DNA from: Escherichia coli
GTDB lineage: Bacteria; Pseudomonadota; Gammaproteobacteria; Enterobacterales; Enterobacteriaceae
Assembly (NCBI RefSeq): GCF_048403405.1
Contig: NZ_CP183129.1
DNA: 64,000 nucleotides
Reading direction: 5' to 3' (one strand)
Shown here: in pieces, positions 1 to 64,000 of the stretch
How the letters are laid out: every line of letters starts with the position of its first letter
Position numbering within the stretch: position 1 is the first letter of the stretch
The notes under the pieces: generated by a model
The model's database searches: none
The model's input: the letters and a program-made list of their open reading frames with translations, nothing else
What the model was told of the DNA's origin: nothing
Position numbers and translations under genes: made by a program

Positions 1-18
1 TGTGAATAGCGGTTTACA

Positions 19-1107
19 TCAACCACCTGCTTTCATTACCCATTCAGAGATAAATTTATTACCCGGTACTGGCGGAGAGTACAAATAGCCCTGCAAAAAG
101 TGAACGCCTTTGCCGATCATTAAATCCGCCTGCTCCTGGGTTTCTACCCCTTCCGCCACGATACTCAGACCAGGCTTACGCGCCAGTTCGACAATATTGT
201 CCACAATATGACCGGATATTTCGTCCACGCTCGCCATTTGCACAAATGACTTATCGATCTTAATAAAATCGACCGGGAACGCCTGCAAGTAACGATAGGT
301 CGCATAACCCGTACCAAAGTCATCCAGCGCAAAGGTAATGTTGTGCTGATGAAGGCTGTCAAATATCGCTCTGGCTTCTGGCGTTACCGGAATAGGGTTA
401 CGTTCCGTTAGCTCGAGAACCAGTTTGATTTTATCGTTTCCTAATTTCTTGACCAGGTTCAGGCATTCTTTTTCAAATCCCGCGGCCAAAAAACAACCCG
501 CCGAGACGTTGATGCCAATATGGAAATTATCCGGCAGCAAATGTTTTACCGGCATCAGAATATCCGCAGTCTGTTTCATCAACTGGCGAGTCATTATGAC
601 GATAAGACCAGATGACTCCGCCAGAGGAATAAACTGATCCGGTGGGATAATTCCCGTTTGTGGATGTTCCCAGCGGACAAGCACCTCACAGCCCGTCAGT
701 ACCCCAGTCTGCGCGCAGAAAACCGGTTGGATCCACGGTTTAAATTCATGGTTTTCCAACGCCAGACTGATGGCTTCAGGCGTGACGATATGGTGATAGT
801 GATTATCATTAATATATTTGTGACTATTATTACCCGTGGCGGATATGATCTCCGGATTGTACTGAAAGAAAATATCCCGCCAGAAAGTAATATCGCTCTG
901 AATCCCCAGTTTCTCAAAGAGCTGTTTCTTTTGATGTGAAATGGTCTTTGCACTGCGATTTCTGTACTGTGATATTTCTGTTACAGACATTCCCTGCATC
1001 AGCAGCTTGAGTAGCAGTCGTTCTTTCTCGGATACGCTACCAGGCAATGACAAATGAACCGTTGTACCGAACTCTTGCAGAAAAACACGAAAATCACATG
1101 AATTCAT
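19..1107 (-). CDS. pdeL: c-di-GMP phosphodiesterase PdeL (LuxR-type HTH plus EAL domain)
   Basis: ORF 19..1113; translation recognised as YahA/PdeL; start placed at ATG 1107 (MNSCDF...) with AGGTG RBS upstream; track start 1113 is GTG. Confidence 0.85.
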   Translation of the reverse strand: MNSCDFRVFLQEFGTTVHLSLPGSVSEKERLLLKLLMQGMSVTEISQYRNRSAKTISHQKKQLFEKLGIQSDITFWRDIFFQYNPEIISATGNNSHKYINDNHYHHIVTPEAISLALENHEFKPWIQPVFCAQTGVLTGCEVLVRWEHPQTGIIPPDQFIPLAESSGLIVIMTRQLMKQTADILMPVKHLLPDNFHIGINVSAGCFLAAGFEKECLNLVKKLGNDKIKLVLELTERNPIPVTPEARAIFDSLHQHNITFALDDFGTGYATYRYLQAFPVDFIKIDKSFVQMASVDEISGHIVDNIVELARKPGLSIVAEGVETQEQADLMIGKGVHFLQGYLYSPPVPGNKFISEWVMKAGG

Positions 1108-1939
1108 GAACACACCTTTTATCTTTTATCGCTGTTCAGTATGAGTGATTACCTGTGGATTCCTGAGCACACATAAGGGGTAACCATAAACATCAGCGAT
1201 GCCATACGCATAACATCCCACATCACTATCAAAAAGATTATCTTTACCTCTGATGCTCGCTCAAAAACAGTTACGCTAAATACCTTAAAAAGGTAATCAC
1301 AAGTCAAACTCAGGAGATAATCACGCAAGAATGCAATATTAAAATTCAGATACTCATTTTTGGTAATAAAGAAGTAGTTGGACTATTTCAATATTTATAA
1401 TTTCCCACTACGTATTGACGCCCATTCATGAGTAAAGGCGCATTATATGAATTTAACAATCCAGATCAACTGAAAATACCTCAACCTCATAAACACATAG
1501 CGTCAACATTCAATGACATAATGAGTAAAGATGTTGGTTATGCATACACGTCATTACTCTATGCCTATCCCTTAACAACCTGCTTTTTAAGGCTGAATCC
1601 ATTCAGCAATAGATAACCAACATTATAACAATGACAATAAAAACAATATTTAAAACAATCAATAAAATATCAGACACAGACAATTAAACCTTAAACAACA
1701 AACAGTTACATTGATTTTAGTTGATTTGCGCTACGCGTTTCCCATGAATAAAGCGTCATTTCAAATTAGCACCAATATTTACATTAAATAAGACTAAGCT
1801 TATTGAACATTCACAACAGTCCAAGCGTAGGTTTTGGGCTTCAATAGTTCTTTTCTTTTTTATTATCTGTTGCCTGGCAATCATCAATCGATACTAAGGG
1901 CTTAACTGTACACAGATATAACGTATCAAGAGGTAAGAG

Positions 1940-1972
1940 AAACCGCGCCATATGCAGACATGGCGCGGTTTT
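1940..1972. terminator. GC-rich hairpin AAACCGCGCCAT/ATGGCGCGGTTT followed by TTTT, just downstream of betT stop
   Basis: Perfect 12-bp inverted repeat with 8-nt loop read directly; U-tract is on the + strand side, so function for minus-strand betT is uncertain. Confidence 0.35.
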
Positions 1973-1984
1973 ATGCAATAACAA

Positions 1985-4018
1985 TCACGCGTCCGGGAAC
2001 ATCACGCTATGGCCCGGCGCTTCACGATGGAGATGGATAAAGTTAAGGTGTCGCTCGTACTGGTCGAGAATATCGGTGATCACCTGCTCTTTGCTGTAGT
2101 CCATCAGGTCGTTGCCCTGGCTGCCTTCTAACAGGAAGGTTTCCAGCCGGTAGTAGGTCGATTTCCCGCTACGTGCGCGGTAGGTAAAGCCCGGCACCGA
2201 ATATTGCTGCGGCCAAATCTGATAGACAAAGTTTTGCTCTTCGCCCATATGCACCAACAAATCCAGATGCCCCAACTGTTGCCCCTCTTCCGGCGGCAGG
2301 CTTTTTAGCTCCACGTACGCGCCGCGCAACCGCAGCTCCTGCGCCACTTCTTCCATTGCCGGGTAACAGACCGTCTCCATCATCTGTTTAGTGTAACGCG
2401 TGCCCGGATAATTCATCAGGCGCGAGAGACGTTTTTTCCAGCTCAGGCGATCCTGAAGCCCCAGCGGTCGCGGCGCGGTATCACGGTTGGCACTTTCACG
2501 GCGGTAATCTTCTACCTTCAGAGATTTATACAACCCCGCCATCACGAAGAAAATCACAAAGCTGAACGGCAGCCCCATGATTACCGTGGTGTTTTGCAGC
2601 GCGGATATCCCGTTGGTCATCAGCATGCCGAGCGTCAGCAGGCCAATCGCCACCGACCAGAAGACGCGCAGCCAGCCGGGGGCGTCGCTGTTGATATCTT
2701 TAAGCTGCGAGGTGAAATTCCCCAGCACCAGCGCCCCGGAGTCCGCCGAGGTCACATAAAACAGCAGGCCAGTAATGGTGGCGACGGAGGCGCTAAAGGT
2801 AAACGCCGGATACTGCGCCAGCAGGCTGTAGAAGCCGCGCTCCGGATGGACCATCGCTTCCTCGGCAAATGCCGCGCCGCCGTGGATGATTTCATACAGC
2901 GCGCTATTGCCGAACACCGAGAGCCATAACAGCGTGAAGGTAAACGGAATAATCAACGTGCCCAGCACGAACTGGCGAATGGTACGCCCGCGCGAGATAC
3001 GCGCCAGAAACAGGCCGACAAACGGCGACCATGCCACCCACCATGCCCAGAAGAAGAGCGTCCAGTTATTCATCCACTCAACCGGACGGTCGAAGGCAAA
3101 ACTGTTGAGCGTCATGCCCATAAAGCGATTCACATAGTCGCCAACGTTCAGCACCAGCGCATTAAGCAGGAACGAGGTGTCACCCATAAACAGCACGAAA
3201 AGGATCAATCCCAGCGCCAGCGCAACGTTAAGTTCCGATAACACACGAATGCCCTTATCGACACCGGAGGTGACAGAGATCGTGGCGATGATCACCGACA
3301 AGGCGATCAGTGCCGCTTTCGCCGCCATTGAATCGGGAATATCAAACAGTACGCTCAAGCCATAGTTAAGCTGCACCACACCGATACCGAGCGTAGTGGC
3401 AATACCGAAGATGGTGCCGATTACCGCTGCAATATCCACTGAATGACCAATCGGCCCGTTAATCCGTTTACCGAAGATCGGGTACAGCGCCGAGCGGATG
3501 GTGAGCGGCAAATTATAACGATAGCTAAAGTATCCGAGCGCCATGCCCATCAGCGCATACATCGACCAGCCGGTTAAGCCGTAGTGAAACAGCGTCCAGA
3601 CCATCGCCTGACGCGCGGCCTCAATCGTCTGACCCGCGCCTTCCGGCGGCTGCATATACTGCGTTACCGGTTCGGCTACGGAGAAGAACATCAGGTCGAT
3701 ACCGATCCCGGCAGCAAACAGCATCGCCGCCCAGCTCAGCAGGCTGAATTCCGGTTTGGATTGTTCTGGCCCGAGCTTCACCGAACCAAAACGCGAACAA
3801 GCAATACAGACCACAAAGACAATATAGAGCGTTGCCGCCAGCAGATAGTACCAACCGAAGGTTTTAGAAACCCAGTCCAGCGTGCGGCCAATCCACAGGG
3901 CCGAGAAGTCGCGAAACAGGATCGTTGTCAGGGAAAACAACAAAATCAGTCCGGCGGAAGTGTAAAACACCACCGGATTGATTTTGTCCTTTTCCCTGCT
4001 GTGTGAAAGGTCTGTCAT
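1985..4018 (-). CDS. betT: choline transporter BetT (BCCT family)
   Basis: 677-aa ORF, N-terminus MTDLSHSREKDKINPVVFYTSAGL matches BetT; divergent from betIBA. Confidence 0.92.
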   Translation of the reverse strand: MTDLSHSREKDKINPVVFYTSAGLILLFSLTTILFRDFSALWIGRTLDWVSKTFGWYYLLAATLYIVFVVCIACSRFGSVKLGPEQSKPEFSLLSWAAMLFAAGIGIDLMFFSVAEPVTQYMQPPEGAGQTIEAARQAMVWTLFHYGLTGWSMYALMGMALGYFSYRYNLPLTIRSALYPIFGKRINGPIGHSVDIAAVIGTIFGIATTLGIGVVQLNYGLSVLFDIPDSMAAKAALIALSVIIATISVTSGVDKGIRVLSELNVALALGLILFVLFMGDTSFLLNALVLNVGDYVNRFMGMTLNSFAFDRPVEWMNNWTLFFWAWWVAWSPFVGLFLARISRGRTIRQFVLGTLIIPFTFTLLWLSVFGNSALYEIIHGGAAFAEEAMVHPERGFYSLLAQYPAFTFSASVATITGLLFYVTSADSGALVLGNFTSQLKDINSDAPGWLRVFWSVAIGLLTLGMLMTNGISALQNTTVIMGLPFSFVIFFVMAGLYKSLKVEDYRRESANRDTAPRPLGLQDRLSWKKRLSRLMNYPGTRYTKQMMETVCYPAMEEVAQELRLRGAYVELKSLPPEEGQQLGHLDLLVHMGEEQNFVYQIWPQQYSVPGFTYRARSGKSTYYRLETFLLEGSQGNDLMDYSKEQVITDILDQYERHLNFIHLHREAPGHSVMFPDA

Positions 4019-4146
4019 CCAGTATCCCCACTGTTATTGTTACCATTTAAAATCAAATTCGTAACAATTAAGACACATTTTATATTGAACGTCCAATCAA
4101 TAACCGCTTTAATAGATAAACAACGCTGATGAATGGAGTGGCGAAA
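4019..4146. promoter_or_regulatory. divergent betT / betIBA control region with candidate BetI operator
   Basis: 128-bp intergenic region; near-palindrome ATTGAACGTCCAAT at 4084-4097 and inverted repeat ATTGTTAC...GTAACAAT at 4034-4068; TetR-family repressors bind palindromes between divergent promoters. Confidence 0.45.
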
Positions 4147-4734
4147 ATGCCCAAATTGGGGATGCAGTCGATCCGGCGCAGACAACTGATCGACGCCACG
4201 CTGGAAGCAATAAATGAAGTGGGCATGCACGATGCAACGATCGCGCAGATCGCCCGCCGTGCAGGCGTTTCTACGGGGATCATCAGCCACTATTTCAGGG
4301 ACAAAAATGGTCTGTTGGAAGCAACCATGCGCGATATCACCAGTCAGCTGCGTGACGCGGTTTTGAATCGATTACATGCACTTCCGCAGGGCAGTGCAGA
4401 GCAGCGATTACAGGCGATTGTTGACGGGAATTTCGATGAATCGCAGGTCAGTAATGCTGCGATGAAAGCCTGGTTGGCGTTTTGGGCCAGCAGTATGCAT
4501 CAGCCGATGCTTTACCGTTTGCAGCAGGTGAGCAGCCGCCGCTTGTTGTCGAATCTGGTGAGCGAATTTCACCGCGAGTTACCGCGCCAACAGGCACAGG
4601 AAGCGGGCTACGGCCTTGCCGCGCTGATTGACGGATTATGGCTGCGCGCGGCACTGAGCGGCAAACCGCTGGATAAACCTCTCGCACACTCGCTGACCCG
4701 TCACTTTATTACTCAGCATTTACCCACCGATTAA
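4147..4734 (+). CDS. betI: TetR-family repressor BetI
   Basis: ORF 4129..4734; start at ATG 4147 ([16 protein letters not shown]...) gives 195 aa. Confidence 0.9.
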
Positions 4735-4747
4735 CCGAGGAGACGTG

Positions 4748-6220
4748 ATGTCCCGAATGGCAGAACAGCAGCTTTATATACATGGTGGTTATACCTCCGC
4801 CACCAGCGGTCGCACCTTCGAGACCATTAACCCGGCCAACGGTAACGTGCTGGCGACCGTGCAGGCCGCCGGGCGTGAGGATGTCGATCGCGCCGTGAAG
4901 AGTGCCCAACAGGGGCAAAAAATCTGGGCGGCGATGACCGCTATGGAACGCTCGCGTATTCTGCATCGAGCCGTTGATATTCTGCGTGAACGCAATGACG
5001 AACTCGCAAAACTGGAAACCCTCGACACCGGAAAAGCGTATTCGGAAACCTCAACCGTCGATATCGTTACCGGCGCGGACGTGCTCGAGTACTACGCCGG
5101 GCTGATCCCGTCGCTGGAAGGCAGCCAGATCCCATTGCGTGAGACGTCATTTGTCTATACCCGCCGCGAACCGCTGGGCGTAGTGGCAGGGGTTGGCGCA
5201 TGGAACTACCCGATCCAGATTGCCCTGTGGAAATCCGCCCCGGCGCTGGCGGCAGGCAATGCAATGATGTTCAAACCGAGTGAAGTCACCCCGCTTACCG
5301 CGTTAAAGCTGGCTGAAATTTACAGCGAAGCGGGCCTGCCGGACGGCGTATTTAACGTGCTGCCGGGCGTAGGTGCGGAAACCGGGCAGTATCTGACCGA
5401 GCATCCGGGCATTGCCAAAGTGTCATTTACCGGCGGTGTCGCCAGCGGCAAAAAAGTGATGGCTAACTCGGCGGCTTCCTCCCTGAAAGAAGTGACCATG
5501 GAGCTGGGCGGTAAATCACCGCTGATCGTTTTCGACGATGCGGATCTCGATCTCGCCGCTGATATCGCCATGATGGCGAACTTCTTCAGCTCCGGTCAGG
5601 TGTGTACCAACGGCACCCGCGTGTTTATTCCGGCGAAATGCAAAGCCGCATTTGAACAAAAGATTCTGGCTCGCGTTGAGCGCATTCGCGCGGGCGACGT
5701 TTTCGATCCGCAAACTAACTTTGGCCCGCTGGTCAGCTTCCCGCATCGCGATAACGTGCTGCGTTACATCGCCAAAGGCAAAGAGGAAGGCGCGCGCGTA
5801 CTGTGCGGCGGCGATGTACTGAAAGGCGATGGCTTCGATAACGGCGCATGGGTTGCACCGACCGTGTTCACCGATTGCCGCGACGAAATGACCATCGTGC
5901 GCGAAGAGATCTTCGGTCCGGTGATGTCGCTTCTCACTTATGAATCTGAGGACGAAGTGATTCGCCGCGCCAATGATACCGACTACGGCCTGGCGGCGGG
6001 CATCGTGACGGCGGACCTGAACCGCGCGCATCGCGTCATTCATCAGCTGGAAGCGGGTATTTGCTGGATCAACACCTGGGGCGAATCCCCTGCTGAGATG
6101 CCCGTTGGCGGCTACAAACACTCCGGCATTGGTCGCGAGAACGGCGTGATGACGCTCCAGAGTTACACCCAGGTGAAGTCCATCCAGGTTGAGATGGCTA
6201 AATTCCAGTCCATATTCTAA
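4748..6220 (+). CDS. betB: betaine aldehyde dehydrogenase BetB
   Basis: ORF 4745(GTG)..6220; ATG 4748 preceded by GAGGAG; aldehyde dehydrogenase family sequence, [16 protein letters not shown]-terminus. Confidence 0.92.
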
Positions 6221-6233
6221 CCAGGAGGTTTAT

Positions 6234-7922
6234 TTGCAATTTGACTACATCATTATTGGTGCCGGCTCAGCCGGCAACGTTCTCGCTACCCGTCTGACTG
6301 AAGATCCGAACACAACCGTGCTGCTGCTTGAAGCAGGCGGCCCGGACTATCGCTTTGACTTCCGCACCCAGATGCCCGCCGCGCTGGCGTTCCCGTTACA
6401 GGGTAAACGCTATAACTGGGCCTATGAGACGGAACCGGAACCGTTTATGAACAACCGTCGCATGGAGTGCGGACGCGGTAAGGGGCTTGGCGGGTCATCA
6501 CTGATCAACGGCATGTGTTACATCCGTGGTAACGCGCTGGATCTCGACAACTGGGCGCAAGAACCTGGCCTGGAGAACTGGAGTTATCTCGACTGCCTGC
6601 CCTACTACCGCAAGGCCGAGACTCGCGACGTGGGCGAGAACGACTACCACGGCGGTGATGGCCCGGTGAGCGTCACCACCTCCAAACCCGGCGTCAATCC
6701 GCTGTTTGAAGCGATGATTGAAGCGGGCGTGCAGGCGGGCTACCCGCGCACGGACGATCTCAACGGCTATCAGCAGGAAGGTTTTGGCCCGATGGATCGC
6801 ACCGTCACGCCGCATGGCCGTCGCGCCAGCACCGCGCGTGGCTATCTCGATCAGGCCAAATCGCGCCCTAACCTGACCATTCGAACTCACGCCATGACCG
6901 ATCACATCATTTTTGACGGCAAACGCGCGGTGGGCGTCGAGTGGCTGGAAGGCGACAGCACCATTCCGACCCGCGCGGCGGCGAATAAAGAGGTGCTGTT
7001 ATGTGCAGGCGCGATTGCCTCACCGCAGATCCTGCAACGTTCCGGCGTGGGTAGCGCTGAACTGCTGGCGGAGTTTGATATTCCGCTAGTGCATGATTTA
7101 CCCGGCGTCGGCGAAAATCTTCAGGATCACCTGGAGATGTATCTGCAATATGAGTGCAAAGAACCGGTTTCCCTCTACCCTGCCCTGCAGTGGTGGAATC
7201 AGCCGAAAATCGGTGCGGAGTGGCTGTTTGGCGGCACCGGCGTTGGTGCCAGCAACCACTTTGAAGCAGGCGGATTTATTCGCAGCCGTGAGGAATTTAC
7301 GTGGCCGAATATTCAGTACCATTTCCTGCCAGTGGCGATTAACTATAACGGCTCGAACGCAGTGAAAGAGCACGGCTTCCAGTGCCACGTCGGATCGATG
7401 CGCTCGCCAAGCCGTGGGCATGTGCGGATTAAATCCCGCGACCCGCACCAGCATCCGGGAATTCTGTTTAACTACATGTCGCACGAGCAGGACTGGCAGG
7501 AGTTCCGCGACGCAATTCGCATCACCCGGGAGATCATGCATCAACCGGCGCTGGATCAGTATCGTGGCCGCGAAATCAGCCCCGGTGTCGAATGCCAGAC
7601 GGATGAGCAGCTCGATGAGTTCGTGCGTAACCACGCCGAAACCGCCTTCCACCCGTGCGGTACCTGCAAAATGGGTTATGACGAGATGGCAGTGGTTGAC
7701 GCCGAAGGCCGCGTACACGGGCTGGAAGGCCTGCGCGTGGTGGATGCGTCAATTATGCCGCAGATTATCACCGGCAATTTGAACGCCACGACGATTATGA
7801 TTGGCGAGAAAATGGCGGATATGATTCGCGGGAAGGATGCGTTGCCGAGGAGCACGGCGGGATATTATGTGGCAAATGGGATGCCGGTGAGAGCGAAAAA
7901 AATGAGTCGTGATTTGAACTGA
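6234..7922 (+). CDS. betA: choline dehydrogenase BetA (GMC oxidoreductase)
   Basis: N-terminal FAD motif [14 protein letters not shown]; apparent TTG start at 6234 with AGGAGG 5 nt upstream; track ORF starts at TTG 6189 inside betB. Confidence 0.85.
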
Positions 7923-8115
7923 CTCAGGAACCTATCAGATTGAGAGTTACCGTTCTACTATGAGGACCGAATCCTTATATAAAACACTGAGGTAACTCTC
8001 ATGCTTCATATCCAGTATTCATGATGCTGGTTTTTTGCTGATATTTAACCCGAACACTCCTGATACAGCCTATTAATTCATTTATCTGCGGCAGATTTTA
8101 TTTTCTGGATATATT

Positions 8116-8784
8116 ATGAGTGAACAAATCAAACAGGATATCGATCTGATTGAGATTTTATTTTATCTGAAGAAAAAGATTCGTATTATCCTTTTTATTA
8201 TAACTATCTGTATGGCAATGGTGCTGTTGTTTCTGTATATCAATAAAGATAATATAAAAGTGAGTTACAGCCTAAAAATAAACCAGACAACACCAGGCAT
8301 ACTTGTTAGCTGTGATAGCAATAATAACTTTGCCTGTCAGACCACAATGACTGAAGATGTTATTCAGCGAATTACTACATTTTTTCAGACCAGCCCAGAT
8401 GTCAAGAACAGAGAAATAAAGCTGGAATGGTCAGGAGATAAGAGAGATTTACCAACTGCTGAAGCGGAAATATCTCGCGTGCAGGCGTCTATTATCAAAT
8501 GGTATGCGTCAGAATATCATAATGGCAGGCAAGTTCTCGATGAGATACAAACACCTTCAGCAATTAACAGTGAGCTTTATACAAAAATGATATACCTGAC
8601 CAGGAACTGGTCATTGTATCCGAACGGTGATGGCTGTGTAACTATAAGCTCACCAGAAATAAAAAATAAATACCCTGATGCCATTTGCCTGGCTCTGGGA
8701 TTTTTTATAAGCATTGTAATTTCTGTAATGTTTTGCCTTGTCAAAAAAATGGTAGATGGATACCAACAAAACTCTGGGCAGTAA
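8116..8784 (+). CDS. ykgH: predicted inner-membrane protein, YkgH-like
   Basis: 222-aa ORF with one N-terminal and one C-terminal hydrophobic segment; position between betA and ykgG matches ykgH. Confidence 0.6.
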   Translation: MSEQIKQDIDLIEILFYLKKKIRIILFIITICMAMVLLFLYINKDNIKVSYSLKINQTTPGILVSCDSNNNFACQTTMTEDVIQRITTFFQTSPDVKNREIKLEWSGDKRDLPTAEAEISRVQASIIKWYASEYHNGRQVLDEIQTPSAINSELYTKMIYLTRNWSLYPNGDGCVTISSPEIKNKYPDAICLALGFFISIVISVMFCLVKKMVDGYQQNSGQ

Positions 8785-8854
8785 TAAACAGCATTCTGAC
8801 AGAGAGTGCCTGTATAAAACTATAGTAACAATGACCGGGAAGGGAGCCCGTCTT

Positions 8855-8878
8855 CAGGAATGGATTCCTGTCTTTTTC
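8855..8878 (+). terminator. putative intrinsic terminator after ykgH
   Basis: Hairpin CAGGAATGGATTCCTG followed by TCTTTTT, 70 nt after the ykgH stop. Confidence 0.4.
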
Positions 8879-9026
8879 ACTGTAAATATCCTGGCATTAT
8901 TAATGTCAGGATATTTACAGAAGAGCAGCATAACCATGACGGAACGGGGTTAAGTCAGGTTGTCCTTAACGCTATTCACAACCTCGTATGCCGCCTTCAG
9001 GTTTATGTCCAGACTTCATATCTCTC

Positions 9027-9722
9027 TCAGCAATCCTCAATAATCAGATACACCGCTTTCACCGGGCCATGAACCCCGACGACTTTGATAAGCTCAATAT
9101 CCGCCGTTGAACTAGGGCCGCTAATGATGTTAATGCAGGACGGCATTCGTTCACCGGCCTGCGCTTTCTGATGCAATTTTTCTGCGAGTTGCGCTACACG
9201 CGGCAGGATAGTGCTTTTACGCAGGATAAAAAGAGAAGATTCCGGGAGCAGGCTCAATGAACGCCCGCGCCCGGCGGCGGAAAAAAGAACCACGCCTCCC
9301 GATTCGGTTAAACCATATTCAGCATACACTACGCCAACTTTAGCCTGCTCTGCCTGCGAGATATTCTCGGCACCTTTCGCCGGATCCCAAACAACGGCAT
9401 TGCATTCCTGCTGCAAACGTTCGCTAATCCCCAATTCCTCCAGCCTCGTGTCACCGCTAATCACGATCGACTGATCTCCCAGCTCTTTACACAGACGTAT
9501 TGCAGCTTCTGCGGCCTGCGCCTCGCTGGTCAGTTCACAGCGCGTCAACATAACATCGCTGGCAAACTGGATAAACGCGTCACAACGCTGCTGTTGGTTA
9601 AGTTGGGTAAGCCGCTCGTTAGCATAGTTGTTAAGCGGCGCATCTTCTGCTTGCGGTTCAAGTCGCAGCGGGCGACCCAGTGCCTGAGCAACGTTATTCA
9701 AAAATTCGCTCCGATTATCCAT
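9027..9722 (-). CDS. ykgG: LutC-like lactate utilisation protein YkgG
   Basis: ORF 9027..9875; start placed at ATG 9722 (MDNRSEF...), 231 aa, overlapping ykgF stop by 8 bp. Confidence 0.75.
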   Translation of the reverse strand: MDNRSEFLNNVAQALGRPLRLEPQAEDAPLNNYANERLTQLNQQQRCDAFIQFASDVMLTRCELTSEAQAAEAAIRLCKELGDQSIVISGDTRLEELGISERLQQECNAVVWDPAKGAENISQAEQAKVGVVYAEYGLTESGGVVLFSAAGRGRSLSLLPESSLFILRKSTILPRVAQLAEKLHQKAQAGERMPSCINIISGPSSTADIELIKVVGVHGPVKAVYLIIEDC

Positions 9723-11142
9723 TCTTTTTCTCCTGCGCCTGATGTTTCTTAAACCAACTACGGAAACTCTCTCCGTCAGCTTCAGGAAGATCGCGTGCTT
9801 CCATCCAGTCGCTAATCGCGCCAAATTTGAGTGGTGTTTTGCCGCCATTGATAAACCAGCTTGCCGCATGAGCACCGGCCATCATCCCGACTTTCCACAA
9901 TCCTGGATGACTATTGGCATAAGCGAACATTTTTATCGCCCGTTGCTCTGCTTTTGCGGTGATCCCTTTTTCAGCCATCACCCGACGATGACGCAAAATC
10001 AGTTTTGACAGCGGAATACGCACCGGACACACGCTGTCACAAGCAGTGCATAAAGAGCAGGCGTAGGGTAAATCTTTAAAATCTTTATAGCCGCCAAGTA
10101 GCGGAGAAATCACCGCACCAATTGGCCCTGGATAAATAGAGCCATATCCATGACCGCCAATATGGCGATATGCCGGACAAGTATTCATACAAGCCCCGCA
10201 GCGAATACAGCGCAGCACATCCCGAAATTCAGAGGCCAGCACCTCAGAACGCCCGTTATCGACAATAACCAGATGAAACTCTTCAGGACCATCAACGTGC
10301 CCCGCTTCGCGCGGTCCTGTCAGCCAGGTGTTGTATCCCGTCAAACGTGCACCAACGGCACTGCGCGCCAGCATGGTGATCAATACATCTACCTCGGCAA
10401 ACGTGGGGGCAATACGCTCCATTCCCATCACTGCAATATGCGTTTTAGGCAGCGTGGTACACATTCGCGCATTACCTTCATTGGTCACCAGGCATACCGA
10501 ACCGGTCTCTGCCACCGCGAAATTACAGCCGGTAATACCTATTTCAGCACTGAGGAAATCTTCGCGGATTTTTTGCCGGATGAATAAGGTCATTGCTTCA
10601 GGCGTTTCCGACCCCTCATAGCCCAGACGTTCGTGTAGCACCCGACGGATCTGATGGCGATCTTTATGAATTGCCGGGACCACAACATGAGAGGGCGGAT
10701 CTTGATCCAGCTGGAGAATGTATTCACCCAGATCGGTTTCAATCACCTGAATGCCAGCATCCTGCAACACATGATTGACACCAATCTCTTCGGTCACCAT
10801 CGATTTAGATTTCACCACCTTCCGGGCATTTTTGCGTTGGGCAACCTGTAAAATGTAGCGAGTGGCGTCTTCTTTAGTTTTTGCAAAATAGACGTGACCG
10901 CCGTTTTGCGTCACTTTTTCTGAGAGCTGGTACAGATAAGCGTCGAGATTACTCAGAACATGATCACGTATCTGGGCGGCCCGATCGCGCCACTCCTCCC
11001 AGTGCCCCAATTCATCGACCATTTTTTGCCGATTTGCCCCGATACGCTGCTGCGCGTTTGCCACCGCTTTGCGCATGATCGGATCTTCAATTTGCTGACG
11101 GATGCGTGTCTTAAAATCTGTATTACTGGTTTTGATCGACAT
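9715..11142 (-). CDS. ykgF: LutB-like iron-sulfur protein YkgF (4Fe-4S ferredoxin-type Cys motifs)
   Basis: 475-aa ORF with CxxCxxC clusters (CIRCGACMNTCP, CSLCTACDSVCP). Confidence 0.8.
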   Translation of the reverse strand: MSIKTSNTDFKTRIRQQIEDPIMRKAVANAQQRIGANRQKMVDELGHWEEWRDRAAQIRDHVLSNLDAYLYQLSEKVTQNGGHVYFAKTKEDATRYILQVAQRKNARKVVKSKSMVTEEIGVNHVLQDAGIQVIETDLGEYILQLDQDPPSHVVVPAIHKDRHQIRRVLHERLGYEGSETPEAMTLFIRQKIREDFLSAEIGITGCNFAVAETGSVCLVTNEGNARMCTTLPKTHIAVMGMERIAPTFAEVDVLITMLARSAVGARLTGYNTWLTGPREAGHVDGPEEFHLVIVDNGRSEVLASEFRDVLRCIRCGACMNTCPAYRHIGGHGYGSIYPGPIGAVISPLLGGYKDFKDLPYACSLCTACDSVCPVRIPLSKLILRHRRVMAEKGITAKAEQRAIKMFAYANSHPGLWKVGMMAGAHAASWFINGGKTPLKFGAISDWMEARDLPEADGESFRSWFKKHQAQEKKNG

Positions 11143-11152
11143 CTTTATATCC

Positions 11153-11872
11153 TCAGCGGCTCATCAGCACTTCAGCAATATGCATTACTTTGACTTTCTG
11201 CCCTTCCCGTTGTAATCGCCCACTGATGTTCAGCAGGCAACTCACGTCAGCACCAATTAAATACTCAGGGCGGACTTCCATCAGGTGCGCAACCTTTTCT
11301 TTCACCATCTCGCCGGATATTTCGGCCATTTTGACCGAGAACGTGCCGCCAAATCCGCAGCAGGTATCCTGTTCAGCAAAGGTCAACAGCTCCAGTCCAC
11401 GCACATTTTTCAGCAGCATAAGTGGCTCGTCCTTCACCCCCAGCTTACGGGCCAGGCTACAAGATGGGTGATACACCGCTCTCCCTTGCAAACTGGCACC
11501 TACATCGACTACCCCTAATGTATTAACAATAAAAGAGGTGAGATCCTGCATACGCGCGGCAACCTTTTCGGCTCGTGATGCCCATTCAGGCTCATCCGCC
11601 AGATACGTTGGGTAACTTTTTACGGCATAGGTACAGGAGCCAGCCGGTGAAATAATGGGATCGTCGTTATCCTCCAGTGCGGCGATCAGATTTTTCATCC
11701 CTGGAATCGCTTCTTTGATATAACCACTATTGATCGCAGGCTGACCGCAGCATCCCTGTTTCTCCGGGAAATTTACGCGACAGCCGAGTTTTTCCAGTAG
11801 CAGCACGGAGTCTCGTGCCATTCTTGATTTCAGGGCGTCACCAATACAGGTGACAAAGAAATTGACATTCAC
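11153..11872 (-). CDS. ykgE: LutA-like Cys-rich (CCG domain) oxidoreductase subunit YkgE
   Basis: 239-aa ORF, Cys-rich motifs (GCCGQP, TCCGFGG); first gene of ykgEFG. Confidence 0.8.
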   Translation of the reverse strand: MNVNFFVTCIGDALKSRMARDSVLLLEKLGCRVNFPEKQGCCGQPAINSGYIKEAIPGMKNLIAALEDNDDPIISPAGSCTYAVKSYPTYLADEPEWASRAEKVAARMQDLTSFIVNTLGVVDVGASLQGRAVYHPSCSLARKLGVKDEPLMLLKNVRGLELLTFAEQDTCCGFGGTFSVKMAEISGEMVKEKVAHLMEVRPEYLIGADVSCLLNISGRLQREGQKVKVMHIAEVLMSR

Positions 11873-12398
11873 AACTAATACTCCATTACTTCATGCCCAT
11901 TTATGCCCGATGGTTCCCCCCTTCCGGGGGATCAATCATCAATAAATATGGCGTTCTTTTTTAATTGGCTAGCAACATACCACCCCTCATTTGTATGACA
12001 AATGATAATCTTTCATCCAAACTTCAAATGCAATAACTAATTTTATTTCTTTCGGCATCGCTCACATTTTATGGGGAAATCGACGTTCATTTTTGGCATA
12101 AGAAATCCATTTAAAAATGGCTACATCCCTTATACCTATTCAGAGCTACTTATTCAGGGGTTATTGAGATATACACTGATGGTGTACAAAAAATCACCAA
12201 CAATAATCACGTATCAAGTAATAGTCGGCATTTTATTTAATTGAAGCAATTTAGTTTGCATTTTTATTTAAAAACTGAGCTAGAGTCCATCAGAAAAAAA
12301 TATATAAAGCCCAAACCACCGTTGGAAATAGAAATAGTTGAAAGGCTCACAACTCCCGGAATGCGGATTATCTTTGACCTGATTTCTGGCGGTTTTAT

Positions 12399-13253
12399 TC
12401 AGGGTGCAAGCTGTCTGACCCTTTCCCGATATTCTCCCGGAGTACAACCAAACTCGCGGACAAACGCCTTGTGAAAAGATGATTCACTGGCATAGCCTAC
12501 TGACTCAGCGATCACCACAACAGGGAGCATTTCCCGGGAAAACATCTGGGCCGCTATTTGTAGACGCAACTTTGTTAATACAGCTAGCGGCGTGGTTCCG
12601 GAAACATCACGGAAAAGCTGGGCAAAACTTGCCCGGGACATGTGGGCGATGCTGGCCAGCGATTCGACGGTCCAGGCGTGTCCTGGCATTTCCAGCATTT
12701 GCTGTATTACCGCACCAAGACGTGGATGCAGAAGCAAACTGAGAATGTTTTTCTCTGTATTAACCTGTGCAATCCACTCACGCACCGCGAGGGTAAAGAA
12801 TGTAGCGCAGATCTGGCTACACAGAGCATCCACTCCCGGCATTGCCGATCTGGATTCCTGTTGTAAAAACGGGATCGCCTCCCTCAGCCAGTTATATTCC
12901 ACGCTATGGTTCACTGGTGCTACAAACAGCGTTTCCGGCAAAGACGTTAAAAAATAACGCGCCGAATGTTGCAGCCGAAGAGTGCCACAGACAATACAGG
13001 TCGATTCATTATCGACATGACTCAGGCGATGAGCTGAATTTTGTGGTAGCAGGACCACATTTCCCGGGCGTAATGTAAAAATCTCTCCCGTCGGCATTTC
13101 CAGCTTCGCCGCTCCTTGCGTTAACGCATGCCAACGAATAACCGACAATTCCCCGGCACCATGTGGAAGTTGCCAGTCACTTCCTAACACGCAATTCTTA
13201 TCGATCGTTCCTTGTGGAGCGTTAAGCATCAACAAACGGCTAAGAGCATCCAT
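12399..13253 (-). CDS. rclR: AraC-family activator RclR (reactive chlorine response)
   Basis: ORF 12399..13304; ATG 13253 with GGAG RBS gives 284 aa; C-terminal AraC HTH; divergent from rclA. Confidence 0.8.
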   Translation of the reverse strand: MDALSRLLMLNAPQGTIDKNCVLGSDWQLPHGAGELSVIRWHALTQGAAKLEMPTGEIFTLRPGNVVLLPQNSAHRLSHVDNESTCIVCGTLRLQHSARYFLTSLPETLFVAPVNHSVEYNWLREAIPFLQQESRSAMPGVDALCSQICATFFTLAVREWIAQVNTEKNILSLLLHPRLGAVIQQMLEMPGHAWTVESLASIAHMSRASFAQLFRDVSGTTPLAVLTKLRLQIAAQMFSREMLPVVVIAESVGYASESSFHKAFVREFGCTPGEYRERVRQLAP

Positions 13254-13479
13254 ATCAGACTCCTGAGTAGTTTTTTGATTACAAACACCAACTATCTTAG
13301 TCAATAATTAATCTAATACCATCAAATAGTTAATCATGATTTTTGTTTTGTGATTCTGATTAAGAAAAAGAAAATACCAGACGATAAGACAAAATATCAA
13401 GCGTTGTGAAGAAATGTTATTTGCTCTTTTGCGTCTATAGTCATGATGTCAAATGAACGCGTTTCGACAGGAAATCATC

Positions 13480-14805
13480 ATGAATAAATATCAGGCAGTT
13501 ATTATTGGTTTTGGCAAGGCTGGAAAAACATTAGCCGTCACGCTGGCAAAAGCAGGTTGGCGTGTGGCTCTCATCGAACAATCAAATGCAATGTATGGCG
13601 GGACCTGTATTAATATCGGCTGTATCCCAACCAAAACATTGGTTCATGACGCACAGCAGCACACAGATTTTGTCCGTGCCATACAGCGTAAAAATGAAGT
13701 GGTTAATTTTTTACGTAATAAGAATTTTCATAATCTTGCGGATATGCCCAATATCGACGTGATCGACGGCCAGGCGGAGTTTATCAATAATCATAGCCTG
13801 CGTGTTCATCGGCCTGAGGGAAATCTGGAAATTCATGGCGAGAAAATTTTTATTAATACCGGTGCACAAACCGTGGTTCCGCCAATTCCTGGAATTACCA
13901 CCACGCCAGGAGTATATGACAGCACCGGATTACTTAATCTAAAAGAATTGCCTGGGCATTTAGGTATTTTAGGCGGCGGATATATTGGCGTTGAGTTCGC
14001 CTCTATGTTCGCTAATTTTGGCAGCAAGGTAACCATTTTAGAAGCAGCTTCGCTGTTTTTGCCTCGGGAAGATCGGGATATTGCTGATAATATCGCGACG
14101 ATTTTACGCGATCAGGGCGTCGATATTATCCTCAATGCCCATGTGGAGCGAATCAGTCACCATGAAAATCAAGTGCAAGTGCATAGCGAGCACGCCCAAC
14201 TGGCGGTGGATGCACTGTTAATAGCTTCCGGTCGTCAACCGGCTACCGCTTCGTTACATCCAGAAAATGCCGGTATCGCAGTCAACGAGCGCGGGGCAAT
14301 TGTCGTTGACAAGCGATTACATACCACCGCAGACAATATTTGGGCGATGGGAGATGTTACCGGCGGGCTGCAATTTACTTATATTTCACTGGATGATTAC
14401 CGCATTGTACGTGATGAGTTACTGGGTGAAGGCAAACGTAGTACTGATGATCGGAAAAATGTGCCTTATTCCGTATTTATGACACCGCCCCTGTCCAGGG
14501 TTGGTATGACAGAAGAACAAGCCAGAGAGAGTGGTGCTGATATTCAGGTGGTGACATTGCCTGTAGCTGCAATTCCGCGCGCCAGAGTGATGAACGATAC
14601 CCGTGGGGTATTAAAAGCGATTGTTGATAATAAAACCCAACGTATATTAGGGGCATCACTGCTGTGTGTTGACTCCCACGAGATGATTAATATAGTGAAA
14701 ATGGTGATGGATGCCGGGCTGCCTTATAGCATATTACGCGATCAGATATTTACTCATCCGTCGATGAGCGAATCACTCAATGATCTATTTTCATTAGTCA
14801 AATAA
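13480..14805 (+). CDS. rclA: pyridine nucleotide-disulfide oxidoreductase RclA
   Basis: ORF 13453..14805; start at ATG 13480 (MNKYQAVIIGFGKAGK) gives 441 aa; CINIGC redox-active disulfide motif. Confidence 0.85.
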   Translation: MNKYQAVIIGFGKAGKTLAVTLAKAGWRVALIEQSNAMYGGTCINIGCIPTKTLVHDAQQHTDFVRAIQRKNEVVNFLRNKNFHNLADMPNIDVIDGQAEFINNHSLRVHRPEGNLEIHGEKIFINTGAQTVVPPIPGITTTPGVYDSTGLLNLKELPGHLGILGGGYIGVEFASMFANFGSKVTILEAASLFLPREDRDIADNIATILRDQGVDIILNAHVERISHHENQVQVHSEHAQLAVDALLIASGRQPATASLHPENAGIAVNERGAIVVDKRLHTTADNIWAMGDVTGGLQFTYISLDDYRIVRDELLGEGKRSTDDRKNVPYSVFMTPPLSRVGMTEEQARESGADIQVVTLPVAAIPRARVMNDTRGVLKAIVDNKTQRILGASLLCVDSHEMINIVKMVMDAGLPYSILRDQIFTHPSMSESLNDLFSLVK

Positions 14806-14913
14806 ACTCAAAATCAGACGCCAGAACAAATATTCTGGCGTCTCAGAGAAAAGAATCTTATTAATTCTCTGTTACTCTATAACTTCTTAATCACTTCATT
14901 GATGGTATTTTAT

Positions 14914-15150
14914 ATGTTTAAAAAATCTGTTTTATTTGCAACACTATTATCTGGCGTTATGGCATTTTCCACCAATGCAGATGATAAAATAATTCTGAAA
15001 CATATCAGCGTCTCGTCAGTATCAGCATCACCGACAGTTCTGGAGGATGCCATTGCTGATATAGCCAGAAAATATAATGCTTCATCCTGGAAAGTCACAT
15101 CGATGCGAATTGATAATAATTCAACCGCAACAGCAGTATTGTATAAATAA
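14914..15150 (+). CDS. rclB: small periplasmic protein RclB
   Basis: ORF 14899(TTG)..15150; ATG 14914 gives 78 aa with signal peptide MFKKSVLFATLLSGVMAFSTNA. Confidence 0.7.
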   Translation: MFKKSVLFATLLSGVMAFSTNADDKIILKHISVSSVSASPTVLEDAIADIARKYNASSWKVTSMRIDNNSTATAVLYK

Positions 15151-15161
15151 GGATGTTCACA

Positions 15162-15755
15162 ATGGAAAAATACCTTCACCTGTTAAGTCGGGGAGATAAA
15201 ATTGGCCTGACATTGATTCGTCTGAGTATTGCGATTGTTTTTATGTGGATTGGGTTATTAAAGTTTGTCCCTTACGAGGCAGACAGCATTACACCATTCG
15301 TCGCAAACAGTCCACTAATGTCGTTCTTTTATGAACACCCGGAAGACTATAAACAGTATCTGACTCACGAAGGCGAATACAAACCAGAAGCAAGGGCATG
15401 GCAATCGGCCAATAATACCTATGGTTTTTCCAACGGTCTTGGCGTCGTGGAGGTGATTATTGCTCTGCTGGTTTTGGCTAATCCTGTCAATCGCTGGTTA
15501 GGTTTATTGGGAGGGCTGATGGCATTTACCACACCGTTGGTAACACTCTCATTTTTAATCACCACCCCGGAGGCATGGGTACCCGCATTGGGTGACGCTC
15601 ATCATGGTTTCCCTTATTTATCTGGTGCTGGTCGCCTGGTATTGAAAGATACTCTGATGCTGGCAGGTGCTGTCATGATAATGGCAGATTCGGCGCGGGA
15701 AATTCTTAAACAACGCAGTAATGAATCCAGTTCAACGTTAAAAACTGAATATTGA
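15162..15755 (+). CDS. rclC: inner-membrane protein RclC
   Basis: ORF 15153..15755; ATG 15162 with AAGGA RBS gives 197 aa; multiple hydrophobic segments. Confidence 0.75.
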   Translation: MEKYLHLLSRGDKIGLTLIRLSIAIVFMWIGLLKFVPYEADSITPFVANSPLMSFFYEHPEDYKQYLTHEGEYKPEARAWQSANNTYGFSNGLGVVEVIIALLVLANPVNRWLGLLGGLMAFTTPLVTLSFLITTPEAWVPALGDAHHGFPYLSGAGRLVLKDTLMLAGAVMIMADSAREILKQRSNESSSTLKTEY

Positions 15756-15914
15756 TAATCCGAACACTGTCTGTTGTTCACTTTTTCAGGCGTCAGGCCC
15801 CCTTTCTGATGATGAAGCCTGACGCCATATTACCGGAGATATGACAGAGTGAAGATCAATATCACTCCCCTGTTAAAAGATCCTTGTCGTCTCAGGTAAA
15901 ATACATGATTAATA

Positions 15915-16799
15915 TCAATCATGTATTTTTACAGCAAGACAACCACGAACAAATTCAGGATTAAAATGTTTTACCGACTCCCCAACATAACCCAAATCAA
16001 GCGAACTAATTTGTGCCATTTCTTTCTCTGTCAGTGAGAAATCCCAGATAGCAAAATTTTCTTCGATACGCTGTTGATGTGTCGATTTCGGAATAACGAC
16101 CACTCCCCGTTGAATATTCCAACGCAGAATGACTTGAGAAATCGATTTTTGATGGGCATCTGCAATACTCTGAAGCAGATTATTTTCAAAGGGTTTATGT
16201 CGTCCACCACCTAACGGAGCCCATGCTTCAGGCTGCACGTTATAATACTTCATGGTTGCCAGCGCCTCTGGTTGGGCAAAATAGGGATGCAACTCGACCT
16301 GGTTGACCATCGGTTTAACTCTTACCGTTTCACAAAAGTTCGCCAGAACATGAGGATAGAAATTGGAAACCCCAATTGCTTTTAATTTGCCCTCTTCATA
16401 GGCATCTTCGAGTGCACGCCACGCACTGAAATAATCGCGCATAGCCTGGTGCAATAAATAGAGGTCGAAGTATTCTAGTCCCGATTTTTTTAATGATGCT
16501 TCAATACCTGCTTTTGCCGTATCCTGATTCAACATATCCTGCACCCACAATTTAGACGTTATAAATAACTCATCTCGGGTACATAAACCTTCAGATATGG
16601 CTTCACGAACGGCTTCACCGACGGCATCTTCATTACCGTATACCGCTGCAGTGTCGATGAGTCGATAACCCGTGCGGATAGCATTCAACACTGACTGTTT
16701 GCACACGTCTTTATCGGTAACCTGAAAAACACCAAATCCCATCATCGGCATTTTCAGATTGTTACTTAATACGTAAAATTCCACTGTCAGTCCCTCCAT
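15915..16799 (-). CDS. aldo-keto reductase (DkgA/YvgN-like)
   Basis: 294-aa ORF with AKR motifs ([24 protein letters not shown]); paralogous to ORF 22828..23679; a GTG start 15 nt downstream is possible. Confidence 0.75.
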   Translation of the reverse strand: MEGLTVEFYVLSNNLKMPMMGFGVFQVTDKDVCKQSVLNAIRTGYRLIDTAAVYGNEDAVGEAVREAISEGLCTRDELFITSKLWVQDMLNQDTAKAGIEASLKKSGLEYFDLYLLHQAMRDYFSAWRALEDAYEEGKLKAIGVSNFYPHVLANFCETVRVKPMVNQVELHPYFAQPEALATMKYYNVQPEAWAPLGGGRHKPFENNLLQSIADAHQKSISQVILRWNIQRGVVVIPKSTHQQRIEENFAIWDFSLTEKEMAQISSLDLGYVGESVKHFNPEFVRGCLAVKIHD

Positions 16800-17031
16800 T
16801 AGGTATGAACAATGAGTCTACGTTAAAACGTAACCTCAAATTAGTATGTGGATTTTGATATCACTTATGCAAAAAATTCATTAATAATGTAGGACTGAAA
16901 CCTCTCTATTTTTGGGGCAATGAAGCAGACGCTATCAGTGCTTTTGCCTTGGGACTTGCTGTTTTTGATACACTTAAGGCCCAGGACATAACGAAAATGT
17001 GCGATATGACAAAGAATTAACGGAGAATGTG

Positions 17032-17889
17032 ATGATCAGGCAGAAGATTCTACAGCAGCTCCTGGAGTGGATTGAGTGCAATCTTGAGCACCCTATTTCA
17101 ATCGAAGATATCGCACAGAAATCTGGCTACAGCAGACGCAACATCCAGCTTCTGTTCCGAAATTTCATGCATGTGCCTTTGGGAGAATACATTCGCAAAC
17201 GAAGGCTTTGTCGTGCCGCCATTCTTGTCCGACTCACCGCGAAATCTATGCTTGATATTGCACTCTCTTTACATTTTGACTCACAGCAGTCATTCAGCCG
17301 CGAATTTAAAAAGTTATTCGGCTGCTCTCCCCGTGAATACCGCCACCGTGATTATTGGGATCTCGCAAATATCTTCCCTTCTTTTTTAATACGTCAACAG
17401 CAAAAGACGGAGTGTAGATTAGTCAACTTTCCTGAGACACCTATTTTTGGCAATTCATTTAAATATGATATTGAAGTATCGAATAAATCACCGGATGAAG
17501 AAGTCAAACTGCGACGTCATCATTTAGCCAGATGTATGAAGAATTTTAAGACGGATATCTATTTCGTCTCCACATTCGAACCGTCAACAAAATCGGTCGA
17601 TTTGCTCACAGTTGAAACTTTTTCCGGTACGGTATGCAAACAAACCGATTCAGAGATGTCGAAAGAGTGGACAATTAACCGAGGACTGTATGCCTCTTTC
17701 CGCTATGAAGGTGAGTGGGAGCACTACCCTGAATGGGCGCGAAACCTCTATCTGATGGAATTACCTGCCAGGGGGTTAGCCAGAGTGAACGGCAGTGATA
17801 TTGAGCGATTTTATTACAATGAAAACTTCGTCGAAATTGATAGCAATAACATTGTTTGCGAAATTTTTATCCCCGTTCGCCCGGTTTAG
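17032..17889 (+). CDS. ykgA: AraC-family regulator with C-terminal effector-binding domain, YkgA-like
   Basis: ORF 16999(GTG)..17889; ATG 17032 with GGAG RBS; N-terminal AraC HTH (SIEDIAQKSGYSRRNIQLLFR). Confidence 0.65.
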   Translation: MIRQKILQQLLEWIECNLEHPISIEDIAQKSGYSRRNIQLLFRNFMHVPLGEYIRKRRLCRAAILVRLTAKSMLDIALSLHFDSQQSFSREFKKLFGCSPREYRHRDYWDLANIFPSFLIRQQQKTECRLVNFPETPIFGNSFKYDIEVSNKSPDEEVKLRRHHLARCMKNFKTDIYFVSTFEPSTKSVDLLTVETFSGTVCKQTDSEMSKEWTINRGLYASFRYEGEWEHYPEWARNLYLMELPARGLARVNGSDIERFYYNENFVEIDSNNIVCEIFIPVRPV

Positions 17890-17946
17890 CTGTAGCGATG
17901 TTTACATGAATTTATAACGAGACTACTGTCAGGCAATTCAATAAAT

Positions 17947-17980
17947 AATGGCGTTGAAGATGTCAACGCCATTATTGTTT
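17947..17980. terminator. bidirectional intrinsic terminator between ykgA and fdeC
   Basis: Perfect hairpin AATGGCGTTGA-agatg-TCAACGCCATT flanked by A-rich (upstream) and T-rich (downstream) tracts, between convergent genes. Confidence 0.55.
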
Positions 17981-18009
17981 ATTAGAATGTTACTTTCATA
18001 TTCTTAATA

Positions 18010-21000
18010 TTACTTCATCGCCTCCTCGCCCTTTGCCGTATCGGCATCCACCGCGGTTATGGTCACCGTCACTGGCTTCATTTCGTACCCGCCATAGGTC
18101 AGGGCGTTAAATGTGAACGTATAGACACCAGGCTTGCTGGTACTAAATGTACGCGTGATTTTTCCGCTCACGAAATGGTCATTTTTCGACGGCAGGAATT
18201 GATAATCCTTCTCCGTCACTCCTTCCGGAGCCTCAATGTCGACCCACACATTCCCCCCAACAGGGTTATTTGCCGAGAACAGGGTAACCTCCAGCTTCGC
18301 AGTCGATTTCCCATCCGCCACCAGCGATTGCACATCAGATGATGCGGTGAGCTCCGCGTTTTTATCATCCGCGACGAATTTAGATTCGGCAGTTTTCGTT
18401 GATACCTGACCGTTGGTCTGACTCACTTGCGCCTTGAGTGTGTATGTCGCCGCAACAGTAGTGGTAGCGGTGAAAATAGCCTGCCCTTGCTCATTCGTTG
18501 TCGCAGTGCCATTCGGTTCCAGGTTTAACGAAGCCGGGCTGGCAGTCAGCGTCACGTCGCTATCTTTCAACAGGTTGTTATTGGCATCAGTCACCGTAAC
18601 TTTATACGTCTGTTTGGCTTTGCCGTCCGCCAGTGCATAGATGCCAATCACCTCAATACTGGAAACGGTTGCGGTAGCCTTATCGGCTACAAACGTTATA
18701 GTCTGCGCATCTGAAGGCTGGTCATTTCCTGCCGACGCCGTGATCTCATAGGTTCCGGCAGTCACGGAAACCACCTGCAACTCTGCTTTCCCCTCATCGT
18801 TGGCTTTCACCCAGACATTATCGCCAGTAAGCGGCTTGACACCCCGGGGCAGATTAAAGGTCACCAGAGTGCCTGGAACAGGGTTACCGTTTTTATCCTC
18901 AACGGTCGCCGTCAGCGTAAAGGCATCTTTGCCGTTTGCCACTTTTTGAACGGCGGTGTCTACCTGCAGGTTTGCCTGACCGGTGCTGGCATCCGCGTTG
19001 AATTTCACCGTGACCGTCTTCTGAGAGTTTTTCACCGCGGCCGCGATTTCAAGTTCCCCTGCAACGGTTGATATCAACTCAATATCCGCTTTACCTGCCG
19101 CATTGGTTGTTACTGTATTCCCCGTCTTGCTAGTCACACCCTGCGGTAAAGTCAGCGTAACTTCTTGCCCCTGCAACGGGTTACCATAGCTGTCCACGAC
19201 GGTCAGGGTTACCTGGTTAGCAGACTGTCCATTTGCCAGTTGGTTATTCACCTTCACCGCCATATCACTGATCACTGCCCGGGAAGCGTCGCCTGCAACA
19301 TTCAGCACCAGTGGCTGAGCAACGGCATTTTGGCCGTTCACTCGCGGCATCACAGACAACTGACCCGCGGCAGATCCCAGCGTTAAGGTCGCCACGTAGA
19401 CCCCATTACCTTTCTCTGTCCAGTTTCCTGCTGAAGGACGCTCACTCCCCGTGCTGGCGGCACCGCTAAACACTGGTGCATCTGGCTTCAGCCCGGTGAC
19501 CGAGTTCCCATACGCATCCTTCACGGTGAAGGTGAGTTCCGTCGTCGTTTTGACGGTCGGAGCCTTATTGTCCGCAACAAGCGTAGAGTTCGCTGATGAC
19601 ATCTCTCCGGCGATGACCGTCAACTGTGCGGCTTCGGTGGCTGCTGGCTGGCCGTTGAAGAGCGGCATGACGCGAAGCTCGCCCGTCTTTCCGCCTGTAG
19701 TCAACGTAGCAACATAGGAACCGTCACCTTTTTCGGTCCAACTGGAAACGGTCGCCCCTTCAGAGGCGGTCCCCGTCAAACTTGCCGACAACGAAAGACC
19801 ACTGATAGCGTTGCCATGTGCATCTTTCGCCACCAACGTCACGGTTGTGCTTTCGCCGGCTTTTACGTGATCTTCCGCGACAGAGACTTTCGACTGGTTT
19901 GAAGATAACGCATCAGCCACCACGGTTACTTTTGCCGCATTTGCTGCCGCATCCTGTCCATTTAGCTTCGGCATAACTTCTAATTCACCCGCCGTAGAGC
20001 CGAGAGTAATCTGCGCAGTCCACGTCCCATCACCATTATTTGTCCAGCCAGATGCCGTAGAACCAACAGCAGCGGCACCCGCTAATGACGGCGCTTCCGG
20101 CGTGAGGCTGGTCACAGGGTTGTCATTGGCATCTTTTGTCGACCAGATTGCCGTAAGCGTACCGCCGACCACCGGTTTATCAGGATTCAGGGTGATGGAC
20201 GAATGTGCTGCATCAAGCGGCCCGGCAACAAACTTCAGCGTTTGTTGTAATGTGCCCAGCTGATACTGCTCGCTGAAGGCGCGCAAAACAACGTTTCCGG
20301 CACGGGTCGAAGAAACCGTGGCGCTGTAAACCCCTGGTTTTATTTCCGAAATGGCACCAACGGTAACACCATTAGTGTCTTGCGGAACAAGTCGCAGGCG
20401 GCTGGCTTCTCCCGTCACCGGATTACCCTCGGAGTCCACCGCAGTCAGCGTCAGCGTGTAGGCTTGCTGACCATCAGCAACCACGTCACCTGACGGCTCG
20501 TTAGCGCTCAGGGTGGAGTTTGCCACATCCATCATCGTGGCCCGCAGTTCTGCAGTGACGGTTTTGCTCATGCCATCAACGCTAACAGTAATCGTTGCCT
20601 CACCTGACTGCGTTCCGGTCGTAAAGACAGACTGATACACCCCTGCTTCAGTTTCGGTGAACTCACCCAGTGTTGGCTTTGCCTGTGATTTAGTGGCCTT
20701 CAGGGAACGAGTCACAATATTTCCAGCCGGTTTGAAGGTTAGTTCAGTCTTGATCTGCTCCTTCATGCCCGTGACTGGCTGGCCCTCGGCGTCGCGCAGA
20801 GACAGCACCAGCGGCTTTTGCTCATTACCGTTAGCAAGCATTTGAATACGGCTCTGACCGTCAAGCGTTAACGCCGTGCGATCGGCGCTCATACCAGCTC
20901 CGGTAATAACCACTTCTGTCTGCACACGTTTCGAGGCATTACCTTTGTTATCGTAGGCAACTGCTGAAATCGCATAATAATTGTCTTTGCCTGGACGGTA

Positions 21001-22263
21001 AGCCGGGAGCGTTACTTGCCACTGACTACCCTGACCGGTAATTTTGCCACCTTCAGCCAGTAATGACGGCGCTTCCCATTGCACATTTTTCAGTCCGTGA
21101 GTTGCTTTGCTGACCACAAGCCCCAGGGAAAGTGTCTGACCGCCCTTGCCTTCAATACGCTCAGGCAGAGCAATACGAATCACTTCAGATTTGCGGTACT
21201 CAAGAACGATGTTGTTATTACGCTCAACCAGGTCATAGCGGCTGCCTGCCAGCATTCGACGCTCGCGAATGCTGTCTGTATCGAGTTGTTTTTCCAGAGG
21301 TTCGCCAATCCGATAATTAACTTCCAGGCCAAAGCGAGTGTCATTCTCACCACTCTTGCCCTGCTTATGCCCGGCACTCAGGGTCAGAAGAGGCACTGGC
21401 GTGTAATTCACTTCAGCGGTAATCGCATGTGGATCTTTCTGGCGTTTATCTTTACCAAACAGCCCGACTTCATCGCCATAATACTGTTCATACATCAGGC
21501 TTGCGCCAAGCTGCGGCCAGGCAGGTAAATAGCCCTCAGCACGAATATCCCAGCCATTCGCCGGGCGTTCCTGATAATCCTCAACATCCGGTGATTTTTT
21601 CCAGCCAGAAGCCCGGATATAACCATTGGCGCTCAGTTTCAAATAATCACGCCAGTATTCCGCACCAACACCAATGCGGGTATGACTACGGGATAAATCA
21701 TGATCGATAAAAGTATTCACCCCCGCCATCCAGTCATTTCCTGAAAAATGACGCCAGCCAAAACCAATATTTGACTGAGTACGATCGTCGGTACGATGTA
21801 TTGCCCCCTGAGTGAACAACATATTTGTCGGCGTATCATAAATAGGATAAAGCATTTCCAGCGAAGAATCCTTCAGCGAGAAATCTTTATCGACATTCAG
21901 TTTGACGCGCGCTGTACCATATTTTCCGAGCCACTCCTGTATTTCCTGGTTAGCTTTAGCGGTGGCTATTCCGGTAATAAAATTACGTGTCGCATCGCTA
22001 TCTGGCTGACTGCTTAAAAATGTCCCGGCATTTGCGGCAAACGACGCGACATTTTTCTCCACGTTATTATCACCAGTTACCGTAGTATTTCCCATGCTCA
22101 ACCGTGGCTGAACCGCATGCTGCGCACGTGCCGCCATTACTGGGGTAAAGGTGACAGCGAGTGGAAAAAGAACCTGAACAGAGATATTTGCCCACGCCAC
22201 GCAGCGGGCCAGAACTGAATAACGAAATCGTGGTTGTTTATGACCTGTTTTATAACGTGACAT
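18010..22263 (-). CDS. fdeC: intimin/invasin-family adhesin FdeC (EaeH), full length
   Basis: Uninterrupted 1417-aa ORF; N-terminal beta-barrel region then many repeated Ig-like segments rich in T/V/A/G. Confidence 0.85.
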   Translation of the reverse strand: MSRYKTGHKQPRFRYSVLARCVAWANISVQVLFPLAVTFTPVMAARAQHAVQPRLSMGNTTVTGDNNVEKNVASFAANAGTFLSSQPDSDATRNFITGIATAKANQEIQEWLGKYGTARVKLNVDKDFSLKDSSLEMLYPIYDTPTNMLFTQGAIHRTDDRTQSNIGFGWRHFSGNDWMAGVNTFIDHDLSRSHTRIGVGAEYWRDYLKLSANGYIRASGWKKSPDVEDYQERPANGWDIRAEGYLPAWPQLGASLMYEQYYGDEVGLFGKDKRQKDPHAITAEVNYTPVPLLTLSAGHKQGKSGENDTRFGLEVNYRIGEPLEKQLDTDSIRERRMLAGSRYDLVERNNNIVLEYRKSEVIRIALPERIEGKGGQTLSLGLVVSKATHGLKNVQWEAPSLLAEGGKITGQGSQWQVTLPAYRPGKDNYYAISAVAYDNKGNASKRVQTEVVITGAGMSADRTALTLDGQSRIQMLANGNEQKPLVLSLRDAEGQPVTGMKEQIKTELTFKPAGNIVTRSLKATKSQAKPTLGEFTETEAGVYQSVFTTGTQSGEATITVSVDGMSKTVTAELRATMMDVANSTLSANEPSGDVVADGQQAYTLTLTAVDSEGNPVTGEASRLRLVPQDTNGVTVGAISEIKPGVYSATVSSTRAGNVVLRAFSEQYQLGTLQQTLKFVAGPLDAAHSSITLNPDKPVVGGTLTAIWSTKDANDNPVTSLTPEAPSLAGAAAVGSTASGWTNNGDGTWTAQITLGSTAGELEVMPKLNGQDAAANAAKVTVVADALSSNQSKVSVAEDHVKAGESTTVTLVAKDAHGNAISGLSLSASLTGTASEGATVSSWTEKGDGSYVATLTTGGKTGELRVMPLFNGQPAATEAAQLTVIAGEMSSANSTLVADNKAPTVKTTTELTFTVKDAYGNSVTGLKPDAPVFSGAASTGSERPSAGNWTEKGNGVYVATLTLGSAAGQLSVMPRVNGQNAVAQPLVLNVAGDASRAVISDMAVKVNNQLANGQSANQVTLTVVDSYGNPLQGQEVTLTLPQGVTSKTGNTVTTNAAGKADIELISTVAGELEIAAAVKNSQKTVTVKFNADASTGQANLQVDTAVQKVANGKDAFTLTATVEDKNGNPVPGTLVTFNLPRGVKPLTGDNVWVKANDEGKAELQVVSVTAGTYEITASAGNDQPSDAQTITFVADKATATVSSIEVIGIYALADGKAKQTYKVTVTDANNNLLKDSDVTLTASPASLNLEPNGTATTNEQGQAIFTATTTVAATYTLKAQVSQTNGQVSTKTAESKFVADDKNAELTASSDVQSLVADGKSTAKLEVTLFSANNPVGGNVWVDIEAPEGVTEKDYQFLPSKNDHFVSGKITRTFSTSKPGVYTFTFNALTYGGYEMKPVTVTITAVDADTAKGEEAMK

Positions 22264-22812
22264 TGAGATAATTTCCTGATGAACGAATTAACGAACATAG
22301 GCAGACACAAATAGTGGCGTCTGCTTGTCAGAAAAACCGGGAAATCCCCGATTTCCTTTTCCGCAGAAAAGGAAATACCTTTATGTAAGAAAGTACACCG
22401 CCACCTAATATATCCAGTGTCTGTAGCCACTCATCAGGTGGTTGGGCGCGGGATTATATTTTTATTTATGGGTAAAAATTTAGCTTTTTGTGCAAGTTAT
22501 TAAATAGATACCTAAGTTATATTTTTACTCTGCGGACAGTGAATAATTCATTATTCAGAGTGAATAATAATGGCCTGCCTTTAATTAACAACTATTGGAA
22601 ATACGTCGAAGTAGGTATATACGCCAGGATAAACCGATATATTTTTTATGGATATTCATTTTCCTTTATCGGACTGTAAATTGCGGGGATATCGAACTTG
22701 CACTACTCATCGCAACACTCAAACAGATTTATGAATTTCGTTCATAACCCCTGACAAATCCTGCCGTCTAATCGAGCTCTTCTCTTTACGTTATGCTTCT
22801 CATGAACGATAA

Positions 22813-25679
<2,867 letters not shown>

Positions 25680-25819
25680 CTATTATTTTAACCACATTAT
25701 TAGTAACAATGATAATCTGGCTGTATCGAAAATAATTCTAAACTTTCAGGAGATTTATTATGAATAAACGTATCCTCACGATTGCGCCATTCTTCTTACC
25801 GATATTCTGACACACATCA

Positions 25820-26746
25820 TTAACTTTCTATTTTTACTCTTTTCTCCACCATAAAATCAATAAAAGCACGAACTTTAGAGGGCATTCTCACCCGTGATGA
25901 AACATATATATAAAATCCAGGAAATGAAACGGCCCAATCCTCAAGAATCGGCTGTAACTTGCCCGCATTGATATGTTCAGCGATTGCAAAATCCAGATGT
26001 TGAATGATACCCGTTCCATTCAGCGCCATTCGTATCATGCTTTCGTCATCATTAGAAATATACTTACCTGAAACCTCTATTTCGAACTCTTCATTACCCC
26101 CCACAACATTAGAAAACTCCCATGCAGAGAGTGCACCGCTACTTTTATGCCGCAACCGAAGGCAATTATGGTTACTCAGTTCCTGAGGCGTTTCAGGAAT
26201 ACCGTGTTCTTTTAAATAATCTGGCGATGCCACAGTAACCAGTTTAATAAGCGGAGAAACAGGAACGGCAGTCATATGCTCATCCAGTCCTTGCTCAAGA
26301 CGTATGCCCACATCACAGCCGTCCGCAATAATGTTAGATAAACCGTCATCCATAATGAGTTCTATCTTTGTTTTGGGGTAACGAGTAAGAAACTCGCCAA
26401 TATGAGGCTCAACAAGCATCCGTGCTGCAACACGGGAGGAATTTATTCTCAACAGGCCTGTAGGTTCAAGTTGGGTATCACCAACATCTTTCAAAGCATC
26501 ATCAATTTGCCCCAAAGCCGACACCAGCACTTCATACAGACGCTGTCCTTCCTCAGTAAGCGACATATTGCGGGTCGTACGGTATATCAGCTTGGTGTTA
26601 AGACGTTCCTCAAGAGATTTTAAATTCTGGGACAATGCGGCCCGTGTAATACCCATTTCAGAAGCGGCTCTGGAAAAACTGCCGGCACGAACAATAAGCG
26701 CAAACCAGGCAAGAGAAGGCAAAATTGAAGGCTCTATTTTCATCAT
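25820..26746 (-). CDS. LysR-family transcriptional regulator
   Basis: ORF 25820..26809; ATG 26746 with AAGG RBS; LysR HTH (FSRAASEMGITRAALSQNLKSLEERL); divergent from hydrolase gene at 26903. Confidence 0.75.
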   Translation of the reverse strand: MMKIEPSILPSLAWFALIVRAGSFSRAASEMGITRAALSQNLKSLEERLNTKLIYRTTRNMSLTEEGQRLYEVLVSALGQIDDALKDVGDTQLEPTGLLRINSSRVAARMLVEPHIGEFLTRYPKTKIELIMDDGLSNIIADGCDVGIRLEQGLDEHMTAVPVSPLIKLVTVASPDYLKEHGIPETPQELSNHNCLRLRHKSSGALSAWEFSNVVGGNEEFEIEVSGKYISNDDESMIRMALNGTGIIQHLDFAIAEHINAGKLQPILEDWAVSFPGFYIYVSSRVRMPSKVRAFIDFMVEKRVKIES

Positions 26747-26902
26747 TGTAAACCTTAACTTAACACTGTGATAGATATTAGACCATTGATGATAACCAAT
26801 ACAAGTCATACTATTACGCCGTTCTCGATATGAACACGAATGCCAGTTGCGGATAATAGAAATGATATTTAAATCTGTTTAGGCAAATCCCCGGAGCTTG
26901 AA

Positions 26903-27823
26903 ATGAAAACTGTTTCGATAAAACATACTTACTGGGATATAGCTGCTGATATCTATTTCCCTGACGATTTTAATAGTGAAAAAAAGTATCCTGCCATTAT
27001 CAGCGCCCATCCAATTGGAAGCTGCAAAGAACAGACATCGGGCAGTGTGTATGGTGCCGCCCTGGCAAAAGCTGGCTTTATCGTCATTGCTTTTGATGCC
27101 AGTTTTCAGGGAAGCAGCGGTGGAGAACCGCGTTATCTGGAAGATCCAACAATGCGAGTAAAAGACTTCAGCATTGTCGTTGATTACCTTACCACCTTAC
27201 CTTACGTTGATGCCGGGCGTATTGGTGTACTGGGTATTTGTGGTGGAGGTGGATATGCCATTAATGCCGCAATGACAGAACGTCGAATTAAAGCTATTGG
27301 TACTGTCACGGGTGCAAACTACGGGCGTCTTATGCGTGAGGGATTTACAGCGTTTAATCCTATCGGAGCACTCGAAGCGATGGCGCAACAAAGAACAGAC
27401 GAAGCTAACGGCGCAAAACTTCGCGTAGATGATTTACTCCCCTCTTCTCCGGATGCAGCTCTTGAAGCGGGATTAACAGAAATAGACCTTTTTGAAGCCA
27501 CAGAATATTATCGTTCGCCACGAGGCTGTGCACCTAATGGGGTAAATCGTTCGCTATTCTCACATCAGACTGTTGCCGTGGGTTGGGATGCATTTCATCT
27601 TGCAGAAGTCCTGTTAACTCAACCAATAATGGTTGTGGTGGGCGATAGAGTGGGCGCATTTGGTGCCTACCGTGACGGCTGCGAAATTATTGGCCGCGCT
27701 GCCTCAAAACATAAAGAGCTGGTCGTGGTTGAAGGTTATTCACATTACGACCTGTATGATAAGCCAGAACCTGTGAAACAGGCACTCGAAAAATTAATTC
27801 CTTTTTATAAAACACATTTGTAA
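26903..27823 (+). CDS. alpha/beta-fold hydrolase with Cys at the nucleophile elbow (dienelactone-hydrolase-like)
   Basis: 306-aa ORF, GGAG RBS; motif RIGVLGICGGGGYA (G-x-C-x-G) and conserved His in YSHYDLYD; no signal peptide. Confidence 0.7.
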   Translation: MKTVSIKHTYWDIAADIYFPDDFNSEKKYPAIISAHPIGSCKEQTSGSVYGAALAKAGFIVIAFDASFQGSSGGEPRYLEDPTMRVKDFSIVVDYLTTLPYVDAGRIGVLGICGGGGYAINAAMTERRIKAIGTVTGANYGRLMREGFTAFNPIGALEAMAQQRTDEANGAKLRVDDLLPSSPDAALEAGLTEIDLFEATEYYRSPRGCAPNGVNRSLFSHQTVAVGWDAFHLAEVLLTQPIMVVVGDRVGAFGAYRDGCEIIGRAASKHKELVVVEGYSHYDLYDKPEPVKQALEKLIPFYKTHL

Positions 27824-27995
27824 TAATCTTACAGGGAGATTCCTTATCTCCCTGACATTTATCCTTTATTGACTACACAACAATAATAAAATTACTCAAA
27901 AAGAATTCTATTAAAGGAAAAAAGCATCAAAAAGTAGCAACTCAACTTATTAAGATTATACGCATTAAAATCAGATAAACATTTGAGGTATTGTT

Positions 27996-29138
27996 ATGAC
28001 AAATAAACACCCATCATTGTTTTCTCCTTTTATGCTGACAGAAAAAATAAAGCTACGTAATCGTATCGTTATGGCCCCTATGACGACCTGGTCAGCGAAT
28101 CCTGATGGAACCATCTCTGAGCAAGAACTCGAATTTTATAAACGCCGCTCACAAAATGTTGGTTTAGTAATAACAGGATGTACCTATGTCACGCCAAGCG
28201 GCATTGGGTTTACTCATGAATTTGCCGCGTATGACGACCGTTTCATTAACAGCCTTGAAAAGTTAGCAGCGGCAGCCAAAAGTGGCGGTGCTCCGGCTAT
28301 TTTGCAGATTTTCCACGCCGGTAATAAAGCCATCCCGGAGCTTGTGCCAAATAACGATGTTATTAGTGCCAGCGCATCAAGCGTAAAATCTGGTGACTTT
28401 ATGAAGAGAGTGGTACAAAGCAGGGAAATGACTGAAAACGAAATTCAGGAAACCATTAGAGCATTCGGAGATGTCACAAAAAGGGCGATTAAAGCAGGTT
28501 TTGATGGCGTTGAACTTCATGGTGCGCACGGATTCCTTCTGCAGAATTTCTTCTCCCCTCTATTTAACCAGCGTAATGACCGATGGGGAGGAGATCTTGA
28601 AGGACGTATGCGCTTCCCGCTGGCCGTATTACAGGAAGTAAAAAATGTAGTCTATGAATATGCGACAAAGCGCTTTGCTATCGGTTACAGAATATCTCCT
28701 GAAGAATCTGTAACAGGGGGGCTGCGGATAGAGGATACTTATAAACTCCTTGATCGACTCATTTCATCCGGTATTTCGTATATACATACCTCGCTGGTCA
28801 GTATTAACGATAGCTACCCTGTTGAGTCGCCAAATGGCCCCCGAACTATTGAATTGATTTTAAATCATATTGCAGGCAGAGTGCCGGTAATCGCTGCAGG
28901 TAAAATACGCACACCGTCTCAGGCTCAAGAAGCAATTTCCGCTGGCCTGCCACTTGTTGCGATCGGTAAAGGGCTGGTGATAAATCCAGAATGGGTGACT
29001 TTAGCTGAATCAGGTAGAAGCCATGAAATTCAAACAACCCTTAATCCACAACTTGTTCCTGAATTAACCATTCCGGATAAACTATGGGATCAAATTCAGG
29101 CATCGAAAGGAACTGGCTGGTTTCCGTTAATGGATTAA
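27996..29138 (+). CDS. NADH:flavin oxidoreductase, Old Yellow Enzyme family (ene-reductase)
   Basis: 380-aa ORF, GAGG RBS; OYE signatures (PMTTWSA, HGAHGFLLQNFFSP, GYRISPEE). Confidence 0.8.
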   Translation: MTNKHPSLFSPFMLTEKIKLRNRIVMAPMTTWSANPDGTISEQELEFYKRRSQNVGLVITGCTYVTPSGIGFTHEFAAYDDRFINSLEKLAAAAKSGGAPAILQIFHAGNKAIPELVPNNDVISASASSVKSGDFMKRVVQSREMTENEIQETIRAFGDVTKRAIKAGFDGVELHGAHGFLLQNFFSPLFNQRNDRWGGDLEGRMRFPLAVLQEVKNVVYEYATKRFAIGYRISPEESVTGGLRIEDTYKLLDRLISSGISYIHTSLVSINDSYPVESPNGPRTIELILNHIAGRVPVIAAGKIRTPSQAQEAISAGLPLVAIGKGLVINPEWVTLAESGRSHEIQTTLNPQLVPELTIPDKLWDQIQASKGTGWFPLMD

Positions 29139-29610
29139 ATATCTATTACTCTCCCGAGAGTAAAACTATTAAACCAATGAGTAACCGATACAGCCTCGCA
29201 AATTCTTTCAGATAATTAACTCGTCACTGCGGCACGTTCTCTCGTAAGGCGTGCCTGCTGTGTAATCCAGTATGTATCCGGCATAGTTGACGGTTTAATA
29301 GAACTCAATTCCTCTCCCAGGTCACCAACAACGATATCTTGTATAACACCCCAGGAGATACGACATTATGATGAGATGCGATATGCTCCTCAGCGCCAAT
29401 CAACGCCCGGGCTGGGCCAGTTTTGAGATCAGACTCATTCCCGGACTGACTTCAGGCGACATATATCAATGACGTTGGGGCAATAAAAGATAGCCGATGT
29501 AATACATCTATTCAAATTTGTGATACATGTCAAAAAATTGGTTGACCAAACTCGTTATTTATATAAGGGCACTTACGAAGTGCACTCTTTTTTAAAGCGA
29601 GGAAGTACCA

Positions 29611-29712
29611 ATGAAAGAGAATAAAGTACAACAAATCAGTCATAAACTGATTAATATCGTTGTTTTTGTCGCAATTGTAGAATACGCCTATTTATTTCTC
29701 CATTTCTATTAA
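29611..29712 (+). CDS. 33-aa hydrophobic small protein (YkgR-like)
   Basis: ATG 29611 preceded by GAGGAAG; encodes MKENKVQQISHKLINIVVFVAIVEYAYLFLHFY; below the 60-aa ORF track cutoff. Confidence 0.4.
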   Translation: MKENKVQQISHKLINIVVFVAIVEYAYLFLHFY

Positions 29713-30037
29713 TAACGGCAATAAACTGTTCACTTCAGTGATATTAAAAAATATGCATCCTCTCCCTTTTTTGTAAGTAATTATTATATCCGTGGGAGAG
29801 GAATACACGCTGTCCGGCAATCAAACTGCGATAAATCATCGGCCAGTAAAATGGAGATAGCCTCCATTCTCGAAAAATTCATACTCTCAGCGAAACCATC
29901 ACTCATCAAGGCGTTTATGGGAGCGTCGCCAATGGCTGCTAACAATGCCAGACTTCCCCGTTACCGAAATTCCACATACCACAAATGGTCACAGGGATTG
30001 GGTGTTGAAATGATCCGGATGAGCATGTATCTTTATG

Positions 30038-30058
30038 GTTATGTTATAACATAACAGG
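30038..30058 (+). promoter_or_regulatory. Zur box overlapping the ykgM promoter
   Basis: Perfect palindrome ATGTTATAACAT at 30041-30052, within 25 bp of the ykgM start; matches the GAAATGTTATAnTATAACATTTC-type Zur operator. Confidence 0.5.
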
Positions 30059-30063
30059 TAAAA

Positions 30064-30330
30064 ATGATGAAGCCCAATATCCATCCTGAGTATCGTACTG
30101 TGGTGTTCCATGACACCAGTGTTGATGAGTACTTTAAAATCGGCTCGACTATCAAAACAGACCGTGAGATTGAGCTGGATGGCGTAACGTATCCGTACGT
30201 GACAATTGATGTCTCTTCTAAATCGCACCCGTTCTATACAGGGAAGCTGAGAACAGTGGCATCAGAAGGAAATGTTGCACGATTCACCCAACGTTTTGGT
30301 CGTTTTGTTAGCACGAAAAAGGGGGCATGA
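30064..30330 (+). CDS. ykgM: ribosomal protein L31 paralog (zinc-independent) YkgM
   Basis: Translation [24 protein letters not shown]...; lacks the CxxC zinc ribbon; start 30064 or 30067. Confidence 0.9.
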
Positions 30331-30470
30331 TGAAAGTCCTTAACTCTCTGCGTACCGCAAAAGAACGCCATCCAGACTGTCAGATTGTGAAGCGAAAAGG
30401 ACGGCTATATGTGATTTGTAAATCTAATCCACGTTTTAAGGCCGTTCAGGGTCGTAAGAAAAAACGTTGA
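30330..30470 (+). CDS. ykgO: ribosomal protein L36 paralog YkgO
   Basis: 46-aa [49 protein letters not shown]; ATGA overlap with ykgM stop. Confidence 0.85.
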
Positions 30471-30498
30471 TTCAAAATTCGACGAATTAACGATATTT

Positions 30499-30558
30499 GT
30501 CTGATTAATAATCAGACCGGATTAATGTTGGTGTATTTATTACACCAGCATTAATTTT
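30499..30558 (+). terminator. tandem hairpins ending the ykgM-ykgO operon
   Basis: GTCTGATT-aat-AATCAGAC (30499-30517), then 15/16 inverted repeat ATTAATGTTGGTGTA...TTACACCAGCATTAAT (30521-30554) followed by TTTT. Confidence 0.5.
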
Positions 30559-31484
30559 CCTGGGGATGTATCTTCCTGTTCATTTAAGGTCAACTGCCTG
30601 ACGTTTCTCTCCGAATATTCCATTATATTAATGTTGACTTGTTGACCAGGTGCGCCCTGTATGCTGGCATCAACTCTCTTTTAGACTGAACACGCCACTC
30701 AGTTTCCTCCCTTTGCGACGCAGCCTGCATTTACACTCAAACGGTTAAGATGATAAATGTGGTAAATCTGTTGGTACTGACATAAAAACGTTTACGCCAC
30801 AGGAACGGCCTGATCCACCGGTAACCCCATCGCCGACGTTCGAGTGCCAGTTAGAGTAACGCGCACAGATGACTGAATGCAGTGCCCTGGCAAAGAGGCC
30901 ATCGTTCCTGTGACAACTGGCAGTCTTCGTTTAACTTCACTTAATTTGGCTCTTAGGGGGCTTACCGGACAGATGACGTACTTACACCTGTTTAATTTTT
31001 CATCACTTATTGGGATGAACACCCATAACCATTTTGTGCGGCATGTTAATCCATTAAAACACCTTACTGATTGGCAAATCATCTTTAATTATGACTCATG
31101 ATAGTTTTATATTCTATTTCTTATCATTTAAACTTGTTTTTTTACTAGTCCATTACACAACACATTAAGACTATTCCTAACACCTCAGGGCAAAGTTCCT
31201 GGCTAATATAAAATGCAAGTAAGAATTGAACGTTATATTGCCAATAACCTTATGAAACTGAATGTCTTTTTCTTCTTATCAAAAAAGCAATATTTTCATT
31301 TTTTGTAAATATTGACTTAACCATGGAATTCCTTTTCTGTTCACATATTGACACTCATCAGGAAAAAAACATAAATTTAAACCTAATCGAAATAATTAAA
31401 ACTTAATCTCGTTTAATCTATATTGATATGTGCTACGTATCTTATTTACTTCCGATTTACTAAAGAAACTGAATGTACCTGTAA

Positions 31485-32096
<612 letters not shown>

Positions 32097-32170
32097 ACTC
32101 CAGGCAAGTTAGTTTTAAAAAATGACTCACAGGGACATCACGTCCTCAATTCAACTCGGGAAGAAAAGCA

Positions 32171-32758
32171 ATGAAAAAAAAGGTTCTGGCAATAGCTCTG
32201 GTAACGGTGTTTACCGGCATGGGTGTGGCGCAGGCTGCTGACGTAACAGCTCAGGCTGTAGCGACCTGGTCAGCAACAGCCAAAAAAGACACCACCAGTA
32301 AGCTGGTTGTGACGCCACTCGGTAGCCTGGCGTTCCAGTATGCCGAAGGCATTAAAGGTTTTAACTCACAGAAAGGTCTATTTGACGTAGCTATCGAGGG
32401 TGACTCAACGGCTACCGCCTTTAAACTGACCTCACGTCTTATCACCAACACCTTAACCCAGTTGGATACCTCAGGTTCCACACTGAATGTGGGCGTTGAT
32501 TATAACGGCGCGGCAGTCGAAAAAACTGGCGATACCGTGATGATCGATACCGCCAACGGCGTACTGGGCGGCAACCTTAGCCCACTGGCTAACGGTTACA
32601 ATGCCAGCAATCGTACCACCGCACAGGATGGTTTCACTTTCTCCATCATCAGCGGCACCACCAATGGTACCACCGCAGTAACCGATTACAGCACTCTACC
32701 GGAAGGCATCTGGAGCGGCGACGTTAGCGTACAGTTCGACGCTACCTGGACCAGTTAA
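32171..32758 (+). CDS. ecpA: E. coli common pilus major subunit EcpA (MatB)
   Basis: 195-aa ORF with signal peptide [22 protein letters not shown]. Confidence 0.9.
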
Positions 32759-32773
32759 TCTCTCTGATGTACC

Positions 32774-32799
32774 AGCAGGGGTACCCCCCTGCTTTATTC
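32774..32799 (+). terminator. stem-loop between ecpA and ecpB (partial terminator/attenuator)
   Basis: AGCAGGGG-tacc-CCCCTGCT followed by TTATT, 16 nt after the ecpA stop; expected for a highly expressed major pilin gene. Confidence 0.45.
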
Positions 32800-32814
32800 C
32801 TGGACGGAATTGTT

Positions 32815-33483
32815 ATGAAAAAGCACCTTCTGCCTCTCGCTCTGCTGTTTTCCGGAATATCTCCGGCCCAGGCGCTGGATGTCGGCGATATATCATCGTT
32901 TATGAACAGTGACAGCAGCACGCTGAGCAAAACGATCCAAAACAGTACCGACAGTGGCCGCCTCATCAATATCCGTCTCGAACGGCTCTCTTCACCGCTT
33001 GACGACGGGCAGGTTATCGCAATGGACAAGCCGGATGAGTTGCTACTCACTCCCGCTAGCTTGCTGCTACCCGCCCAAGCCAGCGAAGTGATCCGCTTCT
33101 TCTATAAGGGACCAGCAGATGAAAAAGAGCGCTACTACCGCATTGTCTGGTTTGATCAGGCCCTCAGTGATGCGCAGCGCGATAATGCCAACCGTAGCGC
33201 TGTGGCCACTGCTTCCGCCCGCATCGGCACCATTCTGGTCGTCGCCCCCCGCCAGGCGAACTACCACTTTCAGTACGCCAACGGCTCCCTGACAAATACA
33301 GGAAATGCGACGCTGCGGATCCTCGCCTACGGCCCCTGCCTGAAAGCCGCCAATGGTAAGGAGTGTAAAGAGAATTACTACCTGATGCCGGGCAAGTCGC
33401 GTCGTTTTACCCGCGTGGACACGGCGGATAACAAAGGACGGGTTGCACTTTGGCAGGGTGATAAGTTCATTCCCGTGAAATAG
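32815..33483 (+). CDS. ecpB: pilus chaperone EcpB (MatC)
   Basis: ORF 32767..33483; ATG 32815 gives signal peptide [20 protein letters not shown], 222 aa. Confidence 0.85.
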
Positions 33484-33508
33484 ATAGCTGTGCAGATGGA
33501 TAACGACA

Positions 33509-36034
33509 ATGCCTTTACGACGGTTCTCCCCAGGACTGAAAGCCCAGTTTGCCTTCGGCATGGTCTTTTTGTTCGTTCAGCCCGATGCCAGCGCTGCTGA
33601 CATAAGTGCGCAGCAAATCGGTGGGGTGATTATTCCGCAGGCCTTCAGTCAGGCGCTTCAGGACGGCATGAGCGTCCCGCTCTATATTCATCTTGCCGGT
33701 AGCCAGGGTCGCCAGGACGATCAGCGAATCGGCAGCGCTTTTATCTGGTTGGATGATGGACAGCTACGCATCCGGAAAATACAGCTGGAAGAGAGTGAAG
33801 ATAACGCCAGTGTCAGCGAACAAACTCGACAGCAGCTGATGGCTCTGGCCAACGCCCCGTTCAATGAGGCCCTTACCATCCCCCTGACTGACAACGCGCA
33901 GCTGGATCTCAGCTTGCGCCAACTGCTGCTGCAGCTGGTGGTCAAGCGCGAAGCGCTGGGCACCGTACTACGCTCACGTAGCGAAGACATCGGGCAGTCC
34001 AGTGTTAACACCCTCAGCAGTAATCTGAGCTATAACTTCGGCGTCTATAACAACCAGTTGCGTAACGGCGGGAGCAACACATCCAGCTATCTGTCGCTGA
34101 ATAACGTTACTGCGCTGCGCGAACATCACGTGGTGCTCGACGGCTCACTGTACGGGATTGGTAGCGGTCAACAGGACAGTGAATTATATAAAGCGATGTA
34201 TGAACGCGATTTTGCTGGTCACCGATTTGCCGGTGGAATGCTCGACACCTGGAACTTGCAGTCCTTAGGGCCGATGACCGCCATTTCAGCAGGGAAGATT
34301 TACGGCCTTTCCTGGGGAAACCAGGCCAGCTCCACCATCTTCGACAGCAGCCAGTCAGCCACGCCAGTGATCGCCTTTTTACCGGCGGCGGGCGAAGTAC
34401 ATCTCACCCGTGATGGGCGGCTACTAAGCGTTCAGAACTTCACCATGGGCAATCATGAAGTGGATACCCGGGGTCTACCGTACGGTATTTACGATGTGGA
34501 AGTTGAGGTGATCGTTAACGGTCGCGTGATCAGCAAACGCACTCAACGGGTCAATAAGCTGTTTAGCCGGGGGCGCGGCGTCGGTGCACCACTGGCGTGG
34601 CAGATATGGGGTGGTAGCTTTCATATGGATCGCTGGTCGGAAAACGGGAAAAAGACGCGACCAGCTAAAGAGAGTTGGCTGGCAGGTGCCTCGACCTCCG
34701 GCTCACTGAGTACGCTTAGCTGGGCGGCAACGGGATATGGATACGATAATCAGGCGGTGGGTGAAACCCGTCTGACGCTGCCGCTTGGGGGAGCGATCAA
34801 CGTTAACCTGCAAAATATGCTGGCCAGTGACAGCTCATGGAGCAACATCGCCAGCATCAGCGCCACTCTACCGGGAGGCTTTAGTTCGCTGTGGGTTAAC
34901 CAGGAAAAAACCCGCATTGGCAATCAATTGCGACGTAGCGATGCCGACAACCGTGCAATCGGCGGCACACTCAACCTGAACTCACTGTGGTCGAAGCTGG
35001 GCACATTCAGCATCAGCTACAATGATGACCGCCGTTACAACAGCCATTATTACACGGCAGATTACTATCAAAATGTCTACAGCGGTCCCTTTGGTTCGCT
35101 TGGCCTGCGGGCCGGTATTCAGCGCTATAACAACGGCGACAGCAGCGCCAATACAGGGAAATATATCGCTCTCGATCTCTCGCTACCACTGGGCAACTGG
35201 TTTAGCGCAGGGATGACCCATCAAAACGGCTACACCATGGCAAACCTGTCAGCACGCAAACAGTTTGATGAAGGAACCATTCGCACTGTTGGTGCCAATC
35301 TGTCACGAGCCATCTCCGGCGATACCGGTGATGACAAAACCCTCAGCGGTGGGGCGTATGCACAGTTCGACGCTCGTTACGCCAGCGGAACGCTGAACGT
35401 CAATAGCGCGGCGGACGGCTACATCAATACCAATTTGACCGCCAACGGCAGCGTCGGCTGGCAAGGTAAAAACATCGCTGCCAGCGGGCGGACCGATGGC
35501 AATGCTGGGGTGATATTCGACACTGGCCTGGAGAACGATGGTCAGATCAGCGCCAAAATCAACGGGCGGATTTTCCCGCTTAACGGCAAGCGTAACTATC
35601 TCCCGCTCTCTCCCTATGGAAGATATGAGGTGGAGTTACAGAACAGCAAAAACTCACTCGACAGTTACGATATCGTCAGCGGTCGCAAAAGCCATCTGAC
35701 TCTCTATCCAGGCAATGTCGCTGTCATTGAGCCAGAGGTGAAGCAGATGGTTACCGTCTCCGGTCGTATCCGTGCGGAAGACGGCACACTGCTGGCTAAC
35801 GCACGGATTAACAACCATATCGGCCGAACCCGAACCGATGAAAACGGCGAGTTTGTCATGGACGTGGACAAGAAATACCCCACTATCGATTTTCGCTACA
35901 GTGGCAATAAAACCTGCGAAGTGGCACTGGAACTCAACCAGGCGCGCGGTGCCGTCTGGGTCGGTGATGTGGTCTGCAGCGGCCTCTCATCGTGGGCGGC
36001 GGTGACGCAGACAGGAGAAGAGAATGAGAGTTAA
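33509..36034 (+). CDS. ecpC: pilus usher EcpC (MatD)
   Basis: 841-aa ORF with signal peptide; outer-membrane usher-sized. Confidence 0.9.
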
Positions 36035-37667
36035 CCTACTGATAGCGATGATAATCGTTGCGCTAATCTGGCCTGCAACCGCGCTCAGAGCGGCAGTGAG
36101 CAAAACAACCTGGGCGGATGCACCGGCACGCGAGTTTGTGTTTGTCGAAAACAACTCAGACGACAACTTTTTCGTCACTCCTGGCGGGGCGCTGGATCCG
36201 CGCCTGACCGGTGCCAACCGCTGGACCGGTTTAAAATACAATGGTTCAGGAACCATCTATCAGCAAAGTCTCGGCTACATTGATAACGGTTACAACACCG
36301 GCCTTTATACCAACTGGAAGTTTGATATGTGGCTGGAAAATTCACCAGTTTCATCTCCTTTAACTGGCTTGCGCTGCATCAACTGGTACGCAGGGTGTAA
36401 TATGACCACCAGTCTTATCCTGCCGCAAACCACCGACGCCAGTGGATTTTATGGCGCGACGGTGACCAGCGGCGGCGCGAAGTGGATGCACGGCATGTTG
36501 TCAGACGCGTTTTACCAGTATCTGCAACAAATGCCCGTCGGCAGCAGCTTTACAATGACCATCAATGCCTGCCAGACCTCTGTGAACTATGACGCCAGTA
36601 GCGGCGCACGCTGTAAGGATCAGGCCTCCGGCAACTGGTATGTTCGCAACGTCACCCATACGAAAGCAGCAAATCTGCGGTTGATAAATACCCACTCGCT
36701 GGCGGAAGTATTTATCAACAGCGACGGAGTACCGACTCTGGGCGAAGGGAACGCCGACTGCCGGACGCAAACCATCGGCAGCCGTTCAGGATTAAGTTGT
36801 AAGATGGTTAACTATACCCTGCAAACAAACGGACTCAGCAACACCTCAATCCATATATTCCCGGCGATCGCCAACTCGTCGTTAGCCTCGGCCGTCGGGG
36901 CGTACGATATGCAGTTCAGTCTGAATGGCAGTTCATGGAAACCGGTGAGCAATACTGCCTATTACTACACCTTCAACGAGATGAAGAGCGCAGACTCGAT
37001 CTATGTTTTCTTCTCGAGCAACTTCTTTAAACAGATGGTGAACCTCGGGATCAGCGATATCAACACCAAAGATCTATTCAACTTTCGCTTTCAGAACACC
37101 ACATCACCGGAGTCTGGCTGGTATGAATTTTCTACCTCCAACACGCTGATTATCAAACCCCGTGATTTCAGCATCAGTATTATCTCCGATGAATATACTC
37201 AGACACCGTCGCGGGAGGGATATGTCGGCAGCGGCGAGTCGGCACTCGATTTCGGCTATATCGTAACCACCAGCGGTAAAACAGCTGCCGACGAAGTGCT
37301 GATCAAGGTGACCGGACCCGCGCAGGTGATTGGCGGGCGCTCCTATTGTGTCTTCAGCTCCGATGACGGTAAGGCGAAAGTACCGTTCCCGGCGACGCTT
37401 TCCTTTATTACCCGCAACGGAGCTACAAAAACCTACGATGCCGGGTGCGATGATAGCTGGCGGGATATGACCGATGCGCTGTGGCTGACCACACCGTGGA
37501 CTGATATCTCTGGCGAAGTGGGGCAGATGGATAAGACCACAGTCAAATTTTCGATTCCAATGGATAACGCCATTTCGCTGCGTACGGTAGATGATAACGG
37601 CTGGTTTGGCGAAGTCAGCGCTTCAGGAGAAATTCATGTTCAGGCGACGTGGCGTAACATTAACTAA
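36024..37667 (+). CDS. ecpD: pilus tip adhesin EcpD (MatE)
   Basis: 547-aa ORF with signal peptide [23 protein letters not shown]; overlaps ecpC stop. Confidence 0.85.
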
Positions 37668-38346
37668 GGCCCTGCTGACAGCGGTCTGTATGCTGGCGGC
37701 ACCTTTGACACAGGCGATTTCGGTCGGCAATCTGACATTTTCGCTGCCGTCCGAGACTGACTTTGTCAGCAAACGTGTAGTGAATAACAACAAAAGCGCA
37801 CGGATATACCGTATTGCCATCAGTGCTATCGATAGCCCGGGCAGCAGTGAATTGCGCACCCGACCGGTGGATGGTGAACTGCTTTTCGCCCCCCGCCAGC
37901 TGGCGTTGCAGGCTGGTGAGAGCGAGTATTTTAAATTTTACTATCATGGTCCACGGGATAACCGCGAGCGCTACTACCGGGTCTCATTTCGCGAGGTCCC
38001 CACTCGCAACCAGACAAGACGCAGCCCAACCGGCGGCGAGGTTAGCACGGAGCCGGTGGTGGTGATGGTTACCATTCTGGTAGTACGACCACGTCAGGTT
38101 CAATTTAAATGGTCCTTCGACCAGGTGACAGGAACGGTAAGTAACACTGGCAACACATGGTTTAAGCTACTGATTAAGCCAGGATGTGATTCGACCGAAG
38201 AGGAAGGCGATGCCTGGTACCTACGTCCGGGAGACGTTGTTCATCAGCCTGAGTTACGTCAGCCGGGGAATCATTATCTGGTCTATAACGACAAATTCAT
38301 TAAGATTAGCGATTCCTGTCCGGCTAAGCCCCCTTCGGCGGACTAA
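37636..38346 (+). CDS. ecpE: pilus chaperone EcpE (MatF)
   Basis: ORF 37591..38346; ATG 37636 with AGGAGA RBS; paralogous to EcpB (shared YYRV/YFKFYY motifs). Confidence 0.8.
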
Positions 38347-38658
38347 GACTTATCCATCGGTCAAGGGAAGAACTCCACCTCAGAGACTCAAAAATCGTTT
38401 AAATAATGTGGAAGCGATCGTCAATGTCACCTGTAACGATGGGCTTTCTCATATGTACACCATAGTGTTCAGGAGACGCGGAAAGGTACCAGGCAGCCTG
38501 CTAACGAGTGGTTTATTCACGAATTAGTACGTAAAATCGGTAACGGCTGGAAATCATTCAATACTCACACTATCGAAAGTTCCCCAGCCAACCGCGGTAC
38601 GTTCTTACATACGATGTACCGCTGTTCTCTTTACGATTTATAGCTGTACTGGTGAATT

Positions 38659-38988
38659 ATGAGCAATCTGAATCCATGCATGACGTGTGGTGCCTGTTGT
38701 GCATTTTTCCGCGTCTCTTTTTACTGGGCCGAAGCCGACGATGCTGGCGGTACCATTCCCGCCAGGCTCACTGAACAAATATCCCCTTTTCACCGATGCA
38801 TGAGCGGTACCAATCAGAAAAACCCCCGATGTATTGCCCTTGCAGGAACACCGGGCAAAAATGCCTGCTGCACGATATATAAAAATCGATCGTCCACGTG
38901 CAGAGAATTCGCCATGTCTGGTGAGAACGGAGTCGTCAATGAGGCTTGCAATCGTGCAAGAGCTAAATACGGGCTGACACCGTTATAA
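38659..38988 (+). CDS. ykgJ: Cys-rich zinc/iron-binding protein YkgJ
   Basis: 109-aa [22 protein letters not shown]... with CxxCxxCC motif. Confidence 0.7.
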
Positions 38989-39010
38989 ATATGCAATAAT
39001 TAATTGCACT

Positions 39011-39045
39011 GCCCCGCCAGCTATAATCGCGGGGCTTCGTTTTTC
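39011..39045 (+). terminator. intrinsic terminator after ykgJ
   Basis: Hairpin CCCCGC-cagctataat-GCGGGG followed by CTTCGTTTTT. Confidence 0.6.
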
Positions 39046-39194
39046 AGGGATAACAAAACCCGAAACTTCTTCCATCTGCCAGCAACAATGCCTCTTCCTC
39101 TATAGTGTTCTCCGGATCTACAGCATCCTGAAGTAGCGCGATGTACTCACGGGCTATCTGCTTCAGAAAGTAAAAAGCAATGTTTTTAACCTAT

Positions 39195-39226
39195 AAAAAT
39201 GGCGCTGCATTTGCGCCATTTTTATT
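39195..39226. terminator. bidirectional terminator downstream of yagU
   Basis: AAAAAT-GGCGC-tgcatttg-GCGCC-ATTTTTATT; A-tract and T-tract flank a GC stem, 10 bp from the yagU stop. Confidence 0.55.
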
Positions 39227-39236
39227 ATTCAATGCA

Positions 39237-39851
39237 TTATCTGTTTGAGCCTAAAGGGATCTCAGGGTCTGGCTCATGAGTAATTCTGTTTCGTAAATCT
39301 CTGCGAATAATTTCAATGGACCAGAACCAGACTAAATGTCCAAAAATTTCAGAAACATTCTCATACCACGGGAGATCAAACAGAGGTGGCGTCAGTCCCA
39401 TGAGAGGGAATGAAATCATATGAACAAAAAGTTGGGCTAAAGCACCTGCCAGTAAGCCCTGCCAGAGTTTAATTTTTGGAAATACTTCAGCGACCACACA
39501 ATAACCGACAGCAAACACTATCGAAAAGATAATGTGCGTAACACCAACCCAGTTAAAGACATGCCCGGCAAAGGTATAAACAGCCGCATTGGGATCTGTC
39601 AGCCCCAACCAGTCTCGAAGAAAAATATACGGAGGATTGAGAAAATTACGGGAGCAATCAATTTGCCCAGCAGCCCTGATTAATGATTCCGGGCCACACG
39701 CTGCATTAAACATATCCACCGGGCTACGTGGCGGCAATGGAACTTCAGCCCCCCACTTCACAAATGCGGAAACAACGCCAGCAATCAGCCCAATGAATGC
39801 AGCAAGACCATAACGTCTGCGGTTCGGTGGAGTTTGTTCAAATATATTCAT
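39237..39851 (-). CDS. yagU: inner-membrane protein YagU (DUF1440)
   Basis: 204-aa ORF with several hydrophobic helices. Confidence 0.7.
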
Positions 39852-40257
39852 ATCTACCCTGCTTGTACCATTATGTTATACACCTCTTCAGGAGTATTCA
39901 TAAAATAAGACAAATGTAAAGAACTGTATTGTTTTGTATAACAAGATAGTTTCCTAATCGCCAATGAATATAAGCACCATCATTTCTCCCTATTTTTATG
40001 TTAGAAGTGACAAAGATTTGTAGGGTGATGCAGAGCTGACAATCACAGGTTTCCTTATCGGTTTTTGCATCGTACAACTAAAGCAATAAACGAGCTCCCG
40101 TCATCGGCGAATATGAATTAATTAGCCGGGCTCATAGCTGCATTCGCGTTTTAAGAATAATCCTCCTGCTCTCACCGACTATGCTTAACGTTTAAAAAAG
40201 CATCAGCACTCTCGCAACGCTCTCTTATTTTCCCCTTTAGAATACCGGAGGCCTGGT

Positions 40258-40947
40258 ATGAGCAACCAAGGCGAATACCCCGAAGATAATCGGGTTGGGA
40301 AGCACGAGCCGCACGATTTTAGTTTGACCCGTCGCGATCTGATTAAAGTCAGCGCCGCAACGGCGGCGACCGCCGTGGTTTATCCTCATTCTACGCTTGC
40401 AGCAAGCGTTCCGGCAGCTACACCCGCGCCAGAGATAATGCCCCTGACACTTAAGGTGAACGGCAAAACCGAGCAGTTGGACGTTGATACCCGAACCACG
40501 CTACTGGACGCTTTGCGTGAAAATCTGCATCTGATCGGTACCAAGAAAGGTTGCGATCACGGGCAGTGCGGAGCCTGTACCGTGCTGGTCAATGGTCGCA
40601 GGCTTAATGCCTGCCTGACGCTTGCAGTCATGCATCAGGGGGCCGAGATCACCACCATTGAAGGCCTGGGTTCACCAGAGAATCTTCACCCCATGCAGGC
40701 GGCCTTTATCAAGCATGATGGCTTCCAGTGCGGCTACTGCACCTCCGGGCAAATTTGCTCATCAGTAGCGGTGCTAAAAGAGATTCAGGACGGCATTCCC
40801 AGTCACGTCACGGTCGATTTGGTTTCCCCTCCAGAAAGAACGGCCGATGAGATCCGTGAACGTATGAGCGGCAACATCTGTCGCTGTGGAGCATACGCTA
40901 ACATCCTTGCCGCCATTGAAGACGCTGCGGGGGAGATAAAATCATGA
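40258..40947 (+). CDS. paoA: periplasmic aldehyde oxidoreductase 2Fe-2S subunit PaoA (Tat signal)
   Basis: 229-aa ORF; twin-arginine motif ([12 protein letters not shown]) and 2Fe-2S Cys motifs ([18 protein letters not shown]). Confidence 0.85.
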
Positions 40948-41900
40948 AGGCGTTTACCTATGAACGAGTGAACACCCCGGCCGAGGCGGCACTTAGCGCT
41001 CAGCGCGTACCCGGCGCAAAATTTATCGCTGGCGGGACCAATCTGCTGGACCTGATGAAGCTGGAAATTGAAACGCCAACCCACCTTATCGATGTGAACG
41101 GGCTCGGGCTCGATAAGATTGAAGTGACCGACGCGGGTGGGCTGCGCATCGGCGCACTGGTACGGAACACCGACCTGGCAGCTCACGAGCGCGTGCGTCG
41201 TGATTACGCGGTACTCTCCCGCGCCCTGCTCGCTGGCGCGTCTGGTCAGTTACGTAATCAGGCAACCACCGCAGGTAATCTGCTCCAGCGCACGCGCTGC
41301 CCCTATTTTTACGACACCAATCAGCCCTGCAATAAGCGCCTGCCCGGGAGCGGCTGCGCGGCACTTGAAGGCTTTAGCCGTCAGCACGCGGTGGTAGGCG
41401 TAAGCGAAGCCTGCATTGCCACCCATCCGAGCGATATGGCGGTCGCAATGCGGTTGCTGGATGCGGTGGTGGAAACCATCACGCCGGAGGGAAAGACTCG
41501 CAGTATCACACTGGCTGATTTTTATCACCCTCCAGGAAAAACGCCGCACATTGAAACCGCCCTGCTTCCCGGTGAGCTTATCGTTGCGGTGACGTTACCT
41601 CCGCCGCTCGGCGGAAAACATATTTACCGTAAGGTGCGCGATCGCGCCTCCTACGCCTTTGCCCTGGTATCGGTCGCAGCGATTATTCAGCCTAACGGCA
41701 GCGGGCGCGTCGCGCTGGGCGGAGTAGCACATAAGCCCTGGCGCATTGAGGCTGCGGATGCTCAGCTATCCCAGGGGGCGCAGGCCGTGTATGACGCGCT
41801 GTTCGCCAGCGCCCATCCCACCACTGAAAACACCTTTAAACTCCTGTTGGCGAAGCGAACGCTTGCCTCCGTACTGGCTGAAGCGAGGGCACAGGCATGA
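40944..41900 (+). CDS. paoB: aldehyde oxidoreductase FAD-binding subunit PaoB
   Basis: 318-aa ORF, ATGA overlap with paoA. Confidence 0.85.
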
Positions 41901-44095
41901 AATTTGATAAACCCGCAGGGGAAAACCCGATTGATCAGCTGAAGGTTGTCGGTCGTCCCCATGACCGTATCGACGGACCGCTGAAAACTACCGGCACGGC
42001 ACGCTACGCCTACGAATGGCATGAAGAAGCCCCCAACGCCGCCTATGGTTATATCGTCGGTTCCGCCATTGCCAAAGGATGCCTCACCGCCCTCGATACG
42101 GACGCCGCGCAAAAAGCGCCGGGCGTACTGGCTGTCATTACCGCCAGTAACGCCGGGGCACTCGGCAAAGGCGACAAAAACACCGCCAGGCTGTTAGGCG
42201 GCCCCACTATTGAGCACTATCATCAGGCCATTGCGCTGGTAGTGGCCGAGACCTTCGAACAGGCACGAGCGGCGGCCTCGCTGGTGCAGGCGCACTATCG
42301 CCGTAATAAAGGAGCTTACTCCCTGGCGGACGAGAAACAGGCCGTCAGTCAGCCGCCGGAAGACACGCCCGATAAAAATGTTGGTGACTTTGACGGGGCT
42401 TTCACCTCCGCTGCGGTGAAGATTGATGCTACCTACACGACCCCGGACCAGAGCCATATGGCGATGGAACCGCATGCCTCGATGGCCGTCTGGGATGGAA
42501 ATAAGCTTACCCTCTGGACCTCAAATCAGATGATTGACTGGTGCCGCACCGATCTGGCAAAAACGCTGAAAGTGCCCGTGGAGAATGTGCGTATTATCTC
42601 CCCGTATATCGGTGGAGGGTTTGGCGGCAAGCTGTTCCTGAGAAGCGATGCGCTGCTGGCGGCCCTCGCCGCCCGTGCGGTGAAACGTCCGGTTAAAGTG
42701 ATGCTCCCCCGCCCCACTATTCCCAATAACACCACGCACCGCCCCGCCACCCTTCAGCACCTGCGTATCGGTGCCGACCAGAGCGGGAAAATCACTGCTA
42801 TCTCACATGAAAGCTGGTCCGGAAACCTGCCCGGCGGCACGCCGGAAACGGCGGTACAGCAAAGCGAATTTCTTTACGCAGGGGCGAATCGTCATACAGG
42901 CCTGCGGCTCGCCACGCTTGATTTGCCGGAAGGGAACGCCATGCGTGCGCCCGGCGAAGCCCCCGGTCTGATGGCGCTCGAAATCGCGATCGACGAACTG
43001 GCGGAAAAAGCGGGCATCGATCCCGTCGAGTTTCGCATCCTGAATGACACTCAGGTTGACCCCGCCGACCCGACGCGCCGCTTCTCTCGCCGTCAGCTTA
43101 TTGAGTGCTTGCGCACCGGAGCGGATAAATTTGGCTGGAAGCAGCGAAACGCCACCCCCGGACAGGTACGCGACGGGGAGTGGCTAGTCGGCCACGGTGT
43201 TGCGGCGGGCTTTCGCAATAATCTGCTGGAAAAATCGGGTGCGCGGGTTCACCTGGAGCAAAACGGCACCGTTACCGTGGAAACGGACATGACCGATATT
43301 GGCACTGGCAGCTACACCATTCTGGCCCAGACGGCAGCGGAAATGCTTGGCGTACCGCTGGAGCAGGTTGCGGTTCACCTCGGCGATTCCAGTTTCCCGG
43401 TTTCTGCGGGTTCTGGTGGACAATGGGGCGCGAATACCTCCACCTCCGGCGTTTACGCCGCCTGTGTGAAACTTCGCGAAATGATTGCCTCGGCAGTCGG
43501 GTTTGATCCTGAGCAGTCGCAGTTTGCCGACGGCAAGATTACCAACGATACCCGAAGCGCCACGCTACATGAGGCCACCGCAGGCGGCAGACTGACAGCG
43601 GAAGAGAGCATTGAATTCGGAACAATGAGCAAGGAGTACCAGCAATCGACCTTTGCCGGGCATTTTGTGGAGGTCGGCGTGCATAGCGCGACGGGAGAAG
43701 TTCGGGTCCGGCGTATGCTCGCCGTGTGCGCAGCGGGGCGCATTCTGAATCCGAAAACTGCACGCAGCCAGGTCATTGGCGCAATGACTATGGGCATGGG
43801 CGCGGCACTGATGGAGGAGCTGGCGGTAGATGACCGTTTGGGCTACTTCGTTAATCACGATATGGCGGGGTATGAGGTGCCGGTCCATGCGGATATCCCA
43901 AAACAGGAGGTGATTTTCCTGGATGATACCGACCCCATCTCCTCCCCGATGAAGGCCAAAGGTGTCGGTGAGCTGGGCCTGTGCGGCGTGAGCGCGGCTA
44001 TCGCCAACGCGGTGTATAACGCCACCGGTATTCGGGTACGGGATTATCCCATCACTCTGGATAAGCTGCTCGATAAACTGCCGGATGTGGTTTAA
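41897..44095 (+). CDS. paoC: aldehyde oxidoreductase molybdopterin subunit PaoC
   Basis: 732-aa ORF, overlaps paoB stop; xanthine dehydrogenase family Mo-binding subunit. Confidence 0.9.
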
Positions 44096-44104
44096 GGAGG
44101 AACA

Positions 44105-45061
44105 ATGTCATACTCGCTTTTTGACAAAGACGAGCACTGGCATAAGCCAGAGCAGGCGTTTCTCACCGATGACCACCGGACCATTCTGCGCTTCGCCGTA
44201 GAGGCGCTAATGTCCGGTAAAGGAGCGGTGCTGGTGACGCTGGTGGAGATACGCGGCGGCGCGGCGCGCCCGCTCGGGGCGCAGATGGTGGTGCGCGAAG
44301 ATGGTCGTTACTGCGGTTTTGTCTCTGGCGGCTGCGTGGAGGCCGCTGCCGCTTTTGAAGCGCTGGAGATGATGGGCTCAGGCCGCGATCGCGAAATTCG
44401 CTATGGTGAAGGTTCGCCGTGGTTTGACATCGTTCTGCCCTGCGGCGGTGGGATCACGCTGACGCTCCATAAACTACGCTCGGCACAGCCTCTGCTCGCC
44501 GTGCTGAACCGCCTGGAACAGAGAAAACCGGCGGGTCTGCGCTACGATCCGCAAGCTCAATCGCTGGTGTGCCTGCCCACGCAAACCCGGACGGGCTGGA
44601 ATCTCAATGGCTTTGAGGTGGGGTTCAGACCATGCGTCAGTCTGATGATTTACGGACGTTCTCTTGAGGCGCAGGCAACCGCGAGTCTTGCAGCAGCCAC
44701 AGGCTATGACAGCCATATCTTCGATCTTTTTCCGGCCTCAGCCAGCGCTCAGATCGATACCGATACGGCGGTCATTTTGCTGTGCCATGATCTCAACCGG
44801 GAGCTGCCAGTGTTGCAGGCCGCGCGAGAGGCAAAACCCTTTTATCTCGGCGCATTGGGCAGCTATCGAACCCACACTTTACGTCTGCAAAAGCTCCACG
44901 AGCTGGGATGGTCCAGGGAGGAGACAGCGCAAATCCGGGCACCCGTCGGGATATTCCCCAAAGCCCGGGATGCGCATACTCTGGCACTCTCCGTGCTGGC
45001 AGAAGTCGCCTCTGTACGTCTCCATCAGGAGGAGGATTCATGCCTGCCCCCGTCGTCCTGA
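44105..45061 (+). CDS. paoD: molybdenum cofactor insertion chaperone PaoD (XdhC-like)
   Basis: 318-aa ORF directly after paoC. Confidence 0.8.
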   Translation: MSYSLFDKDEHWHKPEQAFLTDDHRTILRFAVEALMSGKGAVLVTLVEIRGGAARPLGAQMVVREDGRYCGFVSGGCVEAAAAFEALEMMGSGRDREIRYGEGSPWFDIVLPCGGGITLTLHKLRSAQPLLAVLNRLEQRKPAGLRYDPQAQSLVCLPTQTRTGWNLNGFEVGFRPCVSLMIYGRSLEAQATASLAAATGYDSHIFDLFPASASAQIDTDTAVILLCHDLNRELPVLQAAREAKPFYLGALGSYRTHTLRLQKLHELGWSREETAQIRAPVGIFPKARDAHTLALSVLAEVASVRLHQEEDSCLPPSS

Positions 45062-45240
45062 TCCTTGCGGCCGGGCGTGGAGAGCGCTTTCTCGCCTCCG
45101 GGGGAAATACCCATAAATTAAGAGAAAAATCTGCAGTAGCCGTTTTAGAAAATCACCTAAATCGTTTAAAAGAGCACCCAACCCATAGTGGGCGCTCATC
45201 GCCTTGTGTAACTTATTCAGCAACGCGCGCCCTCGCCGGA

Positions 45241-46434
45241 CTAAAGCGCACCGGCCTTCTGGCGTGCGGTAACAAAGGTCAGTACGCCAGCGCAAAGGAG
45301 CAGCACGCTACTCATAGCAAACGTGCTCTGCCAGCCAAGGCGGTCAAATACGATGCCTCCTGCTGTTGATCCAAGGGCGATGGAGAGCTGAATCACCGCG
45401 ACCATGAGCCCGCCTCCGGCTTCGGCGTTGTCAGGCAACGTACGCGCAATCCATGTCCACCATCCGGTTGGCGCGGCGGTGGCCAGCATGCCCCAGAGTC
45501 CTAACAGCAGCGAGACCGTCCAGACGTGATGCCCGGTCAGCATCAGACCGATAGCAATGACGGCCATCAGTCCGGGTATGGCCATCAGCGTGGGGTAGAA
45601 TTTTCTGTTGAGAAATGCCGAAACAACCAGCGTGCCAATAAAACCGGCCACGCCGATAATCAGCAAAATCAACGACAAGCCTAAGGAATTAACCCGTGTC
45701 ACCGACTCCAGAAACGGGCGCACATAGGTGAATAGTGCAAACTGCCCCATGAAAAACAGGCAGCAGGCTATCATGCCGACCACAACCATGCGGCGGCTAA
45801 ATAAGCGGAATACCGCGCCACATGAAGTGTGGCTTTTATTCGCATCCATGCTTGGCAGGCTGATGCACTGCCAGATAAAGGCGACAACCGCGATGGGCAC
45901 CAGGCACAAGAAAGCGCCTCGCCATCCGACCGTAGCCCCCAGATAGCTTCCCAGCGGTGCGGCCACGACCGTCGCCAGCGCATTACCGGCGTTGAAAATT
46001 GCCAGCGCACGCGTGACCTGATGCTGCGGCACCAGACGAATCGCCGTTGCCGCTGACATCGACCAGAATCCGCCAATAGCCACACCAATCATCGCACGAC
46101 CGACCATATACATCAGATAACTGGAAGCCAGCGCAATAATAAGCCCCGATACGGCCATCAGAACCGTCATCCCCAGCAGCAGGAACTTACGATTCATCTT
46201 TCCAGCTAGCGTTGAAAGCGTCAGGCTGGTCAGAACCGCCAGCGCGCCGGAGATAGCAATCCCCTGCCCTGCCAGCCCCTCCGTCACGCCTAAATCGCGG
46301 GTAATCGGCGTGAGCAGGCTGACGGGCATAAATTCAGAAGCAATCAGCACAAACACGCACAGGGTCATGGCAAAAATACCGCCCCAGTATGCGCGCTGAT
46401 GATGAGGTGATAGTGTTTGGCTTAGTGTCGACAT
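45241..46434 (-). CDS. MFS transporter (12 predicted TM segments)
   Basis: 397-aa ORF, hydrophobic throughout; weak RBS, so start uncertain. Confidence 0.7.
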   Translation of the reverse strand: MSTLSQTLSPHHQRAYWGGIFAMTLCVFVLIASEFMPVSLLTPITRDLGVTEGLAGQGIAISGALAVLTSLTLSTLAGKMNRKFLLLGMTVLMAVSGLIIALASSYLMYMVGRAMIGVAIGGFWSMSAATAIRLVPQHQVTRALAIFNAGNALATVVAAPLGSYLGATVGWRGAFLCLVPIAVVAFIWQCISLPSMDANKSHTSCGAVFRLFSRRMVVVGMIACCLFFMGQFALFTYVRPFLESVTRVNSLGLSLILLIIGVAGFIGTLVVSAFLNRKFYPTLMAIPGLMAVIAIGLMLTGHHVWTVSLLLGLWGMLATAAPTGWWTWIARTLPDNAEAGGGLMVAVIQLSIALGSTAGGIVFDRLGWQSTFAMSSVLLLCAGVLTFVTARQKAGAL

Positions 46435-46509
46435 AGTGAAATTTCACAAAGATCAGGATAAAAGCCACCAGCCTATGGCCGGTGGCTTTGCATCAATTCA
46501 GGAGAGGTT

Positions 46510-47646
46510 TTATTTCAGTTTGGTCTGGAAAAATTGTTCGAACTTCGCGAAAGGTATTTTTCCGGCCACGTTATCGTACAGGTCCACGTGATTTGCCCCT
46601 GGTACCACCACCAACTCTTTGTCTTTACTGCCAACCGCCTTGTAAGCATCTTCAGCAAAATAGCGTGAATGTGCTTTCTCACCGGTCACAATCAGCGTCG
46701 GAATGGTGATTTCACTGGCGTAGCTCAACAGCGGCATATTCATAAATGACAGCGGCATCGTTGCCGTCCACGCCCCGGTAGAGTTAACGGAACGTTCGTG
46801 GAAGCCGCGCGGCATGCGATAGTAGTCAAAGAACTCTTTCAGTACCGGATGAGGATTTGCCGGCAGCGTTTCTGGCAGAATGCGCTCGCCCGCACTGACC
46901 TTGCCGTTGCTGTCGACATTAATATCATGACCACCGTGAGCGAACGTTCCGCTCTGCGCATCCTTCCAGCGCTGTTCATTCAGATATTGCAGAACGGCAC
47001 GACGGTCGGCGGTAGAATAACGGTCTTTGCCATCCCCCACACCATGACCCATCGCCCGGCTCATGTCATACATCACGCTGGTAGCTACCGCTTTAACGCG
47101 GGTATCCATCGCCACGTCGTTCAGCGCCATGCCGCCCCAGCCACAAATACCGAGCAGCCCGATACGGTTGCGATCTACCTCTTTTTGCAGCCCTAAGAAA
47201 TCCACCGCCGCGCTGAAATCTTCAGTGTTGATATCCGGTGAGGCGACGTTTCGCGGATAGCCGCCGCTTTCCCCGGTGTAAGAAGGATCGAACGCCAGGG
47301 TAACAAACCCTCGTTCCGCCAGCGTCTGCGCATACAAGCCGCTGGATTGCTCTTTCACCGCGCCAAATGGCCCACTGACCGCAATCGCCGCCAGCTTGCG
47401 ATCGCCACGGTCTTTAGGCAGGTAAAGATCGCCCACTAAGGTGATGCCATATCGGTTCGGGAACGAGACTTTACGGTGATCGACTTTCTGGCTCTCGGCG
47501 AACGTTTTATCCCATTTATCTGTCATGGACACAGGGGCATTAGGATTGGTTGAATCAGCATAACTCATTGTCGTGACTCCACTTAATGATGCGAAAAGCA
47601 GCATGGTCGGCATCGCGGTTTTTAGCGTGCGGGTGAAGGCTTTCAT
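46510..47646 (-). CDS. secreted alpha/beta-fold hydrolase with Cys nucleophile, paralog of ORF 26903..27823
   Basis: ORF 46510..47667(TTG); ATG 47646 with GGGGA RBS; signal peptide ending SYA; motifs RIGLLGICGWGG and NHVDLYD. Confidence 0.7.
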   Translation of the reverse strand: MKAFTRTLKTAMPTMLLFASLSGVTTMSYADSTNPNAPVSMTDKWDKTFAESQKVDHRKVSFPNRYGITLVGDLYLPKDRGDRKLAAIAVSGPFGAVKEQSSGLYAQTLAERGFVTLAFDPSYTGESGGYPRNVASPDINTEDFSAAVDFLGLQKEVDRNRIGLLGICGWGGMALNDVAMDTRVKAVATSVMYDMSRAMGHGVGDGKDRYSTADRRAVLQYLNEQRWKDAQSGTFAHGGHDINVDSNGKVSAGERILPETLPANPHPVLKEFFDYYRMPRGFHERSVNSTGAWTATMPLSFMNMPLLSYASEITIPTLIVTGEKAHSRYFAEDAYKAVGSKDKELVVVPGANHVDLYDNVAGKIPFAKFEQFFQTKLK

Positions 47647-47832
47647 AAAAATCCCCATAAAAAACAACAGAGAGATACAGGTTTCCGACGGACAACGCTG
47701 CGGTGCTTTACTTTGATGGGGTCATTATAGTGAGCAGAATTAGTGCTGATTAGGGGGCGATTAATGCTAAGATTAATACCATATTGTTATAAATTAATGT
47801 GGAGATTGCCGGCATGAAGGGGGGATGTTTCA

Positions 47833-48717
47833 ATGGCGAAAAGGGAGAACTACAACGAGCTGTACCTGTTTATGCAGGTGGTGCGAGAAGGCAGCTTTAC
47901 CGCAGCGGCTCAGCGGCTGGGTCTTGCTCAGTCAGGAGTCAGCCGTTCTGTTCGCGAGCTTGAAGAAAGGCTGGGTGTCCAGCTGCTAGTGCGCACCACG
48001 CGTAAACTGTCGCTGACACAAGCAGGCGAGCAGCTCTACCAGAAGACGGCATCTGGATTTGAAATGTTAGATCTTGGGCTTGCCACACTGGCGCACTATC
48101 GAGAGACGCCCTCCGGCACGGTGCGTATCAATGCCAGCCAGCACGCGATTGATAAATGCCTGCTGCCAAAGCTGGCGGTATTTAAACAGCGATATCCTGA
48201 TATCCGGCTTGAACTGATAAATGAGAGCCGGTTCGTCGATATCATCGAGGAAAGATTCGATGCAGGTGTCCGCCTGGGGCCTGAAGTCGGCCAGGGTATG
48301 GTCGCGGTACGCATCACGCCCGATATGGAGATGGCAATTGTGGGGACTCCGGAACATTTTCGTCGCTATGGTTTTCCGCAAACCCCGGCGGATTTAAAGG
48401 CGCATCCCTGTATCGCCTATCAGTTTGCCGACGGCAGCGTATACCAGTGGGAACTCAATCAGGATGATAAAAAAATCACTCATCGCCCTGAAGGGCAATG
48501 GGCCTTATCCGACAGCTATATGGAAGCAGAAGCCGCCCGGCTGGGCCTCGGATTGGCCTATGTTCCTGTTGAACTGGTCGCGGATGATTTAGAACACGGT
48601 AAGCTTATCAGGGTGTTGCAGCGTTACAGCCTGCGAATGGAGGGATTGTTTCTCTATTACCCTCATCGCAACGTCTCCCCCGCCCTGCGGATGGTCATTG
48701 ATACATTGAAAATCTGA
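47833..48717 (+). CDS. LysR-family transcriptional regulator (possibly YagP-like)
   Basis: 294-aa ORF; LysR HTH (FTAAAQRLGLAQSGVSRSVRELEERL); divergent from hydrolase-MFS genes. Confidence 0.75.
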   Translation: MAKRENYNELYLFMQVVREGSFTAAAQRLGLAQSGVSRSVRELEERLGVQLLVRTTRKLSLTQAGEQLYQKTASGFEMLDLGLATLAHYRETPSGTVRINASQHAIDKCLLPKLAVFKQRYPDIRLELINESRFVDIIEERFDAGVRLGPEVGQGMVAVRITPDMEMAIVGTPEHFRRYGFPQTPADLKAHPCIAYQFADGSVYQWELNQDDKKITHRPEGQWALSDSYMEAEAARLGLGLAYVPVELVADDLEHGKLIRVLQRYSLRMEGLFLYYPHRNVSPALRMVIDTLKI

Positions 48718-48789
48718 ACGTTAACAACGACCGACTCTTTACTGTGCAATATTGTGTCAGGTAGTCCCTCTGCGTTCAATTCCAGGGTT

Positions 48790-49210
48790 TGTACTGACCC
48801 CAAAAAGTTGGACAGTTAAACACGAGGCATATAGGTCTGATTCCGATATTCAATTGGAGTCAGACCTTTTAATTTCAGGCTAATTCTTCTGCTGTTGTAG
48901 TATTCAATATATTCCGTAACAGCATCCTTCAGTTCGCTTATATTACTGAACTCATCAAGATAAAAACACTCCGACTTTAAGGTTCCAAAGAAACACTCCA
49001 CCACAGCATTATCCAGACAATTGCCTTTTCTGGACATGCTTTGTTTAATACCATGTTCTTTAAGGATATTTTGATATCTTCTCATACGATACTGCCATCC
49101 CTGGTCAGAGTGCAGAACAGGATGCTCGTGAGGATTAAGCTTTTTGAATGCCTGATCGAGCATATTCTCAACCATGTTCATCACTGGTCTTTCCGAAAGG
49201 CTGTAAGAAA
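48790..49210 (-). mobile_element. IS3-family (IS150-like) fragment: terminal repeat plus C-terminal part of orfB
   Basis: End TGTACTGACCCC at 48790; minus-strand ORF 48816..49283 encodes the DDE integrase C-terminus (HSDQGWQY...[11 protein letters not shown]); truncated at IS26 boundary 49210/49211. Confidence 0.65.
49203..49210. repeat. 8-bp IS26 target-site duplication copy (GTAAGAAA)
   Basis: Abuts IS26 copy 1; its reverse complement TTTCTTAC is at 50736-50743 abutting copy 2. Confidence 0.8.
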
Positions 49211-50030
49211 GGCACTGTTGCAAATAGTCGGTGGTGATAAACTTATCATCCCCTTTTGCTGATGGAGCTGCACATGAACCCATTCAAAGGCCGGCATTTT
49301 CAGCGTGACATCATTCTGTGGGCCGTACGCTGGTACTGCAAATACGGCATCAGTTACCGTGAGCTGCAGGAGATGCTGGCTGAACGCGGAGTGAATGTCG
49401 ATCACTCCACGATTTACCGCTGGGTTCAGCGTTATGCGCCTGAAATGGAAAAACGGCTGCGCTGGTACTGGCGTAACCCTTCCGATCTTTGCCCGTGGCA
49501 CATGGATGAAACCTACGTGAAGGTCAATGGCCGCTGGGCGTATCTGTACCGGGCCGTCGACAGCCGGGGCCGCACTGTCGATTTTTATCTCTCCTCCCGT
49601 CGTAACAGCAAAGCTGCATACCGGTTTCTGGGTAAAATCCTCAACAACGTGAAGAAGTGGCAGATCCCACGATTCATCAACACGGATAAAGCGCCCGCCT
49701 ATGGTCGCGCGCTTGCTCTGCTCAAACGCGAAGGCCGGTGCCCGTCTGACGTTGAACACCGACAGATTAAGTACCGGAACAACGTGATTGAATGCGATCA
49801 TGGCAAACTGAAACGGATAATCAACGCCACGCTGGGATTTAAATCCATGAAGACGGCTTACGCCACCATCAAAGGTATTGAGGTGATGCGTGCACTACGC
49901 AAAGGCCAGGCCTCAGCATTTTATTATGGTGATCCCCTGGGCGAAATGCGCCTGGTAAGCAGAGTTTTTGAAATGTAAGGCCTTTGAATAAGACAAAAGG
50001 CTGCCTCATCGCTAACTTTGCAACAGTGCC
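49211..50030 (+). mobile_element. IS26 (IS6 family), copy 1, 820 bp
   Basis: 14-bp terminal inverted repeats GGCACTGTTGCAAA at 49211 and 50017-50030; encodes Tnp26. Confidence 0.92.
49274..49978 (+). CDS. tnpA: IS26 transposase Tnp26
   Basis: 234-aa product [35 protein letters not shown]...; track ORF starts at upstream TTG 49256. Confidence 0.92.
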   Translation: MNPFKGRHFQRDIILWAVRWYCKYGISYRELQEMLAERGVNVDHSTIYRWVQRYAPEMEKRLRWYWRNPSDLCPWHMDETYVKVNGRWAYLYRAVDSRGRTVDFYLSSRRNSKAAYRFLGKILNNVKKWQIPRFINTDKAPAYGRALALLKREGRCPSDVEHRQIKYRNNVIECDHGKLKRIINATLGFKSMKTAYATIKGIEVMRALRKGQASAFYYGDPLGEMRLVSRVFEM

Positions 50031-50743
50031 CTTGCTGGTAGTGGTTCTGTAGCCAGGTGGCTGAAGGTCTATGAAGAGCGCGGAGAAGCTGGTTTACGCG
50101 CGCTCAAGATTGGCACCAAAAGAAACATTGCAATATCAGTTGATCCAGAAAAAGCGGCATCAGCATTGGAGCTGTCAAAAGACCGACGCATTGAGGATCT
50201 TGAAAGGCAAGTTCGATTTCTTGAAACGCGGCTTATGTATCTAAAAAAGCTGAAAGCCTTAGCTCATCCCACGAAAAAGTAAAAGTACTCAACGAGCTAA
50301 GGCAGTTTTATCCTCTTGATGAGCTTCTCAGGGCTGCGGAGATACCGCGCAGTACGTTTTATTACCATCTAAAGGCTCTCAGCAAGCCTGACAAGTATGC
50401 GGACGTTAAAAAGCGTATTGGTGAGATTTATCACGAGAATAGAGGCCGATACGGATACCGTAGGGTAACGCTGTCTCTTCATCGAGAAGGGAAACAGATT
50501 AACCATAAAGCTGTTCAGCGCCTGATGGGAACCCTCTCACTTAAAGCAGCGATTAAGGTCAAGCGATACCGCTCTTACAGAGGAGAGGTAGGGCAAACCG
50601 CCCCTAATGTTCTCCAAAGAGATTTCAAGGCTACGCGGCCAAACGAGAAGTGGGTTACCGATGTTACTGAATTTGCAGTCAATGGGCGCAAGCTGTATTT
50701 GTCTCCAGTAATAGATCTCTTCAACAACGAAGTTATTTCTTAC
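50031..50743 (+). mobile_element. IS3-family (IS150-like) fragment: C-terminal part of orfA and N-terminal part of orfB, inverted relative to 48790..49210
   Basis: orfA end with stop at 50279-50281; orfB N-terminus to 50743 (...KWVTDVTEF...[17 protein letters not shown]); frame continues into the minus-strand fragment across the shared 8-bp repeat. Confidence 0.65.
50736..50743. repeat. 8-bp IS26 target-site duplication copy (TTTCTTAC)
   Basis: Reverse complement of 49203-49210, abutting IS26 copy 2. Confidence 0.8.
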
Positions 50744-51563
50744 GGCACTGTTGCAAAGTTAGCGATGAGGCAGCCTTTTGTCTTATTCAAAGGCCTTACA
50801 TTTCAAAAACTCTGCTTACCAGGCGCATTTCGCCCAGGGGATCACCATAATAAAATGCTGAGGCCTGGCCTTTGCGTAGTGCACGCATCACCTCAATACC
50901 TTTGATGGTGGCGTAAGCCGTCTTCATGGATTTAAATCCCAGCGTGGCGTTGATTATCCGTTTCAGTTTGCCATGATCGCATTCAATCACGTTGTTCCGG
51001 TACTTAATCTGTCGGTGTTCAACGTCAGACGGGCACCGGCCTTCGCGTTTGAGCAGAGCAAGCGCGCGACCATAGGCGGGCGCTTTATCCGTGTTGATGA
51101 ATCGTGGGATCTGCCACTTCTTCACGTTGTTGAGGATTTTACCCAGAAACCGGTATGCAGCTTTGCTGTTACGACGGGAGGAGAGATAAAAATCGACAGT
51201 GCGGCCCCGGCTGTCGACGGCCCGGTACAGATACGCCCAGCGGCCATTGACCTTCACGTAGGTTTCATCCATGTGCCACGGGCAAAGATCGGAAGGGTTA
51301 CGCCAGTACCAGCGCAGCCGTTTTTCCATTTCAGGCGCATAACGCTGAACCCAGCGGTAAATCGTGGAGTGATCGACATTCACTCCGCGTTCAGCCAGCA
51401 TCTCCTGCAGCTCACGGTAACTGATGCCGTATTTGCAGTACCAGCGTACGGCCCACAGAATGATGTCACGCTGAAAATGCCGGCCTTTGAATGGGTTCAT
51501 GTGCAGCTCCATCAGCAAAAGGGGATGATAAGTTTATCACCACCGACTATTTGCAACAGTGCC
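50744..51563 (-). mobile_element. IS26, copy 2, inverted relative to copy 1
   Basis: 820 bp with the same 14-bp terminal repeats; encoded transposase identical at protein level to copy 1. Confidence 0.92.
50796..51500 (-). CDS. tnpA: IS26 transposase Tnp26
   Basis: Same 240-aa track translation as 49256..49978. Confidence 0.92.
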
Positions 51564-51803
51564 GATGATTTCAGATTTCATGACTTGAGACACACCTGGG
51601 CAAGTTGGCTGGTTCAAGCCGGTGTCCCGTTGTCAGTGTTACAGGAAATGGGAGGCTGGGAGTCTATCGAAATGGTTCGTCGATATGCTCACCTCGCACC
51701 TAATCACCTTACCGAACACGCACGGCAAATAGACTCGATCCTGAACCCATCGGTCCCAAATTTGTCCCAGTCAAAAAATAAGGAAGGTACTAATGATGTG
51801 TAA
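51564..51803 (+). pseudogene. 3' remnant of a tyrosine-recombinase (phage-type integrase) gene truncated by IS26
   Basis: About 80 C-terminal codons containing HDLRHTWAS and RRYAHL catalytic-region motifs; begins at the IS26 boundary, ends 15 bp from tRNA-Thr. Confidence 0.65.
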
Positions 51804-51817
51804 CTTATTGATTTAAA

Positions 51818-51893
51818 TGGTGCCGATAATAGGAGTCGAACCTACGACCTTCGCATTACGAATGCGCTGCTCTACCAACTGAGCTATATCGGC
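51818..51893 (-). tRNA. thrW: tRNA-Thr (anticodon CGU)
   Basis: Reverse complement reads GCCGATATAGCTCAGTTGGTAGAGCAGCGCATTCGTAATGCGAAGGTCGTAGGTTCGACTCCTATTATCGGCACCA; adjacent to proA as for thrW. Confidence 0.9.
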
Positions 51894-52007
51894 CCTGAAA
51901 GGACATGTTCACGAACGTGAATCACGGTGGACAAGGTTAAAACTAACCGGGCGATGCGTCAATGGCCTTGTGAATCAAATGGCTACTTTTGCATCACCCG
52001 GTTTTAT

Positions 52008-53261
52008 TTACGCACGAATGGTGTAATCACCAATGCCGATCCACTTGTAAGTGGTCAGTGCTTCCAGCCCCATTGGGCCACGCGCGTGGAGTTTTTGTGT
52101 GCTTACCGCCACTTCCGCACCCAGACCAAACTGGCCGCCGTCGGTAAAACGCGTAGAGGCGTTAACGTAAACAGCGGACGAATCCACTTCGTTAACAAAA
52201 CGCTGGGCGTTGCGCATATCGCGGGTCAGGATCGCATCGGAGTGTTGTGTGCCGTGTTCACGAATATGGGCGATGGCATCGTCAAGATCGCTGACGATTT
52301 TGACGTTCAAATCTAATGACAGAAACTCATCGTCATACTCTTCGGCTTTAACAGCAACCACCTTCGCAGGGCCTGCCTGCAACTGCGCCAGTGCAGCTGC
52401 ATCTGCGTGTAATGTCACGCCGCTTTCCGCCATTTGTTTGCTTAATGCGGGCAGGAAGCTATCGGCGATGTTTTTATTCACCAGCAACGTTTCAACCGTA
52501 TTACATGTGCTCGGTCGCTGAGTTTTCGCGTTGACGATCACTTTTAATGCTTCAGCGATCTCTACACTTTCATCAACGTAAATATGGCATACGCCTATAC
52601 CACCTGTGATCACCGGGATCGTTGACTGTTCGCGGCACAGTTTATGCAGGCCAGCGCCACCACGCGGGATCAGCATGTCGATGTATTTATCCATACGCAG
52701 CATTTCACTGACCAGCGCACGGTCAGGATTATCAATCGCCTGCACGGCACCCGCCGGTAAGCCGCAGGATTTCAGGGCGTCCTGAATCACCGCCACCGTT
52801 GCAGCGTTAGTGCGGCAGGTTTCTTTACCGCCACGCAGGACCACCGCGTTACCCGTTTTCAGGCACAGCGAAGCGACATCAACCGTCACGTTCGGCCGCG
52901 CTTCATAAATCACGCCAATCACGCCCAGCGGTACGCGACGACGCTCAAGACGCAGGCCGCTGTCCAGTACGCCGCCATCGATTACCTGCCCCACCGGATC
53001 GGCAAGGTTACACACCTGGCGCACATCGTCAGCAATGCCTTTCAGCCGTGCGGGCGTCAGTGCCAGACGGTCAAGCATCGCTTCGCTAAGGCCATTGGCA
53101 CGCGCGTCAGCAACATCCTGGGCGTTAGCGTTGAGGATGATTTCGCTTTGTGCTTCCAGTTCATCGGCGATTTTTTCCAGCACACGATTTTTTTCGCGGC
53201 TGGAGAGTTGCGCTAATTTATACGAGGCTTGCTTTGCGGCAATGCCCATTTGTTCCAGCAT
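52008..53261 (-). CDS. proA: gamma-glutamyl phosphate reductase ProA
   Basis: 417-aa [31 protein letters not shown]... Confidence 0.95.
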
Positions 53262-53272
53262 CGGCCAGCTCC

Positions 53273-54376
53273 TTAACGGGTAATCATGTCATCACGGTGA
53301 ACGGCAACCGGGCCATATTCATATCCCAGTATTGCATCAATTTCTTGCGAGTGGTGTCCGGCAATACGGCGTAATGCATCGCTGTTGTAACGACTGACGC
53401 CGTGGGCGATATCGCGACCTTCGAGGTTGCAAATGCGGATGACTTCACCACGCGAGAAATTGCCAGTCACGCTTTTAATACCTTTCGGCAACAGGGAGCT
53501 GCCGCGTTCAAGAATGGCGGCGGTTGCCCCTTCATCTACCGTGATTTCACCCGCCGGCGGCGCACCGAAAATCCAGCGTTTACGGTTTTCAAGCGGAGTC
53601 GCCTGGGCATGGAACAGCGTACCCACGGAAATGCCTTCCATCACATCACCAATAACGCCCGGCTTGCTGCCCGCGGCAATAATGGTGTCGATACCCGCAC
53701 GGCAAGCCACGTCCGCGGCCTGCAATTTGGTACTCATGCCGCCAGTTCCGAGGCCTGAAACACTGTCACCGGCAATCGCGCGCAGTGCGTCATCAATGCC
53801 GTAAACATCTTTAATCAGTTCTGCCTGCGGATTGCTGCGCGGGTCAGCGGTGTACAAACCTTTTTGATCGGTCAGCAGCAACAGTTTATCGGCACCCGCC
53901 AGAATCGCCGCCAGCGCAGAAAGGTTATCGTTATCGCCGACCTTAATCTCTGCAGTAGCGACAGCATCGTTCTCATTGATTACCGGAACGATATTGTTAT
54001 CGAGCAACGCTCGCAGGGTGTCGCGGGCGTTCAGGAAGCGTTCACGGTCTTCCATATCAGCACGGGTCAGCAGCATTTGCCCGACGTGAATGCCATAAAT
54101 CGAAAACAGCTGTTCCCACAGTTGAATCAGTCGACTCTGCCCTACCGCCGCCAGCAGTTGTTTCGAGGCGATAGTCGCTGGCAGTTCCGGGTAACCCAGG
54201 TGCTCACGTCCGGCGGCGATCGCGCCCGACGTCACAATAACAATCCGATGCCCGGCGGCATGTAACTGCGCGCACTGGCGAACAAGTTCAACGATATGGG
54301 CACGGTTCAGACGGCGCGATCCGCCTGTTAGCACACTGGTGCCGAGTTTTACCACCAGCGTCTGGCTGTCACTCAT
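53273..54376 (-). CDS. proB: glutamate 5-kinase ProB
   Basis: ORF 53273..54463; ATG 54376 ([16 protein letters not shown]...) gives 367 aa. Confidence 0.95.
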
Positions 54377-54564
54377 GATTCTCTGCCATTCAATTTTAGG
54401 AAAAATGATATCAAACGAACGTTTTAGCAGGACTGTCGTCGGTTGCCAACCATCTGCGAGCAAAGCATGGTGTTTTGTTGCGCGGGATCAGCAAGCGTAG
54501 CGGCAGTTGTTTACGCTTTTATTACAGATTTAATAAATTACCACATTTTAAGAATATTATTAAT

Positions 54565-54590
54565 CTGTAATATATCTTTAACAATCTCAG
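54565..54590 (+). promoter_or_regulatory. Pho box (PhoB site) in the phoE promoter
   Basis: CTGTAATATATCTTTAACAATCTCAG about 75 bp upstream of the phoE start; resembles tandem CTGTCATA-type PhoB half-sites. Confidence 0.5.
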
Positions 54591-54663
54591 GTTAAAAACT
54601 TTCCTGTTTTCAACGGGACTCTCCCGCTGAATATTCGCGCGTTAATTAAAATCAGGAATGAAA

Positions 54664-55719
54664 ATGAAAAAGAGCACTCTGGCATTAGTGGTGATGGGCA
54701 TTGTGGCATCTGCATCCGTACAGGCCGCAGAAATATATAACAAAGACGGTAATAAACTGGATGTCTATGGCAAAGTTAAAGCCATGCATTATATGAGTGA
54801 TAACGACAGTAAAGATGGCGACCAGAGTTATATCCGTTTTGGTTTTAAAGGCGAAACACAAATTAACGATCAACTGACGGGTTATGGTCGTTGGGAAGCA
54901 GAGTTTGCCGGTAATAAAGCGGAGAGTGATACTGCACAGCAAAAAACACGTCTCGCTTTTGCCGGGTTGAAATATAAAGATTTGGGTTCTTTCGATTATG
55001 GTCGTAACCTGGGCGCGCTGTATGACGTGGAAGCCTGGACCGATATGTTCCCGGAATTTGGTGGCGACTCCTCCGCACAGACCGACAACTTTATGACCAA
55101 ACGTGCCAGCGGTCTGGCTACTTACCGTAACACTGACTTTTTCGGCGTTATCGATGGTCTGAACTTAACCCTGCAATATCAAGGGAAAAACGAAAACCGC
55201 GACGTTAAAAAGCAAAACGGCGATGGCTTCGGTACGTCATTGACATATGACTTTGGTGGCAGCGATTTCGCCATCAGTGGGGCCTATACCAACTCCGATC
55301 GCACTAACGAGCAGAACCTGCAAAGCCGTGGCACAGGCAAGCGTGCAGAAGCATGGGCAACAGGTCTGAAATACGATGCCAATAATATTTATCTGGCAAC
55401 TTTCTATTCTGAAACACGCAAAATGACGCCAATCTCTGGCGGCTTTGCCAATAAGACACAGAACTTTGAAGCGGTCGCCCAATACCAGTTTGACTTTGGT
55501 CTGCGTCCATCGCTGGGTTATGTCTTATCGAAAGGGAAAGATATTGAAGGCATCGGTGATGAAGATCTGGTCAATTATATCGACGTCGGTGCTACATATT
55601 ATTTCAACAAAAATATGTCAGCGTTTGTTGATTATAAAATCAACCAACTGGATAGCGATAATAAGCTGAACATCAATAATGATGATATTGTCGCGGTTGG
55701 CATGACCTATCAGTTTTAA
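54664..55719 (+). CDS. phoE: phosphate-starvation outer-membrane porin PhoE
   Basis: ORF 54658..55719; ATG 54664 with AGGA RBS; signal peptide [21 protein letters not shown]; C-terminal GMTYQF. Confidence 0.95.
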
Positions 55720-55757
55720 TGGATATTGCCGGATGTGATGCATCCGGCACATTTCAC

Positions 55758-56216
<459 letters not shown>

Positions 56217-57461
56217 TTAACACAATCGTTTTTCAATCCAGTCTGTGATTTCCTGAAGGCCTTTGTCAAAATTCCGATACACCGGGTTAAATGGGATCTC
56301 TAATAATTTACCGTCAGCAGATGATGAGGTGATTAAGCGTGAGTCCTCTTCCGGGCTGAACGGATCGTTCTTCCAGTAGCCTGATAACATTGGCGTTGGG
56401 CAACGACGTCCCAGCAATCCTTGCACTTTTAATGAATAGCGATTCAACTCCACGCGTAACGCTTCGTCGGAAGCATCATGCATACCCAAACGACTCGCCA
56501 GAACGTCAAGATACATTTCCGGCACCTGTTGCTGGCACTTAAAATCACTCAACAGGGTATGAACTACCGGACCAAGACAGGCAACCGCTTTCAGACGCGG
56601 CGATTCAAGGTATGCCAGACGTACGGCAACGTTAGCGCCGAAACGGAAACCAAAGGCCGCGACGCGAGTGTGATCTACCCACGGTACGTTAGGCAGCGCC
56701 TTTAAGACGTGCTGATGCAACAGGCTGGAGTCCTGGGTGAGCTTCCATTTTGAAGAAAAGCCCACCGACGGCATATCAATAGTCAGCATCGCAATGCCGC
56801 GCGGCGCAAAATAACGTTCATACAGGCTGTAATAGTCCGTCTGCATCGCATCCAGACCACCACACATTAATACTGTCGGGAACGGGCCATCACCTTTCGG
56901 CATATGCAAAAAGCCGGTGATGGGCGCACCGCCGGGTACGGTAAACTCCATCTGCCGCATCGTGCCCGGCAGACGCTGAGCGGCCTCTTCATAGGCGCGG
57001 TTTGACAAAGCCTGCGCTTGCTCGGCCAGGTCATCTCCTTTCAGATGAGGATAGGCGGCAATGTTGTACAACGTAGCCGCATGCAGCCAGTGACGACCAC
57101 TGAGTTGCGGATCTTCTTCCGCACAGGCTTTTTGTTGCCACACCATCGCCTGGGTGGCCCACTCATAAATCCAGTTGCCACCACGGTAGCCAATCACCGT
57201 ATCGTATAAATCATCGTCGGTACGTTCGGCATCGCTCATCACAATACGCGCCTGGACGTCGAGGATTTCACGTGGGTCAATGCCGCGCCAGATCCACATC
57301 AGACGGTTAATCATGCGATACCAGTGAGGGATGGTTTTACCATCAAGGGCCGACTGCACAGGCGGTTGTGCGCCGTGATTAAAGCGGCGGACTAGCGTCG
57401 AGGTTTCAGGATGTTTAAAGCGGGGTTTGAACAGGGTTTCGCTCAGGTTTGCCTGTGTCAT
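56217..57461 (-). CDS. frsA: esterase FrsA (fermentation/respiration switch protein)
   Basis: 414-aa alpha/beta-hydrolase ORF between crl and gpt. Confidence 0.92.
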
Positions 57462-57552
57462 GGATGCAGCCTCCAGAATACTTACTGGAAACTATTGTAA
57501 CCCGCCTGAAGTTAAAAAGAACAACGCCCGGCAGTGCCAGGCGTTGAAAAGA

Positions 57553-58011
57553 TTAGCGACCGGAGATTGGCGGGACGAATACGACGCCCATATCCCACGG
57601 TTGTTCGATCCAGGTATCTTGCGGGATATCAACAACATAATCATCAACCAGCGGACGACCAGCCGGTTTTGCGAAGATGGTGACAAAGTGCGCTTTTGGA
57701 TACATTTCGCGGATTGCCACTGCAGTACCACCGGTATCCACCAGGTCATCAATAACAATGAAGCCTTCGCCATCGCCTTCTGCGCGTTTCAGCACTTTAA
57801 GCTCGCGCTGGTTGTCGTGATCGTAGCTGGAAATACAAACGGTATCGACATGACGAATACCCAGTTCACGCGCCAGTAACGCACTCGGTACCAGACCGCC
57901 ACGGCTTACGGCAATAATGCCTTTCCATTGTTCAGAAGGCATCAGTCGGCTTGCGAGTTTACGTGCATGGATCTGCAACATGTCCCAGGTGACGATGTAT
58001 TTTTCGCTCAT
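57553..58011 (-). CDS. gpt: xanthine-guanine phosphoribosyltransferase Gpt
   Basis: 152-aa [26 protein letters not shown]... with PRPP-binding [11 protein letters not shown]. Confidence 0.95.
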
Positions 58012-58271
58012 GTGAAGTGTCCCAGCCTGTTTATCTACGGCTTAAAAAGTGTTCGAGGGGAAAATAGGTTGCGCGAGATTATAGAGATCTGGCGCACTAA
58101 AAACCAGTATTTCACATGAGTCCGCGTCTTTTTACGCACTGCCTCTCCCTGACGCGGGATAAAGTGGTATTCTCAAACATATCTCGCAAGCCTGTCTTGT
58201 GTTGACAACATTTTCTGCTAACCCTGTGACCTGCAATACTGTTTTGCGGGTGATCGACAAGGAGACTTAAC

Positions 58272-59729
58272 GTGTCTGAACTGTCTCAATTATCTCCACA
58301 GCCGCTGTGGGATATTTTTGCCAAAATCTGTTCTATTCCTCACCCGTCCTATCATGAAGAGCAACTCGCTGAATACATTGTTGGTTGGGCAAAAGAGAAA
58401 GGTTTCCATGTCGAACGCGATCAGGTAGGTAATATCCTGATTCGTAAACCTGCTACCGCAGGTATGGAAAATCGTAAACCGGTCGTCTTGCAGGCCCACC
58501 TCGATATGGTGCCGCAGAAAAATAACGACACCGTGCATGACTTCACGAAAGATCCTATCCAGCCTTATATTGATGGCGAATGGGTTAAAGCGCGCGGCAC
58601 CACGCTGGGTGCGGATAACGGTATTGGTATGGCCTCTGCACTGGCGGTTCTGGCTGACGAAAACGTGGTTCACGGCCCGCTGGAAGTGCTGCTGACCATG
58701 ACCGAAGAAGCCGGTATGGATGGTGCTTTTGGCTTACAGAGCAACTGGTTGCAGGCTGATATTCTGATTAACACCGACTCCGAAGAAGAAGGTGAAATCT
58801 ACATGGGTTGCGCGGGGGGTATCGACTTTACCTCCAACCTGCATTTAGATCGTGAAGCGGTTCCAGCTGGCTTTGAAACCTTCAAGTTAACCTTAAAAGG
58901 CCTGAAAGGCGGTCACTCCGGCGGTGAAATCCACGTTGGCCTGGGTAATGCCAACAAACTGCTGGTGCGCTTCCTGGCGGGTCATGCAGAAGAACTGGAC
59001 CTGCGCCTTATCGATTTCAACGGCGGCACACTGCGTAACGCCATCCCGCGTGAAGCCTTTGCGACCATTGCTGTCGCAGCTGATAAAGTCGACGCACTGA
59101 AATCTCTGGTGAATACCTATCAGGAGATCCTGAAAAACGAGCTGGCAGAGAAAGAGAAAAATCTGGCATTGCTGCTGGACTCTGTTGCGAACGATAAAGC
59201 TGCCCTGATTGCGAATTCTCGCGATACCTTTATTCGTCTGCTGAACGCCACCCCGAACGGTGTGATCCGCAACTCCGACGTGGCAAAAGGTGTGGTCGAA
59301 ACCTCCCTGAACGTCGGTGTGGTGACCATGACTGACAATAACGTAGAAATTCACTGCCTGATCCGTTCTCTGATCGACAGCGGTAAAGACTACGTGGTAA
59401 GCATGCTGGATTCGCTGGGTAAACTGGCTGGCGCGAAAACCGAAGCGAAAGGCGCATATCCTGGCTGGCAGCCGGACGCTAATTCTCCGGTGATGCATCT
59501 GGTACGTGAAACTTATCAGCGTCTGTTCAACAAGACGCCGAACATCCAGATTATCCACGCGGGCCTGGAATGTGGTCTGTTCAAAAAACCGTATCCGGAA
59601 ATGGACATGGTTTCTATCGGGCCAACAATCACCGGTCCACACTCTCCGGATGAGCAAGTTCACATCGAAAGCGTAGGTCATTACTGGACACTGCTGACTG
59701 AACTGCTGAAAGAAATTCCGGCGAAGTAA
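58272..59729 (+). CDS. pepD: cytosol nonspecific dipeptidase PepD
   Basis: 485-aa ORF with GTG start; M20-family metallopeptidase. Confidence 0.95.
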   Translation: MSELSQLSPQPLWDIFAKICSIPHPSYHEEQLAEYIVGWAKEKGFHVERDQVGNILIRKPATAGMENRKPVVLQAHLDMVPQKNNDTVHDFTKDPIQPYIDGEWVKARGTTLGADNGIGMASALAVLADENVVHGPLEVLLTMTEEAGMDGAFGLQSNWLQADILINTDSEEEGEIYMGCAGGIDFTSNLHLDREAVPAGFETFKLTLKGLKGGHSGGEIHVGLGNANKLLVRFLAGHAEELDLRLIDFNGGTLRNAIPREAFATIAVAADKVDALKSLVNTYQEILKNELAEKEKNLALLLDSVANDKAALIANSRDTFIRLLNATPNGVIRNSDVAKGVVETSLNVGVVTMTDNNVEIHCLIRSLIDSGKDYVVSMLDSLGKLAGAKTEAKGAYPGWQPDANSPVMHLVRETYQRLFNKTPNIQIIHAGLECGLFKKPYPEMDMVSIGPTITGPHSPDEQVHIESVGHYWTLLTELLKEIPAK

Positions 59730-59739
59730 TTACAATAAT

Positions 59740-59761
59740 GTCCACGCCTGCGGGCGTGGAC
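59740..59761 (+). terminator. hairpin immediately after pepD stop
   Basis: GTCCACGCC-tgcg-GGCGTGGAC perfect 9-bp stem; weak downstream T-tract (TACTGTTTG). Confidence 0.35.
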
Positions 59762-59776
59762 TACTGTTTGAAGCCA

Positions 59777-60019
59777 ATGGCTATCTATATCGAAATAACA
59801 AAACATTATGAAACTCATGAAAAGGTCGCATATTTATATAGCTGCGACCATATTTCATGGGGAGAATTTCTGATCACCAAAGAAGGTTTTGCGCTGGAAT
59901 CCGTGAAAGAACTTAAGGGTGAAAAGCAGAAATTTTATATGTTCAGAGCCTGGGGCAAAGTCAGGAGAGCATACTTAACCACGGGAGAATTCCCCCAGGA
60001 AACATGTTACGCCGCTTAA
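59777..60019 (+). CDS. hypothetical 80-aa protein
   Basis: ORF 59738..60019; first ATG lies inside the pepD terminator hairpin, so ATG 59777 (MAIYIEITKHYE...) is used; no clear RBS. Confidence 0.25.
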   Translation: MAIYIEITKHYETHEKVAYLYSCDHISWGEFLITKEGFALESVKELKGEKQKFYMFRAWGKVRRAYLTTGEFPQETCYAA

Positions 60020-60035
60020 AGTCAGAGTTATTTTT

Positions 60036-60545
60036 TCATGCATTTACCATTTTGGCATTACGCCTGCGCCACATGGCAATGGCGGCAGCCACTAATGCCA
60101 GTTCCAGTAAAAACGACCAGTGTAATAAAAAATTGAGCCACCACGGATGATGTACCGCCGTAATATGAAAGAGTGCAAAGGGTTGGTTAACGAAAGGCAT
60201 CAACCACCAGATATCACCGACCAGCGTATCGAGTAATAAATGCACGATACCATTCAGGCAAAACACCACGCCCAACCACGCCGGAAGTTTATTCTTCGCA
60301 ATTGCGGCCCAGACTAATGTCGCCGCCAGCAGAGCAAACCATAATAATGGCCAATGAGACGGGTAAAGATGATGATGTCGTTGCCCGTTATCAACCAGAT
60401 AGCACCAAAAAAGATCAAAATCGGGCGCAACGGACCCAACTAAGCCAATAACCATCGCCCAGCGCGCATGACGAGCAATCAGTGGCAAGCGTTTCATTAA
60501 AGTACAAGTTATTAAATAACCAGCCGGAAGATGACCGATAAACAT
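60036..60545 (-). CDS. polytopic membrane protein, possibly DUF457/YdjM-like metal-dependent hydrolase
   Basis: ORF 60036..60599; ATG 60545 (MFIGHLPAGYL...) with AAGGA RBS; His-rich hydrophobic sequence; 7 bp downstream of prfH. Confidence 0.5.
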   Translation of the reverse strand: MFIGHLPAGYLITCTLMKRLPLIARHARWAMVIGLVGSVAPDFDLFWCYLVDNGQRHHHLYPSHWPLLWFALLAATLVWAAIAKNKLPAWLGVVFCLNGIVHLLLDTLVGDIWWLMPFVNQPFALFHITAVHHPWWLNFLLHWSFLLELALVAAAIAMWRRRNAKMVNA

Positions 60546-60606
60546 GACTATTCCTTTCGTTTTTCCCGCCGCTTTCACATAGAAAACGGCGGGAGACATT
60601 CCTCAA

Positions 60607-61221
60607 TTACACAGCGACAAAAGCCATCCCTGTAAACGTTCGTCGCGGGTTGCCACGTTCAATCTGGTGATGGAACATTCGCCGCTGCGATTTCAGCGCC
60701 GCGCTATTTTTCTGTTGCTGCTGCTCCAGCTTCCAGGCAATCAGCAATCGCGCCAGCCGTTTGTTAGCATGCTGGCTGCGCTCTGACTGAACCTTCACGC
60801 TAATCCCGGATGCCAAATGCGTGGCGCGTACCGCCGAGTCGGTTTTATTGACATGTTGACCGCCCGGCCCCGACGAACGCAGCGTCTCATACCGGATCGC
60901 ATCGGATTGCTCCTGCTCATCAGCGGTAAAACGCCCAATGCCCAGAAACCAGTTTTTGCGCCCATGATGAGGCCGATACGGACTCGGACAAATCCACTGA
61001 ATAGTGCCGCACCAACTTTCGCTTAATGCCCATGCATTATCGCCATCCAGAGAAACCAGCGCTGAACGCAGCGTGTCAGAGTAGCGGCCCGTTTCTGTTT
61101 CCAGCACCGTTACCGCGACGTCTTGTCGGGTAGCTTCTTTAATCAGCCTGTCCAGTGCCTTTTTCACTGCGAGACAACATTCTTCCGGCCCCTGCGCTGA
61201 GGAGAGTTGTAGCAAGATCAT
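60607..61221 (-). CDS. prfH: peptide chain release factor homolog PrfH (GGQ motif)
   Basis: ORF 60607..61305; start at ATG 61221 ([14 protein letters not shown]...) in ATGA overlap with rtcB stop; [16 protein letters not shown] motif. Confidence 0.8.
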
Positions 61222-62369
61222 CCTTTTTTCCCTCCACTGTTTTTGAGCGTTAGCACCGGACGCAGTCGCGCGACAGGAATAATTAAACCGGCTTGCACCA
61301 GACATTGCACCACACTTTCAGCCGATTTATAGGCTTGTGGCGCTTCTTCGAAGATGAGTTGTTTATCGCGACAAATCACCCGGCTGCCAAGTTCAGTACG
61401 CGAGAGTTGCGTCGCCGTGTAATTCGCTGCCAGACGCCCTTTACACTCGGTGCGCCCCCATTTACGCCCTGCCCCATGCGCCAGCGAGTGGAGCGTTTTT
61501 TCGTTCGCAACAGGTTTAACCAGCCAGGAGTAATCACCGCGTGAACCGGGAATAATCACCAGACCGTTGTCATCCGGCGTGGCACCTTTACGATGCAACC
61601 AGCCCTGTTGATCGCCGATTTGGCACGCGCTAACAAAGTTATGCGCCACATCCAGAACCGGACTTCCGGTGGCCTTAACTTGTTGCATTATGCGCAAAGC
61701 GATCATCTGGCGATTAATACGCGCAAACGCCAGCGCATCGTCATGTTCCGCAATATACCGTAGCGCGTCGTCACTGCCTTCAGGCAAACCATGATGCGAA
61801 AACGAGGCAATATGCCGCTGTAAAATAGACTGCCCCAACCCCCTCGAGCCGCTATGAACCAGCAGTTGCAGATGCTGCGCATCCAGACCTGCCAGTGCAA
61901 ACAGTTCAGCGTCGATGATTTCATCAACTTGTTGCAGTTCTGCAAAGTGGTTTCCGCCACCGATAGAGCCAAGCGAGCTGCGCCACGAATGCTGTGCAAA
62001 TGCTGACGGCAGGTTTTCCTCCAGCCAGCTTTCTTCAGCAACGTCATCCAAAGCTGATAATCGCTTTTCAAACTTATCGGCGTTGTATTTACGAGCGAGA
62101 ATATCTGTTTGCCATAGCGCCATGCCGCAGCCGATATCATTGCCGACCAGTGCCGGGTAAAAACGGCCTGCGGAGAAGAACGCTGCGCCAATCGGGTAGC
62201 CGCGTCCGGGATGTAAATCTGGCATCCCTACTACGCGCTGCATGTTGGGTAAATTTGCCGTGGTGTGTAATTGTTGGATCGCTAAACTCTCGATCCACAG
62301 GTCATCAGATGCGATGGTAAATACCGCATCGGATAAGGGACGAATATATTTGCCCATGTACCATTCCAT
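61218..62369 (-). CDS. rtcB: RtcB-family RNA ligase paired with prfH (RtcB2-type)
   Basis: 383-aa ORF with RtcB motifs ([27 protein letters not shown]); start may be ATG 62369 or 62357. Confidence 0.8.
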
Positions 62370-62675
62370 TTATACTCGTCATACTTCAAGTTGCATGTAC
62401 TGCGGCTGCGTTCGTTCACCCCAGTCACTTACTTATGTAAGCTCCTGGGGATTCACTCGCTTGTCGCCTTCCTGCAACTCGAATTATTTAGAGTATATAA
62501 ATATTAAAAATCAGGAAATGGCAGACGAATCCAGGGCAAGAAAAAAAGAATTAATCCTGGAAAGGTCTGCAAAGAGTCATTGATAAAGGATTTGTCATGA
62601 TTTACCTCCTTGCAGTTTGTGGAATAAGAAAACGCGCACATACTAGGCGGGTGTTATTTTCATTGCAAGCTGGAT

Positions 62676-63128
62676 TTAATGTTGCGGTTTATATCGCATA
62701 GAAAAATTAGTAAACCACGCTCCCCTGCATTCAACGCGCTGCTGCTTAACTGTCTGAAAACCATAACGTTCAAAAAAGGGTTTTGCGGTTATGCTGGCAT
62801 CTACCGTTAGTTCGGATTCAGACTTAATCAATGGTTTTAACAAAGCGCTGGCAACCCCACAGCGGGTGTATTCAGGGTCAACAAATAACATATCGATATA
62901 GTGTTCAACGCGGGAAATAAAACCAACCGGTTGTGCATTAATGATCGCAACCCACACTTGTGATTTCGCGAGTTTCTCCTTCCAGCGAGATTCGTCAATC
63001 TGCGCCCAGGCGGCAATTTGTTGTGGTGAATAATGCTGACTGGCGGTCATCGTAACCGCTCTAAGGAAAATAGCGCATAGTTGCTGAAAATCGCCAGGCT
63101 GATAGTTTCTTATTTGTATGTTATTCAT
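62676..63128 (-). CDS. yafP: GNAT-family acetyltransferase YafP
   Basis: 150-aa ORF, last gene of the dinB-yafNOP operon. Confidence 0.85.
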   Translation of the reverse strand: MNNIQIRNYQPGDFQQLCAIFLRAVTMTASQHYSPQQIAAWAQIDESRWKEKLAKSQVWVAIINAQPVGFISRVEHYIDMLFVDPEYTRCGVASALLKPLIKSESELTVDASITAKPFFERYGFQTVKQQRVECRGAWFTNFSMRYKPQH

Positions 63129-63137
63129 AATATAAAT

Positions 63138-63536
63138 TCAAAAACGCATGCGAAACGCTTCTGCCATTTTTCCAATTTTATGCATTTGGTTGTTATCTCG
63201 AGCCAGTTTATGAGGTTCAGGCTTCAGAATGGCAATGAGCAACCATGCTTGCTCATCAAACGCACCCTGACAATATACCAAATGCGCTTCGTCATTCGTT
63301 CTGCTGAATTGGCACAACTGTGGCGGAAATGGATTATTCACATTTGCCAGATGAATATGAGCAACTCGCTCAAATTTGATTAATGGCCAGGTAAACGAGT
63401 CGTCGTAGAGTGCATCGCGACCAAATATATCTGGCAAAATACCGTCACGCTTATAGGAAATAAAATCCGCCGTTAACGCATCAAGTTCCTCTGCTGTAAG
63501 TTGCAGGCGAATAAGTTTTGTTTTGAATACCCGCAT
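63138..63536 (-). CDS. yafO: ribosome-dependent mRNA interferase toxin YafO
   Basis: 132-aa ORF MRVFKTKLIRLQLTAEELDALTADF...; 3 bp after yafN stop. Confidence 0.85.
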   Translation of the reverse strand: MRVFKTKLIRLQLTAEELDALTADFISYKRDGILPDIFGRDALYDDSFTWPLIKFERVAHIHLANVNNPFPPQLCQFSRTNDEAHLVYCQGAFDEQAWLLIAILKPEPHKLARDNNQMHKIGKMAEAFRMRF

Positions 63537-63538
63537 CC

Positions 63539-63832
63539 TTATTCCTTAAAGTCATTGAAATCATCATCCGTCATATCATTAAGATATTGTTCAGCGCGGC
63601 GTGTAATTTCCTCTAATCTTGCAGCACTCGGACGGAAGCGCGCCTTTATGGGCTTTTTCTCCTCTTGTTCAGCAAGCATGTCCATTAACGCTTCGAATGC
63701 GCTGGCACTTAAGAGATATCCTGCGGGGCGATTATTAGAAAGAACCGCAACCGGTTGATCAATAAAGTATTTAGCTGGGTTTTTACGTAACTCAGTGATA
63801 TTGACCGATTTTTCAGCGAGAATTCGATGCAT
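63539..63832 (-). CDS. yafN: antitoxin YafN
   Basis: 97-aa ORF MHRILAEKSVNITELRKNPAKYF... Confidence 0.85.
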   Translation of the reverse strand: MHRILAEKSVNITELRKNPAKYFIDQPVAVLSNNRPAGYLLSASAFEALMDMLAEQEEKKPIKARFRPSAARLEEITRRAEQYLNDMTDDDFNDFKE

Positions 63833-63883
63833 ACAGTGATCCCCTCATAATAATGCACACCAGAATAGACATAATAGTATACA

Positions 63884-64000
63884 TCATAATCCCAGCACCA
63901 GTTGTCTTTCCATTTGCGGGTCAAGCAACGTCACATGCAGCCCCACCAGTCGCACACCGCGCCCGCCGCGGCGTTCATCCCAGGTTTTACGCGCGGTGGC
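63884..64000 (-). CDS. dinB: DNA polymerase IV DinB, 3' end only (gene continues beyond the window)
   Basis: Minus-strand reading ends ...LLDPQMERQLVLGL then stop at 63884-63886. Confidence 0.7.
   Translation of the reverse strand, partial: ATARKTWDERRGGRGVRLVGLHVTLLDPQMERQLVLGL

Follow-up and report, generated by a model that had tools for sequence, protein, structure and literature searches.

In the betI-betB-betA mRNA of Escherichia coli, the third cistron, betA, which encodes choline dehydrogenase, is very probably translated from the TTG codon at 6234-6236. This reading is drawn from a 64,000-nucleotide stretch of an E. coli genome (RefSeq assembly GCF_048403405.1, contig NZ_CP183129.1), referred to here as the window, and all coordinates are positions within it. 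Ordinary Shine-Dalgarno (SD)-directed initiation at a near-cognate UUG is the best-supported explanation of the arrangement. The same start had been proposed in a first-pass annotation of the window made from the letters alone, and it is supported by the reference annotation, by its near-invariance within E. coli, by the orthologues of other species and by the protein-family profiles. The TTG start of betA is already known, being the standard reference annotation, and the finding is in that sense correct but ordinary.

Anatomy of the betB/betA junction and identity of the product

The features of the junction are collected in Table 1. betB and betA are separated by a 13-nt intergenic spacer, and the distance between the betB stop and the betA TTG is the same in all the annotated strains compared. 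The TTG stands two codons before the conserved N-terminal Phe (6240), with no in-frame stop between them. A scripted search of the betA frame, from the TGA at 6174 to the FAD-binding motif, returned the TTGs at 6189 and 6234 as the only ATG, GTG or TTG codons, and the first in-frame ATG downstream of 6234 is found at 6372 (codon 47), beyond GAGSAG. A stretch complementary to the 16S 3' end is expected about 4-9 nt ahead of a start, and AGGAGG lies 5 nt ahead of the TTG.

Table 1. Features of the betB/betA junction and the flanking genes in the window.
Feature	Position	Strand	Basis or remark
betB, betaine-aldehyde dehydrogenase CDS, upstream gene in the betIBA operon	4748..6220	+	Stop TAA 6218-6220; RefSeq betB 1473 nt
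TGA stop in the betA frame, limiting any N-terminal extension	6174..6176	+	Scripted frame check
TTG inside betB, alternative start, rejected (15 additional residues, 577 aa)	6189..6191	+	Spans betB codons GTT-GAG
Shine-Dalgarno AGGAGG	6223..6228	+	2 nt past the betB stop, 5 nt before the start codon
SD-start spacer TTTAT, 5 nt	6229..6233	+	Sequence read
betA initiation codon TTG (predicted)	6234..6236	+	Annotated start in NC_000913.3 b0311 and RefSeq strains
betA, choline dehydrogenase CDS, 562 aa in the window	6234..7922	+	NCBIfam and Pfam matches
GAGSAG (GxGxxG) FAD-binding motif	6258..6275	+	Translation; functional N-terminus must lie upstream

Sequence reading and the script bore out every coordinate that the first-pass annotation had given for this region, confirming that a TTG at 6234 is preceded at 5 nt by AGGAGG, that the frame holds no ATG from the betB stop to the FAD-binding motif, and that the only other upstream candidate is the TTG at 6189 within betB, the last of these holding as far back as the TGA at 6174. 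It put the ribosome-binding site within the last part of betB, and this has to be corrected: the SD hexamer lies in the 13-nt spacer, and 2 nt separate it from the betB stop. The last betB codons are overlapped only by the wider ribosome footprint, not by the hexamer itself.

As a bare pattern, AGGAGG-N5-TTG is statistically unremarkable, occurring once in the 64-kb window against an expectation of 0.63, with at least one match in 49 of 100 shuffles. Its position is the informative part: the pattern is in frame, 13 nt past the betB stop and two codons ahead of the conserved N-terminus.

Profile searches were run on the long form of the protein translated from 6189, in which residue 16 corresponds to the TTG at 6234. 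The NCBIfam betA equivalog TIGR01810 passed its cut-off of 732.1 with 1024 bits, residues 19-552 being matched to profile positions 1-532, and NF002550, the choline dehydrogenase subfamily, scored 1000.7 against a cut-off of 605, aligning from residue 17. In the same long form, Pfam GMC_oxred_N (PF00732) covers residues 18-315 and GMC_oxred_C (PF05199) residues 408-539; position 1 of the GMC_oxred_N profile falls on the Phe at 6240, and the 15-residue extension implied by a start at 6189 is covered by no BetA or GMC profile. The genomic context is that of the bet locus, with betI-betB-betA in order and a divergent betT, and RefSeq names betB and betA at the match. By equivalog score, domains, motif and context, the predicted product of the window gene is a BetA choline dehydrogenase of the GMC oxidoreductase family. 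The betIBA genes have been described as one operon, or transcription unit (PMC5934670).

The mechanically produced list of open reading frames places betT at 1985-4018 on the minus strand, and betI (4129-4734), betB (4745-6220) and betA (6189-7922) on the plus strand. It over-extends betB, beginning it at GTG 4745 instead of the ATG at 4748 implied by the RefSeq length of 1473 nt, and starts betI at ATG 4129 (201 aa). K-12 BetI is 195 aa long and begins with MPKLGMQS, which would put its start at 4147 and make the listed betI over-extended too.

Reference annotation and conservation of the start

In the curated K-12 MG1655 record (NC_000913.3, b0311, NP_414845.1), the first base of betA is 327247 and the codon reads TTG. 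Alignment of the RefSeq betA starts of ATCC 25922, MG1655p, O157:H7, ET734 and O145 placed each at the equivalent of 6234, with TTG in all. The comparison with annotated starts in reference genomes that the first-pass annotation had recommended returned the same codon throughout. The RefSeq records do not count as independent witnesses here, since PGAP carries start sites over from protein families. The idea that the TTG is a start-codon polymorphism set against an ATG in K-12 was rejected, TTG being present in K-12, O157, O145, ATCC 25922 and ET734 alike.

The K-12 locus resembles the window in operon order, with betI-betB-betA and a divergent betT, and its junction, TAACCAGGAGGTTTATTTGCAATTTGAC, is identical, with the TTG start and the 13-nt spacer after betB. 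It differs in that the window carries a B2-type allele, and in the length of betA, which is 562 aa in the window and 556 aa in K-12, the start site being the same. Over positions 6150-6330, B2-type strains (among them ATCC 25922 and UPEC isolates) match the window at 100% identity and K-12 at 98.3%.

The difference in length is due to the 3' end of the gene, where the window has a run of seven A (7893-7899; GCG AAA AAA ATG AGT CGT GAT TTG AAC TGA, to 7922), giving 562 aa, and K-12 has six (GCG AAA AAA TGA), giving a 556-aa protein that ends in RAKK. RefSeq lists betA as 562 aa in O157:H7 and as 556 aa in ATCC 25922, despite the identity of the ATCC 25922 5' junction to that of the window. Only 13 of 1625 records matching 7870-7950 are at least 99% identical to it. 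Either a true polymorphism in the length of the homopolymer or a sequencing error within it underlies the A7/A6 difference, which alters the C-terminal tail.

Across E. coli as a species, positions 6150-6330 were matched in 5179 of 5426 complete genomes, and the 71-nt junction at 6200-6270 was identical in 5093 of 5183 matching records. Junction queries in which the TTG was replaced by ATG or GTG found no exact match among the same 5183 records. The single junction variant that was sampled has its change at 6262 and leaves the start codon intact. From these counts, the TTG appears to be effectively fixed in E. coli.

Several observations on the distribution of the locus accompany these counts. 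The bet junction (6150-6330) is missing from 247 of the 5426 complete genomes, ten of its matches are plasmid-borne, and in one genome it occurs twice. In ET734 (L004, NZ_CP100922.1), a 5-nt deletion and substitutions affect GAGSAG, at the equivalent of 6262-6275, and RefSeq marks this betA as a frameshifted pseudogene. O145 RM9467-C1 (L125) has a C-to-G change at the equivalent of 6262, which turns GCC into GGC and GAGSAG into GGGSAG; its betA is annotated as intact.

Beyond E. coli, orthologues were sought with a degenerate DNA pattern for the conserved BetA N-terminus, using one genome per species, which gave at least 120 loci, 117 of them analysable. At least ten of the 117 loci listed carry TTG at exactly the homologous codon and a GGAGG before it: four Enterobacter species, including E. 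cloacae and E. asburiae, Enterobacter sp. JUb54, Lelliottia nimipressuralis, Pseudocitrobacter faecalis, Citrobacter sp. R56, Klebsiella oxytoca and one MAG. In exactly that place, at least 19 of the loci listed, mostly from Enterobacterales, carry ATG instead; they include Trabulsiella, Pluralibacter, Kosakonia, Cedecea, Pantoea, Tatumella and Xenorhabdus. The remaining 88 loci listed comprise 87, mostly from Pseudomonas and Halomonadaceae, with an ATG 3-6 codons before the Phe, and one in which the closest in-frame start, also ATG, lies 17 codons upstream of the Phe. An ATG or TTG 2-17 codons before the Phe is thus found in 118 of the 118 loci examined, the window included.

The ATG-bearing orthologues (such as those of Trabulsiella odontotermitis, Pluralibacter gergoviae, Pantoea, Cedecea and Xenorhabdus) share with the window a start two codons before the Phe and a short spacer behind betB that holds a GGAG-type SD. 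They differ from it in having ATG rather than TTG, and often Glu as the second residue where the window has Gln. In several of them, an in-frame stop lies only 2-7 codons before the Phe, and in L010 and L052 it directly precedes the ATG. In Pseudomonas and Halomonadaceae, 4 or 6 codons lie between the beginning of the gene and the Phe, counting the start codon.

In the TTG-bearing genera, third-codon positions at conserved residues are only 56-76% identical to the window (24-44% diverged). The SD-start spacer also varies in relatives (TTTTT in one form, the 6-nt TCATTT in another), with the TTG kept. In Enterobacter sp. JUb54 (L111) and K. oxytoca (L116), the spacer is 1 nt longer and the counterpart of the TTG at 6189 is out of frame, so that the proximal TTG is the sole possible start there. 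Retention of the TTG despite synonymous divergence and a variable spacer is a hint of constraint and no proof of it: the species concerned are phylogenetically related, and the ten out of ten are lineages rather than independent events.

Probable initiation at the TTG and competing readings

In the mechanism proposed, AGGAGG (6223-6228) would pair with the anti-SD of a 30S subunit, or of a ribosome fresh from termination on betB 13 nt upstream, and the near-cognate UUG, five bases further on, would thereby receive fMet-tRNA. The product is predicted to begin fMet-Gln-Phe-Asp-Tyr-Ile-Ile-Ile-Gly-Ala-Gly-Ser-Ala-Gly-Asn, which would bring the FAD-binding beta-alpha-beta fold close to the very N-terminus, the arrangement seen in other GMC oxidoreductases. 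Among E. coli start codons TTG is a recognised minority, with 10 TTGs among the 688 database starts that one study confirmed by N-terminomics (PMC13245402), and expression from GTG and TTG starts has been put at 8- to 12-fold below that from ATG (PMC11445065). The combination of a weak codon and a strong SD would presumably set BetA output at a moderate level. A parallel is offered by the GTG start of E. coli lacI, where, as is proposed for betA, a near-cognate codon still recruits fMet-tRNA; lacI differs in that a fitness consequence of its start codon has been shown.

From the sequence, its conservation and the annotation, we infer that initiation in vivo takes place at 6234. A search of the accessible literature found no experiments on the betA start codon, and no N-terminal peptide, Edman sequence or initiation-profiling peak for betA; an entry for b0311/betA was likewise not found in the accessible portions of the TRAINSPOTTER tables (PMC13245402) and the TetRP supplements (PMC4909307). 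Absence from such N-terminus and initiation data is unsurprising, since expression of the bet operon needs oxygen, osmotic stress and choline (PMC5934670).

Starts other than 6234 fare poorly. Initiation at the in-frame TTG at 6189, whether as the main start or as a minor proteoform, would yield a 577-aa BetA with a 15-residue extension, and we judge it very improbable. This codon is the first in-frame ATG, GTG or TTG after the TGA at 6174, is the one reported by a mechanical ORF caller, and is present with an open frame in eight of the ten TTG-bearing relatives listed, but the betB codons GTT-GAG, over which it lies, account for its conservation, and it has no usable SD: pairing with the 3' end of 16S rRNA is worth -3.8 kcal/mol over the 20 nt before 6189, against -11.0 kcal/mol over the 20 nt before 6234. 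The out-of-frame counterparts in K. oxytoca and Enterobacter sp. JUb54 tell further against it, as do the in-frame stops that cut off the upstream alternative in many orthologues, for example L010, L052, Pluralibacter gergoviae (L059) and Trabulsiella odontotermitis (L117), where they stand 2-6 codons ahead of the Phe. The extension lies outside every family profile, and the codon is used by no reference annotation. Downstream starts, at ATC 6249, ATT 6252, ATT 6255 or the first in-frame ATG at 6372, deserve next to no credence. All four codons are in frame, but the three non-canonical ones lie 21-27 nt from the SD, beyond workable spacing, and would lose the conserved FDY, while the ATG would lose the whole GAGSAG motif; against all of them stand the upstream ATG or TTG kept at every locus examined and family profiles that begin at Phe or Asp.

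A different kind of alternative leaves the start at 6234 but has it reached mainly by termination-reinitiation after the betB stop, so that BetA output would be tied to BetB translation and a weak codon could be tolerated. We hold this to be a real possibility, though on balance a doubtful one. It would be compatible with a stop-to-start spacer of only 13 nt, inside the span of a few to about 20 nt taken for coupled junctions, and an SD starting 2 nt after the stop, and it gains from the conservation of spacer length and SD across the TTG-bearing genera, from the description of betIBA as a single operon (PMC5934670), and from the similar design of the betI/betB junction, in which TAA is followed by a 13-nt spacer with GAGGAG and then ATG. 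On the other side, the local RNA (6185-6275) is not unusually structured, with z = -0.45 relative to shuffles, and the centroid fold leaves the SD unpaired, so that nothing forces dependence on betB translation, and a strong, free SD allows independent entry of 30S subunits. Structure-gated coupling, a narrower form of the idea, is unsupported, since shuffled sequences fold just as stably and the SD is free.

The two internal junctions of the operon are alike in layout. Positions 4732-4750 (betI/betB, TAACCGAGGAGACGTGATG) and 6218-6236 (betB/betA, TAACCAGGAGGTTTATTTG) each consist of TAA, a 13-nt spacer starting with CC and containing a strong SD, and then a start codon. This shared design suggests that similar coupling may operate at both betIBA junctions. 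A possible BetB-BetA fusion, produced by frameshifting in the open-frame overlap at 6177-6217, was considered and set aside; no slippery heptamer was seen on reading the overlap, and the references list two genes.

Possible selection on the start codon, and significance

A further suggestion, which is tentative and in our estimation unlikely, is that the TTG and its strong SD have been kept by selection in the Escherichia-Citrobacter-Enterobacter-Klebsiella group, with coupled reinitiation holding BetA, a membrane-associated flavoprotein, at a fixed and lower ratio to BetB. If this were true, an ATG at the start codon would be deleterious. Retention in ten species, the variable spacer and the lack of a clean ATG or GTG junction among the 5183 E. 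coli records may be taken as hints of such selection, and as hints only.

For the annotation of the bet locus, the consequence is that a longest-ORF call for betA (6189, 577 aa) would be wrong and the reference start at 6234 right, and the importance of the result lies in annotation quality and little more. The junction illustrates a routine pattern, in which a near-cognate start codon is accompanied by a strong SD placed directly behind the upstream cistron's stop. Where betA is expressed heterologously, as in the engineering of osmotolerance, the native start would be the TTG, and exchanging it for ATG would probably raise expression.

Follow-up and report, generated by a model that had tools for sequence, protein, structure and literature searches.

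A stem-loop directly after betA in Escherichia coli is probably the fossil of an IS481-family transposase leader hairpin

Just after the betA stop codon in the Escherichia coli DNA analyzed here (a window of 64,000 nucleotides), an inverted repeat occurs at a heavily studied locus, and it raises the question of what it is, where it came from, and whether it has a function at present. A first-pass annotation had described two 11-bp arms about 39 nt apart after the stop codon, and had suggested an RNA stabilizing structure or a protein site. This interpretation is partly supported by the analysis described below, but it missed an IS481-family origin. We consider it likely that the segment at 7902–8010 is a decayed and truncated left end of an IS481-family insertion sequence (IS) located at the very end of betA, and that the hairpin in it is the fossil of a structure that would have sequestered the ribosome-binding site to repress translation. 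The homology, the truncation, the geometry relative to the Shine-Dalgarno sequence and AUG, and the covariation are directly supported.

The repeat search confirms the arms at 7941–7951 (TGAGAGTTACC) and 7991–8001 (GGTAACTCTCA). They are 11 nt long, 100% complementary, and spaced by 39 nt, and the left arm begins 18 nt 3′ of the betA stop codon (7920–7922) on the sense strand. The bare arm pair is not significant against chance, since perfect 11-nt inverted repeats with loops of 60 nt or less occur at a mean of 0.74 per dinucleotide-shuffled window and 48% of the shuffles have at least one. The fold of the whole segment should be noted. The 61 nt from 7941 to 8001 form a single rod (−23.2 kcal/mol, z = −5.5) that none of 200 shuffles equals, and it is this fold, together with the IS-end homology and the family-wide covariation, that makes the repeat non-random. 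The hairpin is also stable in K-12 (−19.6 kcal/mol) and O157 (−21.0 kcal/mol).

The 39-nt spacer, described earlier as a long loop, is not a loop, because the whole 61 nt folds as one rod-like hairpin. The spacer pairs internally (7952–7954 with 7983–7985, 7956–7957 with 7980–7981, and 7959–7966 with 7972–7979) and leaves an apical loop of only 5 nt, CCGAA. The middle helix is decayed, with GUU at 7952–7954 pairing with AAC at 7983–7985. The 3′ internal loop of the rod contains the GA of a Shine-Dalgarno remnant (GAGG, 7989–7992), and the 3′ arm extends from the GG of this remnant to the A of the former transposase ATG. The combination of a GC-rich stem, a short loop, and a U-tract that characterizes intrinsic terminators is not found here: a T-run is absent 3′ of the right arm (TGCTTCATATCC), the arm being followed by UGCUUCAUAUCC, and the terminator scan skips 7941–8001. 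The first-pass annotation was thus right that this is not a typical intrinsic terminator, and a genuine RNA-type stem-loop is indeed located in the betA 3′ UTR. A cmscan search of 7000–9000 against Rfam with E values up to 10 gives nothing overlapping 7900–8040. The coordinates of the features are collected in Table 1; those of betA were mapped from CP007394 (strain ST2747), which is 100% identical to the window over the tested stretch.

Table 1. Features around the betA 3′ end, in window coordinates
Feature	Position	Strand	Basis or remark
betA (choline dehydrogenase, 562-aa form)	6234–7922	+	RefSeq annotation of identical record CP007394
Probable decayed IS481-family left end	7902–8010	+	blastn and alignments; truncated between 8010 and 8011
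Degenerate left terminal inverted repeat (IRL)	7902–7924	+	aligns to TGTATTAGTCGCGACTTGATCTGACA of intact copies
Outer helix, 5′ arm	7941–7951	+	TGAGAGTTACC; repeat search, comparison with homologues
Rod interior	7952–7990	+	folds; comparison with intact rods
Outer helix, 3′ arm	7991–8001	+	GGTAACTCTCA; same geometry in all intact copies
Residual ORF MLHIQYS*	8001–8024	+	translation
Apparent deletion junction	8010–8011	.	strain comparison; position of PAI-X in O157/APEC
Weak terminator-like hairpin and T6	8012–8036	+	terminator scan (8012–8030 and T6); fold
ykgH homologue	8116–8784	+	annotation

The first clue to the origin came from a search with 7935–8010 against 5,426 complete E. coli genomes at sensitive settings, in which a few of the matches lay under genes annotated as "IS481 family transposase". 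The segment occurs at a median of 2 places per genome, the second being ylbG, and at a maximum of 9–10, and many dispersed copies per genome, as for REP/BIME elements, are not seen. An intact IS is present in E. coli ET245 (CP100978, 865257–866457; locus L006, 2963–4163). It is 1,201 bp long and has one ORF for a DDE transposase of 346 aa, 26-bp terminal inverted repeats beginning with TGT (2963–2988 and 4138–4163), and a flanking GATAAAG direct repeat. When this IS was compared with the 64-kb window by blastn, the sole match was 79% identical over 110 nt (E = 2.7e-19), with IS positions 4–112 corresponding to window positions 7902–8010. An intact IS encoding a transposase with a score of 282.8 bits in the NCBIfam IS481 model (NF033577; cut-off, 224 bits) has a left end that matches the 74 nt surrounding the repeat.

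The state of the segment indicates how much of the element is left. The IRL is recognizable in the window, though its first bases have diverged (AAAATGAG versus TGTATTAG), and the right end is deleted. The CTTGAAA and GTTTTGAT blocks conserved in the IS subgroup are destroyed (CCTATCAGA and GTTCTAC, respectively). The transposase ORF is reduced to three codons (ATGCTTCAT = MLH, 8001–8009), the remainder of the residual ORF lying beyond the deletion junction, and tblastn with the transposase gives no match at the locus; intact transposases begin with MLH or MHH. Because the transposase ORF is missing, the segment is filed as a relic and not as an IS. The intact homologue resembles members of the IS481 family (ISfinder; NF033577) in its single DDE transposase ORF, TGT-starting inverted repeats, and length of about 1.2 kb, whereas the window keeps about 110 bp with a degenerate terminus and is incapable of transposition. 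In strain FDAARGOS_1289 (L092), the relic match ends at query position 35 (window position ~7969), about 55 bp before an annotated IS1 transposase gene; the hairpin there appears to be interrupted by an IS1 insertion.

The final six codons of betA, together with its stop codon, fall within the IRL. An A7 run leads to the 562-aa BetA in the window, APEC, and O157 (7896–7922), while an A6 run in K-12-type strains leads to a BetA of 556 aa that ends with ...RAKK* and is six residues shorter. Since this additional coding stretch and the stop codon are both part of the degenerate IRL, the six-residue C-terminal extension of BetA and its stop codon appear to derive from the insertion-sequence end.

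The truncation at 8010 can be followed in other strains. Many genomes match the relic only to window position 8009 or 8010. In O157 and APEC, a PAI-X island of about 5 kb (ipbA/fimX, hyxR, hyxA, and an adhesin fragment) and more of the IS relic are located exactly between 8010 and 8011 (L002, L003, and L096 ~233–5177). After ...ATGCTTCATA, the decayed IS goes on in these strains to IS positions of up to ~165–275 before PAI-X begins, and this extra part shows a weak tblastn match to transposase residues 45–89. On the other side of the island, O157 matches the window again from precisely position 8011, and both junctions share ATA. Since relic sequence extends into PAI-X, the window and K-12, which lack the island, are best read as microhomology-mediated deletion derivatives and not as primitively island-free. 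A GC-rich palindrome (CCTGCAGGCAGCAGTATGCTGCCTGCAGG) is also found just inside the right junction of the O157 PAI-X (L096 ~5125–5175).

Several other hairpins lie nearby. The weak hairpin at 8012–8036 (CCAGTATTCATGATGCTGG and T6; −8.2 kcal/mol, z = −1.5) is outside the IS relic and belongs to the ykgH-side flank; in island-bearing strains it is found at the ykgH side, at the far end of PAI-X, and not after betA. Its K-12 version is degenerate (−4.2 kcal/mol), and in strain 10_253 a U-to-C change strengthens it slightly. A further perfect inverted repeat, with 14-nt arms (CTGTAAATATCCTG and CAGGATATTTACAG) and a 13-nt loop, is located at 8880–8920, where ykgH and ykgG converge, and is probably a bidirectional terminator. 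The Rfam scan mentioned above gives spurious miRNA and lncRNA matches at 8564–8920 only, and the miRNA matches are attributable to this repeat. Throughout the window, perfect inverted repeats of at least 11 nt with short loops are found at ten loci (the shuffled expectation is 0.74 arm pairs per window). In addition to 7941–8001 and 8880–8920, they are 1940–1971, 14816–14843, 15898–15929, 17944–17976, 22351–22376, 36680–36719, 39193–39225, and 54520–54572, most of which look like terminator stems.

The geometry of the hairpin in intact relatives is related to its original role. In the 5′ UTR of the ET245 IS, the same two 11-nt arms are 39 nt apart, the last nucleotide of the right arm being the A of the transposase ATG. 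Intact transposase genes are carried by only 77 of the 5,426 E. coli genomes, and a transposase scan of 100,044 species genomes found 80 loci at 70–93% amino-acid identity, originating from Enterobacterales, Acinetobacter, Alteromonadales (Alteromonas), Nitrosomonas, Pasteurellaceae, and others. The same hairpin is present in intact relatives from about 40 genera. Nearly all the 80 loci have the arrangement GAGAGTTACC ... GGTAACTCTC with the right arm abutting the ATG, and in about 70 intact copies the right arm begins at the Shine-Dalgarno GG and abuts or overlaps the ATG.

The arms covary among these relatives. In a gap-free, anchor-based alignment of the arms from 26 distinct sequences, six of the 12 pairs of the outer helix show compensatory double changes and 92.9% of the cells are paired. 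The covariation score is 0.186, compared with a shuffled mean of 0.075; none of 500 shuffles reaches this value, and controls with slid arms give 0.077 at most. The anchor-based arms replaced MAFFT alignments because MAFFT mis-registered the right arms of Acinetobacter. Compensatory arm variants include GAGCGTTACC/GGTAACGCTC, GAGGGTTACC/GGTAACCCTC, GAGAGTTTCC/GGAAACTCTC, GAGCGTTTCC/GGAAACGCTC, GAGAAAGTTACC/GGTAACTTTCT, and GAAGAAGTTACC/GGTAACTTCTC, and RNAalifold recovers the outer helix independently. For the whole rod, consisting of the outer, middle (GUUUUGAU/AUCAAAAC), and apical helices, double changes are found in 14 of 24 pairs, 87.7% of the cells are paired, and the score of 0.140 (shuffled mean, 0.079) is again reached by none of 500 shuffles; a model-derived alignment was used here, with the middle helix outside the model. 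A first assignment of the inner helix, with 72% pairing, was superseded by this three-helix rod.

Every family member folds as a single rod with −20 to −35 kcal/mol. Several G·U pairs are found on the plus strand, suggesting that an RNA of the sense strand fits better than a palindrome in duplex DNA. In a Vibrio copy (L079), the outer helix is preserved although the interior is missing entirely, suggesting that the part covering the ribosome-binding site is the part that matters.

A covariance model was built from 37 intact copies of other genera with no E. coli sequence. In the window, it gives a single match at 7926–8009 on the plus strand (51.1 bits, E = 5.8e-10), while the minus strand scores 16 bits; intact copies score 65–100 bits. 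A small ORF on the minus strand (8010 to 7948, 20 codons) was also considered and set aside, given the minus-strand score and the lack of any conserved counterpart in the intact copies. A literature search on the IS481 family and ylbG found nothing on this hairpin.

The second place in the genome, ylbG, provides a less decayed example. In K-12 MG1655, ylbG (L088 1501–2023) is a dead, internally deleted copy of the same IS481 subgroup that is 85% identical to the ET245 IS and was inserted in the same orientation, 14 nt beyond the stop codon of mnmH. Its hairpin is intact with perfect arms and scores 94.6 bits with the covariance model. It keeps about 520 bp and an undamaged leader, whereas the betA relic keeps about 110 bp, with a degraded leader interior and CTTGAAA block. 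Both E. coli relics are immediately 3′ of a gene on the same strand, two cases being too few to claim a target preference.

From this geometry, the rod-like hairpin of about 60 nt would be part of the 5′ UTR of the transposase mRNA in this IS481 subgroup. In intact elements, the 3′ strand of the helix covers the Shine-Dalgarno GG, the spacer, and the A of AUG, and the 5′ strand is supplied by the subterminal region of the left end. Such pairing is predicted to hide the ribosome-binding site, block 30S binding, and keep transposase translation low. By analogy with IS10, IS50, and IS200, the repression may act especially on transcripts reading in from outside.

The 5′ half of the rod probably has another role in intact elements. 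Its sequence (GTTACC-N-GTTTT ... GGTGTC) is repeated in inverted orientation beside the right terminal repeat, whereas the 3′ half is found at the left end only. This inverted recurrence suggests that the 5′ half is also a subterminal sequence to which the transposase probably binds, and the 3′ half may have evolved toward complementarity with it. The left-arm core GTTACC is accordingly a subterminal repeat at the DNA level as well, so part of its conservation among intact ISs is not driven by RNA.

Other features of the intact ends were observed. Just upstream of the 5′ arm, a small hairpin surrounds a near-invariant CTTGAAA (L006 2989–3004; equivalents in L008–L086, alignment columns ~35–48). 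Its outer pairs appear by eye to covary (CCTT..AAGG, TCTT..AAGA, ACTT..AAGT, CACTT..AAGTG, and ATTT..AAAT). This block of about 20 nt is found at the left end only, as an insertion relative to the right inverted repeat, and has not survived in the window relic; a −35 element, a protein site, and an RNA hairpin are all conceivable. Promoter scans found no sigma-70 consensus promoter at three intact left ends. A promoter consisting of TTGAAA and TTTGAT, with the 5′ arm as its 17-nt spacer, was not adopted because the −11 A is missing from TTTGAT. An inverted repeat is also present at the right end of the IS, CTGACAG...CTGTCAG, of about 25 nt and 76% complementary (L006 4097–4153 and the right ends of other loci), extending over both the transposase stop codon and the inner portion of the right terminal repeat.

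The putative leader hairpin resembles known systems to different degrees. A stem-loop in the 5′ UTR of IS200 tnpA was reportedly described by Beuzon et al. in 1999. This stem-loop blocks 30S binding in experiments (Ellis, Trussler & Haniford 2015, PMC4513863). The likeness lies in an inverted repeat of about 60–70 nt in the left end of the IS, within the transposase leader, with a sequestered Shine-Dalgarno sequence and very low translation, and on this analogy the hairpin of the IS481 subgroup would lower transposase translation. However, IS200 belongs to the HUH/Y1 group (IS200/IS605) and has no relationship to the DDE IS481 family. The terminator hairpin located upstream in IS200 and its antisense sRNA, art200, were not found here. 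The betA hairpin has no sequence similarity to the IS200 structure and no match in Rfam.

For IS10 and IS50, "protection from outside activation" is said to have been described by Davis, Simons and Kleckner in 1985 and by Krebs and Reznikoff in 1986. In these elements, a sequence near the terminus pairs with the translation-initiation region of the transposase, and the 5′ arm here is likewise in the subterminal inverted-repeat region. For IS10 and IS50, pairing is confined to read-through transcripts, since transcription from the native promoter starts downstream of the 5′ partner, whereas constitutive attenuation is equally possible in the IS481 subgroup. With terminators and REP-type 3′ stabilizers, the betA hairpin shares a stable sense-strand stem-loop in a 3′ UTR, but it differs from them in having no U-tract, in not being multi-copy, and in its IS-leader origin.

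Since the transposase gene is gone and the conserved blocks are destroyed, the hairpin in the window is probably a fossil, and any transcription of it would now be within the betA 3′ UTR. The distribution of variation should be noted in this regard. Among nine E. coli sequences representing three haplotypes, 19 of the 108 relic columns vary, all of them among the 86 outside the arms, and none of the 22 arm positions does (post hoc one-sided Fisher p = 0.008). This invariance is a weak hint of constraint, which weakens the reading of the hairpin as a fossil without function. The arms are thus invariant in E. coli and covary in homologues, so the conservation or compensation that the first-pass annotation had asked for is found.

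Such constraint would be explained if the fossil hairpin were maintained as a 3′ stem-loop of the betIBA mRNA that blocks 3′-to-5′ exonucleases or defines the 3′ end. This possibility is compatible with the IS origin, but we regard it as unlikely. It agrees with the sense-strand position of the hairpin, 18 nt beyond the stop codon of betA, with its stability in the window, K-12, and O157, and with the fact that island-bearing strains have no other terminator-like hairpin directly after betA. The interior of the window haplotype has drifted and yet makes a new 8-bp apical helix. Nevertheless, the Fisher test is post hoc, and the invariant blocks (7938–7955 and 7991–8009) extend past the arms, with 8 of their nucleotides taking no part in pairing. 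Quasi-palindrome template-switch repair could also keep the arms complementary without selection. The ylbG relic likewise has perfect arms, and no compensatory change is seen within E. coli. The K-12 Term-seq table has no 3′ end between betA and ykgH, in media where the bet operon is poorly expressed, and the same supplement has no entry for ylbG or mnmH (eLife 2021, PMC7815308 supplement). The fuller form of this explanation, in which the transposase-leader hairpin has been domesticated and its arms are kept across E. coli by purifying selection for a stem-loop that protects or delimits the betIBA mRNA at its 3′ end, is likewise unlikely.

An element acting at the level of DNA is far less probable. 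The two arms would then either make up a palindromic site for a protein or delimit a small segment capable of inversion, and the perfect 11-bp palindromic pair, the tyrosine invertase gene IpbA/FimX about 1 kb away in island-bearing strains, and the left-arm core GTTACC recurring with GTTTT and GGTGTC in inverted orientation beside the right IS end could be taken in this sense. However, no allele matching a query with the 39-nt spacer inverted is found in any of the 5,426 complete genomes; the top match over the full length (89.3% identical) is in the ordinary orientation. The known Fim-type switches are far longer than 39 bp, fimS being 314 bp. The arms change in a compensatory manner across the IS family, where a fixed protein site should be conserved; the G·U pairs are limited to one strand, the start codon is adjacent to the right arm in every case, and intact transposase genes are present in just 77 of the 5,426 genomes. 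The protein site suggested earlier therefore has little support. A chance inverted repeat with neither history nor function, conceivable from the arm pair itself as about half of the shuffled windows contain one, is effectively refuted by the IS-end homology (E = 2.7e-19), the covariance-model match (E = 5.8e-10), and the fold (z = −5.5).

The preferred reading, a fossil leader hairpin in an IS481-family relic of an ordinary kind, explains an unannotated conserved structure at a heavily studied E. coli locus. Its main value lies in annotation and evolutionary history, and it leaves the view of how such systems work unchanged. If the domestication considered above were true, the translational brake of a selfish element would have been turned into a host mRNA stabilizer for the osmoprotection operon betIBA. 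The hairpin common to this widespread IS481 subgroup shows strong covariation, is absent from Rfam, and could be added there as a cis-regulatory family. As a corollary, this hairpin family, widespread in Gammaproteobacteria and Betaproteobacteria, would be an undescribed IS481-type cis-regulatory RNA.

Follow-up and report, generated by a model that had tools for sequence, protein, structure and literature searches.

Bacillus subtilis LutABC (YvfV-YvfW-YvbY) and Shewanella oneidensis LldEFG (SO_1520-1518) are encoded by three genes in a common order, specifying a protein with two CCG domains, a protein that combines a LUD domain with two [4Fe-4S] motifs and a LutB_C region, and a LUD-domain protein, and genetics assigns to both an L-lactate-specific role. 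We analyzed 64,000 nucleotides of Escherichia coli DNA (contig NZ_CP183129.1; this whole stretch is referred to as the window) in which ykgE, ykgF and ykgG have the same gene order, the same subunit domains and, by mutant phenotype, the same L-lactate-specific role. This is an already named and partly characterised E. coli operon, and the original prediction of a LutABC-type three-subunit oxidase was correct but ordinary. The best explanation of the locus as a whole is that ykgEFG encodes a LutABC/LldEFG-type respiratory L-lactate dehydrogenase, to which we give a probability of roughly 85%.

Gene layout and subunit domains

The features of the locus are collected in Table 1. As predicted, the genes for the CCG protein, the Fe-S protein and the LUD protein follow one another as three co-directional minus-strand open reading frames, and their packing is tight: a 10-nt spacer separates the ykgE stop codon from the ykgF ATG, and ykgF and ykgG overlap by 8 nt (ATGGATAA). 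Called mechanically, the ykgG reading frame extends as far as the GTG at 9875. A Shine-Dalgarno sequence, AGGAG, precedes the annotated start (ATG, 9722), and the alignment with Citrobacter homologs begins at residue 1. The DNA of the region is 100% identical to the annotated ykgE, ykgF and ykgG of E. coli strain 4621 and was matched (≥95% identity) in 5219 of 5426 complete E. coli genomes (~96%), with no match in the remaining 207. Relative to a plasmid paralog of 84% identity, synonymous and nonsynonymous codon differences number 93:13, 175:25 and 80:31. The identity to annotated genes, the wide presence in E. coli and the synonymous excess together argue that all three are real genes and not chance open reading frames.

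Table 1. Coordinates of genes and sequence features at the ykgEFG locus (positions in the window)
Feature	Positions	Strand	Details
ykgH	8116-8784	plus	convergent with ykgG, 242-nt gap between
ykgG	9027-9722	minus	231 aa; LUD domain only; lutC/lldG-like; RefSeq annotation ykgG
ykgF	9715-11142	minus	475 aa; lutB/lldF-like; RefSeq annotation ykgF
ykgE	11153-11872	minus	239 aa; GTG start; lutA/lldE-like; RefSeq annotation ykgE
YieP (GntR/FadR-type repressor) operator	11989-12003	minus	ATTTGTCATACAAAT on ykgE strand
Putative sigma-70 promoter of ykgEFG	12005-12033	minus	-35 TTGCAT 12028-12033, 17-nt spacer, -10 GATTAT 12005-12010
Conserved upstream block	12041-12070	minus	AAAATGTGAGCGATGCCGAAAGAAATAAAA; candidate activator site
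L-lactate permease (lctP) relic	12336-12408	plus	non-functional; divergent from ykgE; ~75 nt

YkgE contains the two CCG cysteine-rich domains of LutA-type proteins (Pfam PF02754, E = 3.9e-34, in two stretches), with CCG motifs at residues 41-43 and 171-173 and flanking cysteines at 9, 80, 138 and 212. It aligns over nearly its full length with HdrB (5odc_B) and keeps four of the five cysteines of the HdrB CCG motif in each half; in the HMMER alignment to 5odc_B, the first cysteine of each HdrB CxxC is replaced (..AGSC and ..DVSC). The five-cysteine HdrB pattern (C...CCG...CxxC per half) was not found in YkgE, which scored 26.7 bits against TIGR03288 (cutoff: 345), and because the first cysteine of each CxxC is missing, its clusters need not be of the HdrB-type non-cubane kind. 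YkgE also matches the C-terminal halves of the GlcF, GlpC and LdhH models and is HdrB-like; it probably serves as the terminal Fe-S and quinone-side subunit.

YkgF has, in order, an N-terminal LUD domain (PF02589, E = 2e-52), an HdrC-like segment with two [4Fe-4S] motifs (Fer4_8 dicluster, PF13183, E = 1.7e-14) and a LutB_C tail (DUF3390; PF11870, E = 7.7e-10). The two CxxCxxCxxxCP motifs read CIRCGACMNTCP (residue 312) and CSLCTACDSVCP (residue 362), and residues 309-413 resemble HdrC (5odc_C). YkgF not only has this LutB-type domain combination but also scores 777.3 bits, above the cutoff of 444.8, against the NCBIfam equivalog TIGR00273 ("LutB/LldF family L-lactate oxidation iron-sulfur protein"), and this result, with the domains and order of the three genes, upholds the LutABC-type assignment. 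YkgG carries the single LUD domain expected of a LutC-type protein (PF02589, E = 1.7e-30, residues 65-228) and matches the LutC crystal structure 2G40 (E = 3.3e-9), with the histidine of the GVHGP motif kept.

None of the three proteins has a transmembrane-grade hydrophobic segment (maximum KD19 1.21-1.39), which makes the complex peripheral. Neither a flavin- nor an NAD-binding domain was detected in YkgEFG, and Pfam returned no Rossmann-type domain, which leaves the chemistry of hydride removal unexplained; the LUD module may oxidise lactate by chemistry not yet described.

YieP-controlled promoter and the lctP relic

The operator in Table 1 is an exact match to the published YieP ChIP-exo consensus atTTGTaTGAcaAAT (PMC7642389). 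ChIP-exo places YieP at this promoter, and deletion of yieP raises ykgEFG expression about 10-fold (PMC7642389); Reg-Seq, using mass spectrometry and a knockout, mapped a repressor site for YieP at the ykgE promoter, downstream of where RNAP binds (PMC7567609). Plasmid and Citrobacter versions of the locus share the operator core TTTGTCATACAAATGA. Read directly from the sequence, the putative sigma-70 promoter lies where Reg-Seq would have it, with the YieP site on its downstream side. Its TTGCAT hexamer does not vary when two plasmid versions are aligned with the chromosome; in seven Citrobacter species the same hexamer was fixed by the design of the search pattern. A second candidate from a promoter scanner (TTGTCA-16-TATGTT, 12001-11974) was rejected as the main promoter because the YieP site would then cover the -35 element, against Reg-Seq; the stretch after the operator that contains its TATGTT -10 also diverges in the plasmid and Citrobacter versions, and we retain this candidate as a weaker-supported alternative. 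The upstream block hardly varies between the chromosome, Citrobacter and two plasmid versions.

FNR is named by Reg-Seq as a further ykgE regulator (PMC7567609); no FNR box (TTGAT-N4-ATCAA, up to two mismatches) was found in positions 11873-12398. The Fnr-dependent sRNA FnrS represses yieP translation (PMC11340327), which fits an anaerobic role of ykgEFG. A riboswitch or attenuator in the 5' UTR was considered and rejected: although a CCCCCGGAAGGGGGG hairpin forms at ~11915-11932, the leader as a whole does not exceed shuffled sequences in stability (z = -1.09). Rfam returned no family in the ykgE 5' UTR.

The lctP relic was recovered by tblastn with residues 320-365 of Citrobacter LctP (E = 8e-6), with 17 of 25 residues identical in the core (VE..TTPGM.IIF..I.GGFIQGAS), and by blastn (77-78% over 74-75 nt, E about 1e-11). 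Its Smith-Waterman score of 87 compares with 28.6 ± 4.2 for shuffled sequences, none of 2000 of which reached that value. Pfam Lactate_perm gave no match to the 77-aa open reading frame at 12241-12474, and the identification comes from direct comparison with close LctP sequences; RefSeq has no annotated feature at this position in the 12 genomes sampled. Relatives of the locus have the intact gene. In seven Citrobacter species, lctP is divergent from ykgEFG, with a homologous promoter and operator. A ykgEFG paralog (84% nucleotide, 87-95% amino acid identity) is present on 157 plasmid records, mostly from Klebsiella; on the Klebsiella plasmid examined, lctP is divergent from dld-ykgEFG and the YieP site has one mismatch. 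Promoter and operator are likewise conserved before ykgEFG beside an intact lctP on E. coli plasmids, so that both elements travel with the lctP module on Klebsiella and E. coli plasmids and on Citrobacter chromosomes. The association with a lactate-transport gene is therefore seen as an intact lctP beside the Citrobacter orthologs and plasmid paralogs and as a relic in the window. No dld relic was found between the operator and ykgE in E. coli, where the part shared with the plasmid in local alignment is limited to ~45 nt leading up to and into ykgE.

The chromosomal operon would thus be the remnant of an lctP<>(dld-)ykgEFG lactate module after loss of the permease. Such a history would show a mobile module of permease, D-lactate dehydrogenase and LutABC, served by one YieP-controlled promoter region, decaying to the oxidase alone, which helps explain the small phenotype of ykgEFG mutants. 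With the permease gone, uptake must go through carriers whose genes lie at other loci, LldP and GlcA for example.

That ykgH might supply the transport, as had been speculated, did not hold up. YkgH is adjacent to ykgG in convergent orientation and has two hydrophobic segments, but these lie one at each terminus, a bitopic, Wzz-like topology and not a carrier architecture (the Wzz match itself, at 20.9 bits, is weak and falls short of the 25.5-bit cutoff). NCBIfam gave no match to the protein and Pfam none that passed its curated cutoff, and all named matches in the search are from Escherichia, whereas LutABC is widespread. The GC content of ykgH is 36% against 51% for ykgEFG, and the gene is absent beside ykgEFG in the Citrobacter locus and the plasmids examined, where the partner is lctP. 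A transport function of YkgH for YkgEFG is extremely unlikely.

Substrate, electron path and rival readings

The original prediction described the substrate as unknown, a statement that is outdated because published mutant work already points to L-lactate. In E. coli MP1, the ΔykgEFG mutant lost in competition only when L-lactate and nitrate were supplied anaerobically, and D-lactate gave no defect (PMC9701030, Microbiome 2022); the same mutant had no defect in two mouse colitis models (PMC9701030). According to the citation of Chai et al. 2009 in PMC7984374, E. coli K-12 has no aerobic L-lactate phenotype, and overexpression of ykgEFG left lactate titres unchanged (PMC6626047).

In the mechanism that we propose, the LUD-domain module, made up of YkgG and the N-terminal domain of YkgF, would convert L-lactate to pyruvate by oxidation, and the electrons would pass to the two [4Fe-4S] clusters in the HdrC-like part of YkgF, from there to the CCG-domain clusters of the HdrB-like YkgE, and from YkgE through the quinone pool to a terminal reductase, which would be nitrate reductase in the sole condition with a phenotype. 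The C-terminal part of YkgF and YkgE correspond together to a split GlcF/GlpC subunit, with the LUD domains taking the place of the flavoprotein subunits of glycolate oxidase and anaerobic glycerol-3-phosphate dehydrogenase. YieP, bound just downstream of the promoter, holds expression off, with FNR as the second published input. A wider proposal is that an ancestral enterobacterial module for lactate respiration, lctP<>(dld-)ykgEFG, has its dedicated sensor in YieP, a FadR-type GntR regulator that would respond to lactate, to pyruvate or to some C3 acid related to them; chromosomal ykgEFG would be the permease-less relic of this module, with FNR and the action of FnrS on YieP confining it to anaerobic nitrate respiration. 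We put this forward tentatively, as something that may well turn out otherwise. It would make lactate or pyruvate candidate ligands for this orphan regulator.

Two other readings of the biochemistry were weighed. The physiological substrate might not be L-lactate, or not L-lactate alone, but a different short 2-hydroxy acid or a wider range of them, with L-lactate activity as one facet. YkgEFG is named with LldD and Dld in the oxidation of 2,4-dihydroxybutyrate to 2-oxo-4-hydroxybutyrate (PMC13279387 citing Malfoy et al. 2024), but this evidence, as cited there, is second-hand and derives from a triple mutant. The operon answers to the orphan regulator YieP and not to LldR, which senses lactate; the other operon that YieP strongly represses, yohJK, has been proposed to encode 3-hydroxypropionate transporter(s) (PMC7642389), and LldD already serves L-lactate in E. 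coli. Set against these points are the sole published phenotype, which is specific for L-lactate over D-lactate, the consistent position of close orthologs and paralogs beside an L-lactate permease (on plasmids also beside a D-lactate dehydrogenase), and the assignment of L-lactate oxidation by equivalog TIGR00273, and we regard a different or broader substrate as unlikely, if worth keeping in mind. Less probable still is an NAD(P)-linked L-lactate dehydrogenase in which the LUD domains bind the nicotinamide and no quinone-linked respiratory enzyme is formed. The H. pylori homolog HP0137-0139 gave NAD-dependent, not dye-linked, L-LDH activity in extracts (PMC4117512), and NAD(H) has been docked into a conserved cavity of the LutC dimer, with a catalytic histidine proposed (PMC3924224) that YkgG keeps in its GVHGP motif; the residue aligned to R204 of the docking model, however, is Val in YkgG. 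The failure to detect a Rossmann-type domain and the requirement of the E. coli phenotype for a respiratory acceptor, nitrate, also speak against nicotinamide, and the GlcF/GlpC-like Fe-S arrangement makes sense for delivery to quinone, the acceptor named in the title of the NCBI fused family.

A third reading sees the chromosomal operon as an essentially cryptic remnant in decay, of no real importance to E. coli physiology. Loss of the partner permease to a relic, tight repression by YieP under laboratory conditions, the lack of a phenotype in mice and, as reported second-hand, in aerobic K-12, and the 207 genomes with no match are what such a remnant might look like. Yet the three reading frames are intact and retained (≥95% identity) by about 96% of E. 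coli genomes, substitutions relative to the paralogs are strongly purifying in pattern, the promoter, operator and upstream block are conserved, and the mutant has a specific in vitro fitness defect (PMC9701030), all of which makes a cryptic operon improbable. The respiratory L-lactate dehydrogenase remains our preferred reading. No assay of purified E. coli YkgEFG was found in the literature searched, and no structure of any LutABC complex in the PDB copy searched. The LutABC family occurs widely among gut bacteria and pathogens, and E. coli would be a convenient host for solving its mechanism and structure.

Comparison with known systems

Among the nearest relatives, the plasmid proteins are 87-95% and the Citrobacter proteins 84-95% identical in amino acid sequence to YkgEFG, with identical gene junctions and a promoter block and YieP operator homologous to those of the E. 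coli chromosome. Both kinds of module keep an intact lctP, and the Klebsiella plasmid examined also keeps dld, whereas the E. coli chromosome has the relic and no dld. Compared with B. subtilis LutABC and S. oneidensis LldEFG, chromosomal ykgEFG differs in being controlled by YieP and FNR and not by LutR or LldR, in having no adjacent permease, and in acting as a secondary enzyme beside the flavoenzyme LldD, with a phenotype only in anaerobic nitrate respiration.

The subunits also correspond to a natural fusion. In the 706-position NCBIfam model NF045670 ("L-lactate dehydrogenase (quinone) large subunit LdhH"), YkgF aligns with positions 2-464 and YkgE with 468-705, so that the two proteins are collinear with a single polypeptide that is split into separate genes in E. 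coli; their scores (426.7 bits for YkgF and 183.8 bits for YkgE) are both below the cutoff of 800 bits, which marks them as related non-members. This fusion, and the like alignment of GlcF and GlpC, supports an electron path from YkgF to YkgE and physical contact between them. YkgF-YkgE shares with GlcF, GlpC and Hdr a module in which two CCG domains come after two [4Fe-4S] motifs, and YkgF residues ~304-473 together with YkgE align end to end with GlcF and GlpC. The scores against the GlcF model (99.5 bits, cutoff 333) and the GlpC model (78.8 bits, cutoff 278) are well short of membership, and the operon contains no FAD-subunit genes: the partners in ykgEFG are LUD domains, whereas those of GlcF, GlpC and HdrB-C are flavoproteins (GlcD/E, GlpA/B and HdrA, respectively).

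Within E. coli, the FMN-dependent LldD carries out the same reaction, and both LldD and YkgEFG are described as respiratory enzymes that feed the quinone pool. Of the two, LldD predominates under aerobic conditions and in vivo; lactate induces it via LldR, and its gene lies with that of its permease (lldPRD). Since LldD belongs to an unrelated protein family, it and YkgEFG would be non-homologous isofunctional enzymes.

Genes and published phenotypes of ykgEFG

The ykgEFG genes are an already known system, and their interpretation as LutABC is supported. They are co-directional, lie entirely within 9027-11872 and are flanked by betA and ykgH on one side and by rclR-rclABC on the other. The three-gene order with near-overlapping or overlapping frames that the original prediction described holds as written, with 10 nt between the ykgE stop and the ykgF ATG and an 8-nt overlap of ykgF and ykgG. 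The mechanical call for ykgG reaches upstream to a GTG at 9875. Its annotated start is the ATG at 9722; an AGGAG ribosome-binding site precedes this codon, and Citrobacter homologs align from residue 1 of the resulting protein. The DNA of the three genes is 100% identical to that of E. coli strain 4621, where it is annotated as ykgE/F/G, and the cluster was found in 5219 of 5426 complete E. coli genomes. Against an 84%-identical plasmid paralog, synonymous to nonsynonymous codon differences were 93:13 (ykgE), 175:25 (ykgF) and 80:31 (ykgG). Because synonymous differences far exceed nonsynonymous ones, the annotations match and the genes are widely present, we regard all three as real genes under selection.

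Features of the ykgEFG region, with coordinates in the window
Feature	Position	Strand	Remarks
ykgH	8116-8784	plus	222 aa; one hydrophobic segment at each end
ykgG	9027-9722	minus	231 aa
ykgF	9715-11142	minus	475 aa
ykgE	11153-11872	minus	239 aa; GTG start
G/C hairpin in ykgE leader	11915-11932	minus	CCCCCGGAAGGGGGG
YieP consensus	11989-12003		exact, no mismatch
-10 element	12005-12010		GATTAT
-35 element	12028-12033		TTGCAT; 17-nt spacer to -10; candidate promoter
lctP relic	~12336-12408	plus	inside mechanical ORF 12241-12474; between ykgE promoter and rclR 3' end

The original prediction, which gives the substrate as unknown, is out of date on this point in view of published mutant work, and the mutant test on L- and D-lactate proposed there had already been made. 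A clean ΔykgEFG mutant of E. coli MP1 matched wild-type fitness anaerobically and was outcompeted with nitrate plus L-lactate, but not with D-lactate. The authors took YkgEFG on this basis to be a respiratory L-lactate dehydrogenase and likened it to LutABC and LldEFG; in two mouse colitis models, in which LldD was dominant, the mutant was not impaired (PMC9701030). PMC7984374, citing Chai et al. 2009, reports no aerobic L-lactate phenotype in K-12, and a 2026 paper (PMC13279387, citing Malfoy et al. 2024) lists LldD, Dld and YkgEFG as oxidising 2,4-dihydroxybutyrate. Overexpression of ykgEFG did not raise lactate production (PMC6626047).

Candidate promoter, YieP operator and related lactate modules

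Deletion of yieP, which encodes a GntR/FadR-type repressor, raises ykgEFG expression about ten-fold, and the YieP motif from ChIP-exo is atTTGTaTGAcaAAT (PMC7642389). By Reg-Seq, a repressor site was placed downstream of the RNAP site in the ykgE promoter and assigned to YieP by mass spectrometry and knockout, with FNR as a second input (PMC7567609). The exact YieP consensus occurs once in the window, and directly upstream of it the sequence reads as a -35 and a -10 element. This TTGCAT/GATTAT pair is a candidate promoter that fits the Reg-Seq architecture, with a predicted start site. An FNR consensus with two or fewer mismatches was not found in 11873-12398. FnrS, an Fnr-dependent sRNA, represses yieP translation (PMC11340327), which suggests a possible route to anaerobic derepression of ykgEFG. 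Between the YieP operator and the start of ykgE, the leader contains a G/C hairpin; taken as a whole, the 5' leader shows no unusual stability (z -1.09), and it matched no Rfam family.

The ykgEFG cluster was also found in 170 plasmid records, 157 of them 80-90% identical; among all 170, Klebsiella is the majority host (121) and 115 are conjugative. At the protein level, the plasmid copies of YkgE, YkgF and YkgG match the chromosomal ones at 95%, 95% and 87% identity, respectively. On K. pneumoniae plasmid p69-1 (locus L002, 7001-13607), an L-lactate permease gene is divergent from dld-ykgE-ykgF-ykgG, making up a mobile lactate module, and the lctP/dld intergenic region of this Klebsiella plasmid has a YieP site with one mismatch. 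On an E. coli IncHI1B plasmid (locus L003, CP098972, 1-13204), the cluster lies between narZHWI and lctP, with an IS1 element between it and the nar genes; a nitrate reductase beside plasmid ykgEFG is suggestive given the nitrate-dependent phenotype, but may be a coincidence. Plasmid and chromosomal promoter blocks align over their whole length, in the order AAAATGTGAGCG..CCGAAAGAAATAA, TATTGCAT and operator TTTGTCATACAAATGA. A DNA-pattern scan for TATTGCAT-N20-48-TTTGTCATACAAATGA across genomes of 100,044 species returned seven loci, all in Citrobacter, whose YkgE/F/G are 84-95% identical to the window proteins. In the Citrobacter locus studied in detail (L005), the pattern is upstream of ykgEFG, and a 524-aa Lactate_perm protein (Pfam E 4e-125) is encoded divergently next to it; lctP was found by tblastn in six of the seven pattern loci. 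Just upstream of lctP, a perfect inverted repeat, ACTGAA-TCGC-TTCAGT, is conserved in both Citrobacter (L005 ~6905-6925) and the Klebsiella plasmid (L002 ~11960-11980), and may serve the permease gene as a leader hairpin or a second operator.

Probing the window with the Citrobacter permease revealed an lctP relic in the same divergent orientation as intact lctP in relatives. It shares 17 of 25 residues with Citrobacter and plasmid LctP (VE..TTPGM.IIF..I.GGFIQGAS), with a Smith-Waterman score of 87 against 28.6 ± 4.2 for shuffles (0 of 2000 reached 87), and at the DNA level it is 77-78% identical over 74-75 nt (E ~1e-11). A Pfam model scan did not detect it, and the 12 RefSeq genomes sampled carry no annotation at this place; the intergenic region holding it is conserved across 5142 genomes. 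On the simplest reading, the chromosomal operon in E. coli comes from a divergent lctP/(dld-)ykgEFG lactate module and has lost the permease. Small additions made here are the positions of the YieP operator and promoter, their conservation with lactate permease modules in Citrobacter and on plasmids, and the lctP relic; they fit a coherent history and lead to the testable idea that lactate or a related acid is sensed by YieP.

ykgH and variable segments of the window

We considered ykgH as a carrier linked to ykgEFG and rejected it, since its product has just the two terminal segments, its GC content is low (36% versus 51% for ykgEFG) and it is no neighbour of the cluster in relatives, being absent beside ykgEFG in the examined Citrobacter locus and plasmids. 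The 48 YkgH matches among 5.8 billion proteins are, where named, all Escherichia, so the suggestion that it might supply transport is not supported. The YkgH N-terminus gave a sub-threshold Wzz match (20.9 bits, cutoff 25.5) and the protein had no NCBIfam match; the window's copy reaches just 94% identity with the main E. coli cluster.

Over aligning stretches the window is otherwise at least 99.9% identical to strain 4621. The segment 48788-51800, beside a tRNA at 51821-51893 (minus), differs: it carries two inverted ORFs (49256-49978, plus; 50796-51518, minus) for 240-aa transposases with identical Pfam scores (DDE_Tnp_IS240, IS6/IS26 type), amid fragments of an IS3-like transposase with an rve domain and of a phage-type integrase. 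Its counterpart in strain 4621 encodes the toxin-antitoxin pair AbiEi/AbiEii and a hypothetical protein of 1069 aa instead. At ~17939-17947 the window lacks the IS200C that strain 4621 has between an HTH-regulator gene and fdeC. Rfam family IS009 (RF02111) matched 39031-39231 (minus) at 187.8 bits (gathering score 117), near ykgJ/yagU by collinearity with strain 4621.

Protein architecture and a candidate electron route

YkgE has two CCG domains (PF02754, E 3.9e-34), YkgF a LUD domain (2e-52), a 4Fe-4S dicluster domain with the motifs CIRCGACMNTCP and CSLCTACDSVCP, and LutB_C, and YkgG is a LUD-domain protein (1.7e-30). YkgF scored 777 bits (cutoff 444.8) against TIGR00273, the NCBI curated equivalog "LutB/LldF family L-lactate oxidation iron-sulfur protein", which together with the domains upholds the LutABC-type assignment of the original prediction. 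The LutABC operon is conserved, and the LUD-domain paper calls its exact subunit roles unclear (PMC3924224). The sole PDB sequence relatives found were HdrC (YkgF 309-413), HdrB (nearly all of YkgE) and LutC 2G40 (YkgG); a LutABC complex structure was not found in searches with the three proteins. HdrB has five Cys per CCG half, whereas YkgE retains four of five in each, the first Cys of each CxxC being absent.

The route we consider most likely, by analogy, is that L-lactate would be oxidised at a LUD module formed by the YkgF N-terminal domain and YkgG, and that electrons would pass through the two YkgF [4Fe-4S] clusters and the YkgE CCG clusters to quinone. This proposal draws on domain order, a natural LutB-LutA fusion, the analogy with GlcF, GlpC and HdrBC, and the nitrate-dependent phenotype. 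An unlikely rival is an NAD-linked enzyme of the H. pylori type: extracts of that organism show NAD-dependent activity (PMC4117512), and an NAD-binding cavity has been proposed in LutC (PMC3924224). The histidine of that cavity is kept in YkgG, but the YkgG position aligned to R204 is a valine. Domain searches detected no flavin or NAD domain in YkgE, YkgF or YkgG, and none of the three has a transmembrane-grade hydrophobic segment.

In the fused LdhH model (NF045670, "L-lactate dehydrogenase (quinone) large subunit"), YkgF corresponds to positions 2-464 and YkgE to 468-705, and GlcF and GlpC align likewise, to the YkgF C-terminal part and then YkgE. From these alignments, the YkgF C-terminal part and YkgE together correspond to a split Fe-S subunit of glycolate oxidase or anaerobic glycerol-3-phosphate dehydrogenase, and the LUD domains would stand in for the flavoprotein subunits of GlcDEF and GlpABC.

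Follow-up and report, generated by a model that had tools for sequence, protein, structure and literature searches.

The adhesin gene at 18010..22263 (minus strand) of the window, the whole 64,000-nt stretch of Escherichia coli DNA analysed here, is almost certainly an intact, ordinary allele of fdeC (eaeH), in which ten ancient Ig-like units have diverged in DNA and keep a stable number, and in which variation comes from exchange between strains, occasional inactivation and rare microhomology deletions. Earlier papers (Nesta 2012, PMC3324786; Heinz 2016) already cover the main points, the window's own gene adds nothing new and the significance beyond correct annotation is small. The analysis does carry a methodological correction: periodicity in a protein need not come with repetitive DNA, and therefore recombinational length variation should not be assumed for adhesins with diverged Ig-like repeats.

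Identity, architecture and proposed function

The gene is a single open frame of 1417 codons followed by a TAA stop, with an ATG start and no internal stops. It aligns without gaps and at 100% identity over all 4254 nt to the RefSeq fdeC coding sequence (WP_000092628.1) of E. coli TUM14771, and the surrounding 20,254 nt are 99.98% identical to the TUM14771 segment. Compared with six further full-length annotated alleles, it shows indels of 1–2 codons only and 91–97% amino acid identity, above the 90% identity to characterised FdeC by which Nesta et al. 2012 (PMC3324786) defined orthologues. Residues 595–1008 match the FdeC crystal-structure chain 4E9L over 414 amino acids (E = 1e-245). The first-pass annotation had named the gene fdeC and described one open frame free of insertion sequences; both statements stand, the former on the RefSeq identity, the 4E9L match and the fitting neighbourhood. 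A search for frameshifts by alignment found none in the window allele, and alignment to annotated alleles together with the translation revealed no IS, other insertion or stop inside the gene.

Gene, locus and layout (a barrel and ten Big domains) are the same as in the known FdeC/EaeH proteins (ECOK1_0290 of IHE3034 and EaeH of ETEC H10407; PMC3324786), from which the window differs at the allele level only. The published length is 1416 amino acids (Nesta et al. 2012, PMC3324786), against 1417 here. Only 13 records among the complete genomes reach 99% identity to the window gene; the majority lie at 90–97%. In the annotation of the TUM14771 segment, fdeC has as neighbours two genes of the LysR type, an AraC-type regulator and five genes for reductases or hydrolases. 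This fits the position of the published fdeC cluster, where ykgR/ykgM and rclCBA bracket as many as three regulator genes and five genes for reductases or hydrolases (PMC3324786).

The principal features are as follows.

18010..22263, minus strand: fdeC coding sequence (open reading frame list, translation and 100% identity to the WP_000092628.1 coding sequence)
22090..22263, minus strand: N-terminal region, aa 1–58, with a basic start and then hydrophobic VLARCVAWANISVQVLFPLAVTFTPVMA (read from the translation)
21193..22089, minus strand: inverse-autotransporter beta-barrel, approximately aa 59–357 (PF11924 IAT_beta; Pfam match 76–350)
18013..21192, minus strand: passenger of ten tandem Ig-like (Big) units, D1–D10 (iterated HMM and Pfam)

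In the translation, the N terminus opens with basic residues and runs on into a long hydrophobic stretch that ends in VMA-ARA, and residues 1–58 presumably comprise a long signal peptide and a short periplasmic segment. N-terminal to the passenger, PF11924 is matched over 277 of 279 profile positions (E = 3.6e-110), and solved structures of the invasin and intimin barrels match it too (4E1T, E = 9e-84; 4E1S, E = 4e-72). An HMM iterated from one unit recovered 8–9 more at a spacing of about 100–110 amino acids (per-unit E-values of 1e-15 to 1e-31), with approximate starts for D1–D10 at residues 358, 471, 591, 689, 794, 898, 1004, 1104, 1206 and 1311. Pfam marked nine Invasin_D3 and five Big_1 stretches, and Heinz et al. 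2016 likewise give ten Big domains for FdeC. Domain prediction thus recovered both the barrel and the Big-type domains, and the periodicity of roughly 90–100 residues that had been read from the translation is borne out at the protein level. By its barrel and Ig-like passenger content, the predicted product is a type Ve (inverse autotransporter) adhesin.

The type Ve class also includes intimin (EaeA) and Yersinia invasin, whose N-terminal barrels are homologous and whose passengers consist of Big domains, and NCBIfam intimin models match the N-terminal 400–470 residues (E = 1e-113 to 1e-115). It is nevertheless scarcely credible that the product belongs to the intimins or invasins proper, with a C-terminal lectin-like domain binding Tir or beta1-integrin. 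The intimin_all model scores 387 bits where its cutoff is 1400, covering residues 59–466 only; Pfam at E ≤ 0.01 finds neither a lectin-like C-terminal domain nor LysM; the last unit is detected as another Ig-like unit; and FdeC-type adhesins form a separate sub-family from intimin and invasin (Heinz 2016). FdeC has ten Ig-like units, whereas intimin and invasin have four or five, and it has neither a C-type lectin-like tip nor LysM. We rejected the strict identity on this domain content. YeeJ, IatB, IatC and IatD (Goh et al. 2019, PMC6714894) belong to the same family and share the modular Big-repeat passenger, but lie at other loci and have other sizes (725–2934 amino acids). The best NCBIfam match of the product is the IatC N-terminal model, whose 641 bits lie below its cutoff of 2400.

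Going by the family and the papers cited here, FdeC would cross the inner membrane by means of its signal sequence, and its beta-barrel (residues ~59–357) would lodge in the outer membrane. The passenger at the C terminus would thread out through the barrel to form a rod of ten Ig-like domains, holding the adhesive distal part off the cell. For CFT073 FdeC, export of the passenger via its own barrel and BAM/TAM-assisted assembly have been shown experimentally (Heinz et al. 2016). The literature, rather than the window sequence, also provides that FdeC binds collagens or epithelial cells and that host contact or temperature triggers its expression.

Divergence of the Ig-like units in DNA and gene length

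The annotation had further held that the DNA is internally repetitive and that the gene could vary in length by recombination between its repeats. Neither expectation was upheld. Self-comparison gave a divided answer, in which the iterated HMM recovered the periodicity of the protein but the DNA yielded nothing beyond a faint signal among three neighbouring units.

19255..20199, minus strand: units D4–D6, aa 689–1003, an Invasin_D3-type sub-family and the most similar units

Tandem Repeats Finder returned no repeats in fdeC, even at a minimum score of 30, and the best direct repeats are 16–29 nt in length with 66–94% identity. Exact direct repeats reach at most 16 nt, the longest lying at an offset of 978 nt that is off the unit spacing; 30 codon-shuffled versions of the gene gave 11–15 nt. 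Self-BLASTN produced only two matches above the shuffled range, both among D4–D6, offset by 310 and 615 nt and 56–62% identical. When D1–D10 were codon-aligned, pairwise identity was 12–43% in amino acids and 27–51% in nucleotides, and the longest in-register identical run was 10 nt. D4–D6, which fall inside the crystal-structure region (4E9L, residues 595–1008), share 38–43% amino acid and 46–51% nucleotide identity and hold the sole DNA-level echo of the periodicity. The ten units are ancient duplicates that have kept their fold and not their DNA sequence, which leaves homologous recombination among them without a substrate.

Unequal homologous recombination or slippage between units, changing their number among strains, is therefore highly improbable. 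The periodic protein and the D4–D6 echo speak for it, as do the in-register differences of whole units described below. Against it stand the empty repeat search and the 16-nt longest repeat. RecA-dependent exchange requires roughly 20–30 bp of near-perfect identity, and the in-register runs of at most 10 nt and the low identity between units fall short of this. Streptococcal genes of the alpha C / Rib family illustrate the difference. They too encode periodic surface proteins of tandem Ig-like or similar modules, but their tandem repeats are almost identical in DNA and change in copy number by recombination, whereas fdeC has units at 27–51% nucleotide identity, no Tandem Repeats Finder signal and a stable length.

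The lengths found across strains also count against recombining repeats. In 4585 of 5426 complete E. coli genomes, fdeC is present over at least 80% of its length in one place (around 16% are without such a copy). All 35 sampled full-coverage rows span 4242–4254 nt, and annotated alleles are 4248–4257 nt in length with gaps of 1–2 codons. Most protein clusters at 90% identity measure 1413–1420 amino acids, including the three largest (17,949, 3,112 and 3,064 members). Unit number is stable in E. coli; for complete genomes this near-constancy of length, with no common whole-unit steps in the sampled genomes, comes from summary counts and the 35 sampled rows, which are a sample and not a census. 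Judged by rank in the spread list, whole-unit deletions could be present in up to a few percent of complete genomes.

Short forms and long-term change in unit number

Rare shorter in-frame variants exist, and we propose microhomology-mediated in-frame deletion as a source of fdeC variation, third after the two considered in the next section. Their junctions carry 1–9 nt of microhomology (mean of 3.6 nt versus 0.81 nt for random in-frame deletions), as measured on the window allele, a proxy for parental alleles that are unknown. Ten of the 12 deletions are out of register between units, which again argues against exchange between repeats, although two singleton variants (P0092 and P0094) are in-register deletions of one unit.

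A 12-unit form occurs in Escherichia sp. KTE114 and in some records labelled E. coli, and was not found in the 5426 complete E. coli genomes. Its two extra units are only 27–45% identical to their neighbours and were therefore not recently duplicated, contrary to what recombining repeats would lead one to expect. With these Invasin_D3-type units as the query, distant-mode blastn against 28 Gb of E. coli genomes returned no matches, and therefore they do not cross-match D4–D6 either.

FdeC-like genes on plasmids (for example E. fergusonii pEF03, IncFII, beside an aerobactin operon) encode the same barrel and unit types, with 84–92% amino acid identity to the window product over the shared parts. 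The plasmid protein differs in being 1001 amino acids long with six units: two in-register segments of 208 amino acids (two units each) are missing relative to the window, and its last unit is just 56% identical to that of the window. The gene is carried on conjugative plasmids and adjoins an IS66-family element; 'fdeC' has also been reported on Salmonella poultry plasmids (PMC11664396).

As the singletons, the six-unit plasmid paralogue and the 12-unit form attest, unit number has changed over long times. It is possible, if somewhat doubtful, that FdeC-type adhesins (with 6, 10 and 12 units) change stalk length by in-register whole units over evolutionary time, with selection, and not repeat homology, retaining those few products of microhomology-mediated deletion or duplication that preserve the fold, and that the different lengths are functionally distinct adhesins.

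Exchange between strains, inactivation and flanking DNA

Among full-length alleles, divergence is concentrated at the distal end of the passenger.

18013..19254, minus strand: distal units D7–D10, aa 1004–1417, a variable mosaic tip (divergence, dN/dS and allele comparison)

Mean pairwise divergence in D7–D10 is 9–15.5% in nucleotides and 10–17% in amino acids, versus 2–4% in nucleotides for the barrel and D1–D3. In successive stretches along fdeC, the window and strain AF34 differ at 0/2550, 16/300, 0/600, 39/450 and 75/345 sites, so that two alleles identical over residues 1–850 are strongly divergent over residues 1301–1417. Strain 141 is the nearer relative at the 3′ end (24/351 sites differ) and the farther one at the 5′ end (86/2550). 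These contrasts are significant (Fisher p = 1e-26 and 2e-8) and show the window allele to be mosaic, with segments that other strains also carry, and recombination evidently shapes fdeC between strains. Homologous exchange of this kind generates mosaic alleles whose divergence rises towards the exposed tip. FdeC is a vaccine antigen for ExPEC, and three points are relevant to vaccine design: the stable unit number, the conserved membrane-proximal part and a D7–D10 tip pieced together from old allele classes that strains have exchanged. These points all agree with the existing literature.

Occasional inactivation is a second source of variation, seen in K-12, in B strains and in BS74R-D.

21387..21388, minus strand: equivalent of the K-12 breakpoint, gene nt 876/877, within the barrel (alignment to the K-12-type locus L001)

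The K-12-type locus retains only nt 1–876 of fdeC (97% identical to the window and 100% to the allele of strain NDM3), with an IS3 transposase directly after. Relative to NDM3, the IS3 occupies the place of 3717 nt, made up of the last 3381 nt of fdeC, the spacer and around 197 nt of the convergent regulator gene; K-12 also lacks six genes found at 22814–29046 of the window. The K-12 eaeH is thus a truncating deletion with IS3, and Nesta et al. 2012 (PMC3324786) had already classed it as a short N-terminal pseudogene. The annotation's statement that an IS element interrupts the K-12 copy was right in placing an IS at the locus but not in implying a simple insertion. B strains carry an internal deletion of about 3 kb, and BS74R-D a frameshifting deletion of 665 nt.

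These independent losses raise the alternative that fdeC is dispensable and decaying in the window lineage, silent under H-NS, its open frame without functional meaning. The absence of a copy of at least 80% from around 16% of complete genomes points the same way, and so does a survey of 126 genomes by Goh et al. 2019 (PMC6714894), in which fdeC was complete in just 67%. We consider decay very unlikely. Among seven alleles dN/dS is 0.06–0.40 in every region (0.06 in the barrel and 0.22–0.40 in D7–D10), which indicates purifying selection along the whole gene; at least 80% of the gene is present in 4585 of the 5426 genomes; neither a stop nor a frameshift disrupts the window allele; and adhesion, colonisation and vaccine phenotypes have been published for FdeC. 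Silencing would be compatible with the AT-rich DNA upstream of the gene, and Easton et al. in 2014 reportedly described control of fdeC by H-NS and temperature.

22264..22827, minus strand: upstream intergenic region, AT-rich, GC ~0.40–0.45 (composition and sequence)
17944..17976, no strand assigned: hairpin with a 14-bp stem between the convergent fdeC and AraC/GyrI-type regulator genes (terminator-like scan and sequence)

An AGGAAA ribosome-binding site precedes the fdeC ATG. The promoter-like −35/−10 pair at 22591..22564 is a weak candidate, as the consensus scan gave 4 such sites versus 5.2 expected. Downstream, the hairpin is likely to act as a bidirectional terminator.

Identity and architecture of fdeC

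The adhesin gene that the first-pass annotation placed in the window is fdeC, beyond reasonable doubt. The coordinates and codon count given for it were exact; the strand, which had gone unstated, is minus.

18010–22263, minus strand: fdeC, ATG start, 1,417 amino acids, no internal stops in translation

The GC content is 0.47–0.57 within the gene versus 0.40–0.45 in the flanks. Domain prediction with Pfam recovered a near-complete inverse-autotransporter barrel (PF11924, amino acids 76–350, E = 3.6e-110) and, downstream of it, nine Invasin_D3 and five Big_1 stretches. The domain order is a signal-like N terminus, the barrel and ten Ig-like units (here D1–D10). The NCBIfam matches are N-terminal models of IatC, Ilp, intimin, SinH and YchO, all below cutoff, and no FdeC-specific model in NCBIfam passed its cutoff; identity was therefore established from DNA identity, a Protein Data Bank match and synteny. 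Among 5,426 complete Escherichia coli genomes searched with megablast, the annotated fdeC of strain TUM14771 is 100% identical over 4,254 nt. The surrounding 20,254 nt (window 10010–30263) are 99.98% identical to the same genome, so that its annotation can be transferred to the window. Two aldo/keto reductase genes lie upstream, followed further upstream by two LysR regulators, an alpha/beta hydrolase and a flavin oxidoreductase; a convergent AraC/GyrI-type regulator lies downstream, with one more aldo/keto reductase and rclCBA beyond it. This neighbourhood is the fdeC gene cluster of Nesta et al. 2012 (PMC3324786). The FdeC crystal-structure chain 4E9L matches residues 595–1008 of the window protein (E = 1e-245), and for the barrel there are matches to the solved invasin and intimin barrels; solved structures are available for barrel homologues and for units D3–D6.

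The protein belongs to the FdeC sub-family of type Ve adhesins, all testable features of which were found. We rejected an identity as a strictly defined intimin or invasin because the lectin-like tip and LysM are both absent from the window protein. Judging from the family and from published work, FdeC would be exported through Sec, its barrel would be inserted with BAM/TAM assistance, and the passenger would probably follow by hairpin-type export and form a rod on which adhesive distal domains are displayed. Assembly of FdeC is enhanced by TAM and its 100-kDa passenger is accessible to protease (Heinz et al. 2016); binding to collagen and to cells has also been reported (Nesta et al. 2012; PMC3324786).

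Upstream of the gene is an AT-rich spacer of 564 nt. It contains an AGGAAA ribosome-binding site and a single weak promoter-like site; the promoter scan was at chance level (4 sites found versus 5.2 expected). The stretch separating the convergent gene pair contains a hairpin with a 14-bp stem (17944–17976). Going by its title, Easton et al. 2014 reportedly deals with control by H-NS and temperature.

Periodic protein, non-repetitive DNA

The repeated segments of roughly 90–100 amino acids seen at first pass were recovered by a hidden Markov model (HMM) built from a single unit and run iteratively against the protein, which found 8–9 units (starts at amino acids ~476, 595, 689–702, 800, 901, 1009, 1108, 1211 and 1315; per-unit E values of 1e-15 to 1e-31). 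Together with an intimin-D00-like first unit that is matched by 6TQD (amino acids 358–470), these make ten, the count also published by Heinz et al. 2016. When the whole protein was compared with itself by BLASTP, the diagonal was the only match.

It had also been proposed that the DNA itself is internally repetitive and could vary in length by recombination, and neither part was borne out. Tandem Repeats Finder reported no repeats in fdeC at its lowest minimum score (30), and a general repeat finder run on the plus strand returned only matches of 16–29 nt with 66–94% identity and irregular spacing, which is chance level. Exact direct repeats reach at most 16 nt (offset of 978 nt), compared with 11–15 nt in 30 codon-shuffled versions of the gene. 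Self-BLASTN produced just two alignments above the shuffled range, one 512 nt long with 56% identity and the other 200 nt long with 62%; their offsets are 310 and 615 nt, and both fall among D4–D6. In a codon-aware alignment, the ten units share 12–43% amino acid and 27–51% nucleotide identity in pairwise comparisons, and the longest in-register identical run is 10 nt. Furthermore, 639 nt encoding two Invasin_D3-type units of a relative had no match in 28 Gb of E. coli genomes with blastn in distant mode, and thus did not cross-match even to D4–D6. RecA-dependent exchange needs some 20–30 bp or more of near-perfect identity. A substrate for such exchange is absent between the units of fdeC.

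The length of the gene is near-constant in the sampled genomes, the alleles and most protein clusters. Matches to fdeC occur in 5,078 of the 5,426 complete genomes, and 4,585 carry at least 80% of the gene in one place. In an evenly spaced sample of the match ranking, all 35 full-coverage rows span 4,242–4,254 nt. Seven annotated alleles measure 4,248–4,257 nt (1,415–1,418 amino acids) and align with gaps in just three columns. Most of the 90%-identity clusters of a large protein collection are 1,413–1,420 amino acids in length, including the three largest (17,949, 3,112 and 3,064 members). Across all regions of the seven alleles dN/dS is 0.06–0.40, never above 1. We conclude that fdeC is under purifying selection with a stable length, and that the window gene is not a recombinogenic tandem-repeat gene, as neither of the two defining features was found when tested. 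Positive selection on the tip of the protein is unsupported at the resolution of seven alleles, with dN/dS below ~0.4 everywhere.

Two shorter matches in complete genomes were considered as variants in unit number and rejected, both being pseudogenes. The copy in BS74R-D has a 665-nt out-of-frame deletion that joins amino acid ~1011 to amino acid ~1233 (microhomology of 2 nt), and that of B strains has an internal deletion of ~3 kb.

Deletions in the gene and at its locus

Rare in-frame variants of 1,148–1,379 amino acids do exist in the same protein collection, mostly as singletons, with two (P0117 and P0030) found on 15–17 contigs each. Twelve were mapped onto the window protein and the unit alignment:

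P0030, P0092, P0094, P0102, P0104, P0107, P0108, P0112, P0113, P0115, P0117, P0118

Their in-frame internal deletions are 38–269 amino acids long. Equivalent positions of two units are joined in only two of the twelve (P0092 and P0094), and non-equivalent positions, offset by 18–109 alignment columns, in nine; the remaining variant has lost part of the barrel, where unit register does not apply. Microhomology at the junctions, measured on the window gene as a proxy, is 1–9 nt (mean of 3.6 nt, versus 0.81 nt in 20,000 size-matched random in-frame deletions). Such a pattern is characteristic of illegitimate, slippage-type deletion rather than of homologous repeats undergoing exchange. Some of the twelve could be assembly artefacts, and P0117 and P0030 may represent clonal lineages with shortened adhesins. 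Three independent deletion events cluster at the D1/D2 boundary (window amino acids 454–560).

The first-pass annotation described the K-12 copy as interrupted by an insertion sequence, which is correct in substance, but the event is a truncating deletion associated with IS3 rather than an excisable insertion. In a K-12-type genome (4.64 Mb), only nt 1–876 of fdeC remain, annotated as a partial inverse-autotransporter pseudogene; an IS3 transposase comes directly after them, and next is a copy of the regulator gene with its C terminus truncated. Compared with strain NDM3, which has the full-length allele closest to the remnant (100% identity over nt 1–876), K-12 lacks 3,717 nt (all of fdeC from nt 877 onwards, the spacer, and ~197 nt belonging to the regulator gene), with IS3 in their place. 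The intact gene, the truncated K-12 copy and the Ig-like series are already in the literature.

Two further lesions were observed nearby. Window 22814–29046 (~6.2 kb; six genes, for a flavin oxidoreductase, an alpha/beta hydrolase, two LysR regulators and two aldo/keto reductases) is present in the window and in TUM14771 and absent from K-12-type genomes, in which a 90-nt remnant is annotated. The same remnant is annotated in B strains, NDM3, HUM3355, BS74R-D and 2013C-3513, so this deletion is lineage-wide and not specific to K-12. The third K-12 lesion removes ~725 nt (window about 16043–16768) from the aldo/keto reductase gene downstream of the AraC-type regulator; it is common to K-12-type, B-strain and BS74R-D genomes, whose annotations list this reductase as a partial pseudogene without its N terminus.

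Allele mosaicism and FdeC-like forms elsewhere

Nucleotide divergence among the seven alleles increases along fdeC, being 1.7–4.3% in the N terminus, barrel and D1–D3, 4.9–7.0% in D4–D6 and 9.0–15.5% in D7–D10. The window allele and that of strain AF34 show no differences over amino acids 1–850 (0/2,550 nt) and 951–1150 (0/600), 16/300 over amino acids 851–950, 39/450 over 1151–1300 and 75/345 over 1301–1417. The comparison with strain 141 has the opposite pattern, being more distant at the 5′ end (86/2,550) and closer at the 3′ end (24/351); the two contrasts are significant (Fisher p = 1e-26 and 2e-8). The window allele is a mosaic with at least three breakpoints in this single comparison, and these patterns indicate that different strains have exchanged fdeC segments by homologous recombination between their alleles, which has shaped the gene. 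Conservation 'between FdeC subtypes' has previously been mapped as ranging from 95% down to 60% (Heinz et al. 2016), and hundreds of FdeC sequence variants have been catalogued (Aleksandrowicz et al. 2024).

Synonymous divergence reaches 0.49 in D10 (window 18013–18363, amino acids 1301–1417), which points to old allele classes. There are at least two, with C termini ...KGEEAMK, ...NGEEEMP or ...TEGAEEK; they are up to 22–38% divergent at the nucleotide level (dS ~0.49), far above the rest of fdeC, and are swapped among otherwise near-identical alleles.

A 12-unit form (P0086; 1,630 amino acids; in a cluster of 234 member sequences) occurs in some records labelled E. coli, and P0116 of Escherichia sp. 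KTE114 has the same insertion. The insert is exactly 213 amino acids, two whole Invasin_D3-type units at the D5/D6 linker after window amino acid 884, which share only 27–45% identity with their neighbours (D4–D6). In four loci (L011–L014) the gene occupies 5001–9893, with the extra units at L011:7653–8291. The convergent AraC/GyrI-like gene is common to these loci and the window; the rest of the neighbourhood is different, with genes of the sulfatase, radical SAM and SbmA-like types upstream and hipBA downstream. The two extra units had no match in the 5,426 complete E. coli genomes.

A six-unit form of 1,001 amino acids is encoded on Escherichia fergusonii plasmid pEF03 (NZ_CP040808.1; L015:2979–5984) and on Salmonella plasmids CP082621.1 and CP082693.1. 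The carriers are conjugative IncFII aerobactin plasmids, and the gene is flanked by an IS66-family element and by an MFS transporter and iucA (aerobactin). Relative to window FdeC it has two in-register gaps of 208 amino acids, or two units (amino acids 740–947 and 1090–1297), and identity falls to only 56% in its last unit. The occurrence of 'fdeC' on poultry-associated Salmonella plasmids was presented as previously unreported in a 2024 paper, which did not mention the shorter architecture. The length differences of the 12-unit and 1,001-amino-acid forms are old or selected and not the product of ongoing repeat recombination; such whole-unit, in-register forms are the only part that might merit a short follow-up.

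Full-length fdeC also occurs in PLSDB 'plasmids' of 1.2–4.9 Mb (NZ_CP141089.1, NZ_CP134663.1, NZ_OL790696.1, CP099174.1 and CP061270.1), evidently whole or fragmentary chromosomes catalogued as plasmids, and in NZ_AP023209.1 (68.5 kb; PLSDB), in which it is 95.7% identical. A full-length FdeC-like gene on a 112-kb 'plasmid' of E. coli RHBSTW-00905 (CP056250.1; L016:2979–7223) encodes 1,414 amino acids with only 80% identity to window FdeC, and adjoins apbC and metG, normally chromosomal housekeeping genes; this replicon may derive from a divergent Escherichia lineage or be misassigned.

Follow-up and report, generated by a model that had tools for sequence, protein, structure and literature searches.

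The fdeC gene and an aldo/keto reductase (AKR) gene lie divergently in the DNA analysed here, a 64,000-nucleotide stretch of Escherichia coli sequence that we call the window. They are separated by 564 bp of intergenic DNA (22264-22827) with a GC content of 37.6%, which falls to 26-31% over 22450-22650, the most AT-rich stretch. Perfect inverted repeats, a cluster of three copies of the 8-mer TGAATAAT, and predicted promoter and leader elements of fdeC are found within this region (Table 1).

FdeC, an adhesin conserved broadly in E. coli, is a vaccine candidate. Its expression is tight: H-NS silences the gene, and expression is seen at temperatures of 39 C and higher or upon host contact. H-NS repression of fdeC and expression from 39 C upward are cited in PMC11143625, in whose account FdeC needs at least 39 C to appear in EHEC and 42 C in APEC. 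In K-12, the corresponding eaeH locus forms a silenced protein-occupancy domain (PMC4191405). The literature that we surveyed describes no cis elements behind this control, reports no binding or regulation of fdeC by MarA, SoxS, Rob or YkgA, and offers no mechanistic link between fdeC and SoxS. Neither fdeC nor eaeH is mentioned in the MarA screen or the ChIP supplements, and the H-NS TSS paper holds nothing for either name.

Results

Repeats in the fdeC/AKR intergenic region

The initial annotation placed two overlapping palindromes and a triplicated motif in the divergent fdeC/AKR control region. That location is correct, and the positions and sequences given for palindrome 1 (22340-22356) and for the three TGAATAAT copies (22540-22568) are exact. 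Both palindromes are present, although the second is longer than had been described, spanning 22351-22376, and the first is allele-specific. The non-randomness of the motifs was borne out by 2000 dinucleotide-preserving shuffles of 22264-22827. For perfect inverted repeats whose arms reach 7 nt and whose spacers do not exceed 6 nt, the shuffles averaged 0.42 entries, as against 8 entries, or 5 distinct repeats, in the actual region, a number reached in 0 of the 2000 shuffles. By the same measure an 11-bp perfect arm has a P of ~0.001, and an 8-mer found three times within 40 bp has a P of ~0.0015; the TGAATAAT triple is the sole case of the latter in the window. Conservation was followed in 87 Escherichia sequences comprising 47 haplotypes. 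An Rfam scan of the region, on both strands and with E up to 10, returned only a meaningless rRNA match. The upstream regions of distant FdeC homologues (at most 57% identity; Citrobacter and others) are without similarity to this one, and hence provide no deeper phylogenetic footprint.

Table 1. Genes and sequence elements of the fdeC/AKR region, in order of position in the window
Feature	Position	Strand	Description
fdeC	18010-22263	-	annotated gene, left flank of the intergenic region
fdeC Shine-Dalgarno	22272-22277	-	AGGAAA, read from the sequence; ATG at 22263-22261
Hairpin C	22301-22324	-	GCAGACGC / GUGUCUGC, 8 bp including one G.U
U-tract	22330-22336	-	UUUUUCU, immediately 3' of T's G+C core; shares some positions with the A-U end of that stem
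Hairpin T	22334-22354	-	conserved stem AAA(C/U)CGGG / CCCGGUUU, variable 5-nt loop
Palindrome 1	22340-22356		GGAAATC-CCC-GATTTCC
Hairpin B (palindrome 2)	22351-22376	-	perfect 11+4+11; ATTTCCTTTTC-CGCA-GAAAAGGAAAT; sense RNA AUUUCCUUUUC-UGCG-GAAAAGGAAAU
Hairpin H0	22401-22441	-	CCACCUGAU...AUUAGGUGG; predicted fold, leader 5' end
Predicted fdeC -10	22453-22458	-	TATAAT, perfect; invariant in 87/87
Marbox-like box	22478-22496	-	CTTGCACAAAAAGCTAAAT, 1 mismatch to AYnGCACnnWnnRYYAAAY, forward orientation
TGAATAAT cluster	22540-47, 22550-57, 22561-68	+, -, +	three copies
AKR gene	22828-23679	+	right flank of the intergenic region

A predicted fdeC promoter with a marbox-like box

The perfect TATAAT implies an fdeC start at ~22446 and a 5' UTR of ~183 nt. 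Between it and the marbox-like box lies a spacer of 19 bp that occurs in 13 sequence variants, all of the same length. The 20-mer of the box itself is invariant in 86 of the 87 sequences, and in the E69 and L161 lineages similarity stops at its upstream edge. A match of this quality has a P of ~0.01 within the intergenic region, with 1.47 matches expected by chance per 64-kb window. The composite of marbox core, N18-20 and TATAAT, a pattern defined after the site had been seen, occurs once in the 64 kb and in none of 100 shuffles. The box runs forward and is centred at about -40 from the predicted start, inside the limits of -36 to -55 given for class II marbox centres (PMC12052159). YkgA is a full-length Rob paralogue, and the earlier suggestion of ykgA as the cognate regulator gains an unexpected lead here, at a box outside the coordinates to which that suggestion referred.

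Two other promoter readings were rejected. The only sigma-70 match, which overlaps the third TGAATAAT copy (-35 at 22591-86, -10 at 22569-64), falls below chance expectation and has a -35 that is not conserved, and it was not accepted as the main promoter. A sigma-32 reading of CTTGCAC...ACCCATAA was set aside because its CCCAT part falls within the hypervariable spacer.

The position of these elements can be compared with that of a published APEC fdeC reporter fragment, which starts at primer P0184 and was cloned in a vector that carries the rpsM promoter, from which read-through is possible. We mapped P0184 to 22513-22484; the fragment thus includes the marbox-like box, the -10 and the leader, and excludes the TGAATAAT cluster. 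FdeC expression from this fragment depends on growth at 42 C (PMC11143625). The cluster is dispensable for temperature-dependent expression of fdeC from a plasmid.

Predicted hairpins of the proposed fdeC leader

Hairpins B and T were predicted in every allele folded, and the 151-nt sense leader has a fold z-score of -4.06. The stem of B is essentially invariant in the 87 sequences, its sole changes being one U.G and one mismatch, and its loop varies at two positions (G to A, C to U). Among 16 distinct haplotypes it is 99.4% paired in the antisense or DNA reading and 93.2% in the sense reading; the lower sense value comes from the terminal pair alone, a column common to T. The stem of T changes almost only by C to U, at four positions, which gives G.U on the sense strand only, and it is 98.4% paired in sense against 92.2% in antisense. 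Hairpin C is 98.4% paired in sense against 87.5% in antisense. In the E69 lineage one of its pairs has changed on both sides, from G-C to A-U, which is compensatory; other changes run from G.U to G-C or A-U, and U.G also occurs. Hairpin H0 is invariant in E. coli but has 4 pairs broken in E69, which leaves it a weak candidate for a further leader hairpin.

A palindrome folds equally well on either strand. Strand-specific compatible variant types number 8 for sense only and 3 for antisense only (binomial P ~0.11), an asymmetry that is no more than suggestive. Covariation in the leader helices amounts to one compensatory pair, with 98.4% of cells paired, and does not exceed the shuffle controls.

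The loop of T occurs in six variants among the 87 sequences. In the window it reads GAUUU, where the majority has AAAUC; GATTT is the reverse complement of AAATC, and it is this inversion that gives rise to palindrome 1. Of 5036 matching E. coli records, 396 (~8%) contain the exact 45-mer 22332-22376, 2 are intermediates and 3370 carry 3-4 differences. Judged by this distribution of alleles, palindrome 1 is a strain-specific accident, a by-product of the T-loop inversion in this lineage.

On the minus strand T has the form of an intrinsic terminator, namely a stem of 5-8 bp, a 5-nt loop and then UUUUUCU, and a terminator scan returned a terminator-like match at T on that strand; in the O157 allele the scan did not flag T. 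The terminator-type score combines the formula of d'Aubenton-Carafa et al. 1990 with modern energy parameters, and only its relative ranks are trustworthy. The majority allele has d=+8.0, the window allele -6.8 and the K-12 allele a value below zero, and the score is higher in sense than in antisense in all alleles. By the same ranking, d is at least 0 in only 8 of 2558 tiles of the window, and a convergent-gene terminator used as a control has -2.8. With its 5-6 G+C-rich pairs and 5 U, and with the window and K-12 alleles below zero, T is predicted to be a weak terminator. The K-12 3'-end tables contain no entry for eaeH, which is silent in laboratory conditions. The small ORFs of the leader are only out-of-frame mechanical ORFs, among which there is no credible leader peptide. 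B and T overlap by only 3-4 nt, and therefore offer no clear antiterminator alternative.

We favour the reading that B and T are structured, terminator-like elements of an fdeC 5' leader of ~180 nt and that the TGAATAAT cluster is an ancestral repeat with an accessory role at most. We assign this reading a probability of about 0.45, and it is accordingly put forward as tentative.

The TGAATAAT cluster

The three copies constitute two overlapping perfect inverted repeats, 8-2-8 and 8-3-8, and AGTGAATAAT recurs as a direct repeat with a spacing of 21 bp (22538-47 and 22559-68). The cluster is ~95-120 bp upstream of the predicted fdeC start and ~260-290 bp from the AKR start codon. The perfect triple is present in 33 of the 87 sequences, and 806 of 4938 RefSeq records keep the perfect form, as an exact 45-mer over the cluster. 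Conservation, by which the initial annotation proposed that the motif be judged, is divided: the outer direct copies are well kept, nearly to invariance, whereas the middle arm varies freely, with at least 4 independent substitutions in its TTCA core, and the E69-type lineage is without the whole cluster.

The strongest competing explanation, although one that we consider doubtful, is that the cluster is an operator or activator site. A protein of the AraC/XylS or response-regulator kind, possibly YkgA, would then likely sit on the two direct copies of AGTGAATAA, two helical turns apart, and regulate fdeC, or the divergent AKR operon, from a position of about -95 to -120. The 8-mers are indeed phased at 10, 11 and 21 bp, in a triple that is unique in the 64 kb. 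Among 44 haplotypes no invariant run in 22497-22620 is longer than copy 1 with its flank (CAGTGAATA), and, with the divergent L161 lineage included, the outer copies have 0.20 events per bp versus 0.73-0.78 in the flanks. L161 keeps the cluster at 75-80% identity, as against 45-55% on the fdeC-proximal side. By parsimony the perfect triple, which O157, UTI89 and other lineages carry, is ancestral. Against a site of this kind, the substitution density over the cluster in our first sample is close to the intergenic mean (0.21 vs 0.19 per bp), and the hits to the middle arm leave the perfect form in a minority of sequences. The two palindromes have spacers of 2 and 3 bp, so that one dimer cannot fit both, and neither palindrome has a second copy elsewhere in the window. 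The cluster matches no known consensus, is lost from the E69-type lineage, and is absent from the APEC fragment that gives 42 C-dependent expression.

Somewhat less probable again is that the repeats, and mainly the TGAATAAT cluster, have no function and arose in AT-rich DNA coated by H-NS, through drift and through template switching at quasi-palindromes. An event of the template-switch type, the T-loop inversion, took place 200 bp from the cluster, the middle arm evolves at a rate like that of its surroundings, and both one lineage and the plasmid construct do without the cluster. The triple has nevertheless persisted since before the split of E. coli, E. whittamii and E1V33, its outer copies form an island of conservation in L161, and its chance probability is that given above (~0.0015). 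To judge from these comparisons, the cluster appears to be an ancestral Escherichia repeat under weak constraint and at most a putative accessory protein-binding site.

Scans for known regulators agree with the initial annotation that no factor can be named: 16 factor consensuses gave nothing at the cluster. Its matches to the Fur, ArgR, Zur, IHF, Fis and H-NS consensuses are no better than chance, with 11/23 mismatches for Zur and 4/10 for the H-NS motif TCGATAAATT, whose closest match anywhere in the region differs at 2 positions (P=0.70). A LysR T-N11-A box, which would be expected some 65 bp upstream of the promoter it controls, was rejected: the symmetry positions of ATTATTCA-GAG-TGAATAAT give T-N9-A, A-N11-T and T-N13-A, and the AKR start codon is ~260-290 bp away. 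A better LysR-type candidate, TGAA-N5-TTCA, is located at 22731-22743.

Other readings of the proposed leader hairpins

The fdeC leader could also be a fourU-type RNA thermometer. Up to 37 C the U-tract that follows T (UUUUCUGA, 22335-22328) would be paired with the ribosome-binding site (UCAGGAAA), and the pairing would melt at 39-42 C, accounting for the dependence of FdeC on temperature. The U-tract at 22328-22335 does double as a predicted anti-Shine-Dalgarno strand. Both the alignment consensus fold and the minimum-energy structure of the 151-nt leader contain the resulting 8-bp helix, and FdeC is temperature-dependent with an APEC fragment that contains the leader (PMC11143625). All 8 pairs are invariant in every sequence, which also means that covariation lends the helix no support. 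Its probability at 37 C is only 0.10 in the window allele, 0.11 in K-12, 0.25 in E69 and 0.49 in O157, and Shine-Dalgarno accessibility in the window allele hardly changes from 25 to 45 C (0.45, 0.46, 0.44). H-NS alone can give thermoregulation, and we regard the thermometer as unlikely.

Slightly more unlikely still is that B and T act as DNA, either as palindromic operators for a roadblock repressor downstream of the promoter or as cruciform or H-NS-bridging sites. B is invariant in sequence and does not co-vary, its pairing taken alone is higher in the antisense or DNA reading, and the hexamers (A/G)TTTCC / GGAAAT recur 4 times between 22273 and 22376. However, the strand difference at B comes down to the single terminal pair that it has in common with T, and perfect 11-bp arms are atypical of sites for dimeric factors. 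The loop of T is freely inverted or substituted with its stem kept, and the stem changes are G.U-compatible on one strand, a pattern that fits a folded strand and not the recognition of a duplex.

Least probable by far is control by iron or arginine, with the TGAATAAT cluster serving as a Fur box or as two ARG boxes: GAATAAT resembles the Fur hexamer, TGAAT is an ARG-box half-site and tandem ARG boxes have the same 21-bp spacing as the repeat, but the Fur-like resemblance seen by the initial annotation comes to 9/19 mismatches against GATAATGATAATCATTATC, with the best match of every shuffle better, and to 6/14 against the 7-1-7 form TGATAATnATTATCA at the best overlap with the cluster, while the test for two 18-bp wnTGAATwwwwATTCAnw boxes 3 bp apart found the ATTCA half missing in both, and the best box of the ArgR scan had a non-significant 3/16 mismatches (P=0.28, shuffles).

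Discussion

The reading that we prefer places the palindromes in transcribed DNA. B, T and C would lie downstream of a predicted fdeC promoter, made up of the marbox-like box, the 19-bp spacer and TATAAT, from which we infer a minus-strand leader of ~180 nt running through B and T. What appears in the DNA as palindromes would then correspond to a pair of neighbouring stem-loops, B and T, in the RNA. T, with B and C, would most likely act after initiation, as a leader attenuator working through premature termination or pausing ~70 nt before the start codon, through folding of the leader around the ribosome-binding site, or through both. Such an action would reinforce H-NS silencing and help to hold fdeC off at temperatures up to 37 C.

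A fuller and more speculative version, to which we attach a rather low likelihood, is that fdeC is switched on by a class II marbox promoter, with Rob, SoxS, MarA or YkgA acting against H-NS, in combination with a leader attenuator or thermosensor that may release a short 5'-UTR-derived RNA. The alleles (C/U at 22351 and the loop inversion) might in that case tune the strength of the leader between lineages.

If these proposals are true, two layers of control that are so far undescribed would be added for a vaccine-candidate adhesin. The marbox-like box is a possible first target of YkgA, the orphan Rob paralogue encoded nearby. The analysis offers a map of a 233-bp fdeC-linked module, consisting of an invariant marbox-like box and -10 and of a leader with three hairpins, one of them terminator-like; the TGAATAAT triple should not be prioritised as "the" fdeC operator. 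Should the predictions fail, the region would be an AT-rich, H-NS-bound intergenic spacer with ordinary palindromes.

Comparison with known systems

The TGAATAAT cluster is like Fur, ARG and other AT-rich operator arrays in having AT-rich half-sites (GAATAAT, TGAAT) with helical phasing, and unlike the Fur and ARG arrays in that its spacing and its second half-sites do not fit.

Inversion of hairpin loops by intramolecular template switching at quasi-palindromes is known from E. coli mutagenesis and from chloroplast non-coding DNA. The T loop resembles these cases, three clustered substitutions having produced the exact reverse complement of the loop with the stem unchanged. It differs in being a natural polymorphism inferred from population data.

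FourU RNA thermometers are known, for example in chuA of EHEC (PMC9002310). As in these, the predicted fold of the fdeC leader pairs a U-run with an AGGA-type ribosome-binding site, in a gene induced by temperature. Unlike those elements, the fdeC helix is long-range and encloses hairpin C, has a low ensemble probability in several alleles, and is not predicted to melt in the window allele.

The predicted fdeC promoter has several features of the class II marbox promoters of MarA, SoxS and Rob. Besides its single mismatch to the 19-mer consensus, the box departs from the 15-mer gcannwwntgnnaaa at 1 of 10 specified bases; it is forward and overlaps the -35 position of a promoter that has a good -10 and no recognisable -35. 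In contrast to the known class II targets, it is 215-233 bp from the ATG, beyond the 200-bp filter of a published genome screen. The neighbouring paralogue YkgA differs in recognition helix 3 (RRNIQLL vs KWHLQRM).

The closest counterparts of hairpin T are leader-terminator attenuators, such as the leader terminators of the H-NS-silenced bgl operon, and the many 3' ends mapped within 5' UTRs of E. coli (PMC7815308). The core of the T stem is short, with only 5 U after it, the overlap of T with B is small, and no antiterminator protein, RAT-like element or leader peptide is identified at fdeC; in these respects the leader is unlike the known attenuators. Like them, T is a G+C-cored hairpin followed by a U-run and preceded by an A-run, with its 5' arm overlapped by an upstream hairpin, B, and it is positioned downstream of the predicted promoter and ahead of the start codon, in a gene that is tightly silenced.

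Palindromes adjacent to fdeC and their origin

The palindromes beside fdeC are best explained as hairpins of the fdeC leader RNA, one of them terminator-like. They lie within an intergenic region of 564 bp (22264-22827) that was found in 5047 of 5426 complete E. coli genomes at 94-100% identity, is 100% identical in strain CFSAN061763, and holds no annotated feature; the setting of the motifs is ordinary. For comparison we used diverse RefSeq E. coli, close orthologous loci, which a search of 100,044 species genomes gave only for Escherichia sp. E1V33, E. whittamii and the divergent 'E. coli' E69, and 76 contigs from metagenomes, anchored through the 25-mer that spans the Shine-Dalgarno sequence (SD) and ATG and does not vary, which together gave 87 sequences representing 47 haplotypes. 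Chance expectation was obtained from dinucleotide-preserving shuffles of the intergenic region, and a terminator-type score of our own, d, was applied to 2558 tiles of the window.

Features of the fdeC-AKR locus (window numbering)
Feature	Coordinates	Strand	Remarks
ykgA	16999-17889		intact, 296 aa; convergent with fdeC
Control palindrome AATAATGGCGTTGA-AGATG-TCAACGCCATTATT	17944-17976		perfect, 14-bp arms; in the gap between ykgA and fdeC, whose convergent 3' ends are at 17889 and 18010
fdeC	18010-22263	minus	inverse-autotransporter adhesin; left flank of the intergenic region
TGAATAAT inverted repeat, 8-2-8	22540-57		perfect; overlaps the 8-3-8 repeat
TGAATAAT inverted repeat, 8-3-8	22550-68		perfect; overlaps the 8-2-8 repeat
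Aldo/keto reductase (AKR) operon	22828 onward	plus	right flank of the intergenic region
LysR-type regulator gene	24726-25661		
LysR-type regulator gene	25820-26809		

When re-read from the sequence, every position in the initial annotation proved exact. Five distinct perfect inverted repeats with arms of at least 7 nt were observed, as compared to a mean of 0.42 in shuffles; the 11-bp arm has a shuffle P of about 0.001, and an 8-mer occurring three times within 40 bp, unique in the 64 kb, a P of about 0.0015. These results confirm that the palindromes and the TGAATAAT triple, which doubles as a direct repeat of AGTGAATAAT with a spacing of 21 bp, are real and non-random. The palindrome reported at 22355-22372 is present but was drawn too short: the inverted repeat (hairpin B) is perfect over 11+4+11 and covers 22351-22376. 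The other, at 22340-22356, exists in the window but is carried by only a minority of strains: of 5036 matching records, 396 have the 45-mer 22332-22376 unaltered, 3370 differ from it at 3-4 positions, and just 2 are intermediates. Three clustered differences turn the majority loop of hairpin T, GATTT on the plus strand, into AAATC, its exact reverse complement. This amounts to one natural inversion of the hairpin loop, and the palindrome is best explained as an artefact of that inversion in this lineage. About 8% of complete E. coli genomes carry the inverted loop (22342-22346), as do 16/87 of the mixed sample; intermediates are virtually absent. In E. coli FDAARGOS_943, the IS4-like element ISEc60 interrupts the 5' arm of T (plus strand) at window-equivalent 22338/22339, separating fdeC from the remaining intergenic region, which still adjoins the AKR gene.

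Conservation of hairpins T, B and C

The T stem (AAACCGGG / CCCG(G/A)TTT, 22334-41 / 22347-54) is kept across sequences, and its loop has six variants. Almost all stem changes are C to U, at four positions, which retains G.U on the fdeC-sense (minus) strand and leaves A.C on the other. Each of the 16 distinct haplotypes retains 10 of the 11 pairs of hairpin B, whose loop has two variants and whose stem shows one U.G and one mismatch. In hairpin C (22301-22324) a G-C pair has become A-U in the E69 lineage, the sole compensatory double change; further changes go from G.U to G-C or A-U. Pairing on the sense and antisense strands is 98.4% and 92.2% for T, 98.4% and 87.5% for C, and 93.2% and 99.4% for B, the bias of B being reversed solely because its terminal column is common to T. 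Formal covariation tests were underpowered and not significant; RNA structure is the favoured reading of the three hairpins, not a proven one.

A predicted marbox-type promoter upstream of the hairpins

A marbox-type promoter, with a predicted start, is well supported upstream of the hairpins. On the sense strand, CTTGCACAAAAAGCTAAATT (22477-22496) is unchanged in 86/87 sequences and AAATAAAAATATAAT, whose 3' end is a perfect TATAAT (22453-22458), in all 87, and the spacer between them keeps its length throughout while its sequence takes 13 forms. The CTTGCACAAAAAGCTAAATT block departs at one position from the marbox consensus AYnGCACnnWnnRYYAAAY. It is the single match in 64 kb, where 1.47 are expected by chance, and has a P of about 0.01 within the intergenic region; a marbox core followed by 18-20 bp and TATAAT, a pattern defined post hoc, occurred in 0/100 shuffles. 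The -10 element implies a start near 22446 and a forward-oriented box centred near -40, a position that fits a class II marbox promoter as defined in PMC12052159. The genome screen in that study was limited to sites within 200 bp of a start codon; the candidate box is 215-233 bp away.

Likeness to both divergent lineages stops abruptly at the upstream edge of the box: with E69, each of 5031 E. coli genomes aligns over no more than the 231 bp nearest fdeC (query positions 321-551), and identity to L161 drops near 22497, from 95-100% to 45-55%. The box edge thus delimits an fdeC-linked module of roughly 233 bp, and the alignments suggest that a recombination boundary coincides with the edge of the promoter. 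The two lineages, the E69 type (E69, L106 and L128) and L161, share only this ~233-bp module; upstream of 22496-22500 the sequence is unrelated in the E69 type and 45-70% identical in L161. The E69-type upstream region was found in 0/5426 complete RefSeq E. coli genomes. The APEC reporter fragment described as 'fdeC with promoter' starts at primer P0184, which maps to 22513-22484, and FdeC-HA expression from this fragment depended on 42 C (PMC11143625). The reporter is independent experimental support for the predicted promoter, with the caveat that the vector has an rpsM promoter.

Function of the leader

From this start the leader would be about 183 nt long and include hairpins H0 (22401-41), B and C, T together with its U-tract, and the SD. 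In every allele B and T are predicted to fold. The sense strand has an A-run 5' of T and UUUUUCU 3' of it. A terminator scan called the window allele of T terminator-like but did not flag that of O157, and our score was higher for sense than antisense in every allele. The majority T allele (d=+8.0) is among the 8 best of the 2558 tiles; the window and K-12 alleles, with U.G, score -6.8, comparable to the -2.8 of the control palindrome between ykgA and fdeC, which is probably a bidirectional terminator common to both. There are two more long perfect palindromes, at 15898-15929 and 14816-14843 (arms of 13 and 11 bp); one coincides with the 3' end of an AKR gene (15915-16799), and the second is close by.

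We rank first a leader in which T would act as a terminator-like attenuator or structural element. A fourU-type thermometer ranks below it: both the minimum-energy fold and the consensus fold predict a helix between the U-tract and the SD (UUUUCUGA:UCAGGAAA), but this helix has an ensemble probability at 37 C of only 0.10-0.49 by allele and little predicted temperature response, and the ranking follows from these two results. At 22351, G/A on the plus strand (C/U on the sense), the U allele of the window and K-12 type adds one pair to hairpin B and weakens the T core from -8.1 to -5.8 kcal/mol; this polymorphism may be a natural tuning of the leader element.

The TGAATAAT cluster and the AKR side

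The AT-richest stretch holds the TGAATAAT cluster, at about -95 to -122 relative to the predicted start. Its suggested Fur-like character does not hold (9/19 mismatches), and the proposed scan for Fur, H-NS, IHF, Fis and ArgR, run with consensus motifs, 16 in all, gave nothing better than chance at the cluster. The best ArgR match (3/16 mismatches, P=0.28) is not significant, and Zur, IHF, Fis, H-NS, CRP, FNR, Lrp and the rest had no match there. Conservation, proposed as a check, divides the cluster. The outer direct copies (AGTGAATAA) are nearly invariant and, in L161, the cluster as a whole is modestly better conserved than its surroundings, so that a direct-repeat protein site is conceivable, if less likely than not. 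Substitution density (0.21 per bp in 14 genomes) is at the regional mean of 0.19, and both the E69-type lineage and the APEC reporter fragment lack the cluster. The fdeC-proximal 190 bp has 0.07-0.08 substitutions per bp in the same comparison. The middle arm has undergone four or more independent changes (ACTATTCA, ATTATTAA, ATTATCCA, ATTATTTA), and the triple is perfect in 33/87 sequences and the exact cluster 45-mer in 806/4938 RefSeq records; a palindromic operator is unlikely. The triple is an old, weakly constrained repeat, and any role it has is probably accessory.

In K-12 the whole AKR/LysR/hydrolase cluster is deleted from ~22813, ~15 bp before the AKR start codon, and ykgA and eaeH (fdeC) are disrupted by IS3; genomes with this type of deletion also have T22551C and T22568C in the TGAATAAT cluster. 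About 80-100 bp 5' of the AKR start codon lies a perfect palindrome, TTATGAA-TTTCG-TTCATAA (22729-22747), with a TGAA-N5-TTCA core of the T-N11-A type. Its arms are the same in all E. coli and Escherichia sampled, save the terminal base 22747 in two strains, and the central spacer base varies. If one of the two LysR-type regulators controls the AKR operon, this palindrome is a likelier site for it than the TGAATAAT cluster.

YkgA and the MarA/SoxS/Rob family

YkgA, which has no known targets (PMC2064960), is built like Rob, from an AraC-type helix-turn-helix (HTH_18) and a GyrI-like domain. Its alignment with Rob is full-length (E 1e-38), and it also aligns with SoxS (5e-27) and MarA (1e-17). 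Its helix 6 is conserved relative to MarA, SoxS and Rob, whereas its recognition helix 3, RRNIQLL, differs from their KW(H/Y)LQRM.

Follow-up and report, generated by a model that had tools for sequence, protein, structure and literature searches.

The window, as we call the whole stretch of 64,000 nucleotides of Escherichia coli DNA that was analysed, carries on its plus strand an intact NADH-dependent flavin oxidoreductase gene (27996..29138; Pfam PF00724, 263 bits), then two small reading frames, and then ykgM (30067..30330, type B L31) and ykgO (30330..30470, type B L36), the positions of the oxidoreductase, ykgM and ykgO genes being those of the RefSeq annotation. In a genome that is 100% identical the gene order is oxidoreductase, ykgR, ykgM, ykgO. 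An initial annotation had drawn attention to the two small frames, and we found both in the sequence with the translations that it gave. The first, ORF1, encodes 34 aa (MMRCDMLLSANQRPGWASFEIRLIPGLTSGDIYQ) on the plus strand and occupies 29368..29472 including the stop; the frame is as originally described, while its coordinates had been set one base too high. The second, ORF2, lies on the same strand at 29611..29712 (33 aa plus stop), and the two are 140 bp apart. Each is preceded by a Shine-Dalgarno-like motif read from the plus-strand sequence. CAGGAGA (29352..29358) stands 9 nt ahead of the ATG of ORF1, with the end of its AGGAG core 10 nt ahead, and GAGGAAG (29599..29605) stands 5 nt before the ATG of ORF2.

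Reading further downstream, we found a promoter-like TTGAAA-17-TATCTT ahead of ykgM at 30005-30033 and, downstream of that, a perfect 18-bp palindrome, GTTATGTTATAACATAAC, at 30038-30055. We take this palindrome to be the known Zur operator (Zur box) of ykgMO. The hexamer pair TTGAAA / TATCTT is listed for ykgMO (PMC3946193). When 29140-30070 was compared with other genomes, the match in two O157:H7 records (H28 and H29) ended at query position 769, near window position 29908, which indicates that the ykgR-ykgM spacer is interrupted or rearranged in them.

The oxidoreductase gene is patchily distributed. In a set of 100,044 species representatives, close matches to it were confined to Escherichia sp. 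E1V33 (96% identical) and Citrobacter sp. Cu233 (82%), and the next matches, about 55% identical, are in Bacillota and Paraburkholderia. We located E1V33 through this protein, using its 96% amino-acid identity. At fourfold sites the oxidoreductase gene differs from E1V33 by 16.5%, far less than ykgR does at synonymous sites, and this points to transfer or recombination; the oxidoreductase gene is probably the outlier in divergence for one of these reasons. The other genomes that we compared carry the YkgR V6I allele and are named E. fergusonii by their sources; we refer to them as E. fergusonii-type. In these genomes the oxidoreductase upstream of ykgR is reduced to fragments, and what comes after ykgR is either a phage-type integrase or proB/proA-like genes, in place of ykgM-ykgO (L012-L019). 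The proB/proA-like naming is our own reading of the Pfam families AA_kinase/PUA and Aldedh. In E1V33 an integrase-like ORF follows ykgR. The locus was also present on E. coli-like contigs in two assemblies labelled Collinsella sp. (MAG) and Terrisporobacter petrolearius (L020 and L047), which are probably contamination.

ORF2 is ykgR, an already known and experimentally studied gene, described as that of a small inner-membrane protein. The initial annotation had likened it to YkgR, a single-transmembrane small membrane protein, and that assignment was borne out. The ORF2 protein is identical to RefSeq WP_000662258.1, annotated as ykgR in more than 5000 RefSeq E. coli genomes, and it scored 78.1 bits against the NCBIfam equivalog NF041474.1 (cutoff 40) over its full length (residues 1-33 of 33). 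The 931-bp stretch 29140..30070 matched 5089 of 5426 complete E. coli genomes, and there ORF2 is labelled 'small membrane protein YkgR'. PF28062:YkgR is precomputed for the V6I allele; ORF2 had no match in our local Pfam copy, which lacks a YkgR model. The hydropathy of the protein agrees with this assignment. A short, charged N-terminus (MKENKVQQISHK), with three Lys and one Glu in the first 12 residues, precedes a single hydrophobic C-terminal segment from L13 to Y33, and the best 19-aa Kyte-Doolittle window (residues 13-31) averages 2.01. ORF2 therefore has what is expected of YkgR, namely a segment of transmembrane length after a short polar N-terminus in about 33 residues. It is residue for residue the same protein as YkgR of K-12 (b4671; NF041474; PF28062), with the same Shine-Dalgarno motif and in the same place upstream of ykgM-ykgO. 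The gene itself shows no difference from K-12; the difference lies upstream, where K-12 has only the ykgP stub next to eaeH/IS3 and the window has an intact oxidoreductase.

Published work on this sequence in K-12 has detected YkgR by Western blot, has shown by cross-linking that SRP recognises it once the ribosome has released it, and has found that its membrane insertion goes via SRP (PMC7549839). The intramembrane protease RseP cleaves YkgR in vivo and in vitro (PMC10470546), and a review describes ykgR as induced in stationary phase (PMC10502375).

The reading frame of ykgR is conserved in related genomes. By the Nei-Gojobori method omega was 0.07 against E1V33 (dN 0.038, dS 0.52) and 0.04 against the E. 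fergusonii type (dN 0.013, dS 0.34), and within E. coli the nucleotide diversity (pi) of the gene is 0.007. E. fergusonii-type genomes and E1V33 share the GAGGAA core of its Shine-Dalgarno motif; in E1V33 the last position of the motif is C. These ratios point to strong purifying selection on the ykgR frame across Escherichia. We also observed ykgR pseudogenes in two O157:H7-type genomes (L008 and L010), in which a T5 to T4 deletion at the equivalent of window position 29661-29665 truncates the protein after residue 22; this exact frameshift allele of the O157:H7 type occurs in 297 of 5068 E. coli records.

Directly upstream of ykgR lies a plus-strand, non-coding block of 116 nt (29495..29610) that stands out by its conservation. 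Its identity to E1V33 is 92%, compared with 61-69% for the adjacent spacer and a difference of 37.5% at the synonymous sites of ykgR, and its pi within E. coli is 0.012 against 0.036 in the spacer. On these comparisons the block is far more conserved than neutral sequence would be. We infer that it is the promoter and leader of ykgR, which would then be expressed from its own constrained control region. Several elements can be read in it. A candidate CRP-like site, TGTGAtacatgTCAAA, lies at 29519..29534; it was found with the pattern TGTGA-N6-TCACA at no more than one mismatch and reads TGTGA-N6-TCAAA, and it is one of two such matches in the window where 2.0 are expected by chance. E. fergusonii-type genomes and E1V33 both retain its two half-sites. 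TTGACC is found at 29542-29547. Just ahead of the ykgR Shine-Dalgarno motif, a small hairpin, GCACTTACGAAGTGC, followed by a T-run (29569..29593, plus strand) was flagged as terminator-like. Its centroid fold of -6.2 kcal/mol is no better than that of shuffled sequences; the E1V33 version, GCGCTTACGAAGCGC, has one compensatory change from A-T to G-C. Two other readings of the block were considered and set aside. A GTG-started frame (29520..29624) was rejected as an upstream ORF: E1V33 differs in it by five missense and two synonymous changes, and E. fergusonii-type genomes have a frameshifting 1-nt insertion there. Sigma-54 and sigma-E promoters, read by hand, had the wrong spacing.

The case for ORF1 began with its size and its ribosome-binding motif, and we asked how much these weigh. 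Across the six frames of the window there are 160 ATG-started ORFs of 30-45 codons, and length by itself therefore means nothing. AGGAG, GGAGG or GAGGA 4-18 nt upstream of the start is found for only two of the 160, ORF1 and ykgR, so the initial choice of these two was not arbitrary. Three 5-mers over 11 positions should nevertheless occur by chance at about 3% of random starts. Since by our own estimate about five motif-bearing short ORFs are then expected per window, one spurious case is unremarkable.

We next turn to ORF1 within E. coli. RefSeq/PGAP places no annotation under it in 40 genomes sampled across the identity range, and automatic gene callers have deposited it as a 'hypothetical protein' in many GenBank genomes. 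Among such deposits are 39-aa calls from E. coli and Shigella (for example AGC85742.1 and AEZ38997.1), whose first 26 codons are common to ORF1, and also the 34-aa form of the window (for example SYR51078.1). The 39-aa calls are unreviewed, automatic and dropped by RefSeq PGAP, and their C-terminus is unlike that of ORF1 in the window. The latter difference is explained by a single base: relative to K-12 the window lacks one A (CCCGG-ACTG), so its C-terminus departs from that of the 39-codon K-12 frame, and the three other differences from K-12 are all missense.

To see how frequent these forms are, we searched about 5070 E. coli records for the exact alleles. The window frame, with no extra A, was present in 392 records and the 39-codon frame with the A in 3072, while a TGA at codon 4 was present in 107, and in 894 the first ATG is ACG, leaving a 38-codon frame from the second ATG. 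Both of the TGA strains examined (L004 and L007) carry the window-type frame, so an intact 34-codon ORF1 occurs in fewer than 392 records; the 38-39-codon version is open in about three quarters of the records. Strain NRZ14408 has CAGAAGA in place of CAGGAGA. Across ten E. coli genomes we counted 12 SNP sites in ORF1: two synonymous, eight missense, one nonsense (TGC to TGA at codon 4) and one start loss (ATG to ACG), in addition to the frameshifting indel. Random change would be synonymous at a fraction of 0.21, and 2 of 12 were seen. The pi of ORF1 is 0.036, the same as that of the spacer before it and five times that of ykgR.

Comparison with other Escherichia gave the same picture. In E. 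fergusonii-type genomes L012, L013 and L015 the alignment joins the oxidoreductase stop region directly to ATAAAAGATGG, and a 338-bp segment holding all of ORF1 (29145..29482, its boundary ambiguous by the dinucleotide AT) is missing. The spacer is single-copy in each genome and the segment is not bounded by terminal inverted repeats, and an insertion-element origin was rejected. The plasmid records that matched the spacer were all either F-primes with E. coli chromosomal DNA or mislabelled chromosomes, and give no link to a mobile element. E1V33 keeps the spacer, with ATGATG changed to CTGAAG so that both ATGs of ORF1 are gone and with CAGGAGA changed to CGAAAGC so that its Shine-Dalgarno motif is gone as well; there is a 1-nt indel in the ORF1 region and there are two insertions further upstream in the spacer. 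Identity to E1V33 is 61% in the spacer before ORF1 and 69% in ORF1, against 90% in the ykgR coding sequence. In the stretch where the frame is shared (codons 8-39) omega was 0.76 (dN 0.35, dS 0.455; Nei-Gojobori). Next to the 16.5% divergence at oxidoreductase fourfold sites, the 31-39% divergence of the spacer could be taken for evolution faster than neutral; we rejected this, as the spacer fits the ykgR pS of 0.375. The spacer has thus diverged at the ykgR synonymous rate. ORF1 is evolving neutrally. The initial annotation had proposed frame conservation and the balance of synonymous and non-synonymous change as checks on both ORFs, and for ORF1 neither came out in favour of a gene. The start codon, the ribosome-binding site and the frame that a small-protein gene should keep are not conserved, and there is no excess of synonymous change (2 of 12 SNPs; omega 0.76). 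These comparisons indicate that no selection maintains an ORF1 product.

We then asked whether ribosome-profiling literature bears on ORF1. Tetracycline ribosome profiling (TetRP; PMC4909307 supplement) lists more than 300 start sites in intergenic DNA, and neither the peptide nor the coordinates of ORF1 are among them; ORF1 was also not found in the accessible part of the Stringer 2021 tables. These negatives are weak, since the start coordinates of ykgR are also missing from that part of the Stringer tables and the TetRP files (PMC4909307 supplement) have no entry under its gene name; the locus may have been silent under those profiling conditions. ORF1 resembles the validated E. coli small proteins (Hemm, Weaver, Stringer and Storz-type sets) in its size class and in an AGGAG-type site before the ATG, and differs from them in having no frame conservation, no purifying selection and no entry in the two supplements, as far as these were available.

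Searches for relatives of ORF1 were likewise negative. It belongs to no Pfam or NCBIfam family, and the joined six-frame translation of 29139..29497 matched no protein at E <= 0.1 among 5.8 billion, in a database whose search results apparently leave out very short entries. With the 39-aa form as query, phmmer found 11 matches among 1.84 billion representatives. Four are E. coli variants of ORF1 itself, of 34-58 aa and themselves frameshift products. The other seven comprise six proteins of 752-1871 aa and one of 166 aa (P0042), nearly all matching in 3-7 stretches, and the two that we inspected (P0034 and P0042) are tandem repeats. We rejected the long-protein matches as artefacts of summed repeats: in the best of them (P0034) no single stretch exceeds 27 bits, a score without significance in a library of this size. 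No homologue of ORF1 outside E. coli emerged from the family and protein searches, and Citrobacter sp. Cu233 has nothing in common with the window downstream of its oxidoreductase.

Folding of the RNA was examined over the same interval. A search for Rfam families at E <= 1 found none in the ORF1 or ykgR interval; its sole match was folP RNA (20 bits, E = 0.33) at 30483-30584, downstream of ykgO. The fold of 29340-29480 was no better than shuffles (z = -0.44); in its predicted minimum-energy form the ORF1 Shine-Dalgarno motif pairs with CUCCU inside ORF1. A strong hairpin (29225-29262; -17.1 kcal/mol, z = -2.9) lies about 90 nt past the oxidoreductase stop and has no U-tract; it is retained in E1V33 with its bulge shifted. 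Downstream of ykgR, the fold of 29705-29830 (-28.7 kcal/mol, z = -2.9) contains a plus-strand stem-loop, (U)CCUCUCCC...GGGAGAGG(A), at 29758..29801, which E1V33 retains apart from one pair that has become G-U. The motif (A/C)CTCTCCC occurs three times on the plus strand and once inverted (29758-29801, 29148-29155, 29311-29318). The stem-loop past the end of ykgR is formed by it; E1V33 has not conserved the copies that lie upstream. In addition, 29308-29319 and 29793-29804 match each other perfectly in inverted orientation over 12 nt.

Our data suggest, with high confidence, that the interval holds one real and described gene, ykgR, and one chance ORF, ORF1. ORF1 would be a frame left open by chance in a neutral spacer of about 350 bp that separates the oxidoreductase gene from the control region of ykgR, and its AGGAG could permit incidental translation if read-through transcripts exist. 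What counts against chance is that ORF1 has a good AGGAG core at a usable spacing and is the only ORF of 30-45 codons besides ykgR so equipped. The same points would be expected of a very young small-protein gene that arose from the spacer, is restricted to E. coli and normally has 38-39 residues, the window carrying a variant frameshifted to 34. It also fits such a gene that 3072 records match the 39-codon frame exactly at the indel site and that 894 more have the 38-codon frame. However, the substitution spectrum of ORF1 is neutral, with nonsense (107), start-loss (894) and frameshift (392) alleles at 2-18% of about 5070 records, its diversity equals that of the spacer, and omega between species is 0.76. 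E1V33 lacks both the start codon and the Shine-Dalgarno motif, E. fergusonii-type genomes lack the segment, the TetRP start list does not include ORF1, and its Shine-Dalgarno motif is predicted to be paired within the ORF. We therefore give a young gene only a slim chance. It is highly improbable, too, that the 38-39-codon form is a translated E. coli-specific micro-protein early in de novo birth, with loss alleles segregating and the window strain frameshifted.

The initial annotation had offered instead that ORF1 might be left over from a deleted gene. Decay does occur at this locus in some lineages: E. fergusonii-type genomes retain oxidoreductase fragments, and K-12 has a true remnant in ykgP, a 3' stub of the NADH:flavin oxidoreductase gene that lies upstream of ORF1. 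A longer ancestral gene should have left some resemblance to a protein, but no frame of the spacer (29139..29497) matches any of the 5.8 billion at E <= 0.1, no Pfam or NCBIfam family is found, the only phmmer matches outside E. coli are tandem-repeat proteins with single stretches of 27 bits, and the sequence after the 82% identical oxidoreductase of Citrobacter sp. Cu233 shares nothing with it. We find this origin barely credible and do not retain it. Nor is it at all probable that the region acts as RNA, either as an element of the oxidoreductase 3' UTR or as a small RNA. Its position downstream of that gene on the same strand and the strong hairpin at 29225-29262 would suit such a role, but Rfam gives no family there, the fold across ORF1 is no better than shuffles, divergence equals the ykgR synonymous rate, and E. 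fergusonii-type genomes dispense with the segment. The reading that remains by far the most probable is that ORF1 is open by chance beside a real ykgR.

There is thus nothing new in the interval, ykgR being already known and ORF1, as we read it, chance. That ykgR was rediscovered from raw sequence matters little. ORF1 illustrates how a short ORF may be noise in spite of a good Shine-Dalgarno motif, and together the two form a clean internal control, a spurious 34-codon ORF and a real 33-codon gene for which both population and cross-species data are at hand. The constrained 116-nt block is a mildly useful by-product, and it could guide work on the regulation of ykgR in stationary phase.
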